From an uncultured bacterium (GTDB lineage: Bacteria > Krumholzibacteriota > Krumholzibacteriia > LZORAL124-64-63): a stretch of DNA of 64,000 nt. Positions 1 through 64,000 of the stretch are shown here, piece by piece; the stretch's first letter is position 1; each line of letters begins with the position of its first letter. Under the pieces are notes generated by a model. The model was not told where the DNA came from. It was given only the letters and a program-made list of their open reading frames with translations, and did not search any database. The DNA lies in assembly GCA_963732385.1 (NCBI GenBank), contig CAVSZB010000005.1, positions 224,001 through 288,000 of the forward strand. Direction: 5' to 3'. The position numbers and the translations under genes are program-made.

Positions 1-423
1 CTCGAGTACCAGAAACGGGGCGTGCCTTTCACGCCCGCCGACTCGCGTCTCGCGAGCGAGATGGCGCGCGTGCTGCCGGGTGGCGCCGTCATCGCGAACC
101 AGTATGGCGACGGCAGTTTCTGGGCGATGCACGTCAGCGGTCTGCGCTTTCTGGATCCGTGCTCCTGGGCACTCGGCGAACGGGAGGGTCTGCACCACCG
201 GCCGGCGATCGCGCAACTACTCGACCGGCCATGGCCAGCCGAAGTGCGCGCGCTGCGAGAGCTGGGCACGGGGTACGTCTATGTGGGAGACACGGTCCTG
301 GAGGGCGTGGCGCCGCCGCTGAGCCGGGCACGCCTCGACGCCGATCCCCGCTTCGAACGCCTGCTGGACAACGGAGATGACGCTGTCTATCGCATCCGCT
401 GGGATGCCGACCCGGCCCCCTGA
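1..423 (+). CDS. C-terminal fragment of a membrane protein, DUF6541-like (5' truncated by window edge)
   Basis: Frame is open from base 1. The pattern ANQYGDGSFW...LRELGTGYVYVG...LLDNGDDAVYRI resembles DUF6541 C-termini. Confidence 0.5.
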   Translation, partial: LEYQKRGVPFTPADSRLASEMARVLPGGAVIANQYGDGSFWAMHVSGLRFLDPCSWALGEREGLHHRPAIAQLLDRPWPAEVRALRELGTGYVYVGDTVLEGVAPPLSRARLDADPRFERLLDNGDDAVYRIRWDADPAP

Positions 424-440
424 ATCTGCCCCACGCACGA

Positions 441-468
441 CGACGAGCGGGGTCTCCCCCGCCCGTCG
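441..468. terminator. GC-rich hairpin between convergent genes
   Basis: CGACGAGCGGGG-tctc-CCCCGCCCGTCG (one mismatch) lies between stops at 423 and 496. No U-tract. Confidence 0.4.
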
Positions 469-495
469 CCCACATCCGCTCTCGCGCCGCTTTGC

Positions 496-1386
496 CTACA
501 GGAACGAGTACGTCACCCCGATGCCCAGCACCTGCTGCCACTGGACCTTGTCCAGGACGTCCTTGTTGTAGAGCAGCTCGAACTTCAGGGTCATGCCCAG
601 GGCGCCCATGGCCTTCAGGTTGATGTCGGTCATCCAGTCGATGTCGACCTGGTCGCTGTTGTTGAAGGCCCAGAACAGGGCGAGGCGCGACTTCAGGCTG
701 AGCTGCTTGTGGAGCGTCTTGTCGAGCTCGGTCACCGACTCGAGGCCGCCTTCGATGCGGCTGGTCTCGATTTCGTCGGCGGTGTCGAGGTCGTCCGTGT
801 AGACGGCTGCGAACTCGTCGGCGTAGGTCTCCTGCAGGCCGAGACCGAAGCGGGTGATGGCGTAGGGTTTCACCTGGAAGCCGACGCCCGCGCCCTGCGT
901 CAGGTAGAGCGGGTCGGCGAAGTCCGACACCTTCACCTTCGGATCGACCGTATAGTCATAGCCGCCGGTGAACTGCGTCTTGAGGGAGGCGCGGGCGTAC
1001 GGCTTGATCAGGCGGCTGGTGTTGAAGTCGACGATCGACTCGGCGAAGATCAGGTCGTACGCCTTGCGCGAGTCCTGGTTCTTCTGCTTCACCTCGCCGT
1101 ACTCCAGGCGCAGCACGTTCGACCAGTTGGCGCGCCCCCCGTACCGCTTGAAGCGCCCGCGCCCGCCGAGCAGCCACGAGGCGTTGTCCTCGCCGCCCGC
1201 GGCCCAGTTGCTGAACGAGTTCTGCGTGAAGTTGAACGACCCGATCAGCTCGTTGTGCCAGCCGAGGCTGTCGGCCGTGGCGGCCTCCGCGGCGCGGGCG
1301 ACTCCGCCCGCCGCGACCGACAGCGCGACGACCACGAACAGGACGACCACTTGCGCATCATGAAGTCCGGCAAGCCGTTTCCGCAT
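496..1386 (-). CDS. DUF3078 domain outer-membrane beta-barrel-like protein
   Basis: GGAGG RBS before the ATG at 1386, a signal peptide, the FTQNSFSNWAAGGE motif and a C-terminal GVTYSF beta-signal. Confidence 0.8.
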   Translation of the reverse strand: MRKRLAGLHDAQVVVLFVVVALSVAAGGVARAAEAATADSLGWHNELIGSFNFTQNSFSNWAAGGEDNASWLLGGRGRFKRYGGRANWSNVLRLEYGEVKQKNQDSRKAYDLIFAESIVDFNTSRLIKPYARASLKTQFTGGYDYTVDPKVKVSDFADPLYLTQGAGVGFQVKPYAITRFGLGLQETYADEFAAVYTDDLDTADEIETSRIEGGLESVTELDKTLHKQLSLKSRLALFWAFNNSDQVDIDWMTDINLKAMGALGMTLKFELLYNKDVLDKVQWQQVLGIGVTYSFL

Positions 1387-1750
1387 TGTGTGCGACCTCC
1401 CCGAAAACAGGATATTCCCTCGCTTCAAGCCCTCCATTACTACCGAAAGCGCCCCCCGTTTGCCAGCCCTCACACACCCCCGGCGGCCTCTTCCCAACGG
1501 GACGGTTTCGTGATAGGATGCGCCATCGCCATGACGGGGGTCGTGACGGCTATCGCCCCGGCGGATTCGCCCCGCCTGCTCAATCATCAGGTCGCCGCCA
1601 GCAACCATGGTCTTCGGCTGTCCGCCGACACGGGACCCGTCCGCGTGGCCGGCAATCCGGAGGTGAATGATCGCGACGGGTCCGGGTCCCACCGGGACCG
1701 CCCTGCGGCGCGTCCGGGTGAATCATCGGGGTGAACAAGGGGGGATATTC

Positions 1751-3163
1751 ATGAGACGAGCCTCTGTCTGCGCAACCCTGTTCCTGATCCTGCTGCTGGC
1801 CTCGGGCTGTGGCGAGGATCGGGTCGCGGCTCCCGGGCCGGCGACCGAAATCTCCGCCGACGGCGGCCTGAATCCAGAGGCGATCGCCGCCGAACTCCTC
1901 GTCCTGGCGGGATGGGAGTTGGCGGAAGGCCAGTCGCCGCCCAAGGACACCGACGCTGCCAAAACCGTGGGCCTCCTCACCAGTTGCACCCGCACGGTGG
2001 TCGCGCCCGGTATCGCGCACTATGTCTGGACGATCCGGGTCGGCGCCGATCCGCGCGACCTGATCGCGCTGCACCGCGTCGTGAAGGAACAGCGGCCGTT
2101 GCTCCCGATCCGCACGCGCAAGGCGATCTTTCTGCAGCACGGCGACGCCAAGAACTTCGCCGGCATGTTCCTGCCGGGCACGCTGTCGGCCACGACACCC
2201 GACGACTTCGGCGCCGCCGTCTACTGGGCCCGCAGCAACGTCGATGTCTGGGGCATCGACCAGGCCTGGAACCTCGTGCCGGCCGAGACGACCGACTTCG
2301 CCTTCATGGCCGGCTGGGGGATCGACAAGCAGTCGCGCGACCTCGGCAGCGCGATCGCGATCGCGCGCTTCACCCGCCTGCTGACCGGCAACGGGTACGA
2401 CAAGATGAACCTGCTGGGCTACAGCAGCGGCTCGGCCACCGGCTATGCGCTGCTCAACGCTGAGGCACAGCTGCCGGCCGTGCTGCGCCAGGTCGGCGGC
2501 TGGATTCCGGCGGACTACAGCCCGGTTTCCGACAATCTCGAGTGGAACGAGATCCAGAACTGCAATTACGTTCCCATCTACCAGCAGATGATCGACAGCG
2601 GCCAGTTCGGCTACTTTGTCGGCTTCGATTTCATGGGCAATCTGGCGCGCGACGATCCGGACGGGGATTCCCCGGTGTTTCCCGGCTTCACCAACCTCCA
2701 GGCCGCGCTCTATCTGGGGGCCGGTCCGATCTTCAATGTCGGCGCGATCCACTATCTGGCGGGGATCTGGGAGGACGGCCTGCCGGTCGCCCTGGAGCAC
2801 CTGACCGTGGACCAGTGGCTCGACTTCATGATCGCCGGCGCCCCCTGGGAGCCGGTGCGGTTCATGCTCGACTACTCCATCTGGGGATGCATGACCGTCG
2901 ACGTGCCGTGGGATGACCACTTCGGAGAGATCACCGTGCCGGTGCTGAACCTGGCCGCGGCCGGCGGGGTCGGCCCGACGACCGGTTACTGCCTGAGCCT
3001 GCTCGGCAGCACCGACATCACCACCCTGAACGTGCAGTTGCTTCCCGAGTCCGCAGCGCTCTACGACATGGGCCACATCGATCTCTGGATCGCGGACAAC
3101 GCTCCGGAACTGGTCTGGCGACCGATAATGGATTGGATCGAGGCGCACACCGGAGACGGATAG
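1751..3163 (+). CDS. alpha/beta-hydrolase fold lipoprotein
   Basis: Lipobox LLASGC, an HG oxyanion region (LQHGD), a GYSSG nucleophile elbow and a C-terminal GHID. Confidence 0.75.
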   Translation: MRRASVCATLFLILLLASGCGEDRVAAPGPATEISADGGLNPEAIAAELLVLAGWELAEGQSPPKDTDAAKTVGLLTSCTRTVVAPGIAHYVWTIRVGADPRDLIALHRVVKEQRPLLPIRTRKAIFLQHGDAKNFAGMFLPGTLSATTPDDFGAAVYWARSNVDVWGIDQAWNLVPAETTDFAFMAGWGIDKQSRDLGSAIAIARFTRLLTGNGYDKMNLLGYSSGSATGYALLNAEAQLPAVLRQVGGWIPADYSPVSDNLEWNEIQNCNYVPIYQQMIDSGQFGYFVGFDFMGNLARDDPDGDSPVFPGFTNLQAALYLGAGPIFNVGAIHYLAGIWEDGLPVALEHLTVDQWLDFMIAGAPWEPVRFMLDYSIWGCMTVDVPWDDHFGEITVPVLNLAAAGGVGPTTGYCLSLLGSTDITTLNVQLLPESAALYDMGHIDLWIADNAPELVWRPIMDWIEAHTGDG

Positions 3164-3255
3164 GCAAAAGATCCGATCGCGGTGAGCAGCCGTACGGCGC
3201 GGGGGCGCCGGCGTCCGAACCCGAAGCCGGCGTCCCGCGCCCGGGCATCTCGAGC

Positions 3256-3292
3256 GAACGACCCCCGGACGCGCGAGCGCCGGGGGTCGTTC
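3256..3292 (-). terminator. 13-bp-stem hairpin downstream of HU copy 1
   Basis: GAACGACCCCCGG...CCGGGGGTCGTTC. The same stem follows HU copy 2. Confidence 0.65.
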
Positions 3293-3321
3293 AGGTCGGA
3301 TCCGGGAATTCCGGGGTCCGG

Positions 3322-3666
3322 CTAGAGCATGTCCTTCATCGCCTTCAGCGGACGGACGCGCACGGTGCGCGACGCAGGACGGGCCTTCTGCTTGACCATG
3401 TCGCCGGTGAACGGATTGCGGACCAGCTTGCCGCCGGCCACCGCGGGCTTCTTCACCAGCGTCAGCTTCAGCAGGCCGAGCTGGTTGAAGGCGCCGTGCT
3501 TCTTGACCGACTTGACCATGACATCGGTCAGGGCGTCACAGGTCGCGACGACGTCCTTGCGGGTGAGACCGGTCTTCGTGGCGATCTCGCGGTAGACCTC
3601 GTTGCGTGTCGGCGGCTTGATCGACACCGGCTTGGCCGGCGCCTTGCGGGTCTGCTTCTTTGCCAT
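3322..3666 (-). CDS. HU family (HU-like) DNA-binding protein, copy 1
   Basis: Basic 114-aa protein with an RNPFTG arm and a KARPASRTVRVRPLK tail. GGAGAGG RBS. Confidence 0.9.
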   Translation of the reverse strand: MAKKQTRKAPAKPVSIKPPTRNEVYREIATKTGLTRKDVVATCDALTDVMVKSVKKHGAFNQLGLLKLTLVKKPAVAGGKLVRNPFTGDMVKQKARPASRTVRVRPLKAMKDML

Positions 3667-3823
3667 GTAGCCTCTCCTCCTTGTTGGCTGGAATGGAAGC
3701 GCACACCATCCCGAAGACTGGAAAATAGCGTATAAATCGCCAGGAGTGGATGCAAGATTTTGCTATTTCCCACGTTTTTTCAAGGCGGAACCTGCCGGGC
3801 GGGGCCCGGCCCCCGCCCGGACC

Positions 3824-5440
3824 TCACTCCCCGCCGCCTCCCAGGGCCGGTCCCTTGATCTCCGGCAGCTGCCAGACACTGTCGATTACGGTGCCATCCA
3901 CCCACTTGATGGCCGCCACGACGCGATCGACCGTTTCCGGCGGCTGGGGCTTGCCGCACAGCGCCTCGACCTCGGCCTTGATCTCGGTCAGCGGCCGGAT
4001 CGGCAGCGAGGAGCCGCGCAGCTTCGCCAGCAGATCCGTGCGCCGCGGGTTGATCGCGATGCCGCGCTCGGTCACGATCACGTCGACCAGCTCGCCCGGA
4101 CCGCACAGCGTGGTGACCCGGTCGACGAGGACCGGGATGCGGTCGCGGAACGACGGGATCGGCAGGATCGTGCACCTGCCGAAGAGGCAGTTCTGCCAGC
4201 CGCCGATGCCGTGCAGCAGGCGGCCGTCGGAGTGGGTCACAACGTTGGCGTTGAAGTCGACGTCGACCTCCGTTGCGCCGAGCACCGTGGCATCCACCAT
4301 CGACGCGAAGTTCCCCTTGCCGTGCCAGTTGTAGCTGGTGAACGGCGAGGTGTTGACGTGCCCGGGGTTCTCGCGCATCGAGCGGACCCCTTCGAGATCG
4401 AACGTCTGCCCGTCGAGGATGTAGTCGGTCAGCCCCTCCTCGAGCATCTGCACGAGGTACTGCGTGGAGCCACCGCGCACGAAACGGGCCTTGATCCGAC
4501 GCTCGCGCATGATGTCGCGCAGGAACAGGGCGAACGACAGCGCGGTGCCGCCGGCGCCGGCCTGGAACGAGAAGCCGTCGCGCACGATGCCGGCCTCGTC
4601 GCAGAAACGCGCGGTCAGCTCGGCGATCAGCAGGCGGTCGGGCGACTTGGTGATCTGCGTCGTGCCGGAGACGATCTTGGCAGGGTCGCCGATCTTGTCC
4701 ATGACCACGACCTGGTCCACGTGGTTGCCCTGGATCTGCCACGGCACGCAAGGGAACGGCACCAGGTTGTCGGTGACGACGATGACATGGTCGGCGTACT
4801 CGCTGTCGGCCAGCGCGAAGCCGATCAGGCCGCAGGCCGACGGCCCGCGATCTCCGGTGGCGTTGCCGAACGGGTCGGCGGTCGGCGCGGCAATGACGGC
4901 GATGTCGATGTGCACCTCGCCGTCCTGGATCGCCTGGTAGCGCCCGCCGTGCGAGCGCAGCACGCACATCCCCTTCATTTTCCCAAGGCTGCAATAATCG
5001 CCGAGCGGGCCGTTCATCGACCCTTCGATCCAGCGCACGACGCCCGATTCCAGCAGATCGATCACCGGGGCGTGCACCGGGAACGACGCGCTCGGAAACC
5101 AGCGGATGTCCTTGACGCCCATCTCCGCGGCGGCCTTGAGCACGGCGTTGGCCACGAGGTCGCCGTTGCGCAGGTGGTGGTGCGTGCCGATGGTCATGCC
5201 GTCGCGCAGGCCGGCCTTCTTCAGGGCCGCCTTGAGATCGGGCGCGACCTTGTTGCCGTCCAGCGGGTACTGGCCGCAATGCGCAATCGGCGGCACCGCC
5301 CGGCGTCCCTGCGGCACATGCTTCGCCACCCCCTGGTACGGGATGGCCGCCTCGCCGTTGATGAGCGTCGGCACCAGCCGCCCGGCGGCGTTCTCCTGCA
5401 GCGGCACGCCGGCCGCGTCCTTGCGGATCGCCTTGCTCAT
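3824..5440 (-). CDS. citF: citrate lyase alpha subunit / citrate CoA-transferase
   Basis: GLRDGMTIGTHHHLRNGD, RSHGGR, FQAGAGG and GATEVDVDFNANVVT motifs. Confidence 0.9.
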   Translation of the reverse strand: MSKAIRKDAAGVPLQENAAGRLVPTLINGEAAIPYQGVAKHVPQGRRAVPPIAHCGQYPLDGNKVAPDLKAALKKAGLRDGMTIGTHHHLRNGDLVANAVLKAAAEMGVKDIRWFPSASFPVHAPVIDLLESGVVRWIEGSMNGPLGDYCSLGKMKGMCVLRSHGGRYQAIQDGEVHIDIAVIAAPTADPFGNATGDRGPSACGLIGFALADSEYADHVIVVTDNLVPFPCVPWQIQGNHVDQVVVMDKIGDPAKIVSGTTQITKSPDRLLIAELTARFCDEAGIVRDGFSFQAGAGGTALSFALFLRDIMRERRIKARFVRGGSTQYLVQMLEEGLTDYILDGQTFDLEGVRSMRENPGHVNTSPFTSYNWHGKGNFASMVDATVLGATEVDVDFNANVVTHSDGRLLHGIGGWQNCLFGRCTILPIPSFRDRIPVLVDRVTTLCGPGELVDVIVTERGIAINPRRTDLLAKLRGSSLPIRPLTEIKAEVEALCGKPQPPETVDRVVAAIKWVDGTVIDSVWQLPEIKGPALGGGGE

Positions 5441-6675
5441 GACGTTCCCCCCTCGCCGCCTGCGGTCGGCTCGCGCCAGTCGGCCGCCAGCCGGCCGGCC
5501 GCCAGGGCGGCCGCCACGGTCGCCTGCGCCCGCTTGACCACCGGCGGATCGATCATCTTGCTGCCAAGCGAAACCACGCCCAGCCCCCTCGCCTGCGCCA
5601 CCTCGAAGGCGCGCACGATCTTCGTCGCCTTCTCGATCGCCGCCGCCGGCGGCGCGAAGGCGTCATGCACCACCGGAATCTGCCGCGGGTGGATGCAGCC
5701 CTTGCCCACGAAGCCGAGCGACCGCGCCTCCTCCACGGACCTGCGCAGCGCGTCCATGTCGGCCACGTCGGAAAAGACCGTGTCGATCGGCTGGACGCCG
5801 GCCGCGCGGGCGCCGTTGAGCACCTGCGCGCGCGCCCAGAACGACTCGTGCCCCTCGAGCGTGCGCTCGGCGCCGATGTCGGCGGTGTAGTCCTCGAGAC
5901 CGATGGCGAGCCCCACGACAGTGTCGGTCGCGCCCGCGATCTCGTACGCCAGCCACGCGCCGCGAGCCGACTCCACGATCGGCATCAGCCAGACCGGCGC
6001 GGCGCGATGGTGCGTTGCGCGCAGCGCGTCGATGCGATCGCGCGCGGCGACCACCTGTTCCGGAGCCTCGACCTTGGGCAGCAGCACGAGCTGCACGCCG
6101 TGCGGCACGATCCAGTCGAGGTCGGCGAGCCCATGCTCGCCCTGGTTGATGCGTACCATCCGCTCGGCGCCGTGGAAATCGACCACGCGCAGCGCGTTAC
6201 GCACCAGCACCCGGGCCGCGTCCTTCTCGGGCGGCGCCACCGAGTCCTCAAGATCGAGAATCAATCCGTCGGGCTGGTGCAGACCGGCGTTGGCCATGAA
6301 CTTGGGCTCGTTGCCCGGCAGGTAGAGCCGCGTGCGGCGCAGCCGTTCGCGCTCGCTGCCGCCGGCGGTGTCGGCGCGCGCGGCCGGCAACCAGACGCCG
6401 GCGCAGTCGGGCCAGGCACGCTTCACGGCCGCCTCGAGCCGGGCGTCGAGAACGAACGGCAGGGCCCCCTGATCATCCACCTCGATCGCTGCATGCGCGA
6501 CGCCGAGGGCGTCGCAACCCGCCTCGATACGCCGGCGGATGTCCGCCCCATAAAGCGCCTGAACCTTGCTCTTCAGATCGACCGTGATCCCGCCGGCGTC
6601 GCGGATGTCGATTCCGATCCAGCAGTCGGACCGGACCTCCTTGCCGCGGCGGCCCGCCTCCCCACGTCGGGTCAT
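5437..6675 (-). CDS. citE: fusion of citrate lyase acyl-carrier (CitD-like) and beta/lyase subunit (CitE)
   Basis: The N-terminal ~90 aa are CitD-like (RSD...SKVQALYG...DQGALPFVLDARLEAAVKRA). They are followed by RRTRLYLPGN, LDLEDSVAP and GKGCIHPRQ of CitE. ATGA overlap with citF. Confidence 0.85.
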   Translation of the reverse strand: MTRRGEAGRRGKEVRSDCWIGIDIRDAGGITVDLKSKVQALYGADIRRRIEAGCDALGVAHAAIEVDDQGALPFVLDARLEAAVKRAWPDCAGVWLPAARADTAGGSERERLRRTRLYLPGNEPKFMANAGLHQPDGLILDLEDSVAPPEKDAARVLVRNALRVVDFHGAERMVRINQGEHGLADLDWIVPHGVQLVLLPKVEAPEQVVAARDRIDALRATHHRAAPVWLMPIVESARGAWLAYEIAGATDTVVGLAIGLEDYTADIGAERTLEGHESFWARAQVLNGARAAGVQPIDTVFSDVADMDALRRSVEEARSLGFVGKGCIHPRQIPVVHDAFAPPAAAIEKATKIVRAFEVAQARGLGVVSLGSKMIDPPVVKRAQATVAAALAAGRLAADWREPTAGGEGGTS

Positions 6676-6842
6676 GGCTCAACCTCTTTCCGGACAGCGA
6701 TTTCCGCACCTGCGCGCCCGTGGCACGCAACAATTCAATGATGGGTGGCGCAGCCGCGCTTTTCAAGCACCGCCGTCGGTGAAAGCGCGTGGGGCGGCGA
6801 CCCGCCGAGGAAATCACGACGATGGTTGTTGATAAACTCAGC

Positions 6843-6879
6843 TTTTCATGATGTGTGAAAAATGTTGCAATTATTACAA
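6843..6879. promoter_or_regulatory. AT-rich region with two adjacent palindromes upstream of citDE-citF
   Basis: TTTTCA-N7-TGAAAA (6843-6861) and TTGCAAT-T-ATTACAA (6865-6879). Confidence 0.45.
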
Positions 6880-7072
6880 TCCGCAAATGCCTGTATTGAA
6901 ACAGCTTATGGGCTCGGCCCGGATGGTCCTGCAGGAAACGGCAACTCCTGCCCTGTGGACAACTTGTGCATAAACCCCGCTTCCACCACCCTCTTCTCAA
7001 CTGATCCCGACCCCAGCCAATCGCCCGATCGACCAGGTCACTGCGGTCGCCGCGGTGCGGAGCCTGTTCCGC

Positions 7073-7750
7073 CTATCCGTTCCGCCATTTAGCCGCCATC
7101 CCCCACGCCCAGAGTCCGACCGTGAGAATGGTCGTGAAGGTCCCGACCAGACGCGGCTCAAGACGCAGGGGGGCGGACCCGGAGACTCTTTCGCGCAGGC
7201 TCCGGCCGAGAGCGAAGCCGACGGGCACCGCCAGCGCGCACCCGGCCGCGGCCAGGCTCCCCCCCACACCGACATGCTGCCAAAAGCCGCCGATCCCCTG
7301 CCCGCGCCAGAATTCGGAGCGGAAGACGAAGATCATGGCAAGAAAGAACAGGACATGGCCGAGGTAACAGGCAAGGGCAGCTTTCAGGCCGGCCAGACGC
7401 AAGGACTGGCGGTTGCCCGGGATCGAGACGGCCGCGGCGCGCGTTGCGGGCGACCCCCAGCCGAAAACCAGGTCGAAGGACAGGCCCAGCAGCACGATCC
7501 CGGTGAGGTGACAGGCGAAGAAGGGCACATTGAGAAATTTGTACAACATAGCCAGGGAGGCGATGACCGTGGAGCCGCCGCGATGGGGAACGAATTGCGC
7601 GGCCACGGCCAGCAGGAAGAACCCGATCACTGTCAGGTAGACCGAGGCGAAAGGAACCGCGGCCGAGTAGAGCGCATTCCCCAGGATCGCCTCGCTGAAT
7701 CCCCACAGACCGCCGAAGAGAAGAATGGCCGGCAGATGTTCCTTCTTCAT
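7073..7750 (-). CDS. integral membrane protein, possibly ECF S-component-like
   Basis: About 6 hydrophobic segments and an N-terminal FGGLWGFSE motif. ATGA overlap with the upstream gene. Confidence 0.6.
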   Translation of the reverse strand: MKKEHLPAILLFGGLWGFSEAILGNALYSAAVPFASVYLTVIGFFLLAVAAQFVPHRGGSTVIASLAMLYKFLNVPFFACHLTGIVLLGLSFDLVFGWGSPATRAAAVSIPGNRQSLRLAGLKAALACYLGHVLFFLAMIFVFRSEFWRGQGIGGFWQHVGVGGSLAAAGCALAVPVGFALGRSLRERVSGSAPLRLEPRLVGTFTTILTVGLWAWGMAAKWRNG

Positions 7751-8277
7751 GCGCGTGTCCTCCTGTTCCATTCCGCCTGGGCCGCCAGCACCTCGAGCAC
7801 TGGCCCTATCATTGCGGGTTCAAGTCCCTTCCGGGCCAGCGTCAATTGCCAGGCGGCCGGATCCGGGCCGGGGCCTCCCCGCTCCAGCACCACCTGGGCC
7901 AGGGAACGGAGCAGGTCCGCGTCGGGACGCGCACCGGGCTGAAACCCGTGGCCCCCGGCCGAAACTTCATCTTCAAGAAAGATAATTATGTCGCCCCTCC
8001 CGCGGCGGGCGAGCGCATTGCTTTCCACCACGAGGTGGCGGTGGCCCACCCCCTCCGCCTGCCGGAGAAACGCGTCCATCTCTTCGTCGGTCCGGAAGTA
8101 GCTCTCCGCTTTGCCGGGTCGGCGCTGGCTCGTCCCCTGTTTGGCGTAGACCGCCCCCGGCAGGATGCGGCTGAGCGCCAGGGCCACCTGCGTCTTGCCG
8201 ACCCCGCGGCCAGCTCCGCAGACGATCCAGAGCAGCGGCCTCCCGGGGGGCGACCCGACATCGGTCAACGGAAACAC
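7747..8277 (-). CDS. small P-loop NTPase, MobB-like
   Basis: Walker A GAGRGVGKT and LVVESN. Lies in the AOR operon. Confidence 0.6.
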   Translation of the reverse strand: MFPLTDVGSPPGRPLLWIVCGAGRGVGKTQVALALSRILPGAVYAKQGTSQRRPGKAESYFRTDEEMDAFLRQAEGVGHRHLVVESNALARRGRGDIIIFLEDEVSAGGHGFQPGARPDADLLRSLAQVVLERGGPGPDPAAWQLTLARKGLEPAMIGPVLEVLAAQAEWNRRTRA

Positions 8278-8567
8278 CCCAGCTGACAGTCATGGATCTT
8301 GATCTTGAGCAGGTTCATGAGCCGGCCGATGGAGCCCGCCGGCGCGTGGCAGACCGCCGCCATTTCCAGGGCGATGGAGCAGAGGATGCGCCCGCCCGGG
8401 ACCAGGCGCTCAAGGTCGCACTCCGCGGGCTGCGCTGCCTCGACGAGATTGAGCTGTCCGCCGGGCGCGTCGACCAGCGTCCAGGGCAGCGCCTCGGCGT
8501 CGATGAATTCCTGAAGGGAGGCGCGCCGTTGCGCGCCGACACCGATGGTGATTGCCGTCGGGTTCAT
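8265..8567 (-). CDS. small Cys-containing hypothetical protein (C-terminal KIxxCQLGCF)
   Basis: 100 aa ending CSIALEMA...IGRLMNLLKIKIHDCQLGCFR. Overlaps the downstream gene and lies 6 bp after thiS. Confidence 0.7.
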   Translation of the reverse strand: MNPTAITIGVGAQRRASLQEFIDAEALPWTLVDAPGGQLNLVEAAQPAECDLERLVPGGRILCSIALEMAAVCHAPAGSIGRLMNLLKIKIHDCQLGCFR

Positions 8568-8573
8568 AACCGG

Positions 8574-8774
8574 TCACCCTCCGTGGGCCAGGTGAAATAC
8601 CGCAAGGCTCGCCCCGTCGGGCAAAAGCCGCAGGGAGTATTCGTCCTCGGGCACCAGAACGCCGTCCACGGTCACGGTCATGAGGACATAGTCATAGCGG
8701 AGGATGTCCAGCACATCCTGGACGGTCAGCCCGTCCCTCCACTCGATCCGATCCCGATCATTGACGATCAGCAT
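8574..8774 (-). CDS. ThiS/MoaD-like sulfur carrier
   Basis: 66-aa beta-grasp-like protein ending in GG. Confidence 0.9.
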   Translation of the reverse strand: MLIVNDRDRIEWRDGLTVQDVLDILRYDYVLMTVTVDGVLVPEDEYSLRLLPDGASLAVFHLAHGG

Positions 8775-9386
8775 TTACCCGCCGCACTCCTCCAGGCCCC
8801 GCCGGACCAGGAACTCCACCGCCGCATTGGCCTGCAGGTTGGCCGCAATGGCCACGCGGGGGGCGCACAATCCCTCGCTCGAATCCGATTCGCCGTCGCC
8901 GCACATGACGATCATACCGCTTCGCCGCACGCGCAACGCTTCGGTGTTTCCCAGGCCGGACACGCCGCTCGCCGCCACTACCGGACGGTCGGGAAAGGCC
9001 CGGCACCAGGCCTCGATCAGCCATTGCTTGCTCTCGGCCCGGTCGAAAGCCTCGATCAGGACCTCGGCCTGGGCGAAGATCGCAGCGACGTCGGCCGGCT
9101 CCAGCCGCAGATCCCGCGCGCTGATCCGGACCTCCGGATTGATCGAACGGAGCCTGGCGGAGAGGGCCTCGGTCTTGAGCCGGCCCACGTCCTCCAGGAA
9201 ATACTGCTGCCGGTTCAGGTTCGATTCCTCGACCCGGTCGAAGTCGACCAGGATGAGCCGCCCGACTCCCGCCCGCACCAGAGACAGGGCGGCCTGGCTG
9301 CCCAGCCCGCCACAGCCGGCAATTCCGACCGTCGACCGGCGCAGGATCGCGGTCGAACCGGGGACATTGCAATCGAAGATCCCCAT
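8775..9386 (-). CDS. thiF: ThiF/MoeB family sulfur-carrier adenylyltransferase
   Basis: GIAGCGGLGS, DFDRVEESNLNRQ and EAFD motifs. Confidence 0.9.
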   Translation of the reverse strand: MGIFDCNVPGSTAILRRSTVGIAGCGGLGSQAALSLVRAGVGRLILVDFDRVEESNLNRQQYFLEDVGRLKTEALSARLRSINPEVRISARDLRLEPADVAAIFAQAEVLIEAFDRAESKQWLIEAWCRAFPDRPVVAASGVSGLGNTEALRVRRSGMIVMCGDGESDSSEGLCAPRVAIAANLQANAAVEFLVRRGLEECGG

Positions 9387-9418
9387 CCGGTCGGCCCCTC
9401 CCCGATACTCCGACCGCC

Positions 9419-11416
9419 TCAGGATTCCTGGTGCCCTGCCACGATCCGGACGATCTCCGGCAGGTCGATGCCGAGTTCCTTCAGCCGCGCCAAAGACGGC
9501 ACGCCGTTCGGCGTCCAGCCGCGGGCCTGGTAAGCCGCGTCGGTCACCTGCCGGTACTGGTCCTCGCGGTGCCGGCGGAGGATCGCCATCTTCTCGGCCG
9601 TACTTCGACCCGCCGGATCGACCTTGAGGATTTCGAGGAGTTGTTTGTCGTAGCGCTCGGCGCGGGACTCGTACTCTTCCGGCGTGACCGGCCCCATGGC
9701 ACGGTACGGTGGAATGTCGTCCTCGCGCTTCCCTTTGCCCAACAGAACCGAGAGGCAGCGCTGCAGATTGTACACCCGGGCCGACTGGGCCAGCATCGAC
9801 GCCTCGTCGAGCGGGCGTCCGGTCATGCCTTCGAAAAACCTGAAGTAGTTCTCGACGTGCCCGGGAATCTTGGCCGCCAGCTTGGGCGGCAAAGTCTTGT
9901 TGTCGGCGGGGACCACGTCATTCCAGATGATCTTGCAGAGTCCCTGCAGCCCGAACCAGGTCCGCCAGAGGGGGAAGTAATACAGGGCCTCGGCCTTGTC
10001 CTGGAAGGTCGGAATCTGGTTGTTGACCATATCCATGAAGATGAGCCAGGCCTCATCGTGCTGGGGCCCCTTGATGGCCAGCGTATACCCGGCCTGCTGC
10101 GCGAGGGACTCCTTGGAGACGTACTCGGAGTACTCCAGCCCCTTCGCCTCCATCCCGATGTCCTGCAGGAACGCCGGATCGGCCCCGTACTCGGCCACCC
10201 ACTTCCGCTTGAGCCAGCGGATTCCCTGCCCCACGTCGACGCCGAAGCCCTCTCCGCGCGCCGTCTGGTGCAGGAGTTCGAGCACCGCGTCGCCGGCGCC
10301 GAAGTTGAGCTTCAGGCCGCCGGTGCGGGTCTCGTCGATCACGCCGGCTTCGAAAGACTCCATCACGAAGGCGATGCAGGTCGCCATCGAGATCGTGTCG
10401 AGGCCGTAGGTGTCGCAGTAGAAGTTGAACTCCACGCAGAGGTCGGCGTCGAAGCAGCCCATGTTGGCGCAGCCGGCAGCCGTTTCGTACTCGGGGCCGT
10501 CCACGATGACCCGCTCCCCGGCGTAGGGGCCGGTCCGCAGGAGGTAGCCGTCGACCGCCTTGGCGCAGGCCATCGAACAGCCGTGCCAGCAGCCGTCGGC
10601 CGTGCCCTGCGTGAAGAAGTCCTGCTTCAGGACCTGCTTGTCGAGCCGGTAGGTCTCGGGATGGGAGCCGAAACGGTAGTTCATGACCGGCAGCAGGTCG
10701 TACTTGTCCATGACACCGACGATATTGGCCGTGCCGACCTCGCGCATGCAGCACTGGGACTTGTCCAGGGTCGCCATCTCGGCGTTGATCTTCATGCCGT
10801 GGTCGCGGATCAGCTGCGGGTTGGCCGGCCGGTTCAGGTCGTCGACGATCTCGATGGCTCCGGTCGGACAGACATAGGCGCACGAGGTGCAGCCGATGCA
10901 GTGCGGGTCGACCTCGTTGAACGGCATGGTCAGGTGGCGCTTGATGCCCCGACCGGCAAAGTCGAGGATGCGCTGCAGCACGAATTCATCGCAGGCCCGG
11001 ACGCAGTGCGTGCAGAGGATGCAGGCCTGGGGATTTTCGTCGGTCCATTCGCTGCGAAAGCGCGACTCGGTGACTCCGCACTGCGCGGCGACCTCGCGAA
11101 TGACCGGCACATTCGGCCAGCGGCCGAGGTACATCTCGGCCAGCACCTTCCGATGGTTTTGCACGCCCTCCGAAGCTGTTTCGACCTTCATTTCACCCCG
11201 GACGGGATAGTTGCAGGCCGTGACCAGGCGCTTCCGCCCGCGCACCTCCACCTCGCAGACGCAGAGCCGGCAGTTTCCCCCGGGAACGAGATCCTTGTGG
11301 TGGCAAAGGGTCGGCACCTTGAATCCGGCCTTTTCCACGGCGGAGAGGAGGTAAGAATCCCTGGCCGCGACGATCTCGACACCGTTGACCGTGAGCTTGA
11401 TTTTGGGGTCGGCCAT
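9419..11416 (-). CDS. fusion: HydA/NuoG-type N-terminal [2Fe-2S]+2[4Fe-4S] domain and aldehyde oxidoreductase domains 2-3 (AOR_C)
   Basis: PTLC..GNCRLC..TAC, CILCTHCVRAC and CIGCTSCAYVCP come first. AOR motifs follow: GCWHGCSMAC, GPEYET, CDTYGLDTIS, GLCK, Y..RGWT.NGVP. TGATG overlap with the upstream gene. Confidence 0.9.
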   Translation of the reverse strand: MADPKIKLTVNGVEIVAARDSYLLSAVEKAGFKVPTLCHHKDLVPGGNCRLCVCEVEVRGRKRLVTACNYPVRGEMKVETASEGVQNHRKVLAEMYLGRWPNVPVIREVAAQCGVTESRFRSEWTDENPQACILCTHCVRACDEFVLQRILDFAGRGIKRHLTMPFNEVDPHCIGCTSCAYVCPTGAIEIVDDLNRPANPQLIRDHGMKINAEMATLDKSQCCMREVGTANIVGVMDKYDLLPVMNYRFGSHPETYRLDKQVLKQDFFTQGTADGCWHGCSMACAKAVDGYLLRTGPYAGERVIVDGPEYETAAGCANMGCFDADLCVEFNFYCDTYGLDTISMATCIAFVMESFEAGVIDETRTGGLKLNFGAGDAVLELLHQTARGEGFGVDVGQGIRWLKRKWVAEYGADPAFLQDIGMEAKGLEYSEYVSKESLAQQAGYTLAIKGPQHDEAWLIFMDMVNNQIPTFQDKAEALYYFPLWRTWFGLQGLCKIIWNDVVPADNKTLPPKLAAKIPGHVENYFRFFEGMTGRPLDEASMLAQSARVYNLQRCLSVLLGKGKREDDIPPYRAMGPVTPEEYESRAERYDKQLLEILKVDPAGRSTAEKMAILRRHREDQYRQVTDAAYQARGWTPNGVPSLARLKELGIDLPEIVRIVAGHQES

Positions 11417-13299
11417 CACCGTACCTCCACGGCGCCGCGGGTGCAGGTCTCGACGCAGATGCCGCACTTGATACACTTGCTGTACAGTATGGAGTGGGTC
11501 TTGCGGGGCTCGCCCTCGATCGCGCCGGTCGGGCAGGAGCGTCCGCAGGCGGCGCAGCCGTCACACAGTTCCGGGAGGATCGCGTAGGTGATGAGCTCCC
11601 TGCAGACCCCGCCCCGGCAGCGCTTTTCCCGGATGTGCTCCAGGTATTCGTCCCGGAAATAGCGCAACGTGCTCAGGACCGGGTTCGGAGCGGAACCGCC
11701 CAGCTGGCAGAGGCTCGTGTCGCGGATCGTGGCGGAGAGTTCCTCCAGGAACTCGAGGTCGCCCTCGCGCCCCTGGCCGTTGCAGATACGTCCGAGCGTG
11801 CCCGCCAGGGCGAAGAGACCTTCGCGGCAGGGCGTGCATTTGCCACACGACTCATCGACCAGGAAATCGATGAAGTACCGGGCCACATCGACCATGCAGG
11901 TATGATCATCCATCACGATCATCCCGCCCGAGCCCATCATCGACCCCGCCTCCGTCAGGGAATCGAAGTCGACCTGCATGTCGAGGAGACTCTCGGGCAG
12001 GCAGCCGCCCGACGGACCGCCCGTCTGCACCGCCTTGAAGGTCCGCCCCTCGGGGATCCCGCCGCCGATGTCGAAGATGATCTCCCGGAGCCTGATCCCC
12101 ATCGGGACTTCGACGAGCCCCGTGTTGCGGATATCGCCCACCAGGGAGAAGACCTTGGTGCCGGAGGAGCCGTGCCACGGGTTCCCGCTCCCATCACCGG
12201 TGCCGATCGCGGCGAACCAGGCGGCCCCCTTCTCGATGATGACCGGAATGTTGGCCCAGGTTTCGACATTGTTCAGGACGGTCGGCTTGTCGCGAAAACC
12301 GTACTCGACATTGTGCACATACTTGGCCCTGGGCTCGCCCGCGCGGCCGGACATCGAGGCCATCAGGGCCGTCGATTCTCCGCAGACGAAGGCCCCCGCG
12401 CCGCGGTGCACCGCGATGTCGAAAGAGAACCCGGAACCCAGAATCCCCGTCCCGAGAAGTCCCTGTTCACGGGCCTGCCCGAGCGCGATGTGGAGCCGCT
12501 CCATGGCGAGCGGATACTCCTTGCGGATGTAGATGAAACCCTCCCGCGCCCCGACGGCGAAGGCGCCGATCAGCATCCCCTCGATCACCGAGTGGGGATC
12601 GGTCTCGATGATACTGCGGTCCATGAAGGCGCCCGGATCCCCTTCGTCGCCGTTGCAGATCACGAACGCGACCTCGCCGCGTTCCTGCCGCGCCTTGAGA
12701 CAGGACTCCCACTTGACGCCCGCGGGAAAACCGCCGCCTCCGCGCCCGCGCAGACCCGAGGCGATGATCTCCCGGATGACCTCCTCGGGTGACCGGGAGG
12801 TCAGAACCTTCCGAAAGGCCTGATATCCGCCGCGGGCTATGTAGTGCCCGATCTGCTCGGGGTCGATGAGTCCCTTGTTCCGCAGGGCGATCAGTTGCTG
12901 CTTGGCGAAGAATCCGATCTCGTCCATCCGGCGGCTGACGACGCCACTCACCGGATCCCTGTACAGGAGGCGCTCGACGACCTGGCCGTTCATTAGATGC
13001 GAATCGACGATCTCCTTCAGGTCCTGCGGACCGACCTTCTGGTAGAAGACACCCTCCGGCTGCACGACCACGATGGGGCCCATGGCGCAGAACCCGTTGC
13101 ATCCGGTCTGCACCACCAGGTAGTCCCGCTCCAGGCCCCGCTCGCGGAGTTCGGCGTTCAACCCGTCGCGCACGCTGTACCCGCCGGCCGAGAGGCAGCC
13201 CGTGCCGGTGCAGACCATGAGCATGGCCTTGTAGCCCGCCTGGAGCTTGGTCTGCTCGGCCGCGATCCGTTCCAGGTCCGTGATGTCGAGCCTAGGCAT
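11416..13299 (-). CDS. HydB/NuoF-like (BfuB) FMN/NADH subunit
   Basis: N-terminal thioredoxin-like 2Fe-2S (CTGTGC, TGCNGFC), GLRGRGGGGFP, NGDEGDPGAFMDR, GGPSGGC, ESCGKCTPCREG and a C-terminal 2x[4Fe-4S] domain. Confidence 0.93.
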   Translation of the reverse strand: MPRLDITDLERIAAEQTKLQAGYKAMLMVCTGTGCLSAGGYSVRDGLNAELRERGLERDYLVVQTGCNGFCAMGPIVVVQPEGVFYQKVGPQDLKEIVDSHLMNGQVVERLLYRDPVSGVVSRRMDEIGFFAKQQLIALRNKGLIDPEQIGHYIARGGYQAFRKVLTSRSPEEVIREIIASGLRGRGGGGFPAGVKWESCLKARQERGEVAFVICNGDEGDPGAFMDRSIIETDPHSVIEGMLIGAFAVGAREGFIYIRKEYPLAMERLHIALGQAREQGLLGTGILGSGFSFDIAVHRGAGAFVCGESTALMASMSGRAGEPRAKYVHNVEYGFRDKPTVLNNVETWANIPVIIEKGAAWFAAIGTGDGSGNPWHGSSGTKVFSLVGDIRNTGLVEVPMGIRLREIIFDIGGGIPEGRTFKAVQTGGPSGGCLPESLLDMQVDFDSLTEAGSMMGSGGMIVMDDHTCMVDVARYFIDFLVDESCGKCTPCREGLFALAGTLGRICNGQGREGDLEFLEELSATIRDTSLCQLGGSAPNPVLSTLRYFRDEYLEHIREKRCRGGVCRELITYAILPELCDGCAACGRSCPTGAIEGEPRKTHSILYSKCIKCGICVETCTRGAVEVR

Positions 13300-14602
13300 G
13301 GTCCGCACCCCCCGGAGCCCTTTTCGCCGCCATCTTCTTGACCAGCCGGGCCACGTCTCTGGCTTTGACGTTTCCCACGATCTCGTTTCCGAACCGCACC
13401 ACCGGAGCGAGGCTGCAGGCGCCGAGACAGGCCACCGGTTCGAGGCTGTACCTGCCGTCTTCGGAGGTCTCGCCGGCCTGGATCCCAAGCACCCGCTCGA
13501 AGCCCGCCAGAATGAGGGCCGAGCCCTTGACATGGCAGGCTGTCCCCATGCAGACCTGGATCACCGTCTCGCCCCGCGGTTCGAGGCTGAAGGCCTTGTA
13601 GAAGGTGGCGATGTGATAGAGGTAAGCGGCCGGCACGCCCGTTTCGAGACAGATCTCATCGAGGGCCGTCTTCGGGAGGTGCCGGAACCGCTCCTGCACA
13701 TCCTGAAGCATCTCGATGACGTATTCCGGGTCGTTGTTCCACTTGCGGACAATGGCCCGGACCTCCTCCACTTCGTTCGCGCAGGTCAGCAGAGACAGGC
13801 GCTTCGGAGTGATCTGGGCCGCCACCTTGTTCTCGGCGATGCGCCAGGCGGGGGTGATGCCAGGATTCTTGATCACGAGAGCCTTGAGTTTCTTGTCGCG
13901 GAAGACCGTGCCGATTCCGCCGCGCCCCGCCTGCTTGAGCCGCGCCACGCGCCGGCGCCAGTCCCAGAAGGAGAAGTTCAAAACCCCCATCCGCGTGTGC
14001 TCGGCGCCGCGTCCGGCGGAGACGACGGCGATGTTCCGCATGTCGAGTTCATCCGCGGCGTACATCCTGGTCAGCTCCTCAGCCAGGATGTGCGAGTCGA
14101 CGCTCTCGAGCGGGGCGGCCTCGATCGTGATCCGGCGGGCGGCCGCGTCGATGGCGATGATGGTCTCCTGCGACGCCTTGCCGACGATGGCCAGCGCATC
14201 GAAACCTGCGAATTTCAGGAAAGGGCCGAAATACCCCCCGACATTGCAGTCGATCACGATGTCGGTCAGAGGAGAGATGGCCGTGACCAGCGTCTTGCCC
14301 GAACCGGGAAACGACGTCGTGCCGCCGAGCGGGCCGGAGCACAGGCAGATCGGATTCTCCGGGCTATCCCACTTCGTGTCCGCGCTGATCTCCTGGAGCG
14401 TGATCCAAAGGTCGAAGCCCTTGCCCCCGGTCCAGAGTTCCTTCATCTGCTCCGTCACCGGATGCAGGGTGATCTCGTTCCGGCCGAGATCGATCCGGAG
14501 CCAGCGACCGGCATAGCCCCGGTAAAGCTCGACGGGGTCGTAGACCAGCTCCTGGAGCAGGCAATGCGCGCTCCGCATTCGTTCCGTGTCGTGCATGGGC
14601 AT
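13292..14602 (-). CDS. fusion: aldehyde oxidoreductase N-terminal domain (AOR_N) and HydC/NuoE-like [2Fe-2S] domain
   Basis: LRIDL..GGKG, SPLT, GGYFGPFLKFAGFDAL and AGRGGIGTVF..KKLKAL come first. ATFY..F, CMGTACHVKG and CLGACSLAP follow. GGAG RBS before 14602. Confidence 0.9.
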   Translation of the reverse strand: MPMHDTERMRSAHCLLQELVYDPVELYRGYAGRWLRIDLGRNEITLHPVTEQMKELWTGGKGFDLWITLQEISADTKWDSPENPICLCSGPLGGTTSFPGSGKTLVTAISPLTDIVIDCNVGGYFGPFLKFAGFDALAIVGKASQETIIAIDAAARRITIEAAPLESVDSHILAEELTRMYAADELDMRNIAVVSAGRGAEHTRMGVLNFSFWDWRRRVARLKQAGRGGIGTVFRDKKLKALVIKNPGITPAWRIAENKVAAQITPKRLSLLTCANEVEEVRAIVRKWNNDPEYVIEMLQDVQERFRHLPKTALDEICLETGVPAAYLYHIATFYKAFSLEPRGETVIQVCMGTACHVKGSALILAGFERVLGIQAGETSEDGRYSLEPVACLGACSLAPVVRFGNEIVGNVKARDVARLVKKMAAKRAPGGADHA

Positions 14603-14764
14603 GCCGCTGTCTCCCGGGTAGTCGGGTATCCGCCCCGGAGAGGCTGCGGCCGGAAGCACGGCCACACTCCCCGGCGAGTCGCCCACCTGCAACTTCAGAA
14701 AGTGCCCGGCGAATGGACCCCAAGCGGGCAATCAGGATTGAGCTGGAATTTAGGCCAGGCGCAG

Positions 14765-14814
14765 GGCGGGGTCAACGACCGGGTGGCAAGCCCGCACGGT
14801 CCGCTGACCCCGCC
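14765..14814. terminator. extended hairpin downstream of dcp
   Basis: GGCGGGGTCA...TGACCCCGCC outer stem with an inner GACCG/CGGTC stem. Confidence 0.4.
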
Positions 14815-14841
14815 ACGAGGAACGGCTGCTGCTGAAGACCG

Positions 14842-17004
14842 CTAACGCGCCTGTGACTCCGGGATTGCCGGCGTCTCTGGCAACAGGCCCCGTTTGCGCA
14901 GGAGCGGTTCCACCGAGGGATCCTTGCCCCGGAAACGGCGATACGCTTCCGCCACGTCGCCGGTTCCGGCGCGTTCCAGGATGTTCGCCCGGAAAGAGGC
15001 GGCGGTGGCCTGGTCGAAGATCCCCTTCTCCCTGAATGCCTCGAAGGCATCGTTGTCCAGCACCTCTGACCACAGGTACGAGTAGTACCCGGCCGCGTAT
15101 CCACCGTTGAAAATGTGGTAGTAGCTCGGCGTGCGGTGGATCGAGGCGGCGTAGCGCGGCATCCCCATGCGCTCGAACGAAGCCTTCTCGAACGCCCCGG
15201 CATCCACTTCGTCCGGCGCGGTCAGGGTGTGCCAGTCGAGGTCGAGCAGCACGGTGGAGACCATCGCCACGGTGCCCAGCCCCTGATTGAAGGTCTCGGC
15301 CTGCTTGATCTTCGCGATGACCTCGTCGGGCAGGGGCTCGCCCGTCTTGTAGTGGCAGGCGTAGACCTTCAGGACCTCCGGCTCCAGCGCCCAGTGTTCC
15401 ATGATCTGGGACGGCAGCTCGACGAAGTCCCACGGCACGCCGCCGAGCGCCGAGTAGTGCACGCGGGTGAGCAGGGAGTGCAGGGCATGGCCCAACTCGT
15501 GGAAGAGGGTCAGCGCCTCGCCGCGGGAGAGCAGGGCCGGAGCATCCCCGGTGGGCGGCGTGAAGCTCGCCACGTTGGTTACGATCGGCCGGATGTCCTT
15601 GCCGTTGCGCACGCAGGCGTCACGGTAACCTCCCGACCACGCGCCGGCCCGCTTGCCCGCGCGCGGGAACAGATCCATCAGCAGCACGCCCAGGTGGGTC
15701 CCGTCCGCCTCCTTCACCTCGAAAACGCGCACGTCGGGGTGGTATCTGGGCGCGTCCTTCAACTCGGTGAAGGTCAGCCCATAAAGCCTGGTGGCGACGG
15801 AAAACGCGCCTGCCCGCACCCGCTCGAGGGGGAAGTAGGGACGCAGCGCCTCCTCATCGAGGTCGAAGCGAGCCTTCTTGAGCTTCTCGGAGTAGTAGCT
15901 CCAGTCCCACGGCTCGATCTGCCCGCCCTTGACGTGCTCGTCGAGCATGGTCTGCAGGACCCTGGCGTCCTCGTCGGCTTTGGCAACCGCCGGCGCCCAG
16001 AGCTGGTTCACGAGGGAGTACACGTTCTGCGGTGTCTTCGCCATGTACTCCTCGATCTGGAAGTCGGCGAAGGTCCGGTAGCCGAGGAGCCGCGCCCGTT
16101 CGGCGCGCAGGCCGGCGATGCGGGCGACAATACGATTGTTGTCGCGCGCGTCACCGTGATCGGCGCGGGTCCTGTACGCGGTCCAGAGCTGGCGCCGCAG
16201 TTCGCGGTTGTCGGCGTAGGTCACGAATGGGCGCGCGGAGGAGGGCTGCAGGGTGAAGACCCACTTCCCCTCGAGGCCGGCCCCCTTCGCCGTCTCGGCG
16301 GCGGCCGCGATCGCCTGCGGCGACAGGCCGGAGAGGTCCTCCGGATTCTCTATCACCAGCTTGAACGCGTTGGTCTCGGCCAGAAGGTTTTCGCCGAACG
16401 AGCTGGAGAGCACCGCCAGCTCCTGGTTGATTTCCCGGAACCGCTCCTGCTGCCCGGAGCCCAGGTTGGCGCCGCCACGCACGAACCCCTTGTGCGTCTC
16501 ATCCAGCAGCTTGCGCTGTTCCTGATCGAGCGCGAGGAGGTCACGCCCGGCCCACACGGCCTTGACGCGGGCGAACAGTCGCGGGTCCAGCGCCACGTCG
16601 TCGCGCAGGGCGGCGAGCTGCGGCGACACCTCCTGCTGGATTTTCTGCATCGCCTCGTTGGTATTGGCTGAAGCAAGGTTGAAAAAGACATTGGAAACCT
16701 TATCCAGAAGCTGTCCGCCCTCGTTGAGCGGCTCGATGGTGTTGGCGAATGTCGGTGGCTCGGCGCTGGTGGCGATCGTTTCCACTTCCCGGCGTCGCTC
16801 GGCGATGGCGCGTTCGAACGCCGGCAGGAAATGCTCGACCTTGATGAGCGCGAACGGCGGCATGCCGAACGGCGTCGTCCACTCCTCGAAGAACGGGTTG
16901 ACGGCGACCGCCGGGACAGCCGTCCGGGCAGGCGCCGGCTGCCGGGCCGCGGCCACGGTCGCGCACGCACAGATCAAACCGAGAGCTGTCATGAATTTCC
17001 GCAT
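14842..17004 (-). CDS. dcp: M3 family peptidyl-dipeptidase (Dcp-like), secreted
   Basis: Signal peptide, NPFF..W.TPFG.PPF, HELGH, DFVELPSQIMEHW and GYAAGYYSYLWSEVLD. AAGGAGG RBS. Confidence 0.9.
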   Translation of the reverse strand: MRKFMTALGLICACATVAAARQPAPARTAVPAVAVNPFFEEWTTPFGMPPFALIKVEHFLPAFERAIAERRREVETIATSAEPPTFANTIEPLNEGGQLLDKVSNVFFNLASANTNEAMQKIQQEVSPQLAALRDDVALDPRLFARVKAVWAGRDLLALDQEQRKLLDETHKGFVRGGANLGSGQQERFREINQELAVLSSSFGENLLAETNAFKLVIENPEDLSGLSPQAIAAAAETAKGAGLEGKWVFTLQPSSARPFVTYADNRELRRQLWTAYRTRADHGDARDNNRIVARIAGLRAERARLLGYRTFADFQIEEYMAKTPQNVYSLVNQLWAPAVAKADEDARVLQTMLDEHVKGGQIEPWDWSYYSEKLKKARFDLDEEALRPYFPLERVRAGAFSVATRLYGLTFTELKDAPRYHPDVRVFEVKEADGTHLGVLLMDLFPRAGKRAGAWSGGYRDACVRNGKDIRPIVTNVASFTPPTGDAPALLSRGEALTLFHELGHALHSLLTRVHYSALGGVPWDFVELPSQIMEHWALEPEVLKVYACHYKTGEPLPDEVIAKIKQAETFNQGLGTVAMVSTVLLDLDWHTLTAPDEVDAGAFEKASFERMGMPRYAASIHRTPSYYHIFNGGYAAGYYSYLWSEVLDNDAFEAFREKGIFDQATAASFRANILERAGTGDVAEAYRRFRGKDPSVEPLLRKRGLLPETPAIPESQAR

Positions 17005-17069
17005 CTCGCGAGTCCTCCTTCACGATCTTCAGATTCCGCTCTTTGACGTCCGCCCGTGTCCCGTGCGGT

Positions 17070-18317
17070 CTACTGCCCCGGCCCGCGGCTCCTGCAGATG
17101 GCCTCGATCCAGTAGTCTACGTTCAGAATGGGGATGAAGGTTCCAAACGAAGCGTATTTTGCCAGCGTCGGATCCTTCAGGATCTCCTCCCTGCTCCGGC
17201 CCTCGTCGATCCAGCCGGCAACCGTCTCCCGCACCGTGACCAGCATCTGGCGGTAACGCGCGACGTCCCGGGTCGTGCCGCTCTTCCCGTGGCCGCAAAC
17301 CAGAATCGCATCCTCGGGAAAAACGTCGATCACCTTCGCCAGGATCTCCAGATACTCATCGACGGCTATCGTTACCGAGGGGAAGGACTGCAGGATCAGC
17401 AGATCGCCCATGTCCACGACGTTCGATCCGGCAAAGTGGACGATCATGTCGGCGTCGGTGTGGACGCCGCTGGCGGGGATCAGACGGATCTCTTCGCCGC
17501 CGAAGTCGAACGTGTAGTACCTGTCGAACGACCTCCCCGAGCGGCCAAACAGCGGACCGTCGCCGGGGAGGATCACCCCCCCGGCCACCAGTTCTTCGAG
17601 ATGCGACAGGGAGATGATCCGGGTCTTTTCGCCAGCGATGTCGTTGCCTTCGATGTGATCGGGATGCTCGTGGGTATTGATGATGGCAACGATCTCGCGA
17701 TCGTCGAGCTTCCGGAGCTCCTTCCGCAAATCGGGCAGCGTCCTTCGCCAGCCGGTGTCGACCAGGAGCAGGCCGTCACGACCGGCGCAGGCCAGGATGT
17801 TCGGCGCCTCCCCGTAGGAAAACGCGATCTTGTGGATCCCGTCCGCCAGGGAGAGCACCTCGGGCGCCGGGATCCGGGTTTCCACGGCCCCCCTGGCCGC
17901 GAGCAGACCGATGATCCGCTCGGATTTATTCATGACGGCCAGGTCCAGGGCGGTATCGCCGCCGCTGCTTGTGATATTGGGATCCGCGCCGTGATCGAGC
18001 AGGTACGCCACAACGTCCGCGTGGCCGAAGTACACGGCGTAAATGAGTGACGTTTCGTTGGCGGAATTCCGCGCGTTCAGGTCAGCGCCCATGCCGACAA
18101 GGTAGGCGACGACCTTCAGGTGGCCCCCCTGAGCGGCATAGATCAGCGGGGTCTTGTTGTTGACGTTCATCGTTTCCATCTGGGTGGAGTCCGCTTCGAC
18201 CAGAGCCCTTACCCGCGCCAGATCACCGGCCCTGGCCGCGTCGAGAATCTCCTGGGCCACCGCGCCGGATCCGTTCAGGAGCGTGAACAGGCAGCAAGTG
18301 AAGAACATCCGAATCAT
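17070..18317 (-). CDS. secreted ankyrin-repeat + MBL-fold hydrolase
   Basis: TPLIYAA/TSLIYAV/TALDLAV ankyrin repeats, then NTHEHPDH, HTDAD, MGDL and GHG. Confidence 0.85.
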   Translation of the reverse strand: MIRMFFTCCLFTLLNGSGAVAQEILDAARAGDLARVRALVEADSTQMETMNVNNKTPLIYAAQGGHLKVVAYLVGMGADLNARNSANETSLIYAVYFGHADVVAYLLDHGADPNITSSGGDTALDLAVMNKSERIIGLLAARGAVETRIPAPEVLSLADGIHKIAFSYGEAPNILACAGRDGLLLVDTGWRRTLPDLRKELRKLDDREIVAIINTHEHPDHIEGNDIAGEKTRIISLSHLEELVAGGVILPGDGPLFGRSGRSFDRYYTFDFGGEEIRLIPASGVHTDADMIVHFAGSNVVDMGDLLILQSFPSVTIAVDEYLEILAKVIDVFPEDAILVCGHGKSGTTRDVARYRQMLVTVRETVAGWIDEGRSREEILKDPTLAKYASFGTFIPILNVDYWIEAICRSRGPGQ

Positions 18318-18417
18318 GGCAATCGGACCTTTCGTCAGGCTTTGGCGTGGCGCCGGTCGGGCAGAACTCCGGGATCGCCTCGACCGCGATTCCGGCTGCC
18401 GGATTCACACCGAAGGC

Positions 18418-18454
18418 GAACGACCCCCGGCGCACACGCGCCCGGGGGTCGTTC
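18418..18454 (-). terminator. 13-bp-stem hairpin downstream of HU copy 2
   Basis: Same stem as 3256-3292 with a different loop. Confidence 0.65.
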
Positions 18455-18482
18455 AGATCAGGCCGCTGCTCGCAAGGATCGG

Positions 18483-18827
18483 CTAGAGCATGTCCTTGAT
18501 GGCCTTAAGCGGACGAACGCGCACCGTGCGCGAGGCCGGCCGCGCCTTCTGCTTGACCATCTCGCCGGTGAACGGGTTGCGGACGAGCTTCCCGCCCGCG
18601 ACCGCCGGTTTCTTCACCAGCGTGAGCTTCAGCAGACCCAGATGGTTGAAGGTCCCGTACTTCTTGACGGACTTGACACCGATGTCGGTCAGGGCGTCAC
18701 AGACGGCGACGACGTCCTTCCGGGCAAAACCGGTCTTCGCGGCGATGTCGCGATAGACCTCGTTCCTGGTCGGCGGCTTGATCGACACGATCCTGGCCGC
18801 AGCCTTGCGAGTCGGTTTCTTAGCCAT
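18483..18827 (-). CDS. HU family (HU-like) DNA-binding protein, copy 2
   Basis: 114 aa; 98/114 identical to copy 1 by manual alignment. Confidence 0.9.
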   Translation of the reverse strand: MAKKPTRKAAARIVSIKPPTRNEVYRDIAAKTGFARKDVVAVCDALTDIGVKSVKKYGTFNHLGLLKLTLVKKPAVAGGKLVRNPFTGEMVKQKARPASRTVRVRPLKAIKDML

Positions 18828-18981
18828 GGGCACTCTCTCCTGCTTTGCTGGCACGGATGGAAGCGTATGGCTTCCGTGAACGGCGCGAATGATAGCGCAA
18901 GAGCCGCGGCGTGTTTACAGAAATCCGCGGTTTTGGCCGATTTTTGCGGGGCCGGGGCCGGGAACCCGGACCCAGGGATCC

Positions 18982-20226
18982 TCACTCTCCAGCGTCCAGC
19001 AGTCTCACCGTCAGCCCGCTGCGCAGCTTGGGCTCGAACCAGGTGGACTTCGGCGGCATGACCTCTCCCGCATCAGCCACGCGCATGAGTTGGTCGAGGG
19101 AGGTGGGGTAAAGCGCGAAAGCCACGGCCCAGCCGGAGCCGCAGCGCTTTTCCAGCTCCGCGGTGCCGCGGATGCCGCCGACGAAATCGAGGCGCTGGTC
19201 GGTACGCGGGTCAGCGATCCCGAGCAGGGGGGCGAGCAGGTTGTCCTGGAGGATGGAGACATCGAGCCCCTTGACCGGATCGGCGGCGGCATAGGTTCCC
19301 CGTCGGGCCTCGAGACGGTGCCAGCGACCCGCCAGATACATGCCGAAGGTGCGGGGCGCGGACGGCCGCGCCGTGTCGGCCGGGGCCACCGTGAACCGCT
19401 CCCCCACGCGCTCCCTGAATCGCTCGACGGTCAGACCGTTCAGGTCCTCGACGACACGGTTGTAGGCGAGGATCTGCAGCTGATCGTGGGGAAAGACGAC
19501 GGCCATGAAGTACTCGGCCGGACCGCCGCCAGGCGCCTGCGGGTTGCGCGCACGCATCGCCTGGCCATGGCGCACGGCGGCGGCGGTGCGATGGTGGCCG
19601 TCGGCCACGTAGAGGCAGGGCACTTCGGCGAACGCGCGCGACAGCGCCCCGATCTCCGTCGCGTCGGACACGACCCACAGAGCGTGACCGATGCCGTCGT
19701 CGGCGACGAAGTCGTACGTCGCGGGGCGGGAGAGCACGGCGCTGACGAGCGCATCGATCGCGCCACGCGCACGGTAGGCGAGAAATACCGGCTCGGCGTT
19801 CGCGTTCCCCTCGGTGACGTGGCGCGCGCGATCGTTCTCCTTGTCCGGGCGCGTGTGCTCGTGCTTCCTGATGAGGCCCTGCTCGTACTCTGACACGCTG
19901 CACAGGCCGACCAGGCCCACCTGCACATGCTCGCGCATCCGCTGCTGGTACACATAGAGGCACGGATACTCATCGCGCACGAGAGTCCCTTCGGCAATGA
20001 GCCGCCGGAGATTCTCGCGCCCCCTGGCGTAGACCCGATCATCGTGAACGGAAATCGCCGGATCCAGGTCGATCTCGGGCTTGCAGACGTGCAGGAAGGA
20101 AAACGGATTCCCGCGCGCCAGTTCGCGGGCCTCCTCCGAGGAGATCACATCGTAAGGGAAGCTCGCCACGTCACGCGCCCGTTCCGGGCGCGGTCGGTAG
20201 GCGCAAAACGGCTTGAAGACGGACAT
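18982..20226 (-). CDS. DUF1015 family protein
   Basis: PYDVI, KHEHTRPDKE.DR, YVADGHHR and MPPKSTWFEPKLRSGL. Confidence 0.92.
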   Translation of the reverse strand: MSVFKPFCAYRPRPERARDVASFPYDVISSEEARELARGNPFSFLHVCKPEIDLDPAISVHDDRVYARGRENLRRLIAEGTLVRDEYPCLYVYQQRMREHVQVGLVGLCSVSEYEQGLIRKHEHTRPDKENDRARHVTEGNANAEPVFLAYRARGAIDALVSAVLSRPATYDFVADDGIGHALWVVSDATEIGALSRAFAEVPCLYVADGHHRTAAAVRHGQAMRARNPQAPGGGPAEYFMAVVFPHDQLQILAYNRVVEDLNGLTVERFRERVGERFTVAPADTARPSAPRTFGMYLAGRWHRLEARRGTYAAADPVKGLDVSILQDNLLAPLLGIADPRTDQRLDFVGGIRGTAELEKRCGSGWAVAFALYPTSLDQLMRVADAGEVMPPKSTWFEPKLRSGLTVRLLDAGE

Positions 20227-20251
20227 CGATCCCCCTCCCGGGGCTGGCGCC

Positions 20252-21628
20252 TCATGCAGCGGGGAAGCGCTCCTTCAGCAGGTCCCGAAACGGCTCGTAC
20301 TCCGTCGTCATGTGCTCGTACTTTTCCGGCTTGGCCTCGAGCCCCGCGAGGCTGGGCGGCAGCTCGGGATTGATGCCGAGCAGAGCCTGGATCTCCTCCG
20401 GAAACTTCGCCGGATGCGCCGTCTCCACCGCAACCGCGAGCGGATCGACCGGCGCCCCGGGAGCGGCGAGGAAGCGTTCCAGACCTGCCCAGCCGACCGC
20501 GCCGTGCGGCTCGAGCAGGGTCCCGTTCCTCTGCCACGTTTCCCGGATCGTGGCGCGCGTTTCGTCCTCGGAAATGCTGACCGCGTGGAAGTCGCGGCGC
20601 AGCGCGGCCATATCGGGCGCTTCGCGCAACGCACCGGTCTCGTCCATCCAACCGCCGTAGGCGTCCACCAGGCGCGCGAGGTTCGAGGGGTGACCGACGT
20701 TCATCGCGTTCGAGATGCAGACGCGCGACGGCACGATCTTCTCGTACCGCCCGCTGGCGAAGAATCCGGGCACTTCGTCGTTGGCATTCGTGGCGATGAC
20801 GATGCGCGAGATCGGCACCCCCATGCGCACCGCCAGCTGCGCGCCCATCAGATCGCCGAAGTTCCCGGACGGCACGGAGAAGACGATCGGCTCGCGGGCG
20901 TGTGCATCGGCGAGCCGCACGTAGGCATAGACGTAGTAGACAGACTGCGGCAATAGACGACCGATGTTGATGGAGTTCGCGCTGCTCAGGCGGATGCCCG
21001 CCAGTTCGGGGTCGGCGAAAGCGCGTTTGACCATCGCCTGGCAGTCGTCGAATTTGCCGTCCACCGCGAAGGTGGTAACGTTACCGCCCAACGTGGTCAT
21101 CTGCCGGCGCTGGCGCGCGGAGACCTCCGCCACCGGGAAGAGCACGACACTTCGCACGCGGGGCACGCCGTGATAGGCGTGAGCCACCGCACTGCCGGTG
21201 TCGCCGGAGGTAGCGGTGAGGATGACCAGATCGCCGCGCACGTCCGCCATGAAGGCGCTCATCCAGCGGGCCATCATGCGGGCGGCGAAGTCCTTGAAGG
21301 ACGCGGTCGGCCCGCGGTCGAGGCGCATCAGCCAGCGGCGCCCGCTCACCCTCTCGAGCGGAACCTCGTAATCGTAGGCGTCCTCGCACAGCGCGCGCAG
21401 CCGATCGTCATCGAGGACGCCGGCCGTGAAGCGCCTCAGCACGAACCAGGCGATCTCCGGGTAGGTCTTTCCCGCGAGCGCGGCGAGGTCGCCGGGGCCG
21501 AAAGGCGGCACCCGGACCGGCATGAACAGCCCCTTGTCGGCCGCCTGCCCCTGCAGGAGGGCCGTCCGCAGGTCCACGCTCGGAACGGCGCGGTTGGTGC
21601 TGTAGAAGAGAATCGGTTCGTTATCCAT
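20252..21628 (-). CDS. thrC: threonine synthase
   Basis: GPTASFKDF (PLP Lys), ATSGDTG, SANSINIGRL, PSGNFG and ETAHPAKF. Confidence 0.93.
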   Translation of the reverse strand: MDNEPILFYSTNRAVPSVDLRTALLQGQAADKGLFMPVRVPPFGPGDLAALAGKTYPEIAWFVLRRFTAGVLDDDRLRALCEDAYDYEVPLERVSGRRWLMRLDRGPTASFKDFAARMMARWMSAFMADVRGDLVILTATSGDTGSAVAHAYHGVPRVRSVVLFPVAEVSARQRRQMTTLGGNVTTFAVDGKFDDCQAMVKRAFADPELAGIRLSSANSINIGRLLPQSVYYVYAYVRLADAHAREPIVFSVPSGNFGDLMGAQLAVRMGVPISRIVIATNANDEVPGFFASGRYEKIVPSRVCISNAMNVGHPSNLARLVDAYGGWMDETGALREAPDMAALRRDFHAVSISEDETRATIRETWQRNGTLLEPHGAVGWAGLERFLAAPGAPVDPLAVAVETAHPAKFPEEIQALLGINPELPPSLAGLEAKPEKYEHMTTEYEPFRDLLKERFPAA

Positions 21629-21767
21629 GTCCGGAGGGCTCCCTGGGCTGATCCGTGCCGCGGCGGCGGGGAAACGCAGTTCGTAAATCGCTTCTCCGCA
21701 CGCACCAACCCAGTGTATCCTGCCGGCGGCCGCGCTTCCAACCGTGTTCTTCCTCCGGAGGTCACCC

Positions 21768-23192
21768 ATGTCCGGCGCAGAGGTCCAGATCACCCCCGGG
21801 ATGCAGCGTTACATCGACAGCAACAACGAATACCTGGCCCGACGCGCCGCGTACATCCGCAACGTCGTCAAGAAGTGGAAGTTCGACACCATCGCGGTCC
21901 ACGGTCTCTATTCGGTCCAGGACGCCATCGAGGACTACCAAGGATCGATCATCGAGCCCATCTTCCTGTCGACCTCGCAGGCCTACCGCGATTCCGACGA
22001 GATGGCGGCGGCGCTGGCCTACCTGATCCCGACCTGGTGCTACTCGCGCATCGCCAACCCGTCCACCTACTACTACGAGTGGGCGCTGGCCCTGCTCGAA
22101 GGGTACGGCTTCGACGGCGAGACTTCGTGCTGCTCGACCTCGTCGGGGATGGCGGCCATCATGACGGCCGTGCAGCCGTTCCTGATGCACATGAATCGCA
22201 ATGTCTACGAGCCGCGCAACTTCCTGGCGACCGCCCAGTGCTACGGAGGCACCTTCCAGCAATTCAACGTCCGCCTGCAGCAGGAGCGCGACATCGAGTG
22301 CCGCTGGATCGAAAACCCGACGGACCTTGACGCCTGGGAATCGCGGATCGACAAGAACACACGCTTCCTGTACGGCGAGCTGCCGAGCAACCCGCAGCAG
22401 GGCTTTTTCGACATCCGCGCGGTGGCCGACCTGGCGCACGCCCACAACCTGCCGCTGATCGTCGACAGCACCGTCGCTTCGCCGGCGCTGCTGAGGCCGA
22501 TCTGCCATGGCGCCGACATCGTCGTGCAGTCGGCGACGAAGAGCCTCTCGTCGAGCGGCTTTGGCGTCTGTGGTGCGGTCATCGCCCGCAAAGGGCTGAC
22601 GACGAACGTCCCGATCGACGCGCTCAGGGAGGATTTCTCGCTCTACATCAAGTACCTGCCCAACCGTGACTACGGCCCCAACCTGCACCCGATGCAGGCC
22701 ATCCTGACGCTCAATGACATGCGTACGTTGCGCTCGAAGATGGACCTCATGAGCCGCAACACGCAGAAGGTGGCGGAGTGGCTGTCCGCTCACCCCTTCG
22801 TCGAGAACGTCGCCTATCTCGGACTCAAAAACCACCCGCTGCACGATCTGGCCAGCAAGTACATGTGGCTCGTGGACGCCGAGCACGACGAAATGTACGG
22901 CAAACCGGTCAACCGCTACGGCCACCTGATGTCCTTCTGCGTCAAGGGCGGGGCGGAGCCGGCACGGAAGTTCTTCGATGGTCTGCAGCGCATCTGGCGG
23001 GCGACCGATCTGGGCCGCATCAAAAGCGTGGCCACGATCCCCGCCATCTCGACCCACCAGCAGCAGGGCGAGGAAGGCCGCAAGCTGGCGCAAATTGCGC
23101 CGAATCTGGTGCGCCTGTGCGTCGGCGGCGAGCACCCCGACGACACCATCGCCGACCTGGATCAGGCGCTGGCCGGGCTGCGGAAGAAATAG
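21768..23192 (+). CDS. PLP-dependent trans-sulfuration family enzyme (O-acyl/phospho-homoserine sulfhydrylase, MetY/MetZ-like)
   Basis: YSRIANP, SSGMAAI, CYGGT, VDST, QSATK and LVRLCVGGE. GGAGG RBS. Confidence 0.85.
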   Translation: MSGAEVQITPGMQRYIDSNNEYLARRAAYIRNVVKKWKFDTIAVHGLYSVQDAIEDYQGSIIEPIFLSTSQAYRDSDEMAAALAYLIPTWCYSRIANPSTYYYEWALALLEGYGFDGETSCCSTSSGMAAIMTAVQPFLMHMNRNVYEPRNFLATAQCYGGTFQQFNVRLQQERDIECRWIENPTDLDAWESRIDKNTRFLYGELPSNPQQGFFDIRAVADLAHAHNLPLIVDSTVASPALLRPICHGADIVVQSATKSLSSSGFGVCGAVIARKGLTTNVPIDALREDFSLYIKYLPNRDYGPNLHPMQAILTLNDMRTLRSKMDLMSRNTQKVAEWLSAHPFVENVAYLGLKNHPLHDLASKYMWLVDAEHDEMYGKPVNRYGHLMSFCVKGGAEPARKFFDGLQRIWRATDLGRIKSVATIPAISTHQQQGEEGRKLAQIAPNLVRLCVGGEHPDDTIADLDQALAGLRKK

Positions 23193-23203
23193 CGGGGGCG
23201 CGC

Positions 23204-24391
23204 TCAGGTCTCGAGAAACGTCGCCATGAGCCGGTGGCCCTCCCGGATCCAGTAACCGCCGCGATCAGCCGCCGCCTCCGTGAACGGAACCTTCTCCCGG
23301 GCGACGATCCCCGTGCCCGCGAAGGCGAACAACGGGGGCTCGGCCGAGTGGCCCCTGGTCGCGCACAGGGTCGGATGGTCCACGGCCACGAGCATCCGCC
23401 ACTCGCCGCCGGCCTGCAGCCTGCGCAGCAGGGGGCCGACGACCAGCTCATCGATGCGCTCGAGCGCCTTCACCTTCTCGAACGGGTTTCCCATGTGCGC
23501 CGACTCGTCGGCGGCTTCGACGTGGACGACTATCAGGTCGAACTCGTCGAGCGCCCGCACCGCCATCTCACCCTTGCCCGCGTAGTTGGTATCGATGTAG
23601 CCGGTCGCGCCCGGCACCTCGATGACCTGCATGTCCATCAGCCGCGCGAAACCGCGCAGGATGTCCACGCCGGTGATGACCGCCCCCCGCAGTCCGAAGC
23701 GGTCGGCGAAGGACTCGAAATGGACCGGGCGGCCCTGTCCCCACAACCAGATGTCCGTGACCGGAGACAATCCCTGCGCGCGTCGCGCGTGGTTCACCGC
23801 GTGGCCGGCGAGCAGGGCGCGCGCCCGCTCCGTGATGCGCGCGATCCGGTCCACCCCCGTTCCTTCCGGTCGATGCGCCGCCACCGGCTGGTCGATTATG
23901 TCGTGCGGCGGGGCGCAGTGAAGCTGCAGATCGGCGGCATCGGCGAGCAGCAGGAGATTGCGGTAGGTGACACCGGCGTGGAACTCGCAGCCCTCCGCCG
24001 CCAGCGCGGCGTCGAGGTCGGCGATCAGCGCGTCCGTCTCCTCCTGCCGGATGTGGCCGGCGGTGTTGTCCTTCATGAGCCCGTCGAGGATGGTGACGAA
24101 GTTGCAGCGGAAGATCAGCTGGTCGGGCCGCGCAGAGAGTCCTTTGGCCGCCGCCTCGATGGGCGCGCGCCCCGAGTAGTAGAGGTGAGGGTCGTAACCG
24201 AGCACCGAGAGCGTGCCCACATCGGTGCCGGGCGTGAAGCCGGCGGGGATGGTGATGATGCGCCCGGCGCGGCCGCGTTCAGCGACCCAATTCATGTGGG
24301 GGATGCGGGCGGCTTGCAGCGGCGTGCGGCCGTCGAGCTCGGGGAGCGCTTCGTCGGCCGCGCCGTCGGGCAGGACAATAACGTATTTCAT
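23204..24391 (-). CDS. ApgM-type cofactor-independent phosphoglycerate mutase-family protein (proposed homoserine kinase subgroup)
   Basis: PDGAADE, TPLQAA, GRAPIEA, IWLWGQG, HVEAADE..H and DHPT. Confidence 0.85.
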   Translation of the reverse strand: MKYVIVLPDGAADEALPELDGRTPLQAARIPHMNWVAERGRAGRIITIPAGFTPGTDVGTLSVLGYDPHLYYSGRAPIEAAAKGLSARPDQLIFRCNFVTILDGLMKDNTAGHIRQEETDALIADLDAALAAEGCEFHAGVTYRNLLLLADAADLQLHCAPPHDIIDQPVAAHRPEGTGVDRIARITERARALLAGHAVNHARRAQGLSPVTDIWLWGQGRPVHFESFADRFGLRGAVITGVDILRGFARLMDMQVIEVPGATGYIDTNYAGKGEMAVRALDEFDLIVVHVEAADESAHMGNPFEKVKALERIDELVVGPLLRRLQAGGEWRMLVAVDHPTLCATRGHSAEPPLFAFAGTGIVAREKVPFTEAAADRGGYWIREGHRLMATFLET

Positions 24392-24530
24392 CGGATTCAG
24401 GAGCCTCCAGGTTGGGATCACCGCTCGAGAGCGCAACGCAGAGCATATCAACCAGTCACGGTCCGGCCAAGCGGGAGCAGAAGGTTTCCGGGCTGCACGG
24501 TGAGCGGCCTTCGCGGAGTGCGGCCAGGCT

Positions 24531-26456
24531 TCATGGCCGCGGCACGCCCCCCTCGCCGGGCGCGGGACGCGGGAATTCGACCGGCGGCGGCTCGGGGGTG
24601 AAGTCCTCGCCGGGGTTGATGAAGAGGTTGCGCTCGAATCCGTACTGCTTGTCGTGCAGCTGGCGGTAACGGCCGCCGCGCGCCAGCAGCTCCGCGTGCG
24701 TGCCGCGCTCGACGATCTCGCCCTGCTCCAGTACGAGGATCTGGTCGGCGCTCCGGATCGTCGACAGCCGGTGCGCGATCACGAAGGTGGTGCGACCCCG
24801 CCGCAACGAGTGCAGCCCGTCCTGGATCAGCGCCTCGCTCTCGCTGTCGAGACTCGACGTGGCCTCGTCCAGGATCAGGATACGCGGGTCGGCGAGGATG
24901 GCGCGCGCGATGGCGATGCGCTGCCGCTGTCCGCCCGACAGCTTGATGCCCCGCTCGCCCACCACCGTGTCATAGCCGTCGGCGAACGCCTCCACGAACT
25001 CGGCGCAGTGCGCGATCCGGCTCACGGTGCGGATCTCTTCGGGTGTGGCGCCGGGCCGCGCGAAGCTGATGTTCTCGGCGATCGTACCGTCGAAGAGGAA
25101 ATTGTCCTGCAGCACGACGCCCAGATGCGCGCGATAATCGCGCAGGCGGATCGTGGCCAGGTCCCGCCCGTCCACCAGCACCCGCCCCTGCTCCGGCCGG
25201 TGGAAGGCCATCACCAGCCCGACCAGCGTGCTCTTGCCTGAGCCGCTCGAGCCGACGAGCGCCGTGGTCGAACCGGCCGGCGCGCGGAACGACATCTGCT
25301 TCAACACCGGCGTCCCCTCGACGTACGCGAAGCCGACGCCCGCGAACTCCACCTCGCCGCGCAGGACCGGCAGCGGCACGCGATCGCCGTCCGCTGCGTC
25401 CTCCGTCGCCATGGCGCGGATCTCGCGGATGCGGTCGAGCCCCGCGAAAGCCTCGCTGATCTGGGTGCCGATGGCGGCGATCTGGACCAGCGGCGTCGCC
25501 ACCATCCCGGTGAAGAAGATGTACATGATGAAATCGCCAAGGGTCATGGTCCCGGCCAGGATCGCCCGGCCTCCAACCACGATCATCAGCACGCCGATGC
25601 AACCGACAACCACGCTCGAACCGGCCGTGATGAGCGAGAACCCGGTGATCGTCCGGGCGATGCTGCGGAACAGGCGGTGCACGCCGCGGGCGAAGACCAG
25701 GCGCTCGCGCCGCTCGGCCGTGTACGCCTTGACGATGCGCACCCCGCCCAGCGACTCCGCCAGCCGACCCGTCACCTCGGCGTTGATCCGGCTGCGCTCG
25801 CGGAACAGCGGCCGCAGGCGCGTGAACGCCACCGACATGCCGACGCCGAACAGCGCGAGCACGGTCAGGGTGATGCTCGTGAGTCGCCAGTTGAGAGTGA
25901 ACAGCACGACCAGAGCGAGGGACGCGGTCACGAGCCCGCCGGCCAGCTGCACCAGGCCGGTGCCGACCAGGTTGCGCAGACCCTCGGCGTCGCTCATGAT
26001 GCGCGAGATCAGTTCGCCGGTCCGGGTGGAGTCGAAGAAGCTCACCGGCAGCCGCAGCACGTGCGTCTCGACGGTCCGGCGCATGTCAGTGATGGCCCGC
26101 TGCGCCGCCACGCCCAGCACCTGCGACAGGGTGAACGACGACGCGGCCTGCACCAGCGTGGCCCCGCCCGCCGCGAGCGCCAGGGTCCCGAGCAGATCGG
26201 CGCGGTGCTTGCCCACGACCTCGTCGACGAGATACTTCGAGGTCGCCGGCAGCACCATCCCGGCCAGCCGGTTGACGATCATGAGGCCGAACCCGATCGC
26301 GAGCCGCCGCCGGTGCGTCCAGATCAGCGCGCGCGACTCGCGCCAGACGACGGCGGCGCCGGGACGCGGCCGCCTGGTGTCGGCTCCGCCCGTCCCCGCG
26401 CCGCCCCGCATCGCCCCGCGCGCCTGGTGGCGCCCATCGAGTCGGTTCCAGTGCAC
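24531..26456 (-). CDS. ABC transporter fused permease/ATP-binding protein (start uncertain)
   Basis: Transmembrane domain, then GSSGSGKS, LSGGQRQR, LILDEATSSLD and IAHRLST. Confidence 0.9.
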   Translation of the reverse strand: MHWNRLDGRHQARGAMRGGAGTGGADTRRPRPGAAVVWRESRALIWTHRRRLAIGFGLMIVNRLAGMVLPATSKYLVDEVVGKHRADLLGTLALAAGGATLVQAASSFTLSQVLGVAAQRAITDMRRTVETHVLRLPVSFFDSTRTGELISRIMSDAEGLRNLVGTGLVQLAGGLVTASLALVVLFTLNWRLTSITLTVLALFGVGMSVAFTRLRPLFRERSRINAEVTGRLAESLGGVRIVKAYTAERRERLVFARGVHRLFRSIARTITGFSLITAGSSVVVGCIGVLMIVVGGRAILAGTMTLGDFIMYIFFTGMVATPLVQIAAIGTQISEAFAGLDRIREIRAMATEDAADGDRVPLPVLRGEVEFAGVGFAYVEGTPVLKQMSFRAPAGSTTALVGSSGSGKSTLVGLVMAFHRPEQGRVLVDGRDLATIRLRDYRAHLGVVLQDNFLFDGTIAENISFARPGATPEEIRTVSRIAHCAEFVEAFADGYDTVVGERGIKLSGGQRQRIAIARAILADPRILILDEATSSLDSESEALIQDGLHSLRRGRTTFVIAHRLSTIRSADQILVLEQGEIVERGTHAELLARGGRYRQLHDKQYGFERNLFINPGEDFTPEPPPVEFPRPAPGEGGVPRP

Positions 26457-26567
26457 GCGCGGCTCCCTGACCAGTCTGGCATCTCATCAGCCGGAAGCTG
26501 ACAGGTTACCTCCGGTCCGGCCACGGCGCACGCACCAGTTCCGACCGCCGGGAGAACTGCCGGCCCG

Positions 26568-28004
26568 CTACTCCGTCGACGCCGGCTCCCGAATCCGCGC
26601 CAACGCCTCCTTGCCGCTCGGACTTTCGGGGTTGAGCCGCAGCGACTCCTCGTACATCCTGACGGCGGCGGCGGTGTCGCCCGCCTTCAGCAACGCCTCG
26701 CCAAGACTATCGTAGACATTCCATGATTCGGGAAACAGCTCCACGTTGACCCTGAACAGCGCGATGGCCTGCGGCAGCCTGTCTGCCTGGAAGAAGCGAT
26801 AGCCACTGGCGTTCAGCTCGGACTCCATGAAGTAGTACTTCGACGGCTTAGCGTCGCGCCCGGCGAGAACCTGACGGATCGCGCTCTCATCGGCTCCCTC
26901 GTCGATCAGGTCGTAGAGCCGGCTCGCGGCGGATTCCTGCCCGGTCACGGCGCTCCAGATCCCGAGAATGGACATGTAATTGTTGTTCCGGTTGAAGCCG
27001 GGGCTCGTGGCCAGTTCCGGGAACCGTGTATCGAGGCGATACTCCGTCTGCAGGTCCGCCAGGCTCTTGCCCTCTCTGAATCCTCTGTTGACCCCGTCCC
27101 AGAGCGTCCTGACGTAATTGACCCTGGCCTCGAAGCCGGCGAAGGACAGCTCGCCGTTCCAGTGGCCCGGCACGAGCTTGCGGATGGCGTCCTTCTTCGC
27201 CAGCAGGAGGTCCCAGTTCTCGAGCAACAGCGGAAAATCGTGGCGGATGCCGGGGCGGGCCATGAAGGAGGCCAGGCAGCCCGGCGTGTCGGTGAGCCAG
27301 ACGTCGGCCATCGTGTCGCCCGTCATCAGCAGGCCGTGCTTCGGCACGAAGACGGCGATGTCGTCCGGGGAATGCATGCCGCCGATGTAGTACAGTTCGA
27401 ACGCGGTGGAGCCCAGGTTCAGCTTCAGGCGATCCGCGAACGTCTTCGTGGGGGGGTATTTCTTCCCGTCCGCCTGTCTGACCTCGAGGCTCAGGCGGCT
27501 CAGCGCCAGCTCCTCCCGCAGGCGCGCGGCCGTGGGCGATTCGTCCGGCTCCTTTTGGAGGTCCCGCTCCAGCTCGGCAATGCGCGCGATGTTCCACTCC
27601 ATCATGCGCGGGAGATCCCCGGCCTGGGCGGCCATGCCCGCACCGACGAGTTCGTGCCCGACGATGGTGCAGTCGGCGTAGACCGAATTGCCCCCGGTGT
27701 GGTCGCCGTGCTCGTGCGTGTTGATGAGGATCTTGAAGTCGTTGCGGCCCAGTTCGCGGGCGATGATCCGGCGCAGTTCGCCGTCGACCCTGGGATTTCC
27801 GGTCGTGTCGATGACGAGAATGCCCTTGTCCGTCGCGATGGCCACCGTGGCTGTCGAGGAGATGTAGTCGCCGACCCAGACCCGAATCGCCCCCGGATCG
27901 AGCTTCTGGATATGCACCGGCAGGCCCGCCACCTCCTCGGCGACGGCGCCCGAGGCCAGCAGAATCAACGCCACCGCAGTTACCAGACCAAGTCCCGCCT
28001 TCAT
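26568..28004 (-). CDS. secreted MBL-fold hydrolase with C-terminal TPR-like repeat
   Basis: NTHEHGDH, HSPDD, TGD and PGH. C-terminal LN..GY..NVELFPESWNVYDSLGEA. Confidence 0.85.
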   Translation of the reverse strand: MKAGLGLVTAVALILLASGAVAEEVAGLPVHIQKLDPGAIRVWVGDYISSTATVAIATDKGILVIDTTGNPRVDGELRRIIARELGRNDFKILINTHEHGDHTGGNSVYADCTIVGHELVGAGMAAQAGDLPRMMEWNIARIAELERDLQKEPDESPTAARLREELALSRLSLEVRQADGKKYPPTKTFADRLKLNLGSTAFELYYIGGMHSPDDIAVFVPKHGLLMTGDTMADVWLTDTPGCLASFMARPGIRHDFPLLLENWDLLLAKKDAIRKLVPGHWNGELSFAGFEARVNYVRTLWDGVNRGFREGKSLADLQTEYRLDTRFPELATSPGFNRNNNYMSILGIWSAVTGQESAASRLYDLIDEGADESAIRQVLAGRDAKPSKYYFMESELNASGYRFFQADRLPQAIALFRVNVELFPESWNVYDSLGEALLKAGDTAAAVRMYEESLRLNPESPSGKEALARIREPASTE

Positions 28005-28137
28005 GATGAATCCTCCCCTTGTGGGTATCCCCCGCAAGCGGCCCCTGGCGCCGGCTTCGTCAGGACCGCGCAACCCGAAGTTGACAATGTGGATCCATAC
28101 GGGCCGGAGGCGGAGGATGTTCCAGCGACAGCTCGCC

Positions 28138-29460
28138 CTACGGCGAGATCTCGTAGGCCGCGACCGTGTTGGCCAGGAAGGTCGGGATCAGCAGCAGCCG
28201 GCGATCCGGCAGGTATTCGAAATCCGCGGTGTTGCGCTGCGCGGGCAGGAGGTCCAGCAGCTCGGTCAGGCGGCCGTCGGCGTCAAGATGGAACAGCTGG
28301 CCTTCCCAGAGCGACACCAGCACGCCGCCCCGACCGTCGCTGCGGAGGCCGTCCACCACGCCGGCGCCCAGGCCGATCACGGTTCGCACGGCCCTCGACT
28401 CGAGGTTCACGGCCATGAGGCGCCCGCCCTGGGTGCTGCCGACCAACAGATCTTCGCCGTCCACGAGCAGGCCGTTGGCCCGGCCCACGTCAGAAGCGAT
28501 CAGCCAGGGCGTGAGGTCCCGCCCCGAGAGTCGCCAGACCGACACCGCGGGCGGCGCGAGACTCGGCCGGGTGTCTGAGACATAGACCCGACCCTGCGCG
28601 TCGATGGCCACATCGTTCAGAAACACGGCGTCCGGAATGGGATGCAGCTCCGCGACGACGCCACGCGAAATGTCGATCTCCGCGACCCCTTCACGCACGG
28701 CCACAAAGAGACGGTCGTCCCGGATGGCCATGCCGCAGGGGGCGCGCAGCCCCGTGATCCACTGCGCGTCGAGCAGGACCCCGTCGAGCCCCAGCCGTGA
28801 GATATACCCGGTCGGCAGGTCGCGCTGCTCGTACTGGTTGTCGAAGCTGCTCACGTAGAGCACGCCGCGCGCGGCGTCGCGGAGCACCGATTCGGGGGTG
28901 AGGAAGATCGCGGGAGTTTCCCACGTTGCCCGACAGACGCCGGCGGTGCGATGTGGCGACGGCAACGGTCGATCGGCATCGACCCGAAATCCCCAGCCGG
29001 TCGGCGCCGACCAGACCTTCAGCAGGATCTCGTTGCGCCCCGGCCGCAGCGACAGGTCGTAGCCGCCCGGGTCGCGCGCCGGCGGCACGAGAACACCGTT
29101 GAGGAAGAGTCGCAGGGCGCCGCTTGCCGCCAGGTCTAGTCGCAGTCCCTGAACCGAATCGACCTGGGCAAGCGTGCGCACCATGGCGCAGAGCGAGTCG
29201 CCCGGGACCGCGTCGAGCAAAGCCGCCAGATCGACCCAGCCATCATCGCGCGCCACGACATCCCGCCACCCGGCCAGGAACACGGCGTAGAAGCGCGGAT
29301 AGTCGACCGGCGAGACCCGGGCCGCAGGGTAGGCCCGCGACGAGGACCAGTTCGTGACCGACGCCGCGCGAGCGGAGCCGGCCGACCCGAGGACGAGGAA
29401 CCACAGCGACGCGGCCACAACGCCGCCGCGCCGAACCGCCGCGGCAGAACCGGTGAACAT
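28138..29460 (-). CDS. SMP-30/gluconolactonase-like beta-propeller protein with N-terminal extra domain
   Basis: PESV, LYVSS, FLNDVAID.QGRVYVSD, ANGL, DGL and ADFEY..IPTF..N.V.AY. Confidence 0.75.
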   Translation of the reverse strand: MFTGSAAAVRRGGVVAASLWFLVLGSAGSARAASVTNWSSSRAYPAARVSPVDYPRFYAVFLAGWRDVVARDDGWVDLAALLDAVPGDSLCAMVRTLAQVDSVQGLRLDLAASGALRLFLNGVLVPPARDPGGYDLSLRPGRNEILLKVWSAPTGWGFRVDADRPLPSPHRTAGVCRATWETPAIFLTPESVLRDAARGVLYVSSFDNQYEQRDLPTGYISRLGLDGVLLDAQWITGLRAPCGMAIRDDRLFVAVREGVAEIDISRGVVAELHPIPDAVFLNDVAIDAQGRVYVSDTRPSLAPPAVSVWRLSGRDLTPWLIASDVGRANGLLVDGEDLLVGSTQGGRLMAVNLESRAVRTVIGLGAGVVDGLRSDGRGGVLVSLWEGQLFHLDADGRLTELLDLLPAQRNTADFEYLPDRRLLLIPTFLANTVAAYEISP

Positions 29461-29581
29461 GAAGGCACCTCCCGGCGACCAGGGAATCAACGCTCTACGC
29501 GGGCCGGTCCGCACGGGTTTCGCGGCGCCAGTCGCGGGCCGGCATCCGCAAGCGCTGCGCAGATCTTGCAATTTGTGAGCG

Positions 29582-29615
29582 AAAAAAGCCCCGGCCGCAT
29601 GGCGATCGGGGCCTT
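29582..29615 (-). terminator. Rho-independent terminator
   Basis: On the minus strand, a GCCCCG...CGGGGC stem is followed by TTTTTT, downstream of the 29656-30303 gene. Confidence 0.75.
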
Positions 29616-29655
29616 CGACGATTCCATCCTGACCCGTTACGGGCTGGCGTCCGTC

Positions 29656-30303
29656 TTAGCGGCGGAAGAGAGACTTCACGCCGCCCCAGGTCAGATTCTC
29701 ACTGGCCACCACGGAGGGAACGTACTCGTAGCACACCGTGACGGTCCAGCTGGCGTCGGTGTGCAGACCCGAGTGGGTCGTGCCGCCGTAGGCGCTGTAG
29801 CTGGTCCAGATCGTGGTCGCCACGTCCATGGGCAGGGTGGAGGTGCCCTGGAAGCCGGCGAAGCCGGTGTCGGCGGGAAGATAGGTTTCCGCTGCCGAAG
29901 CCGTATCGCTGTAGGGCACCGTGGCGCCGGAAGTGCCGGCGTAGTCCTCGACGCCGTCGAAGGCCGTCCGCGCAACGAACGGCGTGCTCATCGTGCCCGC
30001 GTCGCCGACGAGGCTCACGCCCTGCAGCGCGGCGGCGAAGGTCCAGCTGTTCTCGAGAATCCGGTAGCCGCCCGTGCCGGTGCCCAGGTTCTCATAGTAG
30101 AAGTAGCCGTCCAGCGTGGCGGCGACCTGGATGGTCACATTCAGCAGTACACCCTTTACCGGGTCGAACTGCGGGATGTCCAGGGTGGCGTGGAGATCCG
30201 TCAATCCGCCGGCCGCGACGGTATGGATCTCGGTCTCCGCAAACACCACTGAGGAAGCCGCCAGAATAGCGGCAAAAGCGAGGATCGGTAGCAAGCGACG
30301 CAT
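29656..30303 (-). CDS. secreted choice-of-anchor E-like protein with C-terminal WGGVKSLFR motif
   Basis: Signal peptide, PQFDPVKGVLLNVTI and AFDG..DY.GTSG. Ends VASENLTWGGVKSLFRR. Confidence 0.75.
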   Translation of the reverse strand: MRRLLPILAFAAILAASSVVFAETEIHTVAAGGLTDLHATLDIPQFDPVKGVLLNVTIQVAATLDGYFYYENLGTGTGGYRILENSWTFAAALQGVSLVGDAGTMSTPFVARTAFDGVEDYAGTSGATVPYSDTASAAETYLPADTGFAGFQGTSTLPMDVATTIWTSYSAYGGTTHSGLHTDASWTVTVCYEYVPSVVASENLTWGGVKSLFRR

Positions 30304-30487
30304 GTTGAACCTCATTTTGTTGAATAGGCGAGGAAATCAGGCAACATGACACGCTCATGCGTGGATGAGGCCGTTGATTATGCCACGTTCTCGACGATTG
30401 TCAATCCTGACTCCTCGCGGTGCGTATTCGGGGGTGTCCCTCCCGGAAACCCCTCCGATGGCGCCCACGTTCGGGGTTACCAACGAC

Positions 30488-32707
30488 TCACGGCCCGCGG
30501 GTGATATCCATGACCAGGCCGGGGAGGCCTGCGTAGGTGTCGAAGACCCCGATGGCGAGCGGCTGCCACTCGCGCGAGAGCGCCAAAACGTTCAGGCCGC
30601 GGCAGGTGAACGCCTCGTCGCGTCCGTCGAGGCGAATGCTCACGTAATTGCCATGGAACAGGCCGGCGGAAGCGACCTCGAGAGAGCGCGGACAGGCGAC
30701 CTCGCCGAGGCGGGCGCCGGCTGCGAAGCTCGCCGTGACCGGCCCGCCGTTGTTCACCTCGTCCCACACGACGCGACCGTCGACGCACACGGCGGCGTAC
30801 GACCCGCGGTACGCAAGCTCATTGATGGTCGCTCCCATGTCACTCAGCAGCTGCCGTGCCGACGCCGGAAACTTCTCGGTGGCCTCGTCCCGTACGGCCA
30901 ACACCAGGACATCGGCGCGGTGCTCGGCCAGGAAGGTTGTGAGTTCGCACTGGCGAGGATTTAAGTAGGCGGCGGCGCCCGCCAGGGGGTGGGAACTGTG
31001 CAGACATACCCGATAGCCATCGAGGTTGTAGCCGCGAAATTCCCGTCCGACGTGACTGAATATTACCGGGAATTCGCTGTCGCGAATGATGTAGAGCAGA
31101 TTCGGATCCAGTTCGCCACGCTCGACATCGCGACGCCACATGTCGGCGACCTGGTTCCCCCTCACGCCGGGACTGCGCGCCACATAGACGGCACTGACCG
31201 GCTTGCCCGCCTCCACCGCCGGTAGCGCGATATCCTCGAAATCGGCCGCGTACTGGGTGCTGTGCAGGAACGGCGGATAGGTGAAGACGCCTGCGGTCAC
31301 GGCGAAAGCCTCCTGCCAGGCCTGGTCGCGCAGGCGGGACACGTGGTGGCGCGCGGACAGCGCCGCGCGATGTTCAAGCCACGGCGAAATGTCCGCCAGT
31401 TGCACCGCCACGACGAGAACCAGCCACGCCGTCAGCATCCGTGCTGGAATCGCGCGGGCCAGCGACCACAAAGCGAACGCAGTGCCTGCATAGACCAGCG
31501 GCCAAACGAAACGTCCACTCGAACGGAACGCCCGGCTCAACGGCCCGATTGGCGCCAGCACGTTCATCTTCAACAGATAGTGGTCGCTCCAGGCGATCTT
31601 GTTGGAGAGCGCGAACACGACGCAACCGACCACGACCACCAGCAGCGGCCAATGCCGCTTCGCGCGGAGCCACCAACCCCCGCTCGAGAATAGCGCGCAC
31701 AGCGCAAGCGCCCAGGTACTGAGCAGCCCCAGTCCGAGATAGGCGAAGCCCTCCCACTGGGCGCCGTCGACGTACGGCAGGGACTTCAGGAAGCGGCTGC
31801 GACCGGCGGGGTTGAAGAGCGAGTTCAGGTTGAGCGAGTACAGACCGTAGCCGCCGACCGCTTCGTTGATGCCCGAGCCATAGACGAACATGCCGGAAAT
31901 CCACCATGCCAACAGTACGCCGCCGGCGCACAGGCCGACAGCCACCAACGCACGCCACCAAATAATAGCGCGCGTCACGAGAACCTCGCGGACAGACCAC
32001 GCCGCGGCAACAACCAGCACCATGGCCAGTAGATATGGATGAATCATGGTCGTTGCCAAGATCAGCAACACCCACCGAAACGAATTTCGGCGCGACGACG
32101 GACCAGCGTAGAGCGCCAGCGCCAGCAGCAGGAGGCCGTGCGCGGACAGAGCGATGTGCGCCCAGCGGTCGCAGAACGCCGGCATCAGCAGAAAGAGCAA
32201 TGAACCGAGCCCGCGCTGGACGCGATCGCGGAGGATCCGCCCCAGCAGAAGCCAGGCCGCAACGGCCTGCAGAACATGGGCAACCAGGAGCCACGCACCG
32301 AGGTACTGCCACGGCCGCGAGATCCATGCGAAGAGCAGCTTGGCGGGAATCGCTACCAGCGGGATGCCGTCCACGAGCGGGATGGACGACCCCAGCGGCG
32401 CGCCGTAGCCGCGGATCATGCCCAGCGGAAAACCCCAAGGCTCGGTCTGGAAGGAGCGCCAGGCGAGCTGGGTCATGGCAGTGTCGCCGCCACCGAAGCA
32501 CCACTGAATGCTTGCAGGATTCAGGACATTCCAGCCGAACCGCCAATAGAAGAGCAGCGCACCAGCAAAACCCATGGCGACGAGTGCAAGGCGGTCGGGG
32601 GAAACAACGGGTCGTGTCAGGATCCTCACCGGCGGGCGCCTCCCTGCGGTCAAACCAATCGCAACAACCGAAAACTCCGTCCTGTTTCTCCCGGAATCCC
32701 CGTTCAC
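30488..32707 (-). CDS. DUF6311-like polytopic membrane protein (GT-C-like) with C-terminal ILEI-like domain; start uncertain
   Basis: W.FPLG, D.IPL.A, WQYLG.W, IHPYL, YSLNLNSLFNP, QWEGFAYLGLG and FRSSGRFVWP. Confidence 0.75.
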   Translation of the reverse strand: MNGDSGRNRTEFSVVAIGLTAGRRPPVRILTRPVVSPDRLALVAMGFAGALLFYWRFGWNVLNPASIQWCFGGGDTAMTQLAWRSFQTEPWGFPLGMIRGYGAPLGSSIPLVDGIPLVAIPAKLLFAWISRPWQYLGAWLLVAHVLQAVAAWLLLGRILRDRVQRGLGSLLFLLMPAFCDRWAHIALSAHGLLLLALALYAGPSSRRNSFRWVLLILATTMIHPYLLAMVLVVAAAWSVREVLVTRAIIWWRALVAVGLCAGGVLLAWWISGMFVYGSGINEAVGGYGLYSLNLNSLFNPAGRSRFLKSLPYVDGAQWEGFAYLGLGLLSTWALALCALFSSGGWWLRAKRHWPLLVVVVGCVVFALSNKIAWSDHYLLKMNVLAPIGPLSRAFRSSGRFVWPLVYAGTAFALWSLARAIPARMLTAWLVLVVAVQLADISPWLEHRAALSARHHVSRLRDQAWQEAFAVTAGVFTYPPFLHSTQYAADFEDIALPAVEAGKPVSAVYVARSPGVRGNQVADMWRRDVERGELDPNLLYIIRDSEFPVIFSHVGREFRGYNLDGYRVCLHSSHPLAGAAAYLNPRQCELTTFLAEHRADVLVLAVRDEATEKFPASARQLLSDMGATINELAYRGSYAAVCVDGRVVWDEVNNGGPVTASFAAGARLGEVACPRSLEVASAGLFHGNYVSIRLDGRDEAFTCRGLNVLALSREWQPLAIGVFDTYAGLPGLVMDITRGP

Positions 32708-32717
32708 CCTGCCCGCG

Positions 32718-32776
32718 TGGCAGCTACGGTGAATTGAACATAACAGTTCTCCATGCTGAAACTACTCCTGCGCGCC
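32718..32776 (-). repeat. ~60-bp conserved element copy A (promoter-like)
   Basis: Minus strand reads GGCGCGCAGGAGTAGTTTCAGCAT...TGTTATGTT...CCGTAGCTGCCA. It matches 38003-38063. Confidence 0.8.
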
Positions 32777-32785
32777 TGCCGGCGC

Positions 32786-35700
32786 CTACTTCACCAGCGT
32801 CATGCGCTTCGTGTCGTTGAACGACCCCGCTTCCAGCCGGCAGAAGTACACGCCAGCCGCCACGCTCCGGCCGGTGTCGTCGCGACCTGACCAGACACTC
32901 TCCCGGCGGCCCGCCTCGGCCCATTCGCCGCTCACGAGCGTGCGCAGCAGCCGGCCCGACAGGTCGAAGACCTTCAGGCTGACCCTGGCCGGAGCAGGCA
33001 GATCGTAGCGGATCGTGGTGACCGGATTGAACGGATTGGGCACGCACTGGTGGAGCGCGAAATTCGTCGGCAGGGTTTCGGGTACTGCCGTCACCTGATC
33101 CACCACCGCCGCCGCGCTCTCGTTGCCGGCATGGTCGGACGCCGTCAGCAGGAAGTAGCCGTGCGGGAATTCCGCCACGTTCAGGCTGGTGCCGATCGTG
33201 TGATCGATCAGGACCGCGGTTTCGTCGAGGTGGTCGACCGCCGAACCGTAGACGGTGTAGTACTGGAAGTCCGGTTCGGGCGAGGAGGCCCAGACCAGGA
33301 GCGAATTCGCGTCCATCTGGAACCCGCCCGGCACGGCCGGCGCGATGTTGTCCACCGAGTAGCCGCTGTCGGGCGGGCTGGCGAACCAGACCGCCGGCGT
33401 GGTCGTGTGGGCCGTGACCAGATAGACGGCGTAGGGGAGGCCGGCGGCCGAAGAGTCGGCGAAGGTCCGCGCGGGGAAGAGGTACCGGTCCTGCTGCATC
33501 GCGGCCAGGCTGCCCAGCACCTCCCAGGTCCCGGGCGGGATCCCCGCCGCCTCGAGAGCGAGGTCAGAGACCACAAACTTCCGCTCGCCGACCGGCAGCA
33601 CCGGCATCCCGGTGGACGCCTCCGCGACGGCGGCCGGCAGCTTGTCGCCGGCAACCCCGGCCACCCCGATCGTTTTCAACAAGGCCGGGTCGTCCACGCG
33701 GCGCAACACGTTGTAGGTCTGGATGGGCCAGGCGGCCTCGTCGGCGAAATCGTACCCGGAGCGGCTGAAGGTGAGCCGGACCTCGCCCCCCTGGTCGGCC
33801 GGCAGATCGGCGACCGAGGTGATGACCGCGCTGTCGTGCAGCCACTCCAGATCCAGCAGCGAGCAGGTGGGATTGACCATGGCGGCGGCATCCAGGTACC
33901 GATGCTTGCTCTGCCAGAGCAGGAAGGTGCCGGAGGCGTCGAATGTCCGCCACTCTCCGTCGGGCAGGAACGCCTGCCAGTCGGCGCCGTCGTCCGCGCT
34001 GAGCGCCCAGGCGATCGAATCGGTCTGCACGGTCGAAAGCCGAGCGCGAACGATCGGCAGGTCGTGTTGATTCACGGCCAGCGAACGCCCCGTGTCGCGG
34101 CTCGTGTCGAGGAGGCGCTGGAACACCTGCACGACCTGCAGCCCGCCCAGCTGATCCGCCACGAACGCCTGGTCGCCCGACACCGCGACGCCGAGCGCCT
34201 GGCCCGGCGTGTCGAAGCTCCCCAGCCACATCGGATCCTGGGGGTTGGAAATGTCGAAGACCTCCAGGCCCGCGTAGGAGGAGGCCACGAAAGCATACCT
34301 TCCTGCGACGGTGATGTCGTAGGCCGAGGAGGCTGTGGCGTGGCTGCCAGCGTACACCGGCAGGGCCGGATCGGAGACGTCGATCACGACGATCCCGCCC
34401 CCTTCGTCCGCGACGTACGCATAACGGCCCGCGACGGCCACCTTCCTGGCGATTCCCGCAGTATTGAAGGTCCCGGTCAGGGCAGGATGCTTGGGATCGG
34501 AGACGTCGATCACCAGGAGGCCCGAGGAGCCGTCCGCGACGTAGGCGAAGCGGCCGGCGAGGGCAACGCCGACGGCGGATCCCGGGGTGTTGTAAGTTCC
34601 GGCCAGGGCGGGATGCGCCGGGTCCGAGACATCGACCACCTGGAGGCCCGAAGACATGTCGGCGACGAAGGCGTACTTTCCCGAGACGGCAACGCACTGG
34701 GCGTTGGTCGGGCTATCGTAGGTTCCCGACAGGGTGGGGTTCGCCGGATCCGCCACATCGATCACCAGAAGGCCGGACGTGTAGCCGGCGACGTACGCGT
34801 GGTTGCCCGCCACCGTCACCCCGTAGGCGAAGGTGGGGACGGCGCAATGCCCGGCCAGGACGGGCTGCGACGGATCGGTCACGTCGAGCACCTGGAGACC
34901 GTTGGCGTAGTCGGCCACGTAGGCGTAATTGCCCGAGACGGTCACGCCGGCGGTGGAAGAGGAGGTCGGGTAGCTGCCGGCCGGAGCCGGTGGCGTCGGG
35001 TTGGCGATCCTGACCACCTGCAGGCCGGTAGTGCCACCTGCCACGACGGCGACATCCCCCTCGACCGCCACGCCGAACGCCTCGCCCGGCAGGGAGCAGG
35101 TGTCGTAGAGGGCGGGGTGCGCCGGATCGGCGATGTCCACGACCTGCAGGCCCGAGCCGGGAACCGTCACATAGGCGTAGCGCCCCGCGACGGCGACCCC
35201 ACGCTCGACCGACGGGTAGGGGAGGGTGTAGCTGCCCGCGTGAGCGGGGTTCCCGGGGTCGGACAGATCGATGATCTCGAAGCCGGAAAGGGCAATGAAG
35301 GGGCTTCCCACGAGGGCGTAGTGCCCGGCCATGACCACTTCGGAGGCGAATCCCGCCGGGTACGAACTGACCAGCCTGACGGCTGAGCGCACGATCGTGC
35401 CGTTATAGCCCACGACCGTACCGGTGTTCTTGTCGGAGAAATCAACGCCCGTCAGAGCATTGCCGGTGCCGCTGTCCTGCAGGACCCAGTCGGCCCCGCC
35501 GTTGGTCGTCCGCAGGATCGAGCCTAAGGCGCCCACGGCGGTGCCCGTGTTTACGTCGGCGAAGTCGACGGTGTAGAGCCAGTTGGTGGTGCCGCTGGTC
35601 TGGGGCACCCACGAGGCCCCGCCGTTGGTCGTCCGCAGGATCAGGCCGTTGTTCCCGACGACGGTGCCGACAGTCGAGTTCACGAACGAAACCCCGTAGA

Positions 35701-36904
35701 GCACATCCGCCGTGCCGCTGGTCTGAGGCGTCCAGGTGGCGCCGCCGTTCGTCGTCCGCACGATCGTGCCGATATTACCCACGGCCGTGCCGGTGTTCAG
35801 ATCGGTGAAGGAGAGCCTGTAGAGGAATTCGGTCGTGCCGCTGGTCTGGGGCGCCCAGGAGGCCCCGCCATTCGTTGTCCGCAGGATCGTGCCGCTCCCT
35901 CCCACTGCGGTTCCCGTGTATGTGTTGACGAACCACACATCCATCAGGTCTTTGGTAGTGCCGCTGTTCTGGGGCGTCCAGGAGGCGCCGCCGTCCGTCG
36001 TCCGCAGGATGAGGCCCCCCACCCCCACCGCGGTGCCCGTATTCGCGTCCGAGAACCAGACGCCGTTCAACTGGAACGCGGTGCCACTGGTCTGGGGCGT
36101 CCAGGTGACCCCGCCGTCGATCGTGCGCAGGATCGTGCCGGTCCGCCCCACCGCCGTGCCGGTGTTGGCGTCCCTGAAATGCACGTCCGTGAGGTATTCG
36201 CTCGTGCCGCTGGTCTGGAGGGTCCACCGGGGCGCTTCGAGCACCTGCAGGCCGCCGCTCCAGTCCGCCACGCAGATCAGCTGCCCGAAGAGGGCGACCT
36301 TGAAGGCGTTGCCCGGAGTATCGTAGCTCCACGCGAAGGTGGGGCTGGCGGGGTTCCGGATGTCGATCACCTGGAGGCCGGAGAAGCCGTCGGCCACATA
36401 GGCGAGATGCCCGGCCACGACCACGCCCTGGGCCGAGCCGGGAGTATCGTAGGTCCCCACGATCACCGGATTCGCGGGGTCGGAGACGTCGATCACCTGC
36501 AGACCGAGCCCGCCGTCGGCCACGCAGGCGAAATTCCCCCAGGCCGCGACATCCTCGCGCCCGCCCGGCGTGCTGCAGGTTCCCACGAGCGCGGGGGCCG
36601 CCGGGTCGGAGAGGTCCACGACCAGCAGCCCGGCGGCGGTGTCGAGCACGTAGGCGTAATTCCCCGCGAACGCGACCTTGACGGCGGTGCCGGGGGTTGC
36701 ATACGCCCCGGCGACCGTCAACGCGAACGGGGGCAGCCGCAGCTCGCACGCCACCGTGTCCCATCTGGCGGTGGTGTTGAGCGGGTCGCGGTACTGCCGG
36801 GTGGAGAAGTCCTCCAGGTAGCGGACCTGGCCCGCAGCGGCGGCGCCGGCGCAAAGCAACGCCGTGAGCAGAAAGAGCAATCTGGTCGATGGAATGGTTT
36901 TCAT
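32786..36904 (-). CDS. large secreted protein: LVIVD repeats + YCF48-like propeller + FlgD-Ig/T9SS-like CTD
   Basis: Signal peptide, many AYVAD..GLQVIDVSDP..P repeats and a C-terminal PNPFNP...W.GRD..G..V..GVYF.RL. Confidence 0.88.
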   Translation of the reverse strand: MKTIPSTRLLFLLTALLCAGAAAAGQVRYLEDFSTRQYRDPLNTTARWDTVACELRLPPFALTVAGAYATPGTAVKVAFAGNYAYVLDTAAGLLVVDLSDPAAPALVGTCSTPGGREDVAAWGNFACVADGGLGLQVIDVSDPANPVIVGTYDTPGSAQGVVVAGHLAYVADGFSGLQVIDIRNPASPTFAWSYDTPGNAFKVALFGQLICVADWSGGLQVLEAPRWTLQTSGTSEYLTDVHFRDANTGTAVGRTGTILRTIDGGVTWTPQTSGTAFQLNGVWFSDANTGTAVGVGGLILRTTDGGASWTPQNSGTTKDLMDVWFVNTYTGTAVGGSGTILRTTNGGASWAPQTSGTTEFLYRLSFTDLNTGTAVGNIGTIVRTTNGGATWTPQTSGTADVLYGVSFVNSTVGTVVGNNGLILRTTNGGASWVPQTSGTTNWLYTVDFADVNTGTAVGALGSILRTTNGGADWVLQDSGTGNALTGVDFSDKNTGTVVGYNGTIVRSAVRLVSSYPAGFASEVVMAGHYALVGSPFIALSGFEIIDLSDPGNPAHAGSYTLPYPSVERGVAVAGRYAYVTVPGSGLQVVDIADPAHPALYDTCSLPGEAFGVAVEGDVAVVAGGTTGLQVVRIANPTPPAPAGSYPTSSSTAGVTVSGNYAYVADYANGLQVLDVTDPSQPVLAGHCAVPTFAYGVTVAGNHAYVAGYTSGLLVIDVADPANPTLSGTYDSPTNAQCVAVSGKYAFVADMSSGLQVVDVSDPAHPALAGTYNTPGSAVGVALAGRFAYVADGSSGLLVIDVSDPKHPALTGTFNTAGIARKVAVAGRYAYVADEGGGIVVIDVSDPALPVYAGSHATASSAYDITVAGRYAFVASSYAGLEVFDISNPQDPMWLGSFDTPGQALGVAVSGDQAFVADQLGGLQVVQVFQRLLDTSRDTGRSLAVNQHDLPIVRARLSTVQTDSIAWALSADDGADWQAFLPDGEWRTFDASGTFLLWQSKHRYLDAAAMVNPTCSLLDLEWLHDSAVITSVADLPADQGGEVRLTFSRSGYDFADEAAWPIQTYNVLRRVDDPALLKTIGVAGVAGDKLPAAVAEASTGMPVLPVGERKFVVSDLALEAAGIPPGTWEVLGSLAAMQQDRYLFPARTFADSSAAGLPYAVYLVTAHTTTPAVWFASPPDSGYSVDNIAPAVPGGFQMDANSLLVWASSPEPDFQYYTVYGSAVDHLDETAVLIDHTIGTSLNVAEFPHGYFLLTASDHAGNESAAAVVDQVTAVPETLPTNFALHQCVPNPFNPVTTIRYDLPAPARVSLKVFDLSGRLLRTLVSGEWAEAGRRESVWSGRDDTGRSVAAGVYFCRLEAGSFNDTKRMTLVK
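35381..36226 (-). repeat. 7 tandem 123-bp (41-aa) YCF48/BNR-like coding repeats (last one truncated)
   Basis: WxxQxSGTxxxLxxVxFxxxNTGTAVGxxGxILRTTxGGxx. Trp codons at 36224 and 36101 are 123 bp apart. Confidence 0.9.
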
Positions 36905-37339
36905 GACCCCCCCATGGATTCGGCACGCAACTGACGGGAGCCGGTTCCCAGATGGCTCCCGCCGGGCCGGTCGCCCGGGATCCGGATCATCCGGGTGGTC
37001 CCCGCGCCAATGTGGGGGGATGGCAAGCCTTGTCGGTCCTCTCCCCCTTGCCCCGCCGACCTCCCTCCAGGTCGTTGGAAAATTGTACCCCAGTTGCAGT
37101 CCGCGCGTCGAGCCGGCCACCGCCGGTTCGCGGCCGGCCCGTCCCGAACACCTTGATTCAGCAGGGACTTCCGTCGACGATTGCCTCAGGTCCCTGGCTC
37201 CGTCGGCGCTGCGCCCGGCGCGAGGGAAAGCGGACAGGCTGGTCAATATCTCCAGAAATGGCAGTCAGAAACGAAACCACGCCAATTCTCCAACCGACGG
37301 TTGGGGAATTGGCGTGGACAACCCGACGGTCGCTGCGCC

Positions 37340-38026
37340 TCAGCGCGCCGCGTCCGCCTGTTTGGCGTCGAGCAGCCGCTGCGCCTCGGCGAAGGCCTGC
37401 TCGAGCGACGCGGACGGTGCGGCGCCAGGACCCGCGGCGACCACCTGGCGCAGCGAATGCGTCCCCGCCAGCGCCACATCGGTTATGTGGTCACGGACCA
37501 GCCGGTCGATCGTCGCCACCTCCCGCTCCAGGTCGCAGGACGGGTAGAGGAAGCGGAATTCCATGGCCGCGCGCTGCAGGCGCGCCAGCGCCACCCCGGC
37601 GTCGCCCTGATTCGGATCGGCAAGCGCACCGCCGAGCAGGTCGAGATCATCGACCAGGATGTCCGCCGGATTGTTCTCGCGCAGCGTCTCGACGAGGAGC
37701 CGGCAGTCCCGACGCGCCGCCGACACCGCCATCGAATTCCCCTCGACGCCGGCCTGCTCCAACCGTCCCAGCGCCTCCTGCAGCGCCACCGCCCCCCGCC
37801 GCAGATACCGCATCGCCGCGTTCCCCGCCTGCCGCGTCCCCTCCGGCGCCTCTTCGAACTACCCGAGCCCCGGTATCCCGACCGCCGGCACATTCGACAA
37901 CTGCGGCACCCGCATCACCTCCCCCGGTTCCGGCACTGGCGGCCCCGAATGCGCATCGACCCGTTTCTCGGTCACGGAATCCTGAGCCCCGGCGCAAACC
38001 ACGGCGCACAGGAGTAGTTTCAGCAT
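37340..38026 (-). pseudogene. hypothetical secreted protein interrupted by in-frame TAG (or intact 157-aa ORF 37340-37813)
   Basis: The ATG at 38026 (MLKLLLCAVVCAGAQD) is in frame with ORF 37340-37813, with a single TAG at 37859-37861. Confidence 0.45.
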
Positions 38027-38063
38027 CGAGCGCCATGTTATGATCAGTCACCCGTAGCTGCCA
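38003..38063 (+). repeat. ~60-bp conserved element copy B (promoter-like, extended -10 TGTTATGAT)
   Basis: GGCGCACAGGAGTAGTTTCAGCAT...TGTTATGAT...CCGTAGCTGCCA. Confidence 0.8.
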
Positions 38064-38152
38064 TCCCCGCAGGACCGACGGAGCTTCCAGCAGGGACAGG
38101 ACTATCGGTTCCGCGCAGGGGACCGCTGAGCTTTGCAGAAAGCAGGGAGCCC

Positions 38153-40300
38153 GTGCTCGGCCTCTTCGTCCTGACCAGCTTTCTCTCCGCCGCGCTGCTG
38201 TTCGCCGTCGAACCGATGCTGGGGCGATTCGTATTGCCGCTGCTGGGAGGCAGTCCCGCCGTCTGGAACACCTGCGTGGTGTTCTTCCAGATCGTCCTGC
38301 TCGCCGGCTATGGCTACACGCACCTGACCACCCGCCGGCTGCGGCCACGCGCACAGGCGCTGGTGCACGCGCTGGTTGTTCTGGCGGCCTTCGTCTCGCT
38401 GCCGCTCGCGTTGCCCAATGGCGCCACCCCCCCCGTAACGGACATGCCGGCCGTCTGGCTGCTCGGCCTGCTCGCGGCCACCGCCGGCCTGCCCTTCTTC
38501 GCGGTCGCGACCACGGCTCCGCTCCTGCAGCACTGGTTCTCCCGCACTCGCCACCCGCGCGCCCACGACCCCTACTTCCTCTATGCCGCGGGCAACCTCG
38601 GCAGCGTGATCGGTCTGCTCGCCTACCCGCTGCTGATCGAGCCGGCGCTGGCTCTGCGCGCCCAGGGGGTCGCCTGGGCCATCGCCTTCGCGGGACTCGC
38701 GCTGGGTCTCGCCGGCTGCGCCGCCTTCATGTTGCGCGACGTGCGGGGCGGCGGCGGCGGCGGCGCGCCCGTCCCGACAGGCGCCGGCAAGCGCGGCAGT
38801 TCTGCCGCCGCCCCGTCGTGGAGCCGCCGCCTGCTGTGGCTCGTGCTGGCGGCCGTGCCGTCGAGTCTGACGCTCGGCGTGACCCAGTACATCTCGACCG
38901 ACCTCACCGCGATCCCGCTGGCGTGGATCGTGCCCCTGCTCGTCTACCTGCTGACTTTCGTGGCCGCTTTCTCGACGCGTATCCGACTGCCGCTGCGCGC
39001 TCTGGGCGTGGCCCTGCTGGTCGTCGCGCCCGGAGCGGGCGTCCTGCTCGCTCTGGCGGTGCATCAACCGGTGTTGCCGCTCATCCTGGCGCACCTGGTG
39101 GCGCTCGCCGTCGCCGCCCTCGTCTGCCACGGACGGCTGGCCGGCACGCGCCCGCACCCCGCGCACCTGACCGGCTTCTACTTCGCGATGGCGCTCGGAG
39201 GCGTGGTGGGCGGGGCTTTCAACGCCTTCGCGGCCCCGCTCCTGTTCGACTCGGTCCTGGAATACCCGATCGCCCTTCTGGCGGCCTGCCTCCTCGCTCC
39301 GGTCGGCGGCTGGCCGCAGCGGGGCAACGGCGCGGCGCGCGCCGTCGCCCGCACACTGCGCTGGTGGCGACCGGCTGCCGTCCCCCTTCTCGCCGCGGGA
39401 TTCGCCCTCGTCGCGCAGCATGCCGTCAACGTGGATCCAGGCGTGCGGGTCCTGCTGCGCTCGCGCACATTCTTCGGCGTGCACAAGGTCCTCGCGGATC
39501 GGGGCCAGTGGTACGACCTCATGAACGGCACGATCCTGCACGGAACGCAGTCACATCAGACGGATCCCCGCACAGGCTTCTACTGGGGGCGGATGCCGAC
39601 CGCGTACTACCACGAGTCCGGCCCGATCGGCGATGTCTTCCGCGTCTTCGGCGGGCAGCCCAAATTGGCCCGCGTCGCCGTGACCGGGCTGGGGGCAGGC
39701 ACTCTGGCGGCTTACGCTGTTCGGGGGCAGGAGATCGACTTCTACGAAATCGACCCCGAGGTCGCCCGCATCGCCTCGGACCGGCGTTACTTCACCTATT
39801 TGGCCGATGCGCGCGGGCGCGGCGCGGCCGTCAATGTCGTCATGGGCGACGGCCGCCTGACGCTCGCCCGCCACACCGGCTCCCCGTACGGCCTGATCGT
39901 GCTCGACGCCTTCTCGGGCGATGCCGTCCCCATCCACCTGCTCACACGCGAGGGAATGCTCGTCTATCGCGACCACCTCGCGCCGGGCGGCCTTCTCGCC
40001 TTCCACATCTCGAGCCAGTTCTTCGATTTCCGCCCCGTCCTCGCCGCGATCGCCAGGAACCTCGGCATGGTGGCCTGGTTCCGCGATGACTCGGAGTTGA
40101 CGGCTGCCGATCGGGACCGGGCGAAGCGCCCCTCCTGGTGGGTGCTGATCGCCCGCGCCGACGCTGACCTCGGCCCGCTCGCCCGGGACCCCAACTGGGT
40201 CCGGCTCTCGCCGTCGCCGCGGGTCCCGGTGTGGACCGACGATCACGCCAACCTGCTCGACGTCTTCATGCCGTCCATTTTTCCCGGCCGAGGGAACTAG
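38153..40300 (+). CDS. fused MFS-like membrane / spermidine-synthase-like SAM-dependent protein
   Basis: FLSA.LLF..EP, LGGSPAVWNT, GLGAGTLA, YEIDP, GDGRL, DAFSGD..P.HLLT and WTDD. Confidence 0.9.
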   Translation: MLGLFVLTSFLSAALLFAVEPMLGRFVLPLLGGSPAVWNTCVVFFQIVLLAGYGYTHLTTRRLRPRAQALVHALVVLAAFVSLPLALPNGATPPVTDMPAVWLLGLLAATAGLPFFAVATTAPLLQHWFSRTRHPRAHDPYFLYAAGNLGSVIGLLAYPLLIEPALALRAQGVAWAIAFAGLALGLAGCAAFMLRDVRGGGGGGAPVPTGAGKRGSSAAAPSWSRRLLWLVLAAVPSSLTLGVTQYISTDLTAIPLAWIVPLLVYLLTFVAAFSTRIRLPLRALGVALLVVAPGAGVLLALAVHQPVLPLILAHLVALAVAALVCHGRLAGTRPHPAHLTGFYFAMALGGVVGGAFNAFAAPLLFDSVLEYPIALLAACLLAPVGGWPQRGNGAARAVARTLRWWRPAAVPLLAAGFALVAQHAVNVDPGVRVLLRSRTFFGVHKVLADRGQWYDLMNGTILHGTQSHQTDPRTGFYWGRMPTAYYHESGPIGDVFRVFGGQPKLARVAVTGLGAGTLAAYAVRGQEIDFYEIDPEVARIASDRRYFTYLADARGRGAAVNVVMGDGRLTLARHTGSPYGLIVLDAFSGDAVPIHLLTREGMLVYRDHLAPGGLLAFHISSQFFDFRPVLAAIARNLGMVAWFRDDSELTAADRDRAKRPSWWVLIARADADLGPLARDPNWVRLSPSPRVPVWTDDHANLLDVFMPSIFPGRGN

Positions 40301-40339
40301 CTCCCGCCCGGCGGCGCCATCTGGTTGCCGTCATCTTTC

Positions 40340-42067
40340 CTACCGGGTGATGACTAGTCGCGCCACTCGCGATTCACCGCGCGCCGTCAGCCGTGCGTAA
40401 TAGACGCCCGCGGGCACTGGTCGCCCCGCGGCATCTTGCCCGTCCCAGCCCAGCACGTGCTCGCCGACTGCCGCGGACTCGTTGAAAAGCGCTCGCACGA
40501 GTCGCCCCCGCACGTCGTACAGATCGACCCTGGCGCTTGCGGCGGCGCCCAGCGCGAAGCGCAGCGCACTCCCACCGCCCGAAGGATTCGGCCCGTTGAT
40601 CGCAAGTTCGAGGTCCCCCGCCCGGTTCCCGTCCGCGACGCCGACCACCAGGGGAGCCCCCAGCGTGCCGTCGGCGCCGATCCTGCTGGCGTAGATGTCC
40701 CAACTCGGGTTCACGCGATAGTCTTCCCACACGACGACGGCACCGCCCGCACCATCGCCGAGGATGGCCGGCAGGGTCTGGCTGTCAGCCGCGGTCGAGA
40801 CGGCGACTCCGTTGGCCGCCCACTGGCCGATGCCGGTCGTGTCGAGGCGCTGGGCGAAGATGTCATAGTAGTAGCCGTCCGTGCGGCGATCCTGCCACGT
40901 GATGACCGCCCCGCCGGCGCCATCGCGCGCGATCGCCGCCACGGCCTGATCGTAGGCGGCCCCCGAGACGAGCGTCCCGTCGGCAGCCCACAGCCCGACG
41001 CCCGCGGCGTCGAGACGCTGCGCGTAGACATCGTAGCCGGCCCCGGAGCGCTTGTCGTTCCAGGCGATGATCGCCCCGCCGCTGCCGTCGCCGGCCAGGA
41101 CGGGCGCCTCCTGATAGTCCGCGGCCACGCAGACGCTGTCCCCCCCGGCCGTCCACTGCGCGGCCCCTGCGCCGTCGATCTTCTGCGCATAGATGTCGGA
41201 GCTGGAGCCACGGCGGTAGTCCTGCCAGGCGATGATCGCCCCGCCGGATCCGTCACTGACGATGTTGGGGTAGATCTGGAAACTGCTCTCCGTCGAAATG
41301 GCCACGCCGTTGGGCGTCCATTGCGCCACGCCGGCACTGCTGATGCGCTGGGCGTAGACGTCGTTGTCGCCCCCGCGCTGGTCGTACCACGTGATGATGG
41401 CGCCGCCGGCGCCGTCGGTGACGATCATCGGCCGTCGCTGGGCCGTCACGGCCGTGCAGACCGCGACTCCGTTGGGCGTCCATTGCACCACGCCCAGGGA
41501 ATCGACCCGCTGGGCGTAGATGTCGTAGTTGGTTCCGCGACCATCCTCCCAGGTGATGATCGCGCCCCCGCCGCCATCGCTGACGATCTGCGGCTTGCCC
41601 TGGGTTCCGGCCAGCACGCAGATCCCGAGACCGTCGGCCGCCCACTGCACCGTTCCGGACGCGGTGACACGACGGGCGTAGATGTCACGGTTGAAACCGC
41701 CGGGACGGTTATCCTCCCACGTGACGATGGCTCCGCCGGCGCCGTCGCCCACGAGCATGGGATATTCCTGGGCAAGCGCCGCCATGGACAGAGCGATGCC
41801 GTTGACCGCCCATTCCGCCGCACCCGTCCGATCCATCCGCTGGACATAGATGTCCGCGTAGCCGTTCCTGTGGTCCTGCCAGGCTATGATCGCACCATCG
41901 GCGCTATCGCCTGTAATCGAGGGAAGCCGTTGATTGCCCGTTGAAGTGCAGATCGGATTGTTTGTCGTCTGATCACCGGACCATTGGGCAAGAGACGGCG
42001 TGGCGCACAGGCACACCATGAGGGCCCAGGGAAATCTGGCGCGCAGGAAATTGGCAGAGGCTTTCAT
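40340..42067 (-). CDS. secreted repeat (beta-propeller) protein with FlgD-Ig/T9SS-like CTD
   Basis: Seven DGxGGAIIxWxDxR...DIYAQR repeats and a C-terminal PNP...YDVRGRLVR.L...WDG.D..G..V.AGVYY. Confidence 0.85.
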   Translation of the reverse strand: MKASANFLRARFPWALMVCLCATPSLAQWSGDQTTNNPICTSTGNQRLPSITGDSADGAIIAWQDHRNGYADIYVQRMDRTGAAEWAVNGIALSMAALAQEYPMLVGDGAGGAIVTWEDNRPGGFNRDIYARRVTASGTVQWAADGLGICVLAGTQGKPQIVSDGGGGAIITWEDGRGTNYDIYAQRVDSLGVVQWTPNGVAVCTAVTAQRRPMIVTDGAGGAIITWYDQRGGDNDVYAQRISSAGVAQWTPNGVAISTESSFQIYPNIVSDGSGGAIIAWQDYRRGSSSDIYAQKIDGAGAAQWTAGGDSVCVAADYQEAPVLAGDGSGGAIIAWNDKRSGAGYDVYAQRLDAAGVGLWAADGTLVSGAAYDQAVAAIARDGAGGAVITWQDRRTDGYYYDIFAQRLDTTGIGQWAANGVAVSTAADSQTLPAILGDGAGGAVVVWEDYRVNPSWDIYASRIGADGTLGAPLVVGVADGNRAGDLELAINGPNPSGGGSALRFALGAAASARVDLYDVRGRLVRALFNESAAVGEHVLGWDGQDAAGRPVPAGVYYARLTARGESRVARLVITR

Positions 42068-42536
42068 CGGATCTCCCATTCGGAAACGTTCACCAGTAGT
42101 GATGGTTCTTGCTGGCCCGTTCGTCAGACTTCGCCCACGGCCGTTTCGGCAGCGATGGAGAAGATCGCCGAGCAGCCATGGCTCACTCACGCCTGGGCCG
42201 TCGCGCAGGCCGGAAGCAGGACTGTGGCAATCAGCAGGAGCGTGAGGGAACTGCGCATGGCGGTAGTCCATTCGGTTGATGATCCCTGTCAGGATTGCCG
42301 CGTCCGGCCGGAACGCGGGCGGCGCCTGAATACCGACTAAAACCTATCGGATTAATGGGAGTTATGTCAATCAGAATGGGAAACGCCGATCCGAGGCTCA
42401 GCAGAGACGGCTTCCGACCCCGTCGTGAGCGGCCGCGACCTCTCTCCGGGCGGAATTTCCGCCCCGACACCCACACCCCAATTCGCGCCCCCGCACAGGG
42501 ACGGGTGGGATTATTGAAAGGCACAGGGGGGGACGA

Positions 42537-44261
42537 TCACCACACAGCAAGGAACCGCCGATACCGGCCGTACTTCTCGCTCGACATTCGTTCATTCATG
42601 ACCATGGCCTCAAGCCAACCGTGAAACTCCTCGGCCCGCGCCCGCAGCGCGGATCGCGGGATGCCCAAGACGTCGCGATCGGGGATCTGCAGCTCCCGCG
42701 TCGCATCCAGAGCAAGCGCCCGCGCCAGATGCGCAGCAGCCCGCTCGTAGTTTCCGGCGATGACATGAAGCTCCGCAGCGTAGAGCAGTGCATCGTGGGT
42801 GGTCCCCCACACTTGGAATCCACGGCCCTTCTCGCAAAGCACGAATGCATCGGCCGGCGTCTCCAGCAAGGAGTTCGTCCACTGGGCGCGACCCAACGGG
42901 CCCAGCAGCAGTCCCACCCCCAGCGGTCCCGCGAGCGCGGTGTACCGCGGGGTCTCGAGGGCTGCCTTGGCAGTGGCCGGACCGCGATCACCGTCGTGAG
43001 TTGTCAATTGTGCCTGGAAGATGAACAGATCGAATGGACCACTCCTGGATTCCGGCGGCAGGAACTCGCGGATTGCCTTGGCAGCTTCGCGCGCTGTCTG
43101 TGACGCGCAAACCACCGGATCGGCCGGAAGGCCATCCGCCTCCGGCCTCGATATCCATTCGCGCATTGTGACTTGGCCCCAGAAGATCGTTCCGATTGCC
43201 AACCCTGCGGCGGTCAAACCGTTCAATCGCAAACGGACAGGCACCAGGCTAGCCAGGGTGAGAGAACCGGCTGCAGCCGCCAAGTACCCCATGTAGGGCC
43301 GGGCCTGGTTGACGAGCGGCAACACCGGTCCAAGGCTCAGCAGGGCGCAGGCCCAGGCCGTCAACGGCAGTTGCCGTCCGCGACGCCAGGCCTGCGCGCC
43401 GTACACTCCCCACGCCACGAAGAGGGCGATGCCGACCCCGGCCAGGGTCCAGGTCACCTGCGCGGTGAAGACCGGGCCCGGCGTGGGCAGCCACCAGCCG
43501 AACTTGCCCAGATTGCCCAGCATCACCAGCGCCCCGCCAAGAGCATACGGATCACGTGGCCCCGTGGCGAAATGCCGGAGGATCAGCGCACTCTCCCACG
43601 CGGCAACGCCGGCAACAAGAACCGCCACGCTCCAACGGAGACGGACGCCAACGCCCCCCGAGGCGCGACGCGCAACCAGCGACGCCATGAAGAAGAATGG
43701 CAGCGCGAGCGCCGACTCCTTCGCCAGGATCGAGCCGATCCCCAGCAGGCCCGCAAGCAGTACATCGGCGCGCCCGACAGCCAGCCATCTCTCGATGGCC
43801 AACAACGCCAGCACTCCGCCCAGTAGCTCCTGAATACCCGAGGCCCAGTACAGCGGAGTGAATGCGATCGGTGTGGCTGCGAACAGCAGTCCGGCCAGCA
43901 ACTGCGCCGGCGGCCCCAACGATGCCCGCCGCGCAATCCCGACAACGGTCACCGCAGCGATCGCGTGCAGTAGAATGCGCAGCCACGCGTGCGCCGCCGC
44001 ATCGAGGCCGAACAACGGCCACGTGATGGACCACCAGGCGTGCTGACTCAACCACCGAGCCGGGAATCCCGCAGGGACCTCGATCCGACCGGCAGCGCGG
44101 GCAAGCTGACCCCAGTCGTCCAGGCACCACCAGGACCCCAAGGCAGGTATCCTGGCTAAGACAGCGACGGGCAGCACGGCCATCGGGATCGCCCAGGCGC
44201 GCCCGACCACCAACGCCTCGAAGCCGCGCCACGAGGCTTCAGTACGTGCCTGCTTCTGCAT
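42537..44261 (-). CDS. polytopic membrane protein, GT-C glycosyltransferase-like
   Basis: W.LDDW after TM1, W.SG..EL, LAKES and many transmembrane helices. Confidence 0.65.
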   Translation of the reverse strand: MQKQARTEASWRGFEALVVGRAWAIPMAVLPVAVLARIPALGSWWCLDDWGQLARAAGRIEVPAGFPARWLSQHAWWSITWPLFGLDAAAHAWLRILLHAIAAVTVVGIARRASLGPPAQLLAGLLFAATPIAFTPLYWASGIQELLGGVLALLAIERWLAVGRADVLLAGLLGIGSILAKESALALPFFFMASLVARRASGGVGVRLRWSVAVLVAGVAAWESALILRHFATGPRDPYALGGALVMLGNLGKFGWWLPTPGPVFTAQVTWTLAGVGIALFVAWGVYGAQAWRRGRQLPLTAWACALLSLGPVLPLVNQARPYMGYLAAAAGSLTLASLVPVRLRLNGLTAAGLAIGTIFWGQVTMREWISRPEADGLPADPVVCASQTAREAAKAIREFLPPESRSGPFDLFIFQAQLTTHDGDRGPATAKAALETPRYTALAGPLGVGLLLGPLGRAQWTNSLLETPADAFVLCEKGRGFQVWGTTHDALLYAAELHVIAGNYERAAAHLARALALDATRELQIPDRDVLGIPRSALRARAEEFHGWLEAMVMNERMSSEKYGRYRRFLAVW

Positions 44262-44559
44262 GCTCACGTCCCCGTCGCTCCTGGCCAAAGCGCGCCCCCA
44301 CGTCCCGTGAGTTCTGGGGCCGACAGAGCCACAAGGGGGGCTGAAACCATGCCATGCAAATGTGCATCGCTCATGCCAGTCATGATTGCCCTCCGCCTTC
44401 AGGTACAATCATCGCGTCGAGGACATCTGCTCCGCTGCTGCAGTGGCCTTCATAATTAGCCGCCCAACCAGCCGCTGTTAACCAGGGGAAGAAAGCCAGG
44501 TCACCCCCGCGCTGGTCGATTCGTGGTGGGGAGAGCAGGTCGGTGGGCGGGGGCTGTAC

Positions 44560-45048
44560 CTAACGATAGATAGCCTTAATCGTACCCCAACTGGCGCCTT
44601 GTTGGGCCACGGTGGCTCGAGAAACCCAGCTGTAGCCACAAAGCCCGTCGTCCATGCTTAGGTGCTTGTCTCCGGTGTCGGGATACACAACGACCTGCAC
44701 GAAAGCATACCTGGTCGTAGATTCTCCAATCGTGGTGTCCAGCATGTCAACGGGGATGCCAAGAAGGCCCGGCACCTGGGAGAGAACGTACGTGCCCTGC
44801 GCCTGCAGAACGCCGTTGCGGAAGGTACGGTAGATCGCGCCGTCGGCGGCTGCGCCATACTGGCACTGCAGAGTGAAACCCTCTGTCTGAGGCGTCGAGA
44901 CCACGCTGCCATCGTCACATCCGGTGCTTGCCCATTCCCATGAGCCAACAATGAGATCCGCGACCTGCGCCCCGGACAGCAGGGGGGCTCCAATCACGAG
45001 AACAACGAGCAGAAGAGTGGCCGTCAGGTTTTTCAAGAGTCGCAGCAT
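44560..45048 (-). CDS. small secreted protein with C-terminal WGTIKAIYR motif
   Basis: Signal peptide and a lipocalin-like IVGSWEW start. Ends VAQQGASWGTIKAIYR. Confidence 0.75.
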   Translation of the reverse strand: MLRLLKNLTATLLLVVLVIGAPLLSGAQVADLIVGSWEWASTGCDDGSVVSTPQTEGFTLQCQYGAAADGAIYRTFRNGVLQAQGTYVLSQVPGLLGIPVDMLDTTIGESTTRYAFVQVVVYPDTGDKHLSMDDGLCGYSWVSRATVAQQGASWGTIKAIYR

Positions 45049-45645
45049 CCCCTCTGGGCCTCGGCTAATTATGGGGGGAGCGCCGAGACGGAGTCAATGG
45101 GCGCGGCCGGCACCACCGGCAACAACAACCAATTGAGTTTTCACTTGTGCCAGCCAGAATGAAGAAAGCACGTTTTGGAGAATCAAAGAGCTTCCAGCGT
45201 CCATACCGCCCGGGCAATTTCTCTCTCCACGTCTCTCCCCAATACCGACCCCCGCACCCCAAAACCCGCCCTCGTAACCCGCTGCAACTGCGCCACAAAC
45301 AAACGCCCCGATCCAACCCAGACCGGGGCGACCGTCAACTTCTCTGCAAGTCGTTGCTACACTGAAAGTTGTTGGCTCGTCAGGCTGGACTCGAACCGGA
45401 AGCCCGTCGTTCACAGCCATATGCCTACCATTGATATGCCGGGTGATGCCGGGTGTCGAACTACACGCCACGGGGACTATTTGGCGTGCTGAAAGATCGC
45501 CAGGAATCCGAATACCAGATAATGTTCTGATGTTCTCCGTCCGCAATCCGGGCCTCATCCGCTTCGAGCCGGTGCGCCGGGTGCGACCGTATTCTCCGCG
45601 GCACGGGGCTTGAGACTCGCTCCTTCGACGGTTACTGTGGCGGCC

Positions 45646-46933
45646 ATGTTCGATCGCCTCGCATTGTCCCTCGCCCCCACGATCGTCTGCCGCTGGCTGC
45701 TGCTGGCGGCGGCAGCGGTGTCCGTTCGGGCCGCAGCGGCCCCGTCGGAGGACCGGCCGGATTCCACCATCGGTGTGACCATCGCCGCCTGCGGTCGGCG
45801 CCCCTGCCGGATCGCGCTGGCCGCAGTATCGCCCCCTGGCCGAGGCCCTTTCCCGCTGGCGGGCGCTCGACGGGAGCGCCTGGCGCGACTCCCTGCCACG
45901 CGTGCCGCGGGTCGATCCGGGCGACCGGTATTGCGGTCTGGCGGACGTGGCGCGGCGTTTGCGCGTGCTGGGCGATCTTTCGGCGGCAGCCGACAGCGCG
46001 TCCGAGGACAGCCTGTACGGCGAACCGCTGCTGTCTGCCGTGCACCGCTTCCAGGCACGGCACGGTCTGGCTTCCGACGGGGTGATCGGCCGCGCCACCT
46101 TCGGCCAGCTCGACATTCCGCCGGCGGGCCGCGCCCGGCAGATCGAGTTGTCGCTGGCGCGCCTGGACCGGCTGCCGGAGCCGCCCGCCGGTCCGGCGAT
46201 CGTCGTCAACATCCCGGCGTTCCGGCTGTACGGCTTCGCCTCCGCCGTTGGCGACACCGCGCCCTCGCTCGAGATGGGGGTGATCGTCGGCAAGGTCGCC
46301 ACGCCGACACCGGTGTTCGCGGACACGATGCGCTACGTCATCCTGCGCCCGTTCTGGCACCCGCCGCGCAGCATCATCACCGGTGAGATCCTGCCCGCCA
46401 TCGAGCAGGATCCGGGCTATCTCGACGCCCACGAGATGGAGCTCTGCCCCTCGGCGAACGACCTGGTGCCGGCCCTGCCGCTCACGCCGGAAAATCTCGA
46501 GCGCCTGCGCGCCGGCACCGCGCGCGTGCGCCAGCGCCCCGGCCCGCGGAACACGCTCGGCCTGGTGAAATTCCTGTTCCCCAACCGACACATGATCTAC
46601 CTGCACGGGGCATCAGGGTACGCACTCTTCGCGCGGACGCGACGCGACTTCAGCCACGGCTGCGTGCGGGTGGAGGATCCCGAGGCGCTGGCGGAGTTCG
46701 TGCTGGCGGGCGAGCCGGGCTGGACGCGGCAGGAGATTGCCGGGGCGATGGAGGGGGAGAAATCGACGCGCGTGGACCTCACCCACACGCTCCCGGTCAT
46801 CATCACCTACCTGACCGCCTGGCCCCGCGGGGACGGTGTGATCGTTTTCTGCGAGGATCTCTACGACCTGGATGCGGCGGAAACGCTCCCCGTACCGCCG
46901 GCGGCCATGGAGACGCTGATCTCCGCGCCCTGA
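45646..46933 (+). pseudogene. L,D-transpeptidase (YcbB/LdtD-like), frameshifted near 45780-45810
   Basis: A signal peptide lies in frame 1 from the ATG at 45646. The catalytic frame 2 opens after the TGA at 45776-45778 and carries FQARHGL..DG.IG, VNIP, IYLHG and SHGCVRV. Confidence 0.7.
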
Positions 46934-46946
46934 TCCCACCGTTGCG

Positions 46947-47942
46947 TCAGAGGCTCAGATCCCCCCGTGCGAGCAGCGTGCGGGTGGAGCCGTCCGCGTA
47001 CGTGGCGACGAGGGTCGGCTGGTGGAAGAGGAAGTCGAGGTGGGTGCAGGAGACATTGCGCCCGCCCGGCATGTCCTCGTTGTTGCCGAACGCCACGTGG
47101 GCGGTGTGCAGCGCCTTCTCGTCTTCGAGCATGCGGCCCACGATGCGCGCGCCGGGGTTGATGCCGATCCCCAGTTCGCCGATCACCGCGGCCCACGGAT
47201 CGAGCGACGTGAGCCTTGCCAATTCCTGCTGCAGCTCGTCGTTTCCGCCCGCGATCCGCGCGATGCGCCCTCCCCGCACGTGGACCCGCACCGGCTGGGG
47301 TGGCGGTCCAAGCGCGCCGATCGAGCCGTCGGCGACCAGGATCCCCTCGGCGTCCGACTCCACCGGCGCCGCGTAGATCTCGCCGCACGGCAGATTGACC
47401 ATGGCCCCGACGCCACCGCGGCAGTCGTGCACGAAGGGGCGGCCGAACAGCCCCAAGGACAGGTCGGTGCCGCCCGGCGCCGTGATGCGCGCCGAGATGG
47501 CGCCCTCGAACGCGGCGACCAGGCGATCGGCCGTTTCGACCATGGCGCCGTAGTCGACCGCCAGCGGACCGTTCTCGAACATCTCCTCGGTGATGCCGGG
47601 ACTGTGGCCGCAGCGGATGCGTCCGGTCGCCCCGATGCGCTGGAGCCACGCCACGCGGAACGGGATCTCGTCGTTGCGGGCCTGCAGCGCGTTGACGACG
47701 ATCGTGACGTCATCCAGGAGCCCGACAAGTTCGGGTGGCGTCTCGCGCAGCGGCCGTGCCGACTCCGGGAGCGTGTAGAGACGCGCCGGGCAGCCGATCC
47801 CCGCGGCCGCGGCGTGGAACGCCTCGCCGATGCGGCGGCGGCTCTCGTCCGTGACGACCAGGACCGTGTCGTCGGGGGCGAGCCCGAGAACGTGGATGAG
47901 GGCATTGCGGGCGACAGCGATCAGGCTGCTGAGGTCTGTCAT
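46947..47942 (-). CDS. M29-like leucyl aminopeptidase
   Basis: NLPCGEIY, GELGIGINP, EDEK...HVAFGNN and HLD. Confidence 0.85.
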   Translation of the reverse strand: MTDLSSLIAVARNALIHVLGLAPDDTVLVVTDESRRRIGEAFHAAAAGIGCPARLYTLPESARPLRETPPELVGLLDDVTIVVNALQARNDEIPFRVAWLQRIGATGRIRCGHSPGITEEMFENGPLAVDYGAMVETADRLVAAFEGAISARITAPGGTDLSLGLFGRPFVHDCRGGVGAMVNLPCGEIYAAPVESDAEGILVADGSIGALGPPPQPVRVHVRGGRIARIAGGNDELQQELARLTSLDPWAAVIGELGIGINPGARIVGRMLEDEKALHTAHVAFGNNEDMPGGRNVSCTHLDFLFHQPTLVATYADGSTRTLLARGDLSL

Positions 47943-48155
47943 GTGCCGTGCTCCAGGCCGGACGAGTCGTGGGGCGTGATACATAAGTACGCGCGATCCG
48001 GCCCCGGGGTTCCGCGCCCGCCGCAAGACAGTTGCCGCCCCCCGCGCCTGAGGCTACATTTCATGGGTCAGGCTGCGGCCGCCCGCGCCGGCCACGCCGG
48101 AAACCTTCCGGAGCGCCGGGCGCAGGGACCGCCGCCACGGCGATCGGATCGCGCC

Positions 48156-49628
48156 GTGAACGTACTGCTCATCTCCCCCCGCAATCCCGACACCTTCTGG
48201 AGCTTCAAGCACGCGCTGCCGTTCGTGTCGAAGCGCTCCTCGCTGCCTCCGCTCGGCCTGCTCACCGTGGCCGGCCTGCTGCCACGGGCGTGGCATCTGG
48301 AACTCGTCGACCTCGACGTGGGCCGCCTGCGCGATGCGCAGATCCGCCGGGCAGACTGGGTGCTCGTGTCGGCGATGATCGTGCACGAACAGTCGGTGCG
48401 GGAAATCGCCCGCCGCTGCGCCGCGCTCGGCCGCCCCGTGATCGGCGGCGGCCCCCTCTTCACGACCGGCCACGAACGTTTTCCGGAGATCGGCCACTTC
48501 GTCCTGGGCGAAGCGGAAGAGCTGGCCGGCGAGCTGGCCGACGACATGACTGCGGGGCAGGTGCGCCGGGTTTACCGCGCGCCGCGCTTCCCGGATCTGG
48601 CCCTCGCGCCGGTCCCGCGCTGGGACCTCATCAAGCCGCGCCATTACGCCACGCTCGCGCTGCAGTCCTCGCGCGGCTGTCCCTACGACTGCGAATTCTG
48701 CGACATCGTGGTGATGAACGGCCACGTGCCGCGCGTCAAGACGCCGGCGCGGATGATCGCCGAGCTGGAGGCGCTGCGCGCCCGCGGCTGGCGCGGCGCG
48801 GTTTTCATCGTGGACGACAACTTTATCGGCAACAAGGCCGGCGTGAAGAAGATTCTCCGCGAGATCGTCGTTTGGCGCCGCCGCACACATTCCCCCTTTA
48901 CGTTTTTGACCGAAGCCTCGGTGAATCTGGCGGACGACGCGGAACTGCTGGGGCTGATGGTGGAGGCGGGCTTCAAGAAGGTCTTCCTGGGCCTCGAAAC
49001 GCCGGTGGCCGACAGTCTCGTCGAATGCCGCAAGTCGCAGAATGCCGGGCGCGATCTCGTGGCGGCCGTGCGGGTGATCCAGGCCGCCGGACTGGAGGTG
49101 ATGGGGGGCTTCATCATCGGCTTCGACAACGATCAGCCCGACATCTTCGAGCGCCAGTTCGAATTCATCCAGAAGGCCGGCGTGGCGACCGCGATGGTCG
49201 GCCTGCTGACGGCCCTCCCGCAGACCCGCCTCTGGAGACGGCTGGCCGGAGAAGGCCGGCTGCTGGGCGACAGCACGGGCGACAACACCAGCGCCGCCTT
49301 CAATTTCGTGCCGAAGCTGGACCGCGAGTATCTCATGGAGGGGTACCGTCGCCTCATGAAGCAGCTCTACGAGCCGCGGGCCTACTACCGGCGCGTGGGG
49401 GCGTTCCTGGAGAACTACCAGGCGCGCGGCCCCCGGGCGCGCCTGCTGCCCGCGGAGCTGGGCGCCCTGTTCAAGTCGCTGCTGATGAACGGCCTGATCC
49501 ACCGCGGGCGCCGCGCCTACTGGCGCTTCCTCGGCAGCACGCTGGTGCATCACCCCTCCAGCCTCGGCCTCGCCATCACGGCGGCCATCTACGGCCACCA
49601 CTTCCGCACCGTGGCCCGGCGCCTGTAG
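48156..49628 (+). CDS. B12-binding radical SAM protein (DUF4070 type)
   Basis: PDTFWS, PPLGLLTVA, RGCPYDCEFC, VDDNFIGN and GFIIGFD. Confidence 0.9.
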   Translation: MNVLLISPRNPDTFWSFKHALPFVSKRSSLPPLGLLTVAGLLPRAWHLELVDLDVGRLRDAQIRRADWVLVSAMIVHEQSVREIARRCAALGRPVIGGGPLFTTGHERFPEIGHFVLGEAEELAGELADDMTAGQVRRVYRAPRFPDLALAPVPRWDLIKPRHYATLALQSSRGCPYDCEFCDIVVMNGHVPRVKTPARMIAELEALRARGWRGAVFIVDDNFIGNKAGVKKILREIVVWRRRTHSPFTFLTEASVNLADDAELLGLMVEAGFKKVFLGLETPVADSLVECRKSQNAGRDLVAAVRVIQAAGLEVMGGFIIGFDNDQPDIFERQFEFIQKAGVATAMVGLLTALPQTRLWRRLAGEGRLLGDSTGDNTSAAFNFVPKLDREYLMEGYRRLMKQLYEPRAYYRRVGAFLENYQARGPRARLLPAELGALFKSLLMNGLIHRGRRAYWRFLGSTLVHHPSSLGLAITAAIYGHHFRTVARRL

Positions 49629-49718
49629 CGTCCGGCGGGGGCGGGAAGCAACCTTTCGGCCGCGGCGCGCGTCTAACGGCCGTCTGTCGCTTCCGGACCC
49701 CGTTCCGTGGAGGATGCC

Positions 49719-50414
49719 ATGCGCGCCCGATTCGTACTGCTGGCGGCCGCGGCCGCCCTGTTGCTTTTCGCCGCCCCGATCACCGCCGCCGACGAGCATT
49801 CGCTGTTCAAGGGGAGCCTCTTCTCCCGGGGCGAGAAGGGGAACGGCACCCTGGTCACCCGCCAGTTCGACGTTTCCGGTTTCGATCGGGTCGCGCTGGA
49901 CGGAGGCTTCGACGTGTACGTCAAGGTCGGCGGCGCGACCAACGTCACCGCCACGGTCGATGACAACATCGCCGACCTCTTCACGGCGGAAGTGGAGAAA
50001 GGGACCCTGCGCCTCGACTGGACGAAGGCGTGCCGTCCGAGCCGCAAGTGCCGCGTCGACGTGACCCTGCCGGATCTGCAGGGCTTCACGGTCAACGGCG
50101 CCGGCGACGTCGAAATCACCGGCGTCCGCGGGGCGCGGCTGGAGTTGAACATCACGGGCGCCGGGGACATGGAGGTCTCCGGCAGCATTGACGAGCTCGA
50201 GCTGGTGGTGTCCGGCGCCGGTGACGTGGAGGCCGGGGAACTGGCGGCGCAGGACGTCGAGGTGCGGGTCAGCGGCGCCGGCGACGCGACGGTGCGCGCC
50301 GCGCGCAGCCTCGACGCGAACGTCTCCGGAGTGGGCGAGATCACCTACCTGGGCGACCCGACCAAGGTGGAGACGCGCGTCAGCGGCGTGGGCGAAATCA
50401 ACCGCGGTCGCTGA
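49719..50414 (+). CDS. DUF2807 / head GIN domain beta-helix protein
   Basis: Signal peptide, GNG..VTR, repeated SGAGDV and YLGDP. Confidence 0.85.
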   Translation: MRARFVLLAAAAALLLFAAPITAADEHSLFKGSLFSRGEKGNGTLVTRQFDVSGFDRVALDGGFDVYVKVGGATNVTATVDDNIADLFTAEVEKGTLRLDWTKACRPSRKCRVDVTLPDLQGFTVNGAGDVEITGVRGARLELNITGAGDMEVSGSIDELELVVSGAGDVEAGELAAQDVEVRVSGAGDATVRAARSLDANVSGVGEITYLGDPTKVETRVSGVGEINRGR

Positions 50415-50496
50415 CGCGGGCAGGTCCCCGGTTCCCGGGCTGGCGCGGGGGTGCCCATGTGCTAGATTCGGGGCACCCCCCGACGTCAGGAGAGCC

Positions 50497-51405
50497 ATGC
50501 GCCGGCAAGTCGTGTCCGCGATCGTCCTGGGCGTCTGTTCGCTGCTGCTGGCCGCCGGCTGCGCCGGCCCGCGCCCGGCGATCACGCCCGAGCCCCCCGC
50601 GCCTCCCCGTGAAGGCATCCGCCCGCGCATCGGCCTGGCCCTCGGGGGCGGCGGAGCGCGCGGCTTCGCCCACATCGGCGCCCTGCGCGTGCTCGAGCAG
50701 GAGAAGATCCCGATCGACCTCGTGGTCGGCACCTCGGTGGGCAGCCTCGTCGGCGCCCTCTACGCCGACCAGGGGCGGGTGCTCGACGCCGAGCTGAGCG
50801 CCCTGACCGTGGGCGAGGAGGAGTTGTTCGACCAGACGATGATCCCGCTCTTCTCGGGCGGCCTCGTCAAGGGGAAGAAGCTTGAGGCGTTCCTGCGGAG
50901 CAACCTGAAGCACCCCCTCATCCAGAACATGGCCGTGCCGTTCGCGGCGGTCGCGGTCGATCTCGACACCGGCGAGACCGTGGTGTTCCGCACGGGCGAT
51001 GCCGCCTCCGCCGTGCACGCCTCGTGCGCCATCCCCGGAGTTTTCGTGCCGGTGACCATCGCCGGTCGCACCTTCGTCGACGGCGGCGTGACCAACCCGG
51101 TCCCGGCGAGCGTGGCCCGCGAGCTGGGCGCCGATCTGGTCATCGCCATGTCGGTGCCGCCGCCGGCGCCCAAGCCGGCTTCGCGCAACCAGGTCTCCGT
51201 GGCCTACCACTCCATCTCGATCATGGCGGCCGAAATCGGGCGCCTGCGCGCCGACGAGGCCGACGTGGTGATCGCCACGGAGGTCGGCAAGGTCGACTTC
51301 GACGACTTCTCGCAGAAGCGCCGCCTGATCGAGGCGGGCGAGGCGGCCGCGCGCGCGGCGCTGCCGGCGATCCGCGCGGCGATCGAGGCGAAGACGCGCT
51401 ACTGA
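50497..51405 (+). CDS. patatin-like phospholipase (lipoprotein)
   Basis: Lipobox LAAGC, GGGARG, GTSVG and DGG. Confidence 0.9.
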   Translation: MRRQVVSAIVLGVCSLLLAAGCAGPRPAITPEPPAPPREGIRPRIGLALGGGGARGFAHIGALRVLEQEKIPIDLVVGTSVGSLVGALYADQGRVLDAELSALTVGEEELFDQTMIPLFSGGLVKGKKLEAFLRSNLKHPLIQNMAVPFAAVAVDLDTGETVVFRTGDAASAVHASCAIPGVFVPVTIAGRTFVDGGVTNPVPASVARELGADLVIAMSVPPPAPKPASRNQVSVAYHSISIMAAEIGRLRADEADVVIATEVGKVDFDDFSQKRRLIEAGEAAARAALPAIRAAIEAKTRY

Positions 51406-51427
51406 GCGGGCGGGCGGCGCCGCCCGC

Positions 51428-53800
51428 TCACTCCGCCTCGCCGTGCTCGGTGCGGGCGATGATCTCGTCCTGCAGCGCCGGGCCCAGGTCGCAGAAGTAA
51501 TCGCTGTAGCCGGCCACCCGCACGATCAGGTCACGGTGCTCCTCCGGACGCGCCCGCGCGGCGCGCAGGGTGGCGCCATCGACGACGTTGAACTGGACGT
51601 GGTGTCCGCCAAGCCGGAAGTAGCCGCGCACGAGGCGCGCCAGCGCCGCCAGGCCGGCGTCGTCGGCAAGCAGGCGCGGCGTGAACTTCTGGTTGAGCAG
51701 CGTGCCTCCGGTGCGCTCGTGGTCGAGCTTCGCCGCCGAGCGCAGGACCGCCGTCGGCCCGTGGCGGTCGGCCCCCTGCACCGGCGAGATCCCCTCCGAC
51801 AGCGGAGTCCCGGCGCGCCGCCCGTCCGGCGTGGCCCCGGTCACGGAGCCGAAGTGGACGTGCACCGTGGTCGGCAGCAGGTTCACGTGGCAGGCGCCGC
51901 CGCGCGCGTTGGGCCGCCCGTCGATCGCCGCGAAGTACGCCTCGAACACCATCCGCATCACGTCGTCGGCCGTGTCGTCGTCGTTTCCGTACTTCGGCGT
52001 GCGGTTCACCAGCCGCTGGCGCAGCGCCTCCCGCCCGGAAAAATCGGCGGCAAGCGCCGCGCGCAGGTCCGCCATGCTCATCGCGCCCCGGGTCCAGACC
52101 TGGTGGCGCAGCGCGACGAGCGAGTCGGTGATCGTGCCGAGCCCCACCCCCTGGATGTACGAGGTGTTGTAGCGCGCGCCGCCGTCGTGGTAGTCGCGTC
52201 CGGTGGCGATGCAGTCGTCGATCAGCAGCGACAGGAACGGGGCCGGCATCCGCGCGGCGTACAGCCGCTCGATGACCGTGTTGCCGGCGATCTTCAGGTC
52301 CGTGAAGTGGCGCAGCTGCGTGGTGAAGGCAGCGAACAGCGCGTCGAACGAGACGAACCGGTCCGGGTCGCCGGTGGACGGACCGAGCCGCCGGCCGGAG
52401 CGCGGGTCGAGGCCATCGTGGAGCGCGATCTCGAGCACCTTGGGCAGATTGAAGTAGCCCGTCAGGTTGTAGTTCTCGCGACCGAACGCCCCCACCTCGA
52501 CGCAGCCGCTCGAACCGCCGGCGCGAGCGTCCGCGAGGGTCTTGCCCTGGCGCAGCAGCTCCCGCACGATCAGGTCGGCGTTGAACAGCGACGGCTGTCC
52601 GAAACCGGTCCGGATGATGCGCGCCGCCCGGGCCAGGAAGCGGTCGGGCGTGAGCGTGCTCAACTGAGCCGAACTGCCGGGCTGGAGCAGGCGCATCTCC
52701 TCGATCACGTCGAGCAGCAGGTACGAGACCTCGCTCACGGCGTCGGCGCCGTCGGGGCGCAGCCCCCCGACGTTGATCTGCGCGAAGTCGTTGTAGGTGC
52801 CGCTCTCGGCCGCCGTGACCCCGGTCTTCGGCGGCGCCGGCTGATTGTTGAACTTGATCCAGAAGCACTGGAGCAGCTCCTCGGCGGCGGCGCGCGTGAG
52901 CGTGCCGTCGGCCAGGCCGCGCGCGTAGAACGGCTCGAGGTGCTGGTCGAGGTGGCCGGGACAGAAGGCATCCCAGGTGTTCAGCTCCATGGTCACGCCG
53001 AGGTGGCAGAACCAGTACGCCTGCAGCGCCTCGTGGAAATCGCGCGGGGCGCGCGCCGGCACCCGCTCGCAGACCGCGACGATCCGCAGCAGCTCGGCGC
53101 GACGCGCCGCGTCGGGCGCCGCGGCCGACAGCACGCGCGCCTGCTCGGCGTGCCGCCGCGCGAGCAGCACCACCGCCTCGGCGCAGATCAGCATCGCCTC
53201 GCGCTGCTGCCTCCGGGCGGCGGCGGCCCCGTCGCCCGGCGGATCGGGCGCGGCGAGCAGCCCCCGCAGGTCGTCGGCAAAATCGAGCAGGCCGCGGCGG
53301 TAGATCTTGTCGTCGAGCACGGTATGGCCGGGCGCGCGCTGCTCCATGAACTCCGTGAAGACCCCCGCCGCGTACGCCTCCCGCCAGCCGTCGGTCATGG
53401 CGTCGAAGATGAGGTCGCGCATCGAGCGGCCGCGCCAGTACGGGATGATGTCGCGGGCCTGGACCTCGCGGGCGCGCGGGTCGACCCGGAACGGGATCTT
53501 CTCGCGCGAATCGAGGAGATCGAAATCCTCGAGACTGTGGCAGCACAGCTCCGGATAGGTCGGCGCGGCCTTCGGCGCGGGTCCCTTCTCCCCCACGATC
53601 AGTTCGTCCTCGCCGATCCAGATCGTGCGCCGCTCCACCAGGTGGTGGAAAGCGAGCGCCCGCTGCACCGGCACCGACACGGCGCCGCCGCCCCCGCCGC
53701 GATAGAACTCCGTGATGATTTCCGCCCGCTCCGTGGAGAGGCTCGGCACCGCCGCGAGGCTGCGCGCCCGCAGCCGTTCCACGCGTCCGGTCATCGCCAT
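51428..53800 (-). CDS. hypD: glycyl radical enzyme, trans-4-hydroxy-L-proline dehydratase-like
   Basis: FMEQRAPGH, ELN.WDAF.PG.LDQ, ES.TY.DF, SGCVE and the RVAGYS glycyl motif. Confidence 0.8.
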   Translation of the reverse strand: MAMTGRVERLRARSLAAVPSLSTERAEIITEFYRGGGGGAVSVPVQRALAFHHLVERRTIWIGEDELIVGEKGPAPKAAPTYPELCCHSLEDFDLLDSREKIPFRVDPRAREVQARDIIPYWRGRSMRDLIFDAMTDGWREAYAAGVFTEFMEQRAPGHTVLDDKIYRRGLLDFADDLRGLLAAPDPPGDGAAAARRQQREAMLICAEAVVLLARRHAEQARVLSAAAPDAARRAELLRIVAVCERVPARAPRDFHEALQAYWFCHLGVTMELNTWDAFCPGHLDQHLEPFYARGLADGTLTRAAAEELLQCFWIKFNNQPAPPKTGVTAAESGTYNDFAQINVGGLRPDGADAVSEVSYLLLDVIEEMRLLQPGSSAQLSTLTPDRFLARAARIIRTGFGQPSLFNADLIVRELLRQGKTLADARAGGSSGCVEVGAFGRENYNLTGYFNLPKVLEIALHDGLDPRSGRRLGPSTGDPDRFVSFDALFAAFTTQLRHFTDLKIAGNTVIERLYAARMPAPFLSLLIDDCIATGRDYHDGGARYNTSYIQGVGLGTITDSLVALRHQVWTRGAMSMADLRAALAADFSGREALRQRLVNRTPKYGNDDDTADDVMRMVFEAYFAAIDGRPNARGGACHVNLLPTTVHVHFGSVTGATPDGRRAGTPLSEGISPVQGADRHGPTAVLRSAAKLDHERTGGTLLNQKFTPRLLADDAGLAALARLVRGYFRLGGHHVQFNVVDGATLRAARARPEEHRDLIVRVAGYSDYFCDLGPALQDEIIARTEHGEAE

Positions 53801-53804
53801 GCGC

Positions 53805-54716
53805 TCACGCTCCCGTGCCGACGGTCAGCCCGTGACCGCGCAGGATCGCGGCGATCTCCTGCACGCGCTCCGGGCTGGGCGTGCGCAGCACCACCGTCGC
53901 CTCGCGCCCCACGCGCGGATACTTGTCCGCGCCGAGCGGGTGGTACGGCAGCAGCGCCACCCGCTCCAGCCCCGGCAGACCCGCGGCCAGGAGGGCCGCG
54001 CGGCTCACGTTGTCGTCGTCGTCGTTCACCCCGGGCAGGACCGGCATCCGCAGCACGATCCGATGGCCCGCGGCCGCCAGCGCCCGCAGGTTCGCCAGGA
54101 TCGACGCATTGCTCACGCCGGTGTATAGCCGGTGGCGGTCATCGTCGACCAGCTTGAGATCGTAGAGGAACAGGTCGACGAACGGCCGCACGCGATCGAG
54201 CGCCTCCCAGGGGCCGTAGCCGGAGGTGTCGAGCGCGGTGTGCAGTTCGCGGGCGCGGGCCTCGCGCAGCAGGGCGAGCAGGAACTCCGGCTGGTGCAGC
54301 GGTTCGCCGCCCGAGACGGTCATGCCGCCCTGCGACTCCAGGTAGAACGGGCGGTCGCGCTCGACCTCGGCCAGCACGTCGTCCACCGTCATCGTGCGAC
54401 CGGCGATCTCGCGCGCCCCGGTGGGACAGGAATCGACGCAGTCGCCGCAGCGGACGCAGAGCTGCCGGTCCGTGGCCGGCGACTCCTCCTGCCAGGTGAC
54501 CGCCCCGTGATCGCATGCGTCCACGCAGGCGCCGCAGCGCAGGCAGCGGCCGGCCCGCAACACCGGCTCCGGCTCGTCCGCCAGCCCCTCCGGGTTGTGG
54601 CACCACGCGCAGAGCAGCGGACAGCCCTTCAGGAACACGGTCGTGCGGATGCCCGGGCCGTCGTGGATGGCGAAACGCCGGATGTCGAAGACCGATCCGG
54701 TGACCAGCGCCACCAC
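53805..54716 (-). CDS. glycyl-radical enzyme activating radical SAM protein with ferredoxin insert
   Basis: HDGPGIRTTVFLKGCPL.C.WCHNPE, two CxxCxxCxxxC motifs and SGGEP. Confidence 0.93.
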   Translation of the reverse strand: MVALVTGSVFDIRRFAIHDGPGIRTTVFLKGCPLLCAWCHNPEGLADEPEPVLRAGRCLRCGACVDACDHGAVTWQEESPATDRQLCVRCGDCVDSCPTGAREIAGRTMTVDDVLAEVERDRPFYLESQGGMTVSGGEPLHQPEFLLALLREARARELHTALDTSGYGPWEALDRVRPFVDLFLYDLKLVDDDRHRLYTGVSNASILANLRALAAAGHRIVLRMPVLPGVNDDDDNVSRAALLAAGLPGLERVALLPYHPLGADKYPRVGREATVVLRTPSPERVQEIAAILRGHGLTVGTGA

Positions 54717-54940
54717 CTCCGTGGGGGCGAGATGGCGGGGGCGAATCCCCGCCGCCGCCCATTCTAGCAGACGCCGGGCCGGATGAGGCAGCCGTTTCGC
54801 TGTCGCCCCCCTGCACGGTGCGCGGTGACAGACGGCCCGAATACCCCTATGCTGGCCCCTCGCGGAGCCGCCGGCTCCCGCGGCGGGAGGGGCGCTCCCC
54901 CGCCGGATCGCGAACGGAATCGGGGAGGAACGGAACGGGC

Positions 54941-55885
54941 ATGTTTGTCACCGAGCACCTGGCGCGCGCCAGCAGCACCCTGTTCAGCTACGAGATCATC
55001 CCGCCGCCCCGGGGCCGCAGCGCCCAGGAGATCCTCGCCATCGTCGAGCAGGTCCGGCCCTACGCCCCCCCGTTCATCGACGTGACCAGCCACTCCGCCG
55101 AGGCTTCGTACGAGGAGAGCGGCGACGGCACGATCCGCCGACGCGTGCGCAAGAAGCGCCCCGGCACGATCAGCATCTGCGGCATCATCCAGAACCGCTA
55201 CGGGATCGACACCGTCCCCCACCTCCTCTGCCGCGGCTTCACGCGCGAGGAGACCGAGGACGCGATGATCGAACTCGCCTTCCTGGGGATCAACAACGTG
55301 CTGGCCATCCGCGGCGACGAAACCAACTACCACAAGATGATCGGGGCGCACCGCACCGCGAATATCTGGGCCGGCGAACTGGTGGAACAACTGGACGGCC
55401 TGCGCCACGGCCGCTACCTCGAGGACATCGCCAACAGCGATCCGATGCCGCTCTGCATCGGCGTGGGGGGCTATCCCGAGAAGCACGTGGAAGCGCCGAA
55501 TCTGAAAACCGACGCGGGCCATCTCCGCAGCAAGATCGACGCCGGCGCCGACTACGTGGTCACGCAGATGTTCTTCGACAACGCTCACTTCCTCCGTTTC
55601 GCGGCTTCCTGCCGCGAAACGGGGATCGGCGTGCCGCTCATCCCCGGCATCAAGGTGCTGACCCGGCCGCGCCAGCTCACCACGCTCTCCCGCGACTTCC
55701 ACGTCAACTTCCCCGAGGCGCTGGCCGACGAGGTGGCCGCCAACCCGACGCACGCCCAGGAGATCGGGATCCGCTGGGCGACGGAGCAGGTGCAGGGCCT
55801 GATCGCCGCCGGCGCCCCGTGCATCCACTTCTACGTGATGAACGATGCCAGTGCCGTGATCGAGGTCATCCGGCGGCTGGGCTGA
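54941..55885 (+). CDS. metF: methylenetetrahydrofolate reductase
   Basis: [35 protein letters not shown] and HFYVMN. Confidence 0.92.
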
Positions 55886-56960
55886 CCATTTCCTCGCGGG
55901 CAAAATACCGGCGTTTCAGCCGGAGCGACACGTTGACCAGCCCGATCAGCGCCGGCACCTCCACCAACGGCCCGATCACTGCGGCGAACGCCGCCCCGCT
56001 GTCGATCCCGAACGTGGCGATGGCAACGGCGATCGCCAGCTCGAAATTGTTCGACGCGGCCGTGAACGAGAGGGTGGCCGTCTGGCCGTAGGTCGCCCCC
56101 ACCCTCCGGCTCATGAAGAACGAGACGAAGAACATCAGCACGAAGTAGATGAGCAGCGGAATCGCGATCCGCACCACGTCCAGCGGCAGCCGGACGATGT
56201 ATTCCCCCTTGAGCGAGAACATCACCACGATGGTGAACAGCAGCGCCACCAGCGTGAGCGGGCTGATCCTCGGGATGAACTTCCGGTCGTACCAGCACCG
56301 CCCCTTCAGCCTGATCAGCGAAAACCGGGTGGCGATGCCGGCCAGAAACGGGATGCCCAGATAGATGAACACGCTCCTGGCGATCTCGCCGATGGTCACG
56401 TTGACCGCCACTCCCCGCAGCCCGAACCAGGTCGGCAGCACCGTGATGAACACCCAGGCGTAGACCGAGTAGAACAGCACCTGGAAGATCGAGTTGAAGG
56501 CGACGAGCCCCGCGCAATACTCGCTGTCGCCCTTCGCCAGGTCGTTCCAGACGATCACCATGGCGATGCAGCGCGCCAGACCGATCATGATCAGCCCGAC
56601 CATATACTCCGGCCGGTCGCGCAGGAACAGGATCGCCAGGGCGAACATCAGGATCGGCCCGACGATCCAGTTCTGCACCAGCGACAGGCCGAGCACCCGG
56701 AAATCGCGGAAGACCGGCCCCAGCTTCTCGTAGCGGACCTTCGCCAGCGGCGGATACATCATGAGGATCAGCCCGACGGCGATCGGGATGGAGGTCGTAC
56801 CCGCATTGAACCGGTTCAAAAGCGGCACCACGCCGGGAAACAGCGACCCGGCGACCACACCGACAGCCATGGCGAGGAAGATCCAGAGCGTGAGGAAACG
56901 GTCGAGAAACGACAGGCGGCGCGCGACGCCCTGCGTGGATCGCTCGACGACATGAGTCAC
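55866..56960 (-). CDS. acr3: ACR3 family arsenite efflux transporter
   Basis: [39 protein letters not shown] and GPLVEVP. Confidence 0.93.
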
Positions 56961-57081
56961 CGGACCTCTCCTTTCCCGGCTCCCGCAGGATCCGGCGTGG
57001 TGCCAAGAGCTTCGCCCACCTCCGCGATCGTGACCCACGATGGCTGGATCGCTCAAGAGCAGGTTTGACCCGGTCGGACAA

Positions 57082-57097
57082 TTGGTTATATTGCCAA
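57082..57097. promoter_or_regulatory. putative ArsR operator
   Basis: Imperfect palindrome TTGGT-TATATT-GCCAA between divergent acr3 and arsR. Confidence 0.55.
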
Positions 57098-57141
57098 GTA
57101 GCCAAGACAGTCAAGACAGCAGTCCTGGGGAGGACCTCGCC

Positions 57142-57462
57142 ATGGACCAGCAGACCCTGTCCCGCTACGAAGCGAGGGCGCATGTGATCAAGGCCCTCGC
57201 CCACCCGACCCGGCTCTTCATCGTCGATGAGCTTTCGCGCGGCGAGCGCTGCGTCTGCGAACTGCGCGATCTGGTAGGGGCGGACCTGAGCACGGTCTCG
57301 AAGCATCTCACCCTCCTCAAGGGGGCCGGCATCCTGACGGACAGCAAGCGCGGGGCGCAGGTCTTCTACAGTCTGCGGGTGCCGTGCGTGCTCAACTTCT
57401 TCGGCTGCGTGGAGGCCGTGCTCCAGGCGACCGCGGCGCAGGCTGTCGAAGTGACGAGGTAG
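57142..57462 (+). CDS. arsR: ArsR/SmtB family repressor
   Basis: KALAHPTRL, ERCVCEL and STVSKHL. Confidence 0.92.
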   Translation: MDQQTLSRYEARAHVIKALAHPTRLFIVDELSRGERCVCELRDLVGADLSTVSKHLTLLKGAGILTDSKRGAQVFYSLRVPCVLNFFGCVEAVLQATAAQAVEVTR

Positions 57463-57464
57463 CC

Positions 57465-58556
57465 ATGCCAGAGCCCCTGGAACCGATCCGGAAGTCCCCG
57501 GAGCCGCTCGCGGCCATCGCCAGGCCCCGGCGGCGGCAGGTCGTGTCGCGGCTGGCCCTCCTGTTCATCGGGGCGGCCATCTGGTGGCTGGTGTACGGCA
57601 GGCTCGATCCGTTCGCCAGGTGGTTCACATACGGTCTGCTCGGGATGGACGCGGGCAGCCGCCTCTCGCTGGCGATCGAGTTCTTCGTCTTTGAGGCGCC
57701 CAAGGTCCTGATGCTGTTGACGCTGGTCGTCTTCGGGGTGGGGATCGTGCGCTCGTTCTTCACGCCGGAGCGGACGCGGCGCATCCTCGCCGGCAGGCGG
57801 GAGACGCTGGGCAACGTGCTGGCCGCCATGCTCGGCGTGGTGACCCCTTTCTGCTCCTGCTCCGCGGTGCCGCTGTTCATCGGTTTCGTCACCACGGGGG
57901 TCCCGCTCGGGGTGACGTTCTCGTTCCTCATCGCCGCGCCGATGATCAACGAGGTCGCGCTGGTGTTGCTGTTCGGACTGTTCGGCTGGCAGGTCGCCGC
58001 GCTTTACGCGGTGACCGGCCTCGTCATCGCGATCATGGCCGGGTGGGTCATCGGTCGTCTGCGCCTCGAACGCTGGGTCGAGGCGTGGGTCTACGGGACG
58101 ACGGCAGGCGTGGGGCAGGTCGGCGCCGAGACACCACTGACCTGGAGCGATCGGGTACGCTTCGGCCGTGACGCCGTGAAGGACATCGTCGGCAAAGTGT
58201 GGCCCTATGTGCTGGCCGGCATCGCCGTCGGAGCCGGCATCCACGGCTACGTCCCGCAGGATTTCATGGCTTCCTTCATGGGCAAGGGAGTCTGGTGGTC
58301 CGTCCCCCTCGCCGTATTGATCGGCATCCCGATGTATTCGAACGCGGCCGGCATCATCCCCATCGTGCAGGCCCTGCTCGAAAAGGGCGCGGCGCTCGGC
58401 ACCGTGCTCGCGTTCATGATGGCGGTCATCGGGCTTTCGCTGCCCGAGATGGTCATCCTGCGCAAGGTCCTGAAGATTCCGCTCGTAGTGACTTTCGCGG
58501 GCGTGGTGGGCGGCGGGATCCTGATCGTGGGCTTCCTGTTCAACCTCGTCCTGTGA
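57465..58556 (+). CDS. arsP: ArsP/DUF318 permease
   Basis: TPFCSCSAVPLFIG, P.Y.NAAG and LSLPEM. Confidence 0.88.
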   Translation: MPEPLEPIRKSPEPLAAIARPRRRQVVSRLALLFIGAAIWWLVYGRLDPFARWFTYGLLGMDAGSRLSLAIEFFVFEAPKVLMLLTLVVFGVGIVRSFFTPERTRRILAGRRETLGNVLAAMLGVVTPFCSCSAVPLFIGFVTTGVPLGVTFSFLIAAPMINEVALVLLFGLFGWQVAALYAVTGLVIAIMAGWVIGRLRLERWVEAWVYGTTAGVGQVGAETPLTWSDRVRFGRDAVKDIVGKVWPYVLAGIAVGAGIHGYVPQDFMASFMGKGVWWSVPLAVLIGIPMYSNAAGIIPIVQALLEKGAALGTVLAFMMAVIGLSLPEMVILRKVLKIPLVVTFAGVVGGGILIVGFLFNLVL

Positions 58557-58614
58557 CCGGATCCCGGTCGAGGAAGGCGCGGCGAGCGGCCGCGCATTGT
58601 CGGGGAGGTTTTCC

Positions 58615-58848
58615 GTGACCACTCTTCTGATCCTGGGCACCGGCTGCCCCAAGTGCAAGAAGCTGGCCGAGCACGCGGATACGGCCGCCCGGGAGCTGGG
58701 GCTGGATTTCAACCTGGTCAAGGTGACCGACATCCAGGCCATCCTGGGGTATGGCGTCATGATGACCCCCGCGTTGGTGGTCAACGACGTGGTCAAGTGT
58801 GCGGGCAAACTGCCAAGCGTGGAAGAGATCAAGAAAATGCTGGTCTGA
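58615..58848 (+). CDS. small thioredoxin-like redox-active disulfide protein (MTH895/TM0996 type)
   Basis: LGTGCPKC and YGVMMTPALVV. Confidence 0.9.
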   Translation: MTTLLILGTGCPKCKKLAEHADTAARELGLDFNLVKVTDIQAILGYGVMMTPALVVNDVVKCAGKLPSVEEIKKMLV

Positions 58849-58934
58849 AGGACAGGAACCCCCGCCGGGAGTGGCGCGCGCGTAGTGACGGCGGGCAGTC
58901 AACTGATCAACGATTTCGACAAGGAGTCGCAGAC

Positions 58935-59453
58935 ATGAAGAAGCGGTCAGGCTTCACGATGCTCGGTCTGGTGGCCCTCTACGCAGGACTTCTGGCTCTT
59001 TTGGCGGCCGCCCCCGCGGACATAAAGACGAACGCGCCCACGCCGGTGACCCCGGGCATGTCGGCGACCAGGCCGGCCGACGGCGAGATTTCGGCGCCCG
59101 ACCGCGTGGTGGTCTACTACTTCCACACCACGCAGCGCTGCCCCACCTGCCGGCGGATCGAGGCGTGGTCCGACCTGGCGCTGCGCACGGCGTTCGCGGC
59201 GGAGCTGGCCGACAGCGCGCTGGTGTTCCTGCCGGTGAACACCGACGAGAAGGGCAACGAGCACTTCGTGAAGGACTACGAGCTCTACACCAAGTCGCTG
59301 ATCGTGATCGACCTGAAGGACGGCGTCCGCCGGGACTGGGAGAATCTCCAGAAGGTCTGGGAGTACTCGGGCAGCCAGGAGAAGTTTTTCGCGTACGTCC
59401 AGGACGAGGTGCGCGGCCACCTGACCGGCAAGCGGGTCAGCGAGCGTGGCTAG
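58935..59453 (+). CDS. ArsF-like periplasmic thioredoxin-fold protein
   Basis: Signal peptide and VVVYYFH...RCPTC..IE. Confidence 0.75.
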   Translation: MKKRSGFTMLGLVALYAGLLALLAAAPADIKTNAPTPVTPGMSATRPADGEISAPDRVVVYYFHTTQRCPTCRRIEAWSDLALRTAFAAELADSALVFLPVNTDEKGNEHFVKDYELYTKSLIVIDLKDGVRRDWENLQKVWEYSGSQEKFFAYVQDEVRGHLTGKRVSERG

Positions 59454-60138
59454 CGAATTCTGGGGCGTGCCTGCCGCGCTCTGGCTCGGCATCCTGACCT
59501 CGATCAGTCCGTGCCCGCTGGCGGCGAACATCGCGGCGGTGAGCTTCATCGGGCGGCGGCTGGACAGCCCGCCGCGCGTTTTGCTGGCCGGCGCGCTCTA
59601 CACGCTCGGCCGGGTCGTCGCCTACGCCGCGCTCGGCATGCTGATCGTGGCGAGCGCCCTGTCAATCCCGGCGGTGGCGCGCGCGTTGCAGAGCAGCATG
59701 AACAAGGCGCTCGGGCCGCTCCTGATCGTGACCGGCGTGCTGCTGCTCGAATGGATCCGCCCCGTGTTCGGCGGCGGCGCCGGCGTTTCAGACGCCATCC
59801 GGAAGCGGGCCGAGCGCGGCGGGCTATGGGGCGCGGGGCTGCTCGGCTTCGTCTGCGCGCTGACCTTCTGCCCCGTGTCGGCCGCGCTCTTCTTCGGCAG
59901 CCTCATCCCGCTCGCGGTGCGGCACGGATCCAGCTTCGGCCTGCCCGCCGCCTACGGCGTCGGCACCGGGCTGCCGGTCATCGGCTTCGCCATCCTGATC
60001 GCGCTGGGGGCCCGCTGGGTCGGCCGCGCCTTCGACCGGCTGACCGCCCTGGAGCGCTGGGCGCGGCGCGCCACCGGCGTGGTGTTCATCGGGGTCGGCG
60101 TCTATCTTACGCTGGTGCACGTGTTCGGAGTGCTGTAG
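59446..60138 (+). CDS. ArsG/CcdA-like membrane protein
   Basis: SISPCPLA.NI and FCPVSA.LFFG.LIP. Confidence 0.8.
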   Translation: MASEFWGVPAALWLGILTSISPCPLAANIAAVSFIGRRLDSPPRVLLAGALYTLGRVVAYAALGMLIVASALSIPAVARALQSSMNKALGPLLIVTGVLLLEWIRPVFGGGAGVSDAIRKRAERGGLWGAGLLGFVCALTFCPVSAALFFGSLIPLAVRHGSSFGLPAAYGVGTGLPVIGFAILIALGARWVGRAFDRLTALERWARRATGVVFIGVGVYLTLVHVFGVL

Positions 60139-60156
60139 CGGACGCGGAGGGCCCGG

Positions 60157-60612
60157 TTGCTGGACATCTACATCGACGCCGACGCCTGCCCCGTGAAGGA
60201 CGAGGTCTACCGGGTGGCCGTCCGTTACGGGCTGAAGGTAATCCTGGTGGCGAATTCCCGGATGCGGACCCCGAACGCGGCCTGGCTCGAGTTCGTGCTG
60301 GTCGACAGCCGGGAGCCGGACGCGGTGGACGACTGGATCGCCGAGCACATCGGCGCGGACGACATCCTCATTTCCGGCGACATCCCGCTCGCTTCGCGCT
60401 GCCTGGAGAAGGGGGCCCGCGCGATCGGCCTTACCGGCCGCCCCTTCGACCGGGACAACATCGGCGACTCGCTCGCGACCCGACAACTCCTCTCCCAGCT
60501 GCGCGATCAGGGGATCATGATGGGCGGCCCCGCCCCGTTCGCGAAACGCGACCGCTCCCGCTTCCTCCAGGCCCTCGACGAAGCGGTCCAGGCCATCCGC
60601 CGGGGGAAGTAG
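60157..60612 (+). CDS. YaiI/YqxD family protein
   Basis: IDADACPVK, DAVDDWI, DIPLA and GGPAPF. Confidence 0.9.
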   Translation: MLDIYIDADACPVKDEVYRVAVRYGLKVILVANSRMRTPNAAWLEFVLVDSREPDAVDDWIAEHIGADDILISGDIPLASRCLEKGARAIGLTGRPFDRDNIGDSLATRQLLSQLRDQGIMMGGPAPFAKRDRSRFLQALDEAVQAIRRGK

Positions 60613-60642
60613 CCCGGGCGCGCCGAGCGGCCCGACCGCCCG

Positions 60643-61539
60643 TCAGTCGCGCTTCAGCGACCGGTACACCATCTCCGTGAACGCCTCCGGCGGGAACATG
60701 CGTTTCCCCCACACCTCGTCGAGCCGGGCCGTGGGCTTCTCCGCGATGATCGTGGCGAGGTCCTTGCCCGCCGCGATCTCGCGGGCGACGATGTCGCGAA
60801 ACTCCTGCAGCATGGCGCGGTGCGCGGCGAGGTCGGCCTTCGTGCCGACGGGGCCGTGGCCCGGCACGATTTGCGTCGAATCGCCGGCGGCGGCGAGGAT
60901 GACATCGATCGCGGCGATCAGGCCGTCGATGTCGCCGCCACTCGAGACGTCCACGAACGGATAGCCGCCGTGGAACCAGAGGTCGCCGGTGTGGATGACG
61001 TCGGCGCGGCGGAAACGCAGGACCGCGTCGCCGTCGGTATGCGTGCGACGCGGGTGCCGGATCTCGACCGTTTCGCCGTTGAGATGCAGCGTCAGCGAGT
61101 CCGGGAACGTGAGCCGGGGTAACGCGCCGGCCGGCGCCGGCGCGATTGTTTCGTCGATGACCGCGATGGTCTGCCCCTTTTCCATCCGCGCGCGCAGATT
61201 CGGGTGCGCGAGGATCAGGGCGCCGTCTCGCGCGAGCGCTGCGTTGCCGCCCGTGTGGTCGAAATGCCAGTGGGTGTTCACGACGAATTTTACCGGCCCG
61301 GCGCCGAGCGCGGCGACCGCCACCTTCAACTTGCCCGCCATCTGCTCGTAATCGGCGTCCACGAGCAGGACGCCGTCCGGCCCGTGGCACGCCACCACGT
61401 TGCCGCCCGGGCCGCGCAGCCAGGTCAGCCCCTCGGCCAGCGGCCGCGCGGAAAATTCGTACTTCTCCCACTCCTGGGCCACGGCCGGCGCGGCCAGCAA
61501 GGCCAGTCCGAACATGACGATCGCGAACGAGCGTCGCAT
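60643..61539 (-). CDS. secreted MBL-fold hydrolase (cyclase-like)
   Basis: GGN, NTHWHFDH, HTDGD, HTGD and PGHG. Confidence 0.88.
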   Translation of the reverse strand: MRRSFAIVMFGLALLAAPAVAQEWEKYEFSARPLAEGLTWLRGPGGNVVACHGPDGVLLVDADYEQMAGKLKVAVAALGAGPVKFVVNTHWHFDHTGGNAALARDGALILAHPNLRARMEKGQTIAVIDETIAPAPAGALPRLTFPDSLTLHLNGETVEIRHPRRTHTDGDAVLRFRRADVIHTGDLWFHGGYPFVDVSSGGDIDGLIAAIDVILAAAGDSTQIVPGHGPVGTKADLAAHRAMLQEFRDIVAREIAAGKDLATIIAEKPTARLDEVWGKRMFPPEAFTEMVYRSLKRD

Positions 61540-61638
61540 CGGAAACACCCCCCTGTTTTGTCGTCCCAATGAACCTCGCACGGACGCCCCGACCGCGATG
61601 CGATCGGGGCGTCCGTCGAACCGCACGACCCGACCAAC

Positions 61639-62535
61639 TCAGCCGGTCATGATGATGACCCGCTTGATGGCTCGGAAAGCCCGCGGATCGAGGATGTTCA
61701 GTTCCACCTTCCCGTCGACCTTCTGCAACTCGTAGCTTGCCGGAGGCTGGGCGCTCAGGACCCGGGCCTTCTCGGCCGGGATGACGATCAGGGTCTCCAG
61801 ATCGGTGTCCAGGGACAGGAATCTGGTCTCGTCGATCAGGCCGGTCGGCTTGAGGGTCTTGCCCAGACCCAGGAAGCCGCCCGTGGCAGCCACGACACCG
61901 TCGGTGGTCAGCTCTTTCTTCGACCCGATCGTGTAGTAGACCGTGGCCAGTTCGCGGCGCTTGGTTTCGATCGCCTGGTTCTGAGCCTCGATCGTCGCCA
62001 CGTGGGCCTGGATCGTCTCCTGGCCCTGCTGGACCTCGGCCGTCAGCCCGGTGACCTGTGTCTGGAGCTCACCCACCCGCTGCGTGAGCTGGGCGATGAT
62101 CGCCTCCTTCTCGGCCACCGTCGTCCGGAGGGTCCGGATCATCTTCTCGAGGCCGGCCACCTGGATGCCGCTCTTCCGGAGCTGAGCCTCGAGCTCCACG
62201 ATCCGGTCCTTGGCCCGCTGCACGCCCGCCTTGATCACGGCGATGCGCGCCACTGCTTCGTCGCCGCGATCCCGCGACAGGCTCTTTTCGGCCTCGAGCT
62301 GGGTGGCGAGCGCCTGTGCGCCGTCTTCGCCGAGCATGATGGCGTTGAGGCTGTCCTGGATGGCGGCAATCTCGTTGACGGCCTCTCCATAACGGTCGCG
62401 CGCCGCCTGCTCGTCTGCCTGCAGCGTGGCGTAGTCATTCGATTTCTGCTGGAGTTTCTGATAGAGCACTCCGGCAAGGCCCAGAAGCAGGAGAACGGCG
62501 ACGGCCAGGGACACGAACAGCACCGGTTTGCGCAT
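61639..62535 (-). CDS. membrane-anchored coiled-coil protein
   Basis: N-terminal transmembrane helix, a long heptad region and a C-terminal YY.IG.KKEL...GV...GGFLG.G domain. Confidence 0.75.
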   Translation of the reverse strand: MRKPVLFVSLAVAVLLLLGLAGVLYQKLQQKSNDYATLQADEQAARDRYGEAVNEIAAIQDSLNAIMLGEDGAQALATQLEAEKSLSRDRGDEAVARIAVIKAGVQRAKDRIVELEAQLRKSGIQVAGLEKMIRTLRTTVAEKEAIIAQLTQRVGELQTQVTGLTAEVQQGQETIQAHVATIEAQNQAIETKRRELATVYYTIGSKKELTTDGVVAATGGFLGLGKTLKPTGLIDETRFLSLDTDLETLIVIPAEKARVLSAQPPASYELQKVDGKVELNILDPRAFRAIKRVIIMTG

Positions 62536-62615
62536 GGCGGCATCTCCTTCGTTGCGATCCAGCAGTCAATCAAGCGGATGCGCGGCGCCCCTGCCGGCGC
62601 CGGACCGCGGTCGAA

Positions 62616-64000
62616 CTACATCAGTCCCCGGGCCCGCAGCAGCGGCTCCACCGCCGGCTCCCGTCCGCGGAAACTCACGAACATCTCCATCGGGTCAGCC
62701 ACACCGTCCCGCTCCAGGATGTTCTTGCGGAAAGAAGCGGCCGTCGCCTGGTCGAAGATGCCGTTGGCGCTGAAGACATCGAAGGCGTCGTTGTCGAGCA
62801 CCGCCGCCCAGATGTAGCTGTAGTAGCCCGCGTCGTAGCTGCCCGTGATGTGCCCGAAGTAGGTGCTGCGGTACCGCGAAACGATTTCGGGGATGAGGCC
62901 GTAGCGGGCGAACAGCTTCTGCTCGAATGCCGGCACATCGACCTTCTCGCCGGCGGGCAGGCTGTGGTAGGCCAGATCCAGCAGGGAGGCCGCGAGGTAC
63001 TCCGTGGTGGCGAATCCCTGGTTGAACAGGGTGGCGTTCCTGATGCGGTCGATCAGATTCTGCGGGATCGCCTCGCCCGTCCGGTAGTGCCTGGCGTACA
63101 GCTTCAGGACCTCGGGGTGGAAGGCCCAGTGCTCCATGATCTGGCTTGGCAGCTCCACGAAATCCATGGCCACATAGGAGGTGGCATAGGGAACCCTGGA
63201 GAGCAGGCTCTCCAGGGCGTGGCCGAATTCGTGGAACAGGGTCTCGGTGTCGTCCATGCTCAGCAGGGCCGGTGTGTCCTCCGTGGGCCGCGTAAGATTG
63301 CAGACCACCGAGGTGACCGGCGTGATTTCCCTGCCGTCGCGGAAGTGGTGCCCGCGGTATTCGAGACACCACGCGCCCCCCTCCTTGCTTTCGCGCGGGA
63401 AGAAATCGAGGTACAGGACGCCCAGATGCGCGCCGTCGGCCTCCTCCACTGCGAAGGCCTGGGCATCGGGATGCGGTCGGGGCAGGTCGGGCAGCGGCGT
63501 AAAGGTCAGGCCGTACATCCGGTTCGCCACGGTGAACAGACCCTCGCGCACCTGCTCAACCTGGAAGTAGGGCCGGATCTCGTTCTCGTCGAGGTCGTAC
63601 TTCGCCTTGTGGAGCTTCTCCGCGTAGTACATCCAGTCCCAGGAGGCCAGATTGAACCCTCCCCCTTCCTGGTCGATGATTGCCTGCAGTTCGGAGGCTT
63701 CTGTTTTGGCGACCTTGAGGGACTTCTCCCACAGCGAGTTCAGCAGCGCGAAGGCTCGCTCGGGCGTCCGCGCCATCTTGGTTTCGAGCCGGTAGGCGGC
63801 ATAGTTCGGGAAACCGAGCAGCTGTCCCTTGTCCGCGCGCAATTCCACCATGCGCGCCAGGACCGCGTTGTTGTCCTGCGGGTTGCCGTTGTTGCCCCGA
63901 TTGGTGTAGGCGGCGTAGAGCCGCCGGCGAAGCTCGCGGTTGCGGGCGTACTGGAGGAACGGGATCATGCTGGGCTTGTGGGTGGTGAACAACCACTTGC
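62616..64000 (-). CDS. dcp: second M3 family Dcp-like peptidase (5' truncated)
   Basis: HEFGH, DFVELPSQIMEHW and YDAGYYSYIWA.VLD. Confidence 0.88.
   Translation of the reverse strand, partial: KWLFTTHKPSMIPFLQYARNRELRRRLYAAYTNRGNNGNPQDNNAVLARMVELRADKGQLLGFPNYAAYRLETKMARTPERAFALLNSLWEKSLKVAKTEASELQAIIDQEGGGFNLASWDWMYYAEKLHKAKYDLDENEIRPYFQVEQVREGLFTVANRMYGLTFTPLPDLPRPHPDAQAFAVEEADGAHLGVLYLDFFPRESKEGGAWCLEYRGHHFRDGREITPVTSVVCNLTRPTEDTPALLSMDDTETLFHEFGHALESLLSRVPYATSYVAMDFVELPSQIMEHWAFHPEVLKLYARHYRTGEAIPQNLIDRIRNATLFNQGFATTEYLAASLLDLAYHSLPAGEKVDVPAFEQKLFARYGLIPEIVSRYRSTYFGHITGSYDAGYYSYIWAAVLDNDAFDVFSANGIFDQATAASFRKNILERDGVADPMEMFVSFRGREPAVEPLLRARGLM

What the first reader, a model, noticed from the sequence alone, without database searches (positions are those of the whole stretch)
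9419..14602. Split tungsten aldehyde oxidoreductase with an electron-bifurcation (HydCBA/Bfu) module inserted inside it
Seen in sequence: three overlapping minus-strand genes encode AOR_N fused to HydC/NuoE, a complete HydB/NuoF, and a HydA/NuoG FeS domain fused to AOR domains 2-3. AOR_N ends at KALVIKNPG (~13860) and the AOR sequence resumes at DDLNRPANP (~10843). The ~3-kb hydC-hydB-hydA(N) cassette therefore sits at the AOR domain 1/2 linker, with both junctions in frame and catalytic motifs intact (GCWHGCSMAC, EYET, DxxGLD, GLCK). Established: AOR is normally one polypeptide whose N and C domains jointly bind the W-bis-pterin. The known bifurcating WOR (WorABCSL of Acetomicrobium) keeps the catalytic subunit intact and separate from BfuABC. 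Inference: a compact three-subunit NAD+/ferredoxin-bifurcating aldehyde oxidoreductase whose active site is assembled from two different polypeptides. I do not know this architecture from the literature.
Basis: partly seen in the sequence, partly recalled or inferred. Interest (0 to 1): 0.93.

Follow-up and report, generated by a model that had tools for sequence, protein, structure and literature searches.

The report
Split tungsten oxidoreductase around bifurcation module
An aldehyde-oxidising tungsten-type enzyme that is normally one protein is here cut in two, with each half fused to one end of an NADH/ferredoxin electron-splitting module; the design is common in uncultured anaerobes and apparently undescribed, and this genome keeps it intact although it seems unable to make the enzyme's metal cofactor.

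Summary
Gene A is WorL-N fused to BfuC, gene B is a full BfuB, and gene C is BfuA fused to WorL-C. A 3.0-kb cassette sits in the domain 1/2 linker, and no WorL sequence is lost relative to intact 712-aa relatives. The layout recurs in 80 of 80 related loci from at least 18 phyla, and 43 of 79 also fuse A to B. Catalytic, cluster and bifurcation-signature residues are intact. The halves dock in a model (0.92 vs 0.00 for controls), which likeness to solved AORs would also produce. Best reading: a 1:1 NAD(P)+/ferredoxin-bifurcating aldehyde oxidoreductase without WorS; substrate and bifurcation are inferred. Many relatives carry tungstate-uptake and pterin genes next to the locus. This genome, however, lacks detectable moaA, moaC, mogA and wtpA and has a decayed moeA, while both halves stay under purifying selection. 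None of 10 split-bearing genomes in a Cloacimonadota sample has moaC either. That points to cofactor salvage or an unknown synthesis route. I found no description in print. This scan noted the same architecture before in three other genomes.

The parts
13292..14602 (-). Gene A (436 aa): WorL N-terminal domain (res 1-250) + about 20-aa linker + BfuC/HydC (NuoE-like; C351, C356, C392, C396)
   Evidence: Pfam; best PDB matches are HydC/WorC and 1aor residues 3-210; conservation
13859..14602 (-). WorL domain 1 half, ending at KALVIKNPG; carries K103, N120, R227
   Evidence: Alignments to 1aor/1b25 and to intact P0242/P0243; these residues invariant in 80 of 80 loci
10844..13858 (-). Inserted bfuC-bfuB-bfuA cassette (3015 bp) in the WorL domain 1/2 linker
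11416..13299 (-). Gene B (627 aa): complete BfuB/HydB with B5, FMN/NAD(P) site, B1, Zn site, B3/B4; bifurcation signature A-F-M, F304, GGPSG
   Evidence: Best PDB matches 7t2r_B, 7q4v_B, 9mqx_B; motifs; criteria from PMC7311640
9419..11416 (-). Gene C (665 aa): BfuA Fe-S domain (A1, A2, A4; no A3) fused directly to WorL domains 2-3
   Evidence: Pfam; N-part best match 9mqx_A; AF2 model pLDDT 82.6, pTM 0.74; Foldseek
9422..10843 (-). WorL domains 2-3 half, starting at DDLNRPANP; T229, C276, C280, C284, E311, D335, D340, Y432, H453, C494
   Evidence: Mapped to PfAOR and 8c0z; invariant in 59 of 59 near-full-length copies
8775..9386 (-). ThiF-family adenylyltransferase
   Evidence: NF006395 above its cut-off; found in 39 related loci
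8574..8774 (-). ThiS-like sulfur carrier ending in GG (WorX-like)
   Evidence: PF02597; found in 48 related loci, 55 of which have at least 1.2 kb downstream
8265..8567 (-). Small protein ending CQLGCFR; in most relatives its homolog lies in the divergent upstream cluster where the wtp/moa genes are
   Evidence: cluster of 14 loci; no Pfam match
7747..8277 (-). P-loop protein (GAGRGVGKT), probably the window member of a family that lies in the same upstream cluster in relatives
   Evidence: cluster of 10 loci including the window, (which window ORF is the member was judged by motif); no Pfam match

Best explanation
A bfuCBA cassette inserted in frame into the domain 1/2 linker of a ~710-aa worL gene. 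The result is a heterotrimer (a heterodimer where A and B are fused) in which WorL-N on chain A closes onto WorL-C on chain C and rebuilds one W-bis-pterin site across two polypeptides. Steps: (1) An aldehyde is oxidised at W, using the Glu/His/Tyr/Thr set on chain C (residues shown, chemistry inferred). (2) Electrons pass to the WorL [4Fe-4S] cluster, whose four Cys are all on chain C (shown). (3) They pass directly to BfuA cluster A4, whose domain is fused with almost no linker and replaces WorS (inferred from the lack of a WorS gene and from model contacts). (4) They travel A4-A2-A1 to the BfuBC core, which reduces NAD(P)+ and ferredoxin together (inferred from WorABCSL and the signature residues). 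Stoichiometry is fixed at one W site per Bfu core, with no nanowire. ThiS/ThiF serve cofactor maturation (inferred). In this genome the cofactor is most likely salvaged or made by an unrecognised route (inferred).
For: Domain layout and exact junction. Same layout in 80 of 80 loci, never with both WorL halves in one ORF (0 of 66). The split clade is monophyletic (SH-aLRT 100) and nested among intact ~700-860-aa WorL (same topology for the N half). Cluster and catalytic residues invariant in 59 of 59 (C half) and 80 of 80 (N half) copies. Purifying selection versus L001: dN/dS 0.098 for WorL-N and 0.030 for WorL-C over 274 codons. Complex model: score 0.92, best control 0.00; the mark was reached by 116 of 157 solved complexes and 2 of 215 mismatched pairs; runs agree in at least 92% of contacts; partner pLDDT 91. 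A pass is expected from likeness to solved AORs. Its interface includes C171-180 (A4 cluster loops) and C276-282 (WorL cluster loop). Bifurcation criteria of PMC7311640 are all met. BfuA lacks A3, as WorA does. wtpA-like and wtpB-like genes each occur in 13 loci, moaA in 10 and moeA in 9 (labels from L134). 30 of 33 split-bearing genomes in the window's phylum have moaC; in family f3, 20 genomes have both, 1 the split gene only, 2 moaC only and 20 neither (kin are not independent). An aldehyde dehydrogenase gene follows the operon in L136, with similar ORFs in L137 and L138.
Against: No activity, metal or stoichiometry data exist. The closest solved WorL structures are distant (E 1e-25 to 1e-20; at most 20% identity in the fold search), so the substrate could differ. 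The Asp of the last DxxGxC motif is Gly in this clade, and PfAOR Arg76 is Lys as in FOR. This genome has no detectable MoaC, MoaA, MogA or WtpA and has a deleted moeA. 8 of 65 related BfuB domains lack the G[DE]PG part of the FMN/NADH site, so the NAD arm is dispensable in some lineages. Cis assembly of the whole trimer was not modelled (1728 residues, over the limit). No distance from A4 to the WorL cluster was obtained.
Confidence: 0.6

Rival explanations
1. Same split, bifurcating architecture, but the physiological reaction is not small-aldehyde oxidation. It could be confurcating reduction of carboxylates, or another WOR-type substrate such as a sugar-phosphate aldehyde, a sulfonate or an aryl-CoA.
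For: The parent clade has no close solved member. Only 5 of 92 WOR clades have a known role (PMC13328260). The last pterin motif is altered.
Against: Thr243/Glu313/Tyr427/His448 equivalents, cited as typical of aldehyde-oxidising members, are invariant. An aldehyde dehydrogenase is a neighbour in some loci. No Bam-type partner genes appear among recurrent neighbours.
Confidence: 0.15
2. The enzyme is an aldehyde oxidoreductase but does not bifurcate; it reduces only NAD(P)+ or only ferredoxin.
For: Aldehyde oxidation can reduce either acceptor without coupling (PMC12318220). 8 of 65 relatives have a damaged FMN/NADH site, and shortened BfuB forms occur (L015, L048, L059, L079, L080, L041).
Against: This copy has the full B1-B5 set and all three signature regions. 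WorABCSL needs both acceptors in vitro.
Confidence: 0.1
3. In this organism the WorL halves hold no cofactor. The locus is a not-yet-decayed relic, or it has a pterin-free role as a scaffold for the Bfu module.
For: G000 (95.8% complete, 9 contigs) has no MoaC, MoaA, MogA or WtpA match. Its moeA has two in-frame deletions of about 95 aa in total, removing DRAAMDG. Congener G002 has a frameshifted locus (may be sequencing error).
Against: On the window's own branch, nonsynonymous/synonymous changes are 3/25 in WorL-N and 3/20 in WorL-C. Genomes lacking the pathway keep 97-99% of invariant WorL columns. They also keep xanthine-oxidase-family enzymes (5 of 5; G000 has two plus XdhC homologs and a DMSOR-family gene), which fits genome-wide salvage better than a special pterin-free role.
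Confidence: 0.1
4. The halves pair in trans, WorL-N of one ABC unit with WorL-C of another, giving rings or filaments rather than a closed 1:1 complex.
For: The A linker (res 251-259) has low confidence and the two domains of A are not fixed relative to each other (pTM 0.58). Related WORs form filaments.
Against: Chain A residues 249-259 contact chain C in the model, and W253 is invariant. There is no WorS-type polymerising subunit. The electron path would be the same.
Confidence: 0.04
5. Chimeric assembly or a pseudogene made by a recent insertion.
For: None found.
Against: 80 loci from many phyla; independent contigs bridge both junctions; strong purifying selection.
Confidence: 0.01

Closest known systems
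WorABCSL / Wor-Bfu (Class IV WOR) of Acetomicrobium mobile (PDB 9MQX; PMC12318220, PMC9304861, PMC13328260) and Eubacterium limosum WOR1
   Same: W-pterin WorL-type catalytic unit coupled to BfuABC. BfuA is short, with A1/A2/A4 and no A3; 9mqx_A is the best match to C's N-part. BfuB is close and shares the GES motif. The cassette order is C-B-A.
   Different: WorL is split between two chains and fused to BfuC and BfuA. There is no WorS, so no (SL)3 nanowire, and stoichiometry is forced to 1:1. WorL comes from a distant ~710-aa clade (E 1e-16 to 1e-18 to 9mqx_D). The WorA C-terminal zinc finger and adaptor helix are replaced by WorL-C.
Single-chain Class I WorL, e.g. Pyrococcus furiosus AOR (1AOR) and FOR (1B25), and uncharacterised intact ~712-aa relatives (P0242, P0243, P0241)
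   Same: Same domains, cluster ligands and catalytic residues. The intact relatives are 48-53% (N half) and 47-60% (C half) identical and are the parent clade. ThiS/ThiF neighbours match worX/thiF.
   Different: Known enzymes are one polypeptide and pass electrons to free ferredoxin; here the active site spans two chains and is wired to a Bfu module.
Type 1 Bfu enzymes (FeFe-HydABC, NfnABC), where BfuA itself carries the catalytic domain
   Same: A catalytic domain is fused C-terminally to the BfuA Fe-S domain and feeds A4.
   Different: The fused domain is only two-thirds of a W-enzyme; the rest is on BfuC. No such member appears in the passages and supplement of PMC9304861 that I saw (Wor1 and Wor2 only).
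Class II benzoyl-CoA reductase BamB-I
   Same: A WOR-family subunit combined with BfuABC homologs (BamGHI).
   Different: BamB is intact and more distant. No BamC/D/E-like genes appear among the recurrent neighbours.

Membership tests
WOR/AOR family (WorL) | N-terminal (IPR013983) and C-terminal (IPR001203) domains in one polypeptide, the selection rule of PMC13328260 | tested here: not met
   The domains lie on genes A and C and are never in one ORF in 66 loci; rule read
WOR/AOR family (WorL) | Complete WorL sequence available | tested here: met
   The two halves cover intact P0242 end to end with no gap at the junction
WOR/AOR family (WorL) | Four Cys ligands of the [4Fe-4S] cluster | tested here: met
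   C276, C280, C284, C494 invariant in 59 of 59; their role as ligands is recalled from PfAOR
WOR/AOR family (WorL) | Thr243, Glu313, Tyr427, His448 (PfAOR numbering; list from PMC13328260) | tested here: met
   T229, E311, Y432, H453; invariant in 59 of 59
WOR/AOR family (WorL) | Pterin/Mg-binding residues (Arg76, Asn93, Arg182, DxxGLD, DxxGxC; roles recalled) | tested here: inconclusive
   N120, R227, D335 and D340 are kept. Arg76 is Lys, as in FOR. The Asp of the last motif is Gly, Ser or Ala
WOR/AOR family (WorL) | Binds W-bis-pyranopterin and oxidises aldehydes | not testable with these tools
   Indirect only: wtp/moa genes linked in relatives; the pathway was not found in this genome
Class IV WOR (WorLSABC) | WorS small subunit with four [4Fe-4S] | tested here: not met
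   No such gene in the window operon or among flank families found in 5 or more loci
Class IV WOR (WorLSABC) | WorA, WorB, WorC domain sets | tested here: met
   A and C are present as fusions
Class IV WOR (WorLSABC) | Five separate subunits in an SLCBA or CBASL operon | tested here: not met
   The order is L(N)C-B-A L(C) in three or two genes
BfuABC family | BfuB with FMN site, B1, B2 (Zn) site, B3, B4, B5; BfuC with C1; BfuA with A1, A2, A4 | tested here: met
   All ligands present in the window copy and nearly invariant in relatives
BfuABC family | Beta-subunit signature of bifurcating enzymes (A/E-x-M, Phe, GGPSG; PMC7311640) | tested here: met
   PGAFM, F304 and GGPSG in gene B; of 65 relatives 54 have AFM or AYM and 63 have GGPSG
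BfuABC family | Coupled reduction of NAD(P)+ and ferredoxin | not testable with these tools
   Needs an enzyme assay

The most novel reading that the evidence does not exclude
A widespread, undescribed class of tungsten enzyme: a 1:1 electron-bifurcating oxidoreductase without WorS, whose pterin site is closed by two different polypeptides. In several lineages (this genus, Cloacimonadota) it is kept under selection without the known pterin-synthesis or WtpA uptake genes. Those bacteria would have to take up the metal-pterin cofactor from neighbours or make it by an unknown route, and the two-piece site may act as a clamp that opens to load ready-made cofactor.
Probability: 0.35. Interest if true: 0.9.

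Novelty: new variant of a known kind. Interest (0 to 1): 0.74.

Why it matters
The current WOR census selects proteins that carry both domains in one chain (PMC13328260), so this family is invisible to it. That census lists 102 bifurcating WORs in clade 87, while one pattern scan here found 197 stretches encoding relatives of gene A, so split forms could be a large share of bifurcating WORs. A 1:1 enzyme of two or three chains is a much simpler object than WorABC(SL)3 for testing how Bfu bifurcation is coupled to a low-potential donor, and natural variants without the FMN site provide controls. The split shows that the W-bis-pterin pocket can be built across chains. Its retention in genomes with no detectable moaA/moaC makes bacterial Mo/W-cofactor cross-feeding a concrete, testable question in digester and sediment communities.

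Tried and rejected
Single-chain version: a 1785-aa open frame in G070 looked like a full fusion but is a shadow frame upstream of gene C. No single-chain form was found among the 126 loci examined. MoaE absence as evidence: dropped, because moaC-positive G215, G213 and G123 lack it too. moeA dN/dS (0.48) differs from the WorL halves (p 3e-9) but not from two neighbouring control genes (p 0.12), so the decay claim rests on the deletions and lost motifs; a third control (kinase) aligned badly at 27% identity and was ignored. Independent second split: P0246/L091 fall apart from the main split clade in the quick tree, but one clade is not rejected (p-AU 0.78, with a higher likelihood when held together). 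NADP specificity from the GES motif: undecidable, since 9mqx_B and 8a6t_B share it. Riboswitch: no Rfam match in the window or four loci. WOR clade number: not assigned; Table_1.xlsx of PMC13328260 was too large to read and part 1 of Table_2 was uninformative. Expression: RNA-library contigs cover parts of the locus and two bridge junction 1, but they do not show transcription, and no listed RNA piece bridges junction 2 (list cut). Runs with a small word share were not used for habitat. The 'pterin-less' label is not clustered on the tree beyond shuffles (11 changes vs 12.7), and some of those genomes are probably just incomplete (e.g. G231, G256). The literature search with AFOR_N/AFOR_C matched unrelated text.
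Full report
1. Observation. The window holds three overlapping minus-strand genes: A 14602-13292 (436 aa), B 13299-11416 (627 aa) and C 11416-9419 (665 aa). A is AFOR_N (32-245) plus a NuoE-type 2Fe-2S domain (282-424). B is a complete HydB/BfuB. C is a 2Fe-2S plus 2x4Fe-4S domain followed by AFOR_C (209-650). GC content is flat across the locus (0.64-0.66). No PDB chain covers both parts of A or both parts of C. These are the only AFOR_N and AFOR_C matches in the genome, so there is no intact copy to pair with.

2. The junctions are exact. A search of 50%-identity representatives with the C half returned intact WorL proteins of 701-862 aa as the nearest unsplit relatives. P0242 (712 aa) is 48% identical to the N half and 56% to the C half. 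A K245 aligns with its R236 and C D192 with its L242, so the 3015-bp bfuC-bfuB-bfuA cassette sits in the domain 1/2 linker and no WorL stretch is lost. In a 30-row tree of the C half, the 11 split rows form one clade (SH-aLRT 100) nested among intact relatives, sister to P0241/P0243. FastTree runs on 62-63 rows gave the same nesting for both halves (support labels in that printout were displaced by rerooting and are not used). Insertion into an intact ancestor is therefore the simplest history.

3. It is a family. All 120 listed homologs of A carry both Pfam domains. A scan of GTDB genomes found 197 stretches encoding relatives; the best 80 were kept, and their titles name 18 phyla, with 19 unassigned. 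WorL-N and BfuC share an ORF in 80 of 80 loci. BfuB is fused on as well in 43 of 79. BfuA and WorL-C share an ORF in 66 of 66; the other 14 loci end too early. The two WorL halves never share an ORF. In the window's phylum, 33 of 208 genomes match gene C's type. Independent DNA contigs in run X5 bridge both junctions.

4. The parts look functional. Mapped on PfAOR, chain C carries T229, E311, Y432 and H453, the equivalents of the four residues that PMC13328260 lists for aldehyde-oxidising WORs. It also carries the four cluster cysteines and D335/D340. All are invariant in the 59 near-full-length copies, and K103, N120 and R227 on chain A are invariant in 80 of 80. Two departures: Lys for Arg76 (as in FOR) and Gly for the Asp of the last DxxGxC motif. 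BfuA has 12 invariant Cys (65 of 65) and no A3 His, like WorA. BfuB has all cluster ligands and the three regions that PMC7311640 uses to mark bifurcating beta subunits. Eight of 65 relatives lack the G[DE]PG stretch. Against L001, dN/dS is 0.098 (WorL-N), 0.026 (BfuC), 0.111 (BfuB), 0.132 (BfuA) and 0.030 (WorL-C, 274 codons).

5. Models. AF2 gave pLDDT 82.6/pTM 0.74 for C and 83.8/0.58 for A, with a low-confidence linker at A251-259. Chain C with A8-262 scored 0.92 against a best control of 0.00; the mark was reached by 116 of 157 solved complexes and 2 of 215 mismatched pairs; contact agreement between runs was at least 92% and partner pLDDT was 91. Halves of a split gene pass through likeness to solved AORs, so this shows compatibility, not binding. 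More informative is that the interface with WorL-N includes C171-180 and C276-282. By analogy with hydrogenase numbering (recalled), C171-180 are the loops of cluster A4; C276-282 is the WorL cluster loop. This fits BfuA taking the place of WorS or ferredoxin. No distances were returned.

6. Cofactor supply in relatives. A ThiS-like gene occurs in 48 loci and thiF in 39 (55 loci have at least 1.2 kb downstream). wtpA-like and wtpB-like genes each occur in 13 loci, moaA in 10 and moeA in 9. In G215 the neighbouring cluster is wtpABC-modE-moeA-moaA-moaC-MOSC-mogA, with WtpA above the TIGR03730 cut-off. Of the 33 split-bearing genomes in the phylum, 30 have moaC. Within family f3, 20 genomes have both, 1 the split gene only, 2 moaC only and 20 neither (related genomes, so no test is claimed). 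This supports a tungsten-pterin enzyme.

7. Cofactor supply here. G000 (95.8% complete) has no match to MoaC, MoeA_N or the MoaA C-domain, and tblastn finds no WtpA, ModE, MoaC, MOSC or MogA. Its PF12849 and PF13531 hits look like phosphate-, sulfate- and polyamine-binding proteins (labels recalled). Its one moeA has two in-frame deletions that remove DRAAMDG, while the ortholog in G208 is intact and followed by a mogA-like gene missing from G000. Congeners G001 and G002 (92% and 62% complete) also lack MoaC and MoaA; G001 and G208 may be one genome and are counted once. Yet on the window's own branch the WorL halves show 3 nonsynonymous to 25 synonymous changes (N half) and 3 to 20 (C half). 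The pattern recurs elsewhere. 19 of the 80 genomes lack MoeA_N, and 18 of those lack MoaC. Of 13 chosen for follow-up (G000, G208 and 11 of the 18), none has WtpA or a convincing MoaA (best 96 bits, against 220-340 in three controls). In 151 genomes drawn from G240's phylum (Cloacimonadota by the title of L033; at least 90% completeness was requested but the output did not show it), 10 have gene A, 14 have moaC, and none has both. G240 and G317 have contigs of 3.7-3.9 Mb. Such genomes keep 97-99% of the invariant WorL columns, and 5 of 5 tested also encode xanthine-oxidase-family enzymes. The gap is therefore genome-wide, which favours cofactor salvage or an unknown synthesis route over a pterin-free role. 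Limits: these are MAGs, TupA/ModA families were searched only in G000, and some absences are surely incompleteness.

8. Mechanism. See Best explanation: aldehyde to W, to the WorL cluster, to A4-A2-A1, to BfuBC, to NAD(P)+ plus ferredoxin, in a fixed 1:1 complex. Shown here: anatomy, residues, conservation and genetic linkage. Inferred: metal, substrate, direction, bifurcation and cis assembly.

9. Known systems and novelty. It works like WorABCSL, but it fails Class IV membership (no WorS, no intact WorL) and the one-chain WorL rule. It meets the sequence criteria of the BfuABC family. Papers seen: PMC13328260 (parts 1 and 3 of 7, passages, part of one supplement; Table_1 unreadable and may bear on clade assignment), PMC12318220 (parts 2 and 3 of 7), PMC9304861 (passages and a supplement search), PMC7311640 (section 17 and passages), and PMC12096430, PMC11237513 and PMC7325909 (passages). 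None of what I saw describes a split form; 'split' occurs 0 times in the main text of PMC13328260 and PMC9304861. Searches found no description of it. Listings showed cofactor uptake for C. elegans and loss of synthesis in a parasitic nematode (listing only), and nothing evident for these bacteria. The library lacks most subscription papers, so absence in print is not proven. Three earlier notes of this scan report the same architecture in other genomes; a word search for the missing-cofactor angle found none.

10. Verdict. A real, widespread and apparently undescribed variant of the bifurcating WOR, with an added puzzle about cofactor supply. Interest 0.74.

Noticed in passing
G000:C1:142858-144006 (L135:12862-14007): moeA with two in-frame deletions (about 95 aa) and changed motifs; the adjacent mogA-like gene seen in G208 is missing. 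Apparent decay of the pterin pathway.
   Followed up: yes
G000:C2:123966-126860, C8:258762-261062, C3:219560-221872, C7:199227-199991, C2:206666-207142: A DMSOR-family gene with a twin-arginine-like signal, two xanthine-dehydrogenase-type genes and two XdhC homologs in a genome with no detectable moaA or moaC.
   Followed up: partly
L136, L137, L138 (G240, G317, G373): The split operon plus thiF (and thiS in L136) is followed by an aldehyde dehydrogenase gene (Pfam-confirmed in L136); L136 and L137 have a small DUF1858-like gene upstream.
   Followed up: partly
L091:791-2806 and P0246: Fast-evolving split lineage (about 42% identical) whose WorL-C has lost the catalytic Glu and His equivalents while keeping the Cys pattern; possibly non-catalytic.
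   Followed up: partly
L015, L048, L059 (~906 aa), L079, L080, L126 (~790 aa), L041 (BfuB 297 aa), L018, L053, L055, L056, L069: Variants with a shortened BfuB or a damaged FMN/NADH site; candidate ferredoxin-only forms.
   Followed up: partly
P0241 (862 aa; its cluster holds an uncultured Cloacibacillus entry), residues 471-586: Intact WorL, sister to the split clade, with a ~115-aa insertion of no Pfam family inside the C domain.
   Followed up: no
L034, L038, L044, L051: A gap of 0.7-0.9 kb separates bfuB from gene C in these loci; its content was not examined.
   Followed up: no
L086 (G002:C11:229917-233621): The split locus has many frameshifts in this congener; sequencing error or decay was not resolved.
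   Followed up: no
L018, L027, L040: An intact, distant ~600-670-aa WorL gene lies next to the split operon.
   Followed up: no
window 3824-6675: Citrate lyase alpha gene (CitF) next to a gene fusing an acyl-carrier (ACP) domain to a citrate-lyase-beta-type domain.
   Followed up: no
window 17070-18317: Ankyrin repeats fused to a metallo-beta-lactamase-fold domain.
   Followed up: no
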